Assembly: GCA_964016885.1 (NCBI GenBank) | Contig: OZ024754.1 | Coordinates: 36,766,001-36,830,000 of the forward strand | Reading direction: 5' to 3' | Source of the DNA: Eledone cirrhosa | Taxonomy: Eukaryota | Length of the DNA stretch: 64,000 nucleotides | In this document: positions 1 to 64,000 of the stretch, piece by piece | Numbering within the stretch: position 1 is the stretch's first letter | How the letters are laid out: each line of letters begins with the position of its first letter | Position numbers and translations under genes: made by a program | Notes under the pieces: generated by a model | Seen by the model: the letters and a program-made list of their open reading frames with translations, nothing else | What the model was told of the DNA's origin: nothing | Database searches by the model: none

Positions 1-44500: not shown

Positions 44501-47500
44501 TACTAACTACAGCTATACCACCATATTACTAACTACAGCTATACCACCATCTTACTAACTACAGCTATACCACCATCTTACTAACTACAGCTATACCACC
44601 ATCTTACTAACTACAGCTATACCACCATCTTACTAACTACAGCTATACCACCATCTTACTAACTACAGCTATACCACCATCTTACTAACTACAGCTATAC
44701 CACCATCTTACTACTAACTACAGCTATACCACCATCTTACTAACTACAGCTATACCACCATATTACTAACTACAGCTATACCACCATCTTACTAACTACA
44801 GCTATACCACCATCTTACTAACTACAGCTATACCACCATATTACTAACTACTACAACTATACCACCATCTTACTAACTACTACAGCTATACCACCATATT
44901 ACTAACTACAGCTATACCACCATATTACTAACTACTACAGCTATACCACCATCTTACTAACTACTACAGCTATACCACCATATTACTAACTACAGCTATA
45001 CCACCATATTACTAACTACTACAGCTATACCACCATCTTACTAACTACAGCTATACCACCATCTTACTAACTAGTACAGCTATACCACCATTTACTAACT
45101 ACAGCTATACCACCATCTTATTAACTACTACAGCTATACCACCATATTACTAACTACTACAGCTATACCACCATCTTACTAACTACAGCTATACCACCAT
45201 ATTACTAACTACTACAGCTATACCACCATCTTACTAACTACAGCTATACCACCATCTTACTAACTACATCTATACCACCATATTACTAACTACTACAGCT
45301 ATACCACCATCTTACTAACTACGGCTATACCACCATATTACTAACTACTACAGCTATACCACCATCTTACTAACTACAGCTATACCACCATATTACTAAC
45401 TACTACAGCTATACTACCATCTTACTAACTACAGCTATACCACCATATTACTAACTACTACAGCTATACCACCATCTTACTAACTACTACAGCTATACCA
45501 CCATCTTACTAACTACAGCTATACCACCATCTTACTAACTACAGCTATACCACCATATTACTAACTACTACAGCTATACTACCATATTACTAACTACTAC
45601 AGCTATACCACCATCTTACTAACTACTACAGCTATACCACCATCTTACTAACTACAGCTATACCACCATCTTACTAACTACAGCTATACCACCATCTTAC
45701 TAACTACTACAGCTATACCACCATCTTACTAACTACAGCTATACCACCATCTTACTAACTACTACAGCTATACCACCATATTACTAACTACAGCTATACG
45801 ACCATATTACTAACTACTACAGCTATACCACCATATTACTAACTACTACAGCTATACCACTATATTACTAACTACTACAGCTATACCACCATATTACTAA
45901 CTACTACAGCTATACCACTATATTACTAACTACTACAGCTATACCACCATATTACTAACTACTACAGCTATACCACCATTTTACTAACTACTACAACTAT
46001 ATCACCATATTACTAATTACTACAGCTATACTACCATCTTACTAACTACAACGATACCACCATCTTACTAACTACAACTATACCACCATATTACTAACTA
46101 CAGCTATACCACCATATTACTAACTACTACAGATATACCACCATATTACTAACTACTACAGCTATACCACCATCTTACTAACTACTACAGCTATACCACC
46201 ATATTACTAACTACAACTATACCACCATCTTACTAACTACTACAACTATACCACCATATTACTAACTACTACAGCTATACCACTATATTACTAACTACAA
46301 CTATACCACCATCTTACTAACTACTACAGCGATACTACCATATTACTAACTACAGCTATACCACCATATTACTAACTACAGCTATACCACCATATTACTA
46401 ACTACTACAGCTATACCACCATCTTACTAACTACAGCTATACCACCATCTTACTAACTACTACAGCTATACCACCATATTACTAACTACAGCTATACCAC
46501 CATATTACTAACTACTACAGCTATACCACCATCTTACTAACTACAGCTATACCACCATATTACTAACTACTACAGCTATACCACCATCTTACTAACTACA
46601 GCTATACCACCATCTTACTAACTACAGCTATACCACCATATTACTAACTACAGCTATACCACCATATTACTAACTACTACAACTATACCCCCATTTTACT
46701 AACTACAGCTATACCACCATCTTACTAACTACAGCTATACCACCATCTTACTAACTACAGCTATACCACCATATTACTAACTACTACAGCTATACCACCA
46801 TATTACTAACTACAACTATACCACCATCTTACTAACTACAGCTATACCACCATATTACTAACTACAACTATACCACCATCTTACTAACTACAACTATACC
46901 ACCATCTTACTAACTACAGCTATACCACCATCTTACTAACTACTACAGCTATACCACCATCTTACTAACTACTACAGCTATACCACCATATTACTAACTA
47001 CTACAGCTATACCACCATATTACTAACTACAACTATACCACCATCTTACTAACTACAGCTATACCACCATATTACTAACTACTACAGCTATACTACCATA
47101 TTACTAACTACAGCTATACCACCATATTACTAACTTCAGCTATACCACCATATTACTAACTACTACAGCTATACCACCATCTTACTAACTACTACAGCTA
47201 TACCACCATATTACTAACTACTACAGCTATACCACCATCTTACTACTAACTACAGCTATACCACCATCTTACTACTAACTACAACTATACCACCATCTTA
47301 CTACTAACTACAGCTATACCACCATCTTACTACTAACTACAGCTATACCACCATCTTACTAACTACAACTATACCACCATCTTACTACTAACTACAGCTA
47401 TACCACCATCTTACTAACTACAACTATACCACCATCTTACTACTAACTACAACTATACCACCATCTTACTACTAACTACAGCTATACCACCATCTTACTA

Positions 47501-48033
47501 ACTACTACAGCTATACCACCATCTTACTACTAACTACAGCTATACCACCATCTTACTACTAACTACAGCTATACTACCATATTACTAACTACTACAGCTA
47601 TACCACCATCTTACTACTAACTACAGCTATACCACCATCTTACTAACTACAGCTATACCACCATCTTAGTAACTACAGCTATACCACCATCTTACTACTA
47701 ACTACAACTATACCACCATCTTACTAACTACAACTATACCACCATCTTACTAACTACAACTATACCCACCATCTTACTAACTACTACAGCTATACCACCA
47801 TCTTACTACTAACTACAGCTATACCACCATCTTACTACTAACTACAGCTATACCCCCATCTTACTACTAACTACAGCTATACCACCATCTTACTACTAAC
47901 TACAGCTATACCACCATCTTACTAACTACAACTATACCACCATCTTACTACTAACTACAGCTATACCACCATCTTACTAACTACAGCTATACCACCATCT
48001 TACTAACTACAGCTATACCACCATCTTACTAAC
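41586..48033. repeat. 6.4-kb minisatellite, 26-bp unit ctacagctataccaccat[c/a]ttactaa with +CTA 29-bp variants
   Basis: Seen directly; higher-order duplications visible. Confidence 0.98.
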
Positions 48034-48299
48034 AACTGTAGATAAAATAGTTACTTTTTAAAATTCTGACATTTTAACAATAAACAGCTAAGCAGAAAAA
48101 TATTTGATCATATAACACTCTTATGAATACACTTAATCTTCACTCACACATGCATATGTGTGTGTGTGTGTACATATACATATATGTATATATTTACGTA
48201 TATATAAACATATATACATATATGTATATATATATATATATATACATATATACATATATGTATGTATATATATATATATAAACATATATGTATGTATGT

Positions 48300-48340
<41 letters not shown>

Positions 48341-48754
48341 TCTATATATGTATATATTTACATATATATACACATATATCTATCTATATATATATATACA
48401 CACATATATATATATATACACATACATCTATACATATATACATATATATATACATATATCTATAAATATATACACATATATACATATCTATCTATATATA
48501 TGTACATATATATATATATATACACATACATCTATACATATATACATATATATACATATATCTATAAATATATACACATATATACATATCTATCTATATA
48601 TATGTACATATATATATATATATACATATACATAAAGACATATAAATAGACATACAGTCGCATGTTTGTAAATGTGTGTGTGTATATATAGTTGAAAAGA
48701 TGAGGGTGAGAATTGGAAGCTTCAAGTAGGGAGAGTCTACTGGTATGTCCGGCT

Positions 48755-48894
48755 TCATTTCCTGACGTAAACATTTGGACTTCCAGGAGGAGTACTTGTG
48801 GGCACACGACTGATCGATGATTTCCGTTTCAGTGACAGACGTTTGGCGGTGGACTTAACAAACGTCTCTGCAGACTCAAAGACAGAATCACTGC
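48755..48894 (-). CDS. Probable terminal coding exon: (G)SDSVFESAETFVKSTAKRLSLKRKSSISRVPTSTPPGSPNVYVRK*
   Basis: Strong acceptor tctcttttcatctctcttttcag, phase 1, 45 codons to TGA, protein-like composition in unique sequence. Confidence 0.75.
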
Positions 48895-49035
48895 CTGAAA
48901 AGAGAGATGAAAAGAGATATAAGCATGTGTATATGTATTTTTATATACATGTCTAGCATTATATATATATATATATATATATACAATATTAAATAATATT
49001 AAATAAATGGAAAACTATATTTATAAAACCATATC

Positions 49036-49101
49036 TATTTCATTATATATATTTCGGGGATATCATATTAACAATATGCTATGCCTTCATCAGACAAAAT
49101 A
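49036..49101 (-). ncRNA. Type I hammerhead ribozyme (mirror copy; sense to the candidate host gene)
   Basis: Reverse complement of 49279-49344. Confidence 0.7.
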
Positions 49102-49278
49102 CAATATAAACAGTTTTATAGATAAATATATTCGACATACCGTAATAAACATCAACTTCATTTGAAGAGGTTTACTCTAGCAGTGTAAACCTCTAACTGC
49201 TAGAGTAAACCTCTTCAAATGAAGTTGATGTTTATTACGGTATGTCGAATATATTTATCTATAAAACTGTTTATATTG

Positions 49279-49344
49279 TATTTTGTCTGATGAAGGCATA
49301 GCATATTGTTAATATGATATCCCCGAAATATATATAATGAAATA
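49279..49344 (+). ncRNA. Type I hammerhead ribozyme (family A)
   Basis: tattttgt-CTGATGA-aggcatag catatt gtt aatatg atatcccc-GAAA-t atat a-TA-atgaaata. Confidence 0.7.
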
Positions 49345-49472
49345 GATATGGTTTTATAAATATAGTTTTCCATTTATTTAATATTGTAAATATACTCCAA
49401 ATATTTGTCGAGTGCTTTTATATCAGTTATAAATATTTACTAGTTGTAACCCAACAATTTTAAATATAACTT

Positions 49473-49503
<31 letters not shown>

Positions 49504-49599
49504 ACATAGTAAAGCCTACTACAGCCAGTAGGCATCTCTAACAAAATACACCCCCGTCTCACCACCCCCACCCCATCCACACCACCCCCTCCTATGTAA

Positions 49600-49898
49600 A
49601 GTTATGTTGGTGCCACACCATCCAGGCCGAAACAAATGAGATCGTGTAGGTGTCACGACAAAAAAACACACAGTGTCCACGCTGTAAATGTGGCCGTGTA
49701 GGCAACACGGTAAAAACCTCCCAGACCCACACTGTAAATGTGGTTGGTGTTAGGAAGGGCATCCAACTGTAGAAAACCTGCCAGACAGTCCTATGCGAGC
49801 AAGACAATCACTCTTGCCTCAAGTGGGAATACCCCCGTCCAAACCCATGCAAGCGTGGAACACGGACGTTAAACGTTGATGATGATGATGATGATGAT
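49600..49898 (+). mobile_element. SINE with ggaagggcatcc central block and (GAT)n tail
   Basis: gttggtgttaggaagggcatcc...cccatgcaagcgtggaacacggacgttaaac(gat)n; inverted copy at 50516-50758. Confidence 0.8.
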
Positions 49899-49980
49899 AT
49901 ATATATATATATATAAACAATGAATTTATAACATGAAGTTCACATGAAGATATGTCACTATCTTTACACCAATTATTGTT

Positions 49981-50037
49981 CTTTATCTGACGAAAGCGTA
50001 CTTAAATATTAGTACCCTTGAAATACGTATAATAAAA
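49981..50037 (+). ncRNA. Type I hammerhead ribozyme (family A)
   Basis: ctttat-CTGACGA-aagc gtact taaatatt agtac cctt-GAAA-t acgt a-TA-ataaaa. Confidence 0.7.
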
Positions 50038-50082
50038 TAAATATGGTTTTATAAAGATATTTTCCATTTATTAATATTATTG

Positions 50083-50125
<43 letters not shown>

Positions 50126-50473
50126 TATCATTATATATATCTTTTTTTTTATGTAATAAACAACACAATAAAATTATTCCATTACCCAAGGTTTCGCGAA
50201 GTTAGACAATTCTATACAATACATAGAGCACGCTTCTTTCCTTTACCTTTTCTACAGAAATACTTAACACACACACATATATATATAAGATAAGAGAGAC
50301 GGTTTTATTTGTACATCTTCATTTTATTACATAATTCTGTTATACGTATTTCAAAGATGACAGAGTGGTTATATAATAACCACTCTGTATTTTCCTATCC
50401 ATTGATATGTTACTGGTTTCTCGTAGTGTTTACATTGCTGACCAATTAGTTGATCAACCAACTTTCATAACTG

Positions 50474-50515
<42 letters not shown>

Positions 50516-50516
<1 letters not shown>

Positions 50517-50758
50517 CATCATCGTTTAACGTCCATTTTCCACGCTAGCATGGGTCTGGACGGGAATTGTCCCACTTGAGGCAAGATTGGTTGTCTTGCT
50601 CAGGACTGTCTGGCGGGTTTTCTACGGCTGGATGCCCTTCCTAACACCAACCACGTTTACAGTGTGGACTGGGAGGTTTTTACCGTGTTACCTACACGGC
50701 CACATTACAGCGTGGACACTGTGTTTTTTTTGTCGTGACAATCTACACGACCTCATTT
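50516..50758 (-). mobile_element. SINE, inverted copy of 49634-49898
   Basis: High similarity by eye along ~240 bp. Confidence 0.85.
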
Positions 50759-50785
50759 ATTTAGGACTATATATATATATATATG

Positions 50786-51157
50786 TACCCTCAGGTCCTA
50801 AATAATAGGAGTTTGGAATAAGCGGGGGGATGGAAAATCTGCTATTTTTCTAGGTTGCCTTCATTGATTTTTTTTAAAACCAGAATTAGATATCTAGTTT
50901 ACATACTGAGACCCCAACCCAACATATGACATTTCTAGTAATGTACTTTTTTTGTCATGCATAATGTTATTTAATGTCTAAAGAAAATTAATTCTCGCAA
51001 GAATGTTACCACTTAAAATTAAATTTTACCAAAGATAAATTAGCAAAATTTAATATGGGGTGGGGTTGGAATAACAGTGTGTGTGTGGGGGGGGGCATAT
51101 CTGAAAAATTCATAAGCGTGGTGGGGGGTGGGGGCGATTATTTGAGACCAAAGAGTT
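50786..51157. mobile_element. Possible DNA-transposon-derived MITE
   Basis: Imperfect TIRs taccctcaggtcctaaataa / ttatttgagaccaaagagt. Confidence 0.45.
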
Positions 51158-51189
51158 TATATGTTAACTGTGCATTATATGACATTTCT

Positions 51190-51362
51190 GTTTGGGGGAA
51201 ATGTGGAAAGGAATGTGCCGTATTTGGTGGACTGAAACGTCATTTGAAAGTGCACTTACTGCAAGAGGCCCCCACAGTTGCAGCATCTGTGCAAGAGTGT
51301 GCAAACCCCGTGCTGCTCATGCTTAAGTGTCATGCGATGGCATTACTTGAAATAGAGTTGCA

Positions 51363-51370
<8 letters not shown>
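51190..51370 (+). mobile_element. RTE-type LINE 3' fragment
   Basis: KCGKECAVFGGLKRHLKVH finger remnant and tail gcgatggcattacttg...gcagccatcat. Confidence 0.7.
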
Positions 51371-51418
<48 letters not shown>

Positions 51419-51558
51419 TTAAGTTTGGTGGTTCACCACTGGATAGAACTGGTCATTCCGTATAGCGAACCATGATGTAATAGTAGGAAAAGCACTCTAT
51501 ATGATGCAACTCATCCCTCTTTGATGTTGAATTTTGTTGGTGCGAGAATGGAGTCAAT

Positions 51559-51674
51559 TATTATTGAGTAAAATGAGAAGAGGCCGGACTGGTGAAATTC
51601 CTTCAAAGATTTATTATAATAAATCTTTGAAGGAATTTCACCAATCTGGCCTCCTGTCATTTTACTCAATAATA
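51559..51674. repeat. Spacer-less palindrome, 58-bp arms, few mismatches
   Basis: Centre gatttatta/taataaatc at 51616/51617. Confidence 0.9.
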
Positions 51675-53148
51675 TATAAATATATATAATGTATTTATAA
51701 AATGTAAAGAACTATGTGTGATTATTAAAAAAATTAAAACACAGAGTATTATAATATATAGCAATTACTCATAATTTTGCTTTCAGACAATATAATAAAT
51801 AAATTATGGTGGTTTGGGTGTCGAGGGGAAAGAAGAAAAAGTAATACAAATAGCTACGAAAGCACAAACAAAACAAAAAAGGCTGTTCTTTTTTTAAAGA
51901 AAACAAACAATACGAAACATAGGTTTTAATAAGAGACAGTTGTGAGTTGTGAGGAGAAAGGAGTGATAAAAAAGTTTCAAGTCCTCCGTGCTGAAAAAAG
52001 GGACCACAGAATGTCATGGTAAAGTGATGGCTAGAAATAATAGCTAATACCTGAAAAAACAATTAACCAGTTGGAAACCAACAGAGTAACCCCAGTTGTG
52101 GCTAAGAAGCATAGGATTTGTGTTGTGAGATATGTAATAATTGATTGGTAAAGACATCAGAAAACTGGTATAATGTGGTAGAAATATATAAAGGGCAAAA
52201 ATGACAAATAAATCAATACAAAGTAATGTTTTTTACCCAGTATATTTCAACATTAGGAGTCTCTTTTCAAATGCAAAACAAAAACGATGCAAAACAAAAA
52301 TGAATGATGCGTTCTTCCTTATCTGGTCCAAGTGTGTGGGTTCTTGATTTTGGCACAACCTCCAAGCCTTCACATTAGAAGCGTGTAATGAAATAGAATA
52401 TATTAACTGGACAAGAAGATATGGTGGTGAAGAAACAATTAATCCCACTGTCTCTGGTTGCTCAGTCTTAACCAATAAAGAATACATTTACAAACATAAC
52501 ACAGAGATTGGAAATGATGCCAGTGTTATGAAATACCAACTGAAAAAGGACTATATAAACATATTCAAGGTGAATTTCTCTGAGAAACATAAGTGGCAAC
52601 ACTCTAGAATATACCAGAACACACAAAGCCAATAAGTGAGATATTATTACCAAGGTCAAGCAAGTGGGAAAGTGTTACTTAATTGAAGTATCAGTTCTAA
52701 TAGGTAACAATGTATCTTTCAAGGAAATGAAGAAATGAGACAAATATAAAGATATTAATAGAGATAACTCACATGAAGGGCTGAAAACAGAAACAATCTA
52801 GATAATAATAAGTTCTAAAGAAAATGATTAAAAAGTGTGCAAAATCAGAATAAAACTTCCCCAAATTATAAATTCCACGAAATACTAAAAATAGCACTAC
52901 ACAAATTATATAAAGTGTCAATACAGCTGAATGTTCAAAACCAAAACAAAAACAGAATACTGCATGGGTCCAAGACACACAGAGCTGTTCTCAGTTGCAC
53001 AGTGAAATCACATAATATAAAAAATAGGACTACTGAATAATAACAACTATAGCAATAATAATAATAATAGTAGCAATAACAAACTGTAAAGTGAAAAGAA
53101 AGAAGTCAAAACCAGCATATATAAAAAGGAAAAAGAAAAAATAATTAC

Positions 53149-53172
53149 CTGATGGTGGAAGTATTATGCCAG
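53149..53172 (-). CDS. Candidate 24-nt microexon, phase 1-1 (xGIILPPSG)
   Basis: ctctctttctctcataag/CTGGCATAATACTTCCACCATCAG/gtaatt; phase matches the terminal exon. Confidence 0.6.
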
Positions 53173-53196
53173 CTTATGAGAGAAAGAGAGTGTGTG

Positions 53197-53234
<38 letters not shown>

Positions 53235-53559
53235 CGTGCGTGTGATGTGCGCGTGTGCGTGTGTGCGTGTGTAACACAAATAATAGATCATGAAGGTTTA
53301 TCAATTAATACATTATTTATTTGATTTACATATGTTTCATTCTCGAAAGGATGTCATTTGTCAAGACTTTTGTAGAGAAATCCTCAGAATCAATTATATA
53401 TAACGTATGAAAGGTATTTATGACCATGAGAGAAGAAGTGTTTGTTCATGGGTGTGGCCTTAAAAAGACAGAGTTGCATCTAGCAGTATATTGTGAGGTA
53501 TGCCTAGTTTTGTATACTGGCATGGGTTGGACAAGGAAGTGAATCAGGTATGTGGATGG

Positions 53560-53830
53560 GAGTAGGAGGCATATATACTGAGAGGAAAGCTAAGCATAAA
53601 AGAAACTGAATATGACATGCAAGGGAAATGACTGCAGTGATATGGTCACGTGATGCATATGAAGGGCAAGAGTTGAATACAAAAAAAAAAGAGGCAAGCG
53701 CTTGAAGTGGATGGAAAGTGCAGACACCTAAGAAGACATGGGATGGATTTGTGAAGACCCCAAGAAACTAAAGAGATAACACAGGAAGGAACTGACTATC
53801 AATATGCAATAATAAAAAAAGGCTTGCCCA
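53560..53830 (+). mobile_element. Highly decayed RTE LINE 3' fragment
   Basis: Remnant peptides YGHVMHM, LEVDGK and PKKTW. Confidence 0.55.
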
Positions 53831-54872
53831 CCTATACAATCATTACAGTATGTTAATGTTGAATAAACACACAAGAGTCTCTCTCACCATGATTATATTA
53901 AGCTGTGAGTAAATGTTACTGATGATGATTAAAAACCCAGAAACACACGCCTGACATTCTCACCAGCTACTGTGATAGATGTGACATGATCACTGCTTAA
54001 AAGATTCATAGCAAGACTCATCTATGTTTATCATACATAAACATATCAGATATACATCTTTCATATACACCTCTGTTATGAATCACTCTGTGTTAGTGCT
54101 ACTGTTAATTTATCCTAGCTGTCACTTGCTGAGGTCAGATAGGTCAGGTGACTGGGTCCTGCTCTTATACTTTGTTTTGGCTTCGTTTCTATGGCTGTAA
54201 GGTATACCTTTTAATAAATATACAATTTCACCTTGCTACATAGAAATGACATTAGTTAAACAAGAGGCATTTAGCCCTCCTTGGGAAGAAATGGGGGTTT
54301 AATGTGACTAGTTTCTTCTTAGATTTTCATCAGGGAAATACAACCCAGCCTCTATCCACAGACAGACAAAGAAAGAAAGAAACAAAGAAGAAAATAAGAA
54401 AAATATCAAGAGTGAAAAAAAGAAAAATATCGATAAAACAGAAACAAACAAACAAACACGAAAGAAAGAAAAAAGAAAAGAAAAGAAAAAAAAAATGGAA
54501 AAAGAAGAAAAAAATGGAAAAAGAAAAAAAAAAGAAAAAGAAAACGGAAAAGGAAAAAAGAAAGAAAGGAAAATGGAAAAATAAAATAAAAATAGAAAGA
54601 AAGAAGACAGAAAAAAGATGAAAAATTCAAAGAAAGAGAGAAAGACAGAAACAGAAAGAAAGAAAGAGAGAAAGAGACTGGATAGATGAATTGCAGGAGA
54701 AAGAAACCAAACCAAAAAATAAGAAGTTCCAAGCAGAAAAGAAAACCATTGAAATCTGAGAAAATGTGAAAAAATACCATACTGCATCATTGCACAATGA
54801 AGAATTCATATGTATTGCTGTGCCATAGCCATAGGCTGTTCACCTCTGGGGGAGTCACAGAGACACTATTGT

Positions 54873-57800
54873 GACATACAGTGTGTCTGGAGCATTTTAA
54901 ACATGGCAGAGTCTAGGGATCAGCCCTAGTACTGAACATACAGTTCGTCTGGGACATTTTAAACATGGCAGAGTCTAGGGACCAGCTCTAGTACTGGACA
55001 TACAGTGTGTCTGGGACATTTTAAACATGGCAGAGTCTAGGGATCAGTCCTAGTACTGGACATACAGTGTGTCTGGGACATTTTAAACATGGCAGAGTCT
55101 AGGGATCAGTCCTAGTACTGGACATACAGTGTGTCTGGGACATTTTAAACATGGCAGAGTCTAGGGATCAGTCCTAGTACTGGACATACAGTGTGTCTGG
55201 GACATTTTAAACATGGCAGAGTCTAGGGATCAGTCCTAGTACTGGACATACAGTGTGTCTGGGACATTTTAAACATGGCAGAGTCTAGGGATCAGTCCTA
55301 GTACTGGACATACAGTGTGTCTGGGACATTTTAAACATGGCAGAGTCTAGGGACCAGCTCTAGTACTGGACATACAGTGTGTCTGGGACATTTTAAACAT
55401 GGCAGAGTCTAGGGATCAGTCCTAGTACTGGACATACAGTGTGTCTGGGAAATTTTAAACATGGCAGAGTCTAGGGATCAGTCCTAGTACTGGACATACA
55501 GTGTGTCTGGGACATTTTAAACATGGCAGAGTCTAGGGATCAGTCCTAGTACTGGACATACAGTGTGTCTGGGACAGTTTAAACATGGCAGAGTCTAGGG
55601 ATCAGTCCTAGTACTGGACATACAGTGTGTCTGGGACATTTTAAACATGGCAGAGTCTAGGGATCAGTCCTAGTACTGGACATACAGTGTGTCTGGGACA
55701 TTTTAAACATGGCAGAGTCTAGGGATCAGTCCTAGTACTGGACATACAGTGTGTCTGGGACATTTTAAACATGGCAGAGTCTAGGGATCAGTCCTAGTAC
55801 TGGACATACAGTGTGTCTGGGACATTTTAAACATGGCAGAGTCTAGGGATCAGTCCTAGTACTGGACATACAGTGTGTCTGGGACATTTTAAACATGGCA
55901 GAGTCTAGGGATCAGTCCTAGTACTGGACATACAGTGTGTCTGGGACATTTTAAACATGGCAGAGTCTAGGGATCAGTCCTAGTACTGGACATACAGTGT
56001 GTCTGGGACATTTTAAACATGGCAGAGTCTAGGGATCAGTCCTAGTACTGGACATACAGTGTGTCTGGGACATTTTAAACATGGCAGAGTCTAGGGATCA
56101 GTCCTAGTACTGGACATACAGTGTGTCTGGGACATTTTAAACATGGCAGAGTCTAGGGATCAGTCCTAGTACTGGACATACAGTGTGTCTGGGACATTTT
56201 AAACATGGCAGAGTCTAGGGATCAGTCCTAGTACTGGACATACAGTGTGTCTGGGACATTTTAAACATGGCAGAGTCTAGGGATCAGTCCTAGTACTGGA
56301 CATACAGTGTGTCTGGGACATTTTAAACATGGCAGAGTCTAGGGATCAGTCCTAGTACTGGACATACAGTGTGTCTGGGACATTTTAAACATGGCAGAGT
56401 CTAGGGATCAGTCCTAGTACTGGACATACAGTGTGTCTGGGACATTTTAAACATGGCAGAGTCTAGGGATCAGTCCTAGTACTGGACATACAGTGTGTCT
56501 GGGACATTTTAAACATGGCAGAGTCTAGGGATCAGTCCTAGTACTGGACATACAGTGTGTCTGGGACATTTTAAACATGGCAGAGTCTAGGGATCAGCCC
56601 TAGTACTGGACATACAGTGTGTCTGGGACATTTTAAACATGGCAGAGTCTAGGGATCAGTCCTAGTACTGGACATACAGTGTGTCTGGGACATTTTAAAC
56701 ATGGCAGAGTCTAGGGATCAGTCCTAGTACTGGACATACAGTGTGTCTGGGACATTTTAAACATGGCAGAGTCTAGGGATCAGTCCTAGTACTGGACATA
56801 CAGTGTGTCTGGGACATTTTAAACATGGCAGAGTCTAGGGATCAGCCCTAGTACTGGATATACAGTGTATCTGGGACATTTTAAACATGGCAGAGTCTAG
56901 GGATCAGTCCTAGTACTGGACATACAGTTCGTCTGGGACATTTTAAACATGGCAGAGTCTAGGGATCAGTCCTAGTACTGGACATACAGTGTGTCTGGGA
57001 CATTTTAAACATGGCAGAGTCTAGGGATCAGTCCTAGTACTGGACATACAGTGTGTCTGGGACATTTTAAACATGGCAGAGTCTAGGGATCAGCCCTAGT
57101 ACTGGACATACAGTGTATCTGGGACATTTTAAACATGGCAGAGTCTAGGGATCAGCCCTAGTACTGGACATACAGTGTATCTGGGACATTTTAAACATGG
57201 CAGAGTCTAGGGATCAGTCCTAGTACTGGACATACAGTTCGTCTGGGACATTTTAAACATGGCAGAGTCTAGGGATCAGTCCTAGTACTGGACATACAGT
57301 GTGTCTGGGACATTTTAAACATGGCAGAGTCTAGGGATCAGCCCTAGTACTGGACATACAGTGTGTCTGGGACATTTTAAACATGGCAGAGTCTAGGGAT
57401 CAGCCCTAGTACTGGACATACAGTTCGTCTGGGACATTTTAAACATGGCAGAGTCTAGGGACCAGCCCTAGTACTGGACATACAGTGTGTCTGGGACATT
57501 TTAAACATGGCAGAGTCTAGGGACCAGCCCTAGTACTGGACATACAGTTCGTCTGGGACATTTTAAACATGGCAGAGTCTAGGGACCAGCCCTAGTACTG
57601 GACATACAGTTCGTCTGGGACATTTTAAACATGGCAGAGTCTAGGGACCAGCCCTAGTACTGGACATACAGTGTATCTGGGACATTTTAAACATGGCAGA
57701 GTCTAGGGATCAGCCCTAGTACTGGACATACAGTGTGTCTGGGACATTTTAAACATGGCAGAGTCTAGGGACCAGCCCTAGTACTGGACATACAGTTCGT

Positions 57801-58162
57801 CTGGGACATTTTAAACATGGCAGAATCCAAGGACCAGCTCTAGTACTGGACATACAGTTTGTCTGGGACATTTTAAACATGGCAGTGTCCAAGGACCAGC
57901 CTCAGTACTGGACATACAATGTGTCTGGTACATTTTAAACATGGCAGAATCTAGGGATCAGCCCTAGTACTGGACATACAGTTTGTCTGGGACATTTTAA
58001 ACTAACCAGAATCTAGGGATCAGCCCTAGTACTGGACATACAGTTTGTCTGGAGCATTTTAAACATGGCAGAGTCCAAGGATCAACTCCAGTACTGGACA
58101 TACAGTTTGTCTGGGGCATTTTAAACATGGCAGAGTCCAAGGAATCAACCCCAGTACAGGAC
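54873..58162. repeat. 62-bp minisatellite, about 53 copies, homogeneous core and divergent edges
   Basis: Unit gacatacagtgtgtctgggacattttaaacatggcagagtctagggatcagtcctagtactg. Confidence 0.98.
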
Positions 58163-58295
58163 TGGTATTTTATTTATCAACTTTGAAAGGGTGAAAAGCA
58201 AAGTTGACCTTGGCAGGATTTGAATATAGAATGTGAGAATGAATACTGCAAAACATTCTATCCGACATTCAAATAACTCTGCCAATTCGTCGCCT
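58140..58295 (-). mobile_element. tRNA-derived SINE whose 3' end merges into the 62-bp array
   Basis: aatcaaccccagtacaggactggtattttatt...aaagttgaccttggcaggatttgaa...gccaattcgtcgcctt. Confidence 0.85.
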
Positions 58296-58495
58296 TTTTT
58301 CATACATATTAGTGCATTGATTACCTCCCTTTGTCTCTTCCGCTCTTTGGCAGAAAGAGGTAATCAGCTAATGTGAAAAAAAAAACCAAAAACAAAAGAA
58401 AAAAAAAACAAGAAGAAATATACTGCAGCCATTGCACAACCAAGAATGCAGTCATTGCACAACTAAGAATGCATATGTATTAGTGCATTGATTAC

Positions 58496-58561
58496 CTCCC
58501 TTTGTCTCCTCCGCTCCTTGGCAGCTGATCCACGAATGCCTGGCAGCACAACATATACAGA
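58496..58561 (-). CDS. Candidate short coding exon, 66 nt (VCICCAARHSWISCQGAEETKG) or 44 nt from the inner acceptor (GIRGSAAKERRRQRE, 58496-58539)
   Basis: Acceptors ttcatttcatttag and gtgctgccag, donor GAG/gtaatc; both frames open. Confidence 0.55.
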
Positions 58562-58794
58562 CTAAATGAAATGAATGGAAGTCACAGACCAATTAAATGC
58601 CACAGGGAGTATGTATGCCTATGACATAGCGAGCACACATATGTATGTATGTATCTATATGTGTGAGTGTGTGTGCGTGTTTAGGAAGTTGCATATATTC
58701 CTCAATTTCTACAACTGTATTGAACTGTTTAATATAAAATATAATTTCCAATAAAGGTGTATATGAACCCATATGATAAATATATACTTAGTTA

Positions 58795-59067
58795 TCACTG
58801 TGAGGTTTGAAGCTGTGAACATGTCTTAGCTACTTCAGCAACCAGAATAAGAGTGCTAGATACATTTGATTGTCATTACAGATAGTCACTGTGAGGTTTG
58901 AAGCTGTGAACATGTCTTAGCTTCTTCAGCAAACAAAATAAGAGTGCTAGATACATTTGATTGTCATTACAGATAGTCACTGTGAGGTTTGAAGCTGTGA
59001 ACATGTCTTAGCTACTTCAGCAACCAGAATAAGAGTGCTAGATACATTTGATTGTCATTACAGATAG
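58795..59067. repeat. 91-bp tandem repeat, 3 copies
   Basis: tcactgtgaggtttgaagc starts at 58795, 58886 and 58977. Confidence 0.95.
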
Positions 59068-59069
59068 AT

Positions 59070-59215
59070 TGTGAGCTGACAGAGTCATTAGAATGCCAGA
59101 TAGAATGCTTTGTGATATTCATTCTGTTTCGCTGCTCTCTGAGTTCGATTCCCATCTAGGTCATCTTTACCTTTCGAGGTCGATAAAAAGAGTACCAGTC
59201 TAGAACTGGGGTTGA
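59070..59215 (+). mobile_element. Degenerate tRNA-derived SINE
   Basis: gagttcgattccc...cctttcgaggtcgataaaaagagtaccagt. Confidence 0.75.
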
Positions 59216-59299
59216 TTCTTCCTCTGTATCTCTTTCGCACTTCCTCTCTCTCACTTTCTATCCTTCTCTGGAAGAAATCTGCTGTATTCAGCCCTGGAG

Positions 59300-59646
59300 A
59301 GGTAGTAAAACTGGTTGGTGTTAGGAAGGGCATCCAGCCGAAGAAAACCTGCCTTAAACCCCGAGCCTTAGTCGTAGACTTAAAACTCTACCCAAAATCT
59401 TAGAATTAGACTTAAATCCCAAACCGAAGCTTTAGACTTAAACTTAAACCCTAACCCTTAGACTTAGACCCCAACCCTGAACCTTAGACATAGACTTAAA
59501 CCTCAACACAAAGCCTTAGATTAGATTTAAACCCCAACCCTTAGACTTAGACTTAAAGCCCAATCCTGCATCAAATGGAACAAAACCCTCTAACCCATGC
59601 TAGCATCGAAGATGGACGTCAAACGATGATGATGATGATGATGATG
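59300..59646 (+). mobile_element. (GAT)n-tailed SINE interrupted by ~210 bp of ttagac/aaaccc repeats
   Basis: ggttggtgttaggaagggcatccagccg...aacctgcct [insert ~59353-59567] ...aacccatgctagcatcgaagatggacgtcaaac(gat)n. Confidence 0.75.
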
Positions 59647-59862
59647 TTTCTACTGTAGGCACAAGGCCAGCAATTTGAAGAGAAGGGAAAAGTCAATTAA
59701 ATCAACTCCAGTGTATTACTGGTTCTTTATTTTATCGACTCCGTAAGGATGAAAAGCAAAGCTAACCTCGGCGGGATTTGAACTCAGAGCATAAAGGGCC
59801 ATAACTCTATGCTGCAAAGCATGGCGTCCGACGCTCCACCGATACTGCCAATCCGCCGCCCT
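59646..59862 (-). mobile_element. Full-length tRNA-derived SINE
   Basis: Reverse complement of the family consensus including head ggcggcggattggcagtatcgg. Confidence 0.9.
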
Positions 59863-59882
59863 CCCTAATAATAATTATAATA

Positions 59883-60096
59883 ATTGTTTCTACTTTAGGC
59901 ACAAGGCCAGCAATTTGGGAGGGGGTGCAGTTAAATCAACCCCAGTGTGTAACAGGTACTTTATTTTATCGACTCCGTAAGGATGAGAGGCAAAGTTAGC
60001 CTCGGCAGGATTTGAACGCAGACCGTAAAGGGGCGTAACTCCATGCTGCAAAGCATGGCATCCGACCCTCTACCGATACCGCCAATCCGCTGCCGC
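59883..60096 (-). mobile_element. Full-length tRNA-derived SINE, tandem to the previous copy
   Basis: Same head, core and tail. Confidence 0.9.
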
Positions 60097-61009
60097 TTCT
60101 AACAATATAAGGAATTCTAAACAAGAGAAAGGAGGAAGTAGTAATAAACATCTGTAATATATTATATAACCCAACAATTCTAGAAATAGTTAAAATGAGA
60201 GTGTAGAGTGTAAAAACCCAGCAAGTGGTTACATAATAAAAGTCAGTGGAATCAAAGAATATTGGAATCAAAGAATAATGGAATCAAAGAATAATGGAAT
60301 TAAAGAATAGCAGAGTAATATGAAACTCATAAACTACACATATTTTAACAAACTAAGCTGGATAAACAAAGAATTAAAACAAACTTAACTGATGAAAAAT
60401 GAATAAATGAATATATAAACATAAGTGAAAGCTTGTTAAAAGCAAAGAAAAACAACTGTAAATAATATTTACAAAAAAAAAATGCAAAAAATAATCATTA
60501 TCATTCTCATTCCAATAACCTCTTTTCCATATTGGCATGGGTTGGACAAGAAGTATATGAGGCTGTATTCTATGACTGGATGCCCTTCTTGAAGGCAATC
60601 CATAATTATTAAGTGTGTTACTTATTCCACAGACCTTCACATGTGAAACTGCTAAAGTGTAGGACATCAACAAATGGCACAGATTGTTTAGTTGTATGTG
60701 TGAGTGTGTATGTCCACATCTGCATTTGTCTATGTCCCATAACTTAGCGGTTCGACAAAATGAGATCGATAAAATAAGTGCTAGCTTTTTAAAAAAAAAG
60801 ATAAGCACTGGAATCGATATAATCAACTAAATCCCTTCAAGTCAGTGCCCCAGCATGGCCACAGACTAATGACCGAAACTAGTAAAAGAGCGAAAGAAAA
60901 AATGAGAGAGACTGGAAGCCAAAATAAGACAAAGAAATATCAAAGCAGAAGAAAAAAAATTATTTTTGTAATTTCAGATTTTTTTTTTGATTTTTTTATT
61001 TTAGCCTAC

Positions 61010-61039
61010 CTGGCAAACAAGAACAGTCAGCATCCGGCT
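61010..61039 (-). CDS. Candidate 30-nt microexon, phase 1-1 (xPDADCSCLP)
   Basis: ctaac branch motif, ~50-nt AG-free pyrimidine-rich zone with TGC, atag/AGCCGGATGCTGACTGTTCTTGTTTGCCAG/gtaggc. Confidence 0.5.
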
Positions 61040-61153
61040 CTATGTTCCCATGACAACACAGGTAAGCAAGAAGAGGAATAGACAACAAATGGTTAGTAAA
61101 AGATTGTTAGCGTTTGGTGGGGAAAAACATAGCAAAACAGAGCTTTGTTGTTT

Positions 61154-61789
61154 TAAACCCTTTTGATAATAAACTAGCTGAAATAAACCCTGGTCTATTA
61201 AAACCAAACTACTCCTGTACCACGTGAAACCACATTAGTAAGATAATGTTGAAACATTCCAAACAGCATTATGACAGTGTCAAATTACAAATTGATGTCT
61301 TTACTCTAATACTGTAAATTTTCACAATAATCTGTCCACTAGTAAAGATAATATAAATATTTGAATTAACAAACCTGTTTTTAAATATTTTTCACTAAAT
61401 CATTACAAGATGTTAAGAGTAAAGATGTTTACATGTTATTCTAAAAACCTTCCATCATAGTTACAGACCTGCAAACCCCTAAAACCCAAAACTGGGAGTA
61501 CCATGAAACAAAAGTGCTGCAAAACAAGGAGAAATGAGGCAAAATTGGGAGATTTTGCATAAACCCATTTTCGCAAGAGAAGACATCGCTTACCCACCCC
61601 TAAGTGGGTGGGAGATCACTCTGCCGAACAGGGAGAGTTCACAGGTCTGTAATTATGTCCCAAACACCAAAAGAATAATGAGAAAGTTATTTACTTTACT
61701 AAATCCCTTCAAATTTTTGATTATTTTCAAAAGGATTTAAAAATTATGGGTAATGTCTTTCATTAGAAATCTGTTAACAAAAGGGTTAA
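61154..61789. mobile_element. Possible piggyBac-like non-autonomous element
   Basis: taaa-cccttttgataa ... ttaacaaaaggg-TTAA termini. Confidence 0.45.
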
Positions 61790-62165
61790 AGTATTTTATA
61801 TTTTTGCTGCTTAATATCTGGTATTACCATTTACAAGCCTTTTATCAATTTATATATTCTACCATTTAGTCAGGGAAGGGAAGGGCAATGCCCAAAATGT
61901 TAGGGCATTATTGGTGGAAGGGAAAGGCAGTGCTCCTGAAATTATGGCCTCCAAGACCAAATAAGAGATCTAGCCCAATGCTTAAAAGAAAATCAATTCT
62001 GAGGCCCAGGTGGTAGAGCTAAAAAGGTGACAGGTGTCAACTACTGCCCAAGTGCCAGGTAGTAGTGTTAAACTGGCTGACATTAAATATACCACCTAAG
62101 GCCCAAGTAATGATGGTAAACTAGGTGACAGATGAAGTCTACCACCCAAAGGCCAAATGGTGGGA

Positions 62166-62382
62166 TTAACCCTTTAACATTTACATTACTCTATATGTAC
62201 TATTGTATTTTCACAGAAAAGGCTTTACCTCACATAATATTGAATCTACAAGATTTTGATATTTATTTATTTTGAAAACAATACCTTGATGTTGGTATGA
62301 GCAGCCGGTTATGACCGGTTTGAAGAGAAAGAGGTGAGAGAATTCTGGCTGGATACAGCCGGTTTAAATGCTAAAGGGTTAA
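62166..62382 (-). mobile_element. piggyBac-like MITE (~215 bp)
   Basis: TTAA-ccctttaacattta ... taaatgctaaaggg-TTAA; reverse complement of the 34474-34689 family. Confidence 0.85.
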
Positions 62383-62620
62383 ACTTGGTGATAGGTCAAG
62401 TCCAACATCCAAATAGGGATTTGAACTAAGAATGTCAATATCCAGAACAAATAGTGCAATGTAACTCATCTGACATTAACAATTTCACCACCCACCTCTT
62501 CAGACTGGTAATTTATTTTAACAACACTAAAAGGATTAAAGGCCAAGTTACCATCAATGAGATTTGAACTCAGGTCACCAAAACAGATATCACAAACATT
62601 TTGCCCTATACCCTAACATA

Positions 62621-63095
62621 TGGTACCTGGATGATGCGACAATCGCTGAGCCCGCAGACAGTGTCTATCATAATCTCTGATCAGTGATTCCTGCTCTGGC
62701 AAGAATTGGCCTCAAGCTCAACTCATCAGAGTCGGAGGTTGTGAATCAATTACGATACAGAGGGCTTTGCAGTCACCTTCTTCAATGTGCAATCAATATG
62801 CTACGAGGTGCACGTGACCTCAAAAGAAGATATCCTCATCATGGGTTCAGCGATATTCACATCAGTCATTTGCACCAGCCTCAGGTCAAGGCTTCACCAG
62901 CTTAAAACTCTGGAGTAGACTGAACCTGATCAATGCCCATCAGGCACTTACCATTTAAGGGACTGCTTTGCCATGCCGAGGCTTCAATACACCTTCCGCA
63001 GTGCCCCTTGCTACAGCCATGCATCTAACCTCACAGACCTTCTTCCCTGTATCTGAAGGGCTGCTGAAGAGATGTGCAATGTCTGATTTAATGAC
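62621..63095 (+). pseudogene. Decayed reverse transcriptase of a CRE-like non-LTR retrotransposon
   Basis: WYLDDATIAEP...L*SVIPALARIGLKLNSSESEV (YLDD catalytic motif, GL.LN) and downstream RDCFAMPRLQYTFRSAPCY. Confidence 0.75.
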
Positions 63096-63099
63096 ACAT

Positions 63100-64000
63100 G
63101 ATGTTTGTATGTGTATGTGTAATAGTTTGTATGTGTGAATATGTATGTGCGTGTGTGTGTAATAGTTTGTATGTGTGAATGTTTGTGTGTGTATGTAATG
63201 GTTTGTGTGTGAATATGTGTGTGTATGTAATGGTTTGTGTGTGTGAATATGTGTGTGTGTATGTAATGGTTTGTGTGTGTGAATATGTGTGTGTGTGTAA
63301 ATGTTTGTGTGTGTATGTAATGGTTTGTGTGTGTGAATATGTGTGTGTATGTGTAATAGTTTGTGTGTGTGAATATGTGTGTGTATGTGTAAATGTTTGT
63401 ATGTGTGAATAAGTGTGTGTGTATGTGTAATAGTTTGTATGTGTGAATAAGTGTGTGTGTATGTGTAAATGTTTGTATGTGTGAATAAGTGTGTGTGTAT
63501 GTGTAATAGTTTGTATGTGTGAATAAGTGTGTGTGTATGTGTAATAGTTTGTATGTGTGAATGTTTGTGTGTGTATGTAATAGTTTGTATGTGTGAATGT
63601 TTGTGTGTGTATGTAATGGTTTGTGTGTGTGAATATGTGTGTGTATGTGTAAATGTTTGTATGTGTATGTGTAATAGTTTGTATGTGTGAATATGTGTGT
63701 GTATGTGTAATAGTTTGTATGTGTGAATGTTTGTGTGTATATGTAATGGTTTGTGAATATGTGTGTGTATGTAATGGTTTGTGTGTGTGAATATGTGTGT
63801 ATGTGTAAATGTTTGTGTGTGTATGTAATGGTTTGTGTGTGTGAATATGTGTGTGTATGTGTAATAGTTTGTACGTGTGAATGTTTGTGTGTGTATGTAA
63901 TGGCTTGTGTGTGTGAATATGTGTGTGTATGTAATAGTTTGTATGTGAATGTTTGTGTGTGTATGTAATGGTTTGTGTGTGTGAATATGTGTGTGTATGT
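63100..64000. repeat. GT-rich compound minisatellite (gtaatggtttgtgtgtgtgaatatgtgtgtgtat-like)
   Basis: Seen directly; runs off the window end. Confidence 0.95.

What the first reader, a model, noticed from the sequence alone, without database searches (positions are those of the whole stretch)
48755..61039. Chain of phase-compatible micro-exons ending a hidden minus-strand gene
Seen: candidate exons of 30 nt (61010-61039), 66 nt (58496-58561) and 24 nt (53149-53172), all phase 1-1 with GT-AG, splice in frame to a terminal exon: xPDADCSCLP-VCICCAARHSWISCQGAEETKG-AGIILPPS-GSDSVFESAETFVKSTAKRLSLKRKSS...TPPGSPNVYVRK*. None appears in the ORF track. The 30-nt exon has a distal CTAAC, a long AG-free zone and TGC, the layout established for eMIC/Srrm234-regulated neural microexons. 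Inference: a modular, alternatively spliced C-terminal tail with a possible palmitoylation-type Cys cluster and basic phospho-sites. I do not recognise the protein.
Basis: partly seen in the sequence, partly recalled or inferred. Interest (0 to 1): 0.7.

Follow-up and report, generated by a model that had tools for sequence, protein, structure and literature searches.

The report
Octopus RalGAP-alpha tail with optional microexon
This is the 3' end of an octopus gene for RalGAP-alpha, an off-switch for Ral GTPases: the last exon and a 30-base optional exon match public octopus gene models, two further proposed mini-exons are likely chance look-alikes, and nerve-specific control of the 30-base exon is predicted from motifs only.

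Summary
The hidden gene is RalGAP-alpha (RALGAPA). Its exons run in order on the minus strand for about 200 kb upstream and include the Rap_GAP domain. All four segments sit at the stated coordinates with AG/GT, in phase. The terminal exon is real: 42/45 identical to Octopus sinensis, with a basic KRLSLKRK motif that has counterparts from a cnidarian to vertebrates. The 30-nt exon is a conserved cassette: 8 of 10 Octopus models reaching the last exon include it (8/9 identical), 2 skip it, and O. sinensis X1 and X5 differ by exactly these 10 residues. The 66-nt and 24-nt segments occur in 0 of 304 RalGAP-alpha tails (16 cephalopod) and score near chance as splice sites, so the four-exon chain and five-Cys cluster are unsupported. 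The 30-nt exon has a 101-nt AG-free zone, two CTAAC and a weak acceptor, and the genome encodes both eMIC exons, but its TGC is at -29 and tissue specificity was not tested. Known gene, already-annotated microexon, modest interest.

The parts
48755..48894 (-). Coding part of the main last exon of RalGAP-alpha (G-SDSVFES...KRLSLKRKSS...TPPGSPNVYVRK*)
   Evidence: 42/45 identical to O. sinensis X1; joined to the upstream S-rich exon in O. sinensis, O. bimaculoides and Argonauta models; single copy
61010..61039 (-). 30-nt phase 1-1 cassette microexon (E-PDADCSCLP)
   Evidence: 8/9 identical to the insert in O. sinensis X1, X2, X4, X10-X13 and O. vulgaris CAI9730076.1; skipped in O. sinensis X5, O. 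bimaculoides and Argonauta models
61040..61142 (-). Acceptor region of the 30-nt exon: 101-nt AG-free zone, CTAAC at -71 and -57, CT-rich tract, TGC at -29, weak 3' splice site
   Evidence: role in regulation inferred
58496..58561 (-). 66-nt candidate exon, unsupported; likely a chance AG..GT segment
   Evidence: 0 of 304 tails; splice score near control rate, no CTAAY or TGC; its 3' end and donor are duplicated at 58309-58353
53149..53172 (-). 24-nt candidate exon, unsupported but not excluded
   Evidence: 0 of 304 tails; AAG acceptor, AG-free zone is a CA microsatellite, no CTAAY or TGC; single copy

Best explanation
The window holds the last intron and last exon of the octopus RalGAP-alpha gene, with one 30-nt exon that related octopus gene models include or skip, adding ten residues with a Cys-Ser-Cys to a likely disordered tail, while the 66-nt and 24-nt segments are likely not exons. 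Shown: the GAP domain ends about 75 kb upstream of the microexon. Exon order is last GAP exon (L009:1968-2086), 129-nt Ser-rich exon (L007:9565-9693), 62.5-kb intron, 30-nt exon, 12.1-kb intron, last exon. All junctions are phase 1, so skipping keeps the frame. Inferred: the tail is a regulatory appendage, not part of catalysis. Its conserved K/R-R-L-S and TPPxSP motifs are likely kinase sites, and the microexon would tune membrane or partner binding just upstream of them, possibly by S-acylation of CSC beside the basic patch (about 0.2). Inclusion is predicted to depend on a splicing enhancer that rescues the weak acceptor; Srrm234-eMIC is the best candidate (about 0.4).
For: Colinear tblastn of shark RALGAPA2 and O. 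sinensis X1 across L021 to L007 and the window. Rap_GAP Pfam hits on two exons, E 1e-12 and 6e-13. Human RalGAP-alpha2 in PDB 9qwp, E 5e-22, RHLGND motif kept. One genomic copy. X1 versus X5 differ only by the 10 residues. Inclusion in 8 of 10 Octopus models that reach the last exon. The microexon layout is unique in the scanned DNA. Both eMIC exons are in the genome. 66-nt and 24-nt peptides in 0 of 304 tails.
Against: No spliced read from this species was seen; support is from database gene models of relatives, assumed (recalled practice) to rest on RNA-seq. Three O. sinensis models (X3, X6, X7) were not listed (15 of 19 members shown); by length order X3 is 2102-2107 aa and could carry an 8-residue insert. 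No squid, cuttlefish or nautilus model was among the 120 listed of 4372 hits. Segments with donor >=8 and AG-free >=50 number 6 in the sense tail against 2 in 303 kb of controls, a mild excess that favours the 66-nt and 24-nt candidates. Inclusion in most models fits broad inclusion as well as neural inclusion.
Confidence: 0.8

Rival explanations
1. All three small exons are real; the 66-nt and 24-nt exons are rare, neural or lineage-specific and missing from current models, giving a five-Cys tail.
For: All are frame-preserving with good donors (8.1, 9.4) and are single-copy. Mild sense-strand excess of such segments. This junction takes many alternative exons in molluscs. The 24-nt peptide has LP at positions 5-6 like the 8-residue Physella insert GKLRLPSV, a weak after-the-fact likeness.
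Against: 0 of 304 tails, 16 of them cephalopod. O. sinensis X1, which has only the 30-nt exon, is the longest listed model. No CTAAY or TGC. Several equal or better chance candidates lie in the same introns.
Confidence: 0.12
2. The 30-nt exon is a real cassette but is broadly included or regulated by something other than eMIC; the motif layout is only a distal-branch-point acceptor.
For: Included in 7 of 8 O. sinensis models that reach the last exon. TGC is 29 nt from the exon, not close. The upstream 129-nt exon, present in all but one listed Octopus model, also has a 110-nt AG-free zone and CTAAY.
Against: Weakest acceptor score in the gene (-4.0, against 5.6 and 10.6 for two exons outside the training set), double CTAAC and CTCT tract match the published eMIC code. 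Skipped in O. bimaculoides and Argonauta models.
Confidence: 0.5
3. The segments belong to another gene lying between RalGAP-alpha and the window.
For: A 62.5-kb gap separates the 129-nt exon from the 30-nt exon.
Against: Octopus and Argonauta models join the S-rich exon straight to the 30-nt or last exon.
Confidence: 0.01

Closest known systems
RalGAP-alpha (RALGAPA1/RALGAPA2; O. sinensis XP_036363518.1 and isoforms; PDB 9qwp; PMC12311180, passages read)
   Same: Same exon order, Rap_GAP domain with the RHLGND motif, same last exon (42/45) and same 30-nt insert (8/9) as Octopus models. Vertebrate RALGAPA1 also has alternative C-termini at the end of the last GAP exon, one with RMSMKLRRSS.
   Different: The vertebrate models seen have no CSC insert. 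The passages read assign regulation to AKT sites in an internal loop and give no role for this tail.
eMIC (Srrm234 / SRRM3-4) dependent neural microexons (bioRxiv 10.1101/2021.02.24.432780, section 9 and passages read; PMC8797185 passages)
   Same: 30 nt (fly median 31), frame-preserving, weak 3' site, long AG-free zone, CUAAY, CU-rich tract; eMIC exons present in this genome.
   Different: UGC is at -29 rather than close to the 3' site. Flanking introns are 62 and 12 kb, whereas fly targets have short ones. Neural specificity and eMIC dependence untested.
Ralgapb neural microexon of mouse (PMC12868881, passages read)
   Same: A microexon in the same RalGAP complex, with an effect on neurogenesis timing.
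   Different: Other subunit, other position; no homology implied.
Recurrent neural exons in orthologous genes (bioRxiv 10.64898/2026.09.05.749416, passages read; includes O. bimaculoides)
   Same: Gastropods carry unrelated 8-10 residue inserts at the same junction (Pomacea, Babylonia, Biomphalaria, Physella).
   Different: RalGAP is not named in its main text (0 hits); its supplements were not seen. Whether the gastropod inserts are cassette exons or shifted splice sites was not tested.

Membership tests
RalGAP-alpha | C-terminal Rap/Ran-GAP domain (PF02145) | tested here: met
   Two exons score 48-49 bits, cut-off 27
RalGAP-alpha | Catalytic Asn thumb motif | tested here: met
   RHLGND aligned to human alpha2 chain 9qwp_A 1763-1815; that this Asn is N1742 rests on a recalled length of 1873 aa plus tag
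RalGAP-alpha | Full-length colinear homology including the N-terminus | tested here: met
   exons in order from L021 to the window
RalGAP-alpha | GAP activity on Ral with the beta subunit | not testable with these tools
   Needs an assay
Cassette microexon | Short, frame-preserving, included in some and skipped in other transcripts (30-nt exon) | tested here: met
   X1 versus X5 and 8 of 10 Octopus models; from relatives' gene models, not reads of this species
Cassette microexon | Same test for the 66-nt and 24-nt segments | tested here: not met
   0 of 304 tails, exact-motif search; three O. sinensis models unseen
eMIC-dependent neural microexon | Long AG-free zone, CUAAY branch point, weak 3' site | tested here: met
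   101 nt; -71 and -57; acceptor score -4.0
eMIC-dependent neural microexon | UGC close to the 3' splice site | tested here: inconclusive
   Only TGC within 30 nt is at -29; the gene's other microexon (18 nt) has TGC at -30 and -26
eMIC-dependent neural microexon | eMIC domain encoded in the genome | tested here: met
   PF15230 hit over cut-off on C22 and a second exon ARKRPVPYHRP about 21 kb downstream; expression not shown
eMIC-dependent neural microexon | Neural-specific inclusion that depends on eMIC | not testable with these tools
   No tissue RNA could be laid
S-palmitoylated tail | Acylation of the Cys residues | not testable with these tools
   CSC is kept in O. sinensis and O. vulgaris; no acylation data

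The most novel reading that the evidence does not exclude
Octopuses gained an eMIC-controlled neural microexon that puts an acylatable Cys-Ser-Cys next to the conserved basic, phosphorylatable end of RalGAP-alpha. This switches the GAP onto neuronal membranes and so tunes Ral-exocyst secretion. It sits at a junction where molluscs repeatedly evolved their own microexons and alternative ends, including a 19-residue read-through end kept from bivalves to octopus.
Probability: 0.12. Interest if true: 0.6.

Novelty: new member of a known kind. Interest (0 to 1): 0.27.

Why it matters
As it stands this is an orthologue of a known gene with a microexon already in RefSeq models. It gives one concrete, testable candidate for eMIC-type splicing in a cephalopod; my searches found no paper on that. 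It also points to the RalGAP-alpha tail as a conserved and heavily spliced part for which I found no described role (listings and passages only).

Tried and rejected
Terminal peptide against proteins of 80-2000 aa: nothing; most octopus models are longer, so the blank means nothing. No RNA holder listed for the last exon. The three runs laid on 58380-61250 are contigs of one sample that run straight through the exon borders, i.e. genomic, so they give no splice evidence. ESM Atlas did not answer. The 2019 eMIC paper is not held. Pfam finds nothing in the tail peptides. A three-sequence alignment was uninformative. Gastropod and bivalve alternative last exons and O. sinensis X9's end had no convincing match in the fetched DNA. 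The idea that the inside of the 30-nt exon (CTGAC..TGCCAG) is really an acceptor for a smaller exon was dropped because relatives' models encode all ten residues. No fold or complex prediction was run: the tail is short and low in complexity. Splice matrices came from only 18 exons of this gene, so training scores are inflated and thresholds were set on the candidates.
Full report
Observation. The three short segments and the terminal exon are at the stated places on the minus strand, bounded by AG and GT, all phase 1-1, and they give the stated peptides. Every upstream exon ends in G, so any combination stays in frame; the first residue of the 30-nt exon is E. The window is G000:C14:36766001-36830000 in a 3.0-Gb genome.

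The gene. I took the next 200 kb. An ORF at L021:776-901 matched the N-terminus of RalGAP-alpha. tblastn with shark RALGAPA2 and with O. sinensis X1 placed exons in order on the minus strand from L021 to L007 and then into the window. Two exons hit Pfam Rap_GAP. One aligns with human RalGAP-alpha2 in PDB 9qwp with the RHLGND motif intact and has one copy in the genome. The end of the gene is: last GAP exon L009:1968-2086, 12.3-kb intron, 129-nt Ser-rich exon L007:9565-9693, 62.5-kb intron, 30-nt exon, 12.1-kb intron, last exon. High identity to Octopus models, without an exact match to any, says this is an octopod.

Which segments are exons. A search with the GAP end of a limpet protein listed 120 of 4372 hits, among them O. 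sinensis and Argonauta. Of the 19-member Octopus cluster 15 were listed. Ten of them reach this last exon; 8 carry ETDADCSCLP (O. sinensis X1, X2, X4, X10-X13; O. vulgaris CAI9730076.1) and 2 skip it (O. sinensis X5, O. bimaculoides). The Argonauta model also skips it. X1 and X5 differ by exactly these ten residues. The window's exon is 8/9 identical and its last exon 42/45 identical to X1. The 66-nt and 24-nt peptides were found in 0 of the 304 fetched proteins that have the GAP-end motif (330 fetched; 16 cephalopod models; exact motifs). X1 is the longest listed O. sinensis model and lengths fall with isoform number, so a 22-residue insert is unlikely in the unseen X3, X6, X7. An 8-residue insert in X3 cannot be excluded. 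This is evidence from gene models; that they rest on RNA-seq is my recollection of how such models are built.

Chance. With splice matrices from 18 exons of this gene, 127 open phase 1-1 segments with donor >=5 lie in the 87 kb between the GAP domain and the last exon; the 24-, 30- and 66-nt segments rank 16, 33 and 35. Segments up to 70 nt as good as the 66-nt one: 6 in the sense tail, 12 in 303 kb of control strands (about 3.4 expected), 7 in 120 kb of upstream sense DNA. As good as the 24-nt one: 4, 3 (about 0.9 expected) and 3. The 30-nt layout (good donor, AG-free zone >=55, CTAAY): 1, 0 and 0. Against my reading, donor >=8 with AG-free >=50 gives 6 in the sense tail and 2 in controls. 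But the 24-nt zone is a CA microsatellite with an AAG acceptor, and neither it nor the 66-nt segment has CTAAY or TGC. The 3' end and donor of the 66-nt segment are duplicated 171 bases further on.

Regulation. The published eMIC code is a short exon, very weak 3' site, long AG-free zone, UGC close to the 3' site, CU-rich tract and CUAAY (10.1101/2021.02.24.432780, section 9). The 30-nt exon has a 101-nt AG-free zone, CTAAC at -71 and -57, the weakest acceptor score of the exons tabulated and a strong donor; its TGC is at -29. The genome encodes both eMIC exons on C22. A second microexon of the gene, 18 nt at L010:7513-7530 (RTEERP, skipped in O. sinensis X4), has a 91-nt AG-free zone and TGC at -30 and -26. 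Tissue specificity was not tested. Inclusion in most O. sinensis models fits broad inclusion too. I put eMIC control at about 0.4.

How it likely works. RalGAP-alpha with its beta subunit speeds GTP hydrolysis on Ral through an Asn thumb and is inhibited by AKT and 14-3-3 (PMC12311180, passages). The tail lies beyond the GAP domain and is Ser/Pro-rich, so it is likely disordered (inference). A basic K/R-R-L-S-x-K/R motif aligns from Xenia through molluscs, insects and amphioxus to vertebrate RALGAPA1, and TPPxSP follows it in protostomes and amphioxus; loose patterns hit 161 and 132 of 304 tails, isoforms counted separately. That these resemble PKA-type and proline-directed kinase sites is recalled. 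The microexon adds an acidic stretch and CSC about 18 residues before the basic motif. S-acylation there would give a membrane anchor; this is a guess (about 0.2), and without the 66-nt segment there are two Cys, not five.

A splicing hot spot. After the S-rich exon, molluscan models branch into many ends. Gastropods have unrelated 8-10 residue inserts at this junction. Reading through the S-rich exon's donor gives GRKAQSALWHKGLDNLIFF* in this genome, identical in O. vulgaris and close in Haliotis, Pomacea, Mizuhopecten and an unnamed contig of the oyster cluster (6 of 304 tails). Such conservation may be coding or regulatory, and some models may be read-through artefacts. An alternative last exon like O. 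sinensis X8 lies at L005:3733-3801 (83% identical).

Literature. Searches for RalGAP or RALGAPA1 with microexon gave 2 and 1 papers; the relevant one concerns mouse Ralgapb (PMC12868881, passages). Searches on octopus or cephalopod microexons gave 0, 2 and 1 papers. The 2026 preprint covering O. bimaculoides does not name RalGAP in its main text; its supplements were not seen and may list this exon.

Verdict. The gene is a known one, the last exon and the 30-nt microexon are real and already in public models, the 66-nt and 24-nt links of the chain are unsupported, and neural eMIC control and acylation remain testable guesses. Novelty: new member of a known kind. Interest 0.27.

Noticed in passing
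L007:9507-9564 (minus; directly after the 129-nt exon): Read-through of the donor encodes GRKAQSALWHKGLDNLIFF*, a 19-residue hydrophobic-ended C-terminus nearly unchanged in octopus, abalone, apple snail, scallop and oyster-cluster sequences. No role found; arguably the most conserved unexplained piece of the tail.
   Followed up: partly
L010:7513-7530 (minus): Second microexon, 18 nt, phase 2-2 (RTEERP), skipped in O. sinensis X4 and absent from the Argonauta model; limpet, abalone and whelk models have 6-7 residue inserts at the same place.
   Followed up: partly
L005:3733-3801 (minus): Alternative last exon matching O. sinensis X8 (83% identical), with AATAAA about 3.2 kb downstream.
   Followed up: partly
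window 48995-49385: Perfect 190-bp inverted repeat with an 11-nt spacer, 100 nt upstream of the last exon's acceptor; a young fold-back (MITE-like) element with many 99-100% copies (576 candidates, 40 scored). It would form long dsRNA in the pre-mRNA, a possible editing substrate.
   Followed up: partly
window 41596-48033: 6.4-kb tandem array of a 26-bp unit starting about 720 nt after the stop codon; no AATAAA or ATTAAA between 48760 and 44000, so the 3' end of the mRNA is unclear.
   Followed up: no
L006:2367-2423 / 2489 (minus): 57- or 123-nt phase 1-1 segment with better splice scores than the 66-nt and 24-nt candidates, in CT-rich sequence; hydrophobic peptide not seen in the Octopus tails.
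   Followed up: partly
L022 (G000:C22:28167743-28167880) and L025 near 9458: The two exons of the Srrm234 eMIC domain, about 21 kb apart.
   Followed up: partly
window 28036-28629 (plus): 197-aa open frame that looks like the C-terminal end of a LINE reverse transcriptase (label recalled, not tested).
   Followed up: no

What the first reader, a model, noticed from the sequence alone, without database searches (positions are those of the whole stretch)
48995..49385. 190-bp perfect hairpin carrying a hammerhead 100 nt upstream of a terminal-exon acceptor
Seen: arms are exact reverse complements and each carries the ribozyme, arranged so that on either strand the antisense arm is transcribed before the ribozyme arm. 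It ends ~100 nt before the acceptor at 48895. Inference: the pre-mRNA would form 190 bp of dsRNA that masks the sense ribozyme (49036-49101), a self-neutralising insertion. It is also an ideal ADAR or Dicer substrate next to a splice site; coleoids are known for extensive A-to-I editing. Perfect identity implies recent origin, arm homogenisation or an assembly artefact.
Basis: partly seen in the sequence, partly recalled or inferred. Interest (0 to 1): 0.75.

Follow-up and report, generated by a model that had tools for sequence, protein, structure and literature searches.

The report
Penelope retroelement stub with mirrored ends
The perfect hairpin is real but ordinary: it is a young insertion of two back-to-back end pieces of a jumping gene whose ends occur hundreds of times in this genome, and the two pieces likely stop where the element's own RNA begins.

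Summary
The 190-bp perfect palindrome and both hammerheads are real. It is not a special device. Each arm is the end repeat (pLTR) of a young Hydra-clade Penelope-like retroelement: 4,011-bp tandem unit, intact 737-aa RT/endonuclease frame, inserted in (TA)n with a 93-nt tail on one arm only. An exact arm 31-mer occurs 483 times; the first 100 matches include 36 head-to-head pairs and no tail-to-tail pair. 'Antisense arm first' is therefore automatic, and this minimal hammerhead is not predicted to fold alone. Added here: 47 of 98 arms stop at -2..+13 of one site, TTTTC|A, also seen in a second family. I read this as reverse-transcriptase run-off at the element's transcription start (inferred; no RNA data). 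One related insertion carries 71 identical A>G changes in both arms, so both arms came from one edited RNA. The terminal exon is unverified. This scan already reported the same palindrome type, two-ended priming and fossilised editing elsewhere in this genome.

The parts
48755..48894 (-). Candidate host exon (45 codons to a stop); gene not identified, terminal status unverified
   Evidence: single copy; no homologue
48895..48915 (-). Pyrimidine tract and AG, acceptor-like; last intron base would be 48895
   Evidence: sequence
48960..48983 (.). Left (TA)12, target microsatellite
   Evidence: same flank in most copies
48984..48994 (-). 'Short' 3' end of the left arm with a 10-nt tandem duplication (ATTTAATATT)
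   Evidence: L005 against other copies
48995..49184 (-). Left arm: pLTR positions +1..+190 of the Penelope-like element, untailed
49036..49101 (-). Minimal type I hammerhead, sense to the candidate host transcript; predicted cut between 49044 and 49043
49185..49195 (+). 11-nt junction filler; 10 nt copy pLTR +10..+19 (templated insertion); junction unique in the genome
49196..49385 (+). Right arm: pLTR +1..+190; +1 is the A of TTTTC|ACTG in long copies (inferred transcription start); RGWYV match at +28..+32
49279..49344 (+). Minimal type I hammerhead of the right arm; predicted cut after 49336
49386..49478 (+). 93-nt one-sided 'tail' ending at the 'long' 3' end; in full elements it leads to the ATG at +329
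49479..49504 (.). Right (TA)13, target microsatellite

Best explanation
The palindrome is one young insertion of a Hydra-clade Penelope-like retroelement made of two head-to-head copies of its hammerhead-bearing end repeat in a TA microsatellite, and the two arms were likely reverse-transcribed from the two cut ends of the target and likely ran off the 5' end of the element's RNA. Shown: family, architecture, two fixed outer ends (one per side), an inner-end hotspot, templated filler at the join. Inferred steps: (1) the element is transcribed from an internal promoter starting at TC|A(+1), 328 nt before the ATG; (2) the RT-endonuclease opens (TA)n; (3) one target end primes at about +193, the other at about +284, using the copy of these sites nearest the RNA 5' end; (4) both cDNAs reach +1 or are trimmed by a few bases; (5) the two 3' ends are joined by microhomology or snap-back synthesis, here leaving 11 nt of filler. 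The hammerhead is carried along uncut. The position beside an acceptor-like site is most likely chance. If transcribed through, the locus would be an ADAR substrate, as a side effect. Odds: identity as a Penelope-like stub about 0.95; two separately primed arms about 0.8; run-off at the transcription start about 0.65.
For: Arm plus tail match the repeat before an intact 737-aa frame at 98.6% in a 4,011-bp tandem. The protein has RWR, DKT, YRDD, CxCX5C, IVY-YVG, CxxC and CxH, the Hydra traits in PMC8557442 section 11; the same motifs are visible by eye in the Hydra-1_Obim protein of its supplement. 483 exact copies of an arm 31-mer; 36 head-to-head pairs, 29 under 400 nt, 0 tail-to-tail, 1 direct among the 100 listed. 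33 of 34 mapped pairs have one tailed and one untailed arm. 47 of 98 arms end at -2..+13, 23 at -2..+2; the per-base end rate is 22 times that of +14..+124 and 21 times that of -100..-3. Genome-wide, 439 exact matches just inside the site against 220 across it. A second family in the window has its hotspot at TTTTC|ATATG without a pyrimidine tract (by eye 8 of 17 distinct arms shown start there). TCACT or CCACT persists at +1 in diverged subfamilies (L156, L160, L173, L177). 0 of 30 copies begin at the hammerhead cut. In 12 of 33 pairs the untailed arm reaches at least 10 nt further 5' than the tailed arm, so neither arm can be a fold-back copy of the other. L184: 71 A>G changes shared by both arms, pattern found only there. 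Literature: internal promoter in the Penelope pLTR (PMC2377424), two RT start sites defining the tail and extension of both strands (PMC11167929).
Against: No RNA, cap or 5' RACE data: the transcription start is inferred only from DNA ends. The DPE-like match at +28..+32 is absent in the second family. The family 2 sample was chosen by full match to the arm and is biased. Paired arms are not independent, so the p-values are overstated. The 98 arms come from two contigs and one sequence variant; 2 of the 100 listed matches were not mapped. End mapping underestimates reach in diverged subfamilies, and one of the 12 'untailed further' pairs (L105) is a tie by eye. In L184 the tailed arm is the longer one, so fold-back of one cDNA also explains the shared edits there. 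Pfam and PDB gave no significant hit for the protein; the clade call rests on motifs, with no tree. No spanning read for this locus.
Confidence: 0.9

Rival explanations
1. Same element, but the inner hotspot is an RT stall or template-switch site (the small AGAGTAAACCTCT hairpin and CTAG palindrome at +5..+19, or the pyrimidine tract just upstream), not the RNA 5' end; the second arm arises by fold-back of the first cDNA, close to the self-priming idea of PMC3846280.
For: Junctions show 1-6 nt overlaps and fillers copied from +1..+20. A long CT-rich tract ends exactly at -1. Shared edits in L184 fit fold-back.
Against: Ends pile up at +1/+2 and almost none fall in the tract upstream (6 ends in -100..-3). 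Family 2 has the same TTTTC|A edge without a tract. Pairs whose untailed arm is longer cannot come from simple fold-back.
Confidence: 0.25
2. One reading: a self-neutralising insertion, tolerated or kept because the antisense arm masks the sense ribozyme near a splice acceptor, possibly tuning splicing through dsRNA or editing.
For: The hairpin would bury the ribozyme. The family's RNA is hyper-edited at least once. PMC5625713 (passages) reports very high hyper-editing and a high density of near-perfect dsRNA in octopus.
Against: The order is forced by head-to-head geometry at all such loci. The monomer is not predicted to fold. The arms are identical to many other copies, so there is no sign of long retention. 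The exon is unverified.
Confidence: 0.05
3. Assembly or long-read fold-back artefact.
For: Perfect identity of the arms; no spanning read or contig was seen.
Against: The two outer ends differ in the family-typical way (tail on one side only, 33 of 34 pairs), both lie in (TA)n, the outer flanks are not mirrored, the filler is templated, and 11 of 34 other pairs show differences between arms.
Confidence: 0.03

Closest known systems
Hydra clade of C-terminal EN+ Penelope-like elements, e.g. Hydra-1_Obim (Craig et al. 2021, PMC8557442; passages, section 11 and supplement look-ups seen)
   Same: Single RT + GIY-YIG frame, RWK-like and DKT motifs, CxCX5C linker, CxxC and CxH, hammerhead near the 3' end, (TA)n targets, inverted 5'-truncated copy, one-sided tail.
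   Different: RWR instead of RWK; unit 4.0 kb (published Hydra mostly under 3 kb) owing to a long 3' region; tail about 90 nt against 30-40 nt in the paper; many intact 98-99% identical frames, so recently active.
[quoted passage not shown]
   Same: Type I, extra base between position 9 and 10.1, G10.1-C11.1, long helix II, short palindromic helix III; motifs 100-700 bp apart on opposite strands are mentioned there.
   Different: Helix I here is 8 bp with two G-U pairs; activity not tested.
Poseidon PAc in vitro mechanism (Frangieh et al. 2024, PMC11167929; parts 1-2 of 4 read)
   Same: Two internal RT start sites bounding the tail, both target strands cut and extended, AT-rich targets, hammerhead cleavage not needed.
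   Different: In the parts read it does not address where cDNAs end or how inverted arms are joined; start sites there lie in the ORF, here in the 5' leader.
Drosophila virilis Penelope promoter (Schostak et al. 2008, PMC2377424; sections 15, 18 and passages read) and Adineta Penelope structures (Arkhipova et al. 2013, PMC3846280; passages read)
   Same: Internal TATA-less promoter in the pLTR with initiator and DPE; an initiator-like TCACT noted in an Adineta pLTR; head-to-head inverted pLTRs with palindromic junctions.
   Different: Those papers describe the inverted repeats as variable in size and propose self-priming; in the parts read they do not link the inner ends to the transcription start.
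Animal non-LTR retrozymes (bioRxiv 10.64898/2026.07.22.740005; part 1 of 5 read)
   Same: Short, non-coding, type I hammerhead, related to pLTRs.
   Different: Retrozymes are head-to-tail tandem units; this is a head-to-head stub colinear with a coding element.

Membership tests
EN+ Penelope-like element | [quoted passage not shown] | tested here: met
   737-aa frame with YRDD and IVY..YVG; arm+tail 98.6% to the flanking repeat. Pfam gave no significant hit, so domains were called by motif and by eye against published Hydra proteins
EN+ Penelope-like element | Tandem or partial-tandem units forming pLTRs; inverted truncated copy | tested here: met
   (4,011-bp period)
EN+ Penelope-like element | Tail on one end only | tested here: met
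   33 of 34 pairs
Hydra clade | RWK and DKT motifs | tested here: met
   RIRWRAF (K to R) and SDKTN
Hydra clade | CxCX5C linker, CxxC and CxH; CCHH absent | tested here: met
   CNCRDRSKC, CDLC, CKH; no cysteine between IVY and YVG other than one in IVYNC, read by eye
Hydra clade | (TA)n insertion preference and canonical hammerhead | tested here: met
Hydra clade | Placement in the Hydra clade on an RT tree | not tested
   no reference sequences were loaded; motif comparison only
Minimal type I hammerhead | Core boxes, helix I and II pairing, G10.1-C11.1, palindromic helix III | tested here: met
Minimal type I hammerhead | Self-cleavage (as a dimer or protein-assisted) | not testable with these tools
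   monomer fold +0.5 kcal/mol against a minimum of -6.2
Non-LTR retrozyme | Head-to-tail tandem of short hammerhead units | tested here: not met
   arms are head-to-head and colinear with a coding element
MITE / DNA transposon | Fixed terminal inverted repeats around a constant interior | tested here: not met
   inner ends and fillers vary by locus; the outer ends differ from each other

The most novel reading that the evidence does not exclude
Short hammerhead palindromes are complete two-strand run-off copies of the first 190-280 nt of the Penelope-like mRNA, made by two RT molecules on one RNA. Their inner ends then map each family's transcription start from DNA alone, explain how pLTRs are regenerated and why only tandem copies yield full-length offspring, and seed the genome with back-to-back internal promoters. 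Here the left arm would point such a promoter at the candidate exon 300 nt away.
Probability: 0.45. Interest if true: 0.55.

Novelty: new member of a known kind. Interest (0 to 1): 0.27.

Why it matters
This locus is one of many and shows no sign of function. The family-level pattern bears on an open question named in PMC2377424 and PMC8557442: how Penelope-like elements make pLTRs and inverted ends. A sharp inner end at an initiator-like site gives a one-experiment test (5' RACE), and the copy with identical edits in both arms ties both arms to one RNA molecule. Such palindromes may also supply part of the abundant near-perfect dsRNA reported for octopus (PMC5625713, passages); that link is inference.

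Tried and rejected
Rfam at gathering score and ARAGORN: nothing. Pfam and PDB with the element's protein: nothing significant. Host gene: word-seeded search, Atlas and full HMMER search gave no credible homologue; three heuristic exon or ORF scans of the window plus 50 kb beyond found no convincing upstream exon, but they can miss small exons. Sequencing runs: no RNA holder listed, which is no evidence on expression. Laying three contig sets of one sample and one RAD run showed no piece spanning the locus and no RAD coverage of the unique flank, so polymorphism is undecided; read support for the junction remains open. The edit distances and permutation were wrong (scoring error) and were redone: 15 of 25 pairs identical over 147 nt against 26% between loci, 0 of 20,000 permutations; the junction table is unaffected. 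Hammerhead cleavage as the source of 5' ends: rejected, 0 of 30. A shared ACTGC start in family 2: my first impression, rejected; its +1 is 14 nt further upstream. A conserved DPE: not met in family 2. ADAR neighbour preference in L184: weak (5' G edited 5 of 37, other neighbours 67 of 274). The two small hairpins behind the outer ends fold as earlier notes describe but are not better than shuffles (z about -0.9). Literature searches that showed no paper tying Penelope inner ends to the transcription start: (listings only for papers not named; open-access library only; subscription papers and unseen supplementary figures of the cited papers may cover it).

Full report
Observation. The arms 48995-49184 and 49196-49385 are exact reverse complements with an 11-nt spacer. 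Each holds a minimal type I hammerhead (49036-49101 minus, 49279-49344 plus): 8-bp helix I, an unpaired A before G10.1-C11.1, long helix II, and a 2-bp helix III within AUAUAUAU. Rfam does not report it. The acceptor-like site ends at 48895 and opens a 45-codon frame in single-copy DNA. I could not show that this is a gene's last exon: no homologue, no convincing upstream exon, no canonical poly(A) signal down to 42000, no RNA run listed.

What it is. A DNA search of the own genome had 572 first-look candidates, scored 40 and listed 58 matches, 23 of them 100% identical over 190 nt including the two arms themselves. Long copies continue upstream into a 3' region and an RT-endonuclease frame. 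The protein search scored 98 of 79,658 candidates; all 98 were 98-100% identical without stops, and three sit in tandem at a 4,011-bp period. There the window's arm plus tail matches at 98.6% and precedes a 737-aa frame whose ATG is at +329. The protein has the traits that PMC8557442 section 11 lists for the Hydra clade, and the N-terminal motifs line up by eye with Hydra-1_Obim in that paper's supplement. The insertion here runs from 48984 to 49478 between (TA)12 and (TA)13, with a 93-nt tail on the right arm only.

How common the shape is. An exact 31-mer of the hammerhead occurs 483 times and a 29-mer just behind it 1,248 times. Of the first 100 listed matches, 72 form 36 head-to-head pairs (29 under 400 nt apart); none is tail-to-tail and one pair is direct. 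I mapped 98 of these 100 arms. Of 34 pairs with both arms mapped, 33 have one tailed and one untailed arm; 23 have no mismatch between arms in an ungapped comparison. The same window holds a second perfect 158-bp hammerhead palindrome of another family at 20445-20774. Inverted pLTRs, palindromic junctions, one-sided tails and TA targets are all published (PMC3846280; PMC8557442; opposite-strand hammerhead pairs in PMC4209133).

Mechanism, shown part. Outer ends fall at two fixed sites, about +193 and +284. Inner ends cluster: 47 of 98 at -2..+13 and 23 at -2..+2, where +1 is the first base of this window's arms; the per-base rate is 22 times that inside the arm and 21 times that in the 100 nt upstream (arms of a pair are not independent). 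Genome-wide counts halve across 16 nt, 439 to 220. No copy among 30 begins at the hammerhead cut, in line with PMC11167929, where uncut RNA is the substrate. Junctions carry short overlaps or fillers copied from nearby arm sequence; the filler here repeats +10..+19 and is unique in the assembly. In 12 of 33 pairs the untailed arm reaches at least 10 nt further 5' (one is a tie by eye), in 5 the tailed arm does, and 16 are ties. A pair of the first kind needs two separate primings. Arms of one insertion share variants more often than arms of different insertions (15 of 25 against 26%). In L184 both arms carry A>G changes in the element's sense: 72 and 71 of 82 substitutions each, 71 shared, with a pattern found only at that locus. 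Both arms there descend from one hyper-edited RNA, by two primings or by fold-back. It was the only such insertion among 128 arms screened.

Mechanism, inferred part. The hotspot sequence is TTTTC|ACTG. Family 2 has TTTTC|ATATG at its hotspot (biased sample), and diverged subfamilies keep TCACT or CCACT there. This resembles an initiator (TCA+1; consensus recalled, not from a call; PMC3846280 calls TCACT initiator-like). D. virilis Penelope has an internal promoter in its pLTR (PMC2377424). I therefore read the arms as cDNAs that began at the two start sites nearest the RNA 5' end and ran off it. An RGWYV match at +28..+32 fits a DPE (consensus recalled) in this family but not in family 2. The rival is a stall or fold-back site.

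The pre-mRNA hairpin would be very stable, and the family's RNA is edited at least once, so an ADAR substrate is plausible if the locus is transcribed. Masking of the ribozyme is a geometric by-product. The lone motif does not fold as a hammerhead in silico and single minimal motifs did not cleave in PMC4209133. Nothing points to selection at this locus.

Earlier notes of this scan (AI notes, read after I had stated my reading) already describe the same palindrome type, two-ended priming, twin hairpins and fossilised editing on other pieces of this genome. They are not independent support. The notes shown do not mention the inner-end hotspot at an initiator-like site, but I saw at most 8 notes per look-up out of more than 350 that fit.

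Verdict: real, a new member of a known kind, low interest as a locus (0.27). The run-off reading is the testable extra.

Noticed in passing
L184 = G000:C1:52534800-52539800: Family insertion with A>G hyper-editing fixed in DNA over about 2.6 kb of the long arm; 71 edited sites identical in both arms; pattern unique in the genome.
   Followed up: yes
window 20445-20774: Second perfect hammerhead palindrome (158-bp arms, 14-nt spacer, one-sided tail) of another family; the spacer is the first 14 nt of the right arm.
   Followed up: partly
window 49979-50078 (+) and 4930-5015 (-): Older single-arm relatives of the same pLTR with hammerhead cores, about 78% identical.
   Followed up: partly
window 12657(+), 21639(+), 24984(+), 26966(+), 53387(-): Further hammerhead-like motifs from a relaxed scan; no chance control was run.
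   Followed up: no
window about 41590-48030: 6.4-kb minisatellite of 26/29-nt units directly downstream of the candidate exon.
   Followed up: no
window 49624-49915 and 50487-50768: Inverted pair of a very high-copy SINE-like repeat (88% over 293 nt), a second potential dsRNA in the same candidate intron.
   Followed up: no
window 24093-24225 and 39447-39571: Two more exact inverted repeats (43 and 56 bp arms).
   Followed up: no
window 49386-49418 and L053 8586-8620 (-): Two similar small bulged hairpins just behind the short and long outer ends, as earlier notes describe; not more stable than shuffles.
   Followed up: partly
L053 6364-8574 (-): The element's protein has an asparagine-rich stretch between RT and endonuclease; N-rich inserts are described for Adineta Penelope elements (PMC3846280).
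   Followed up: no
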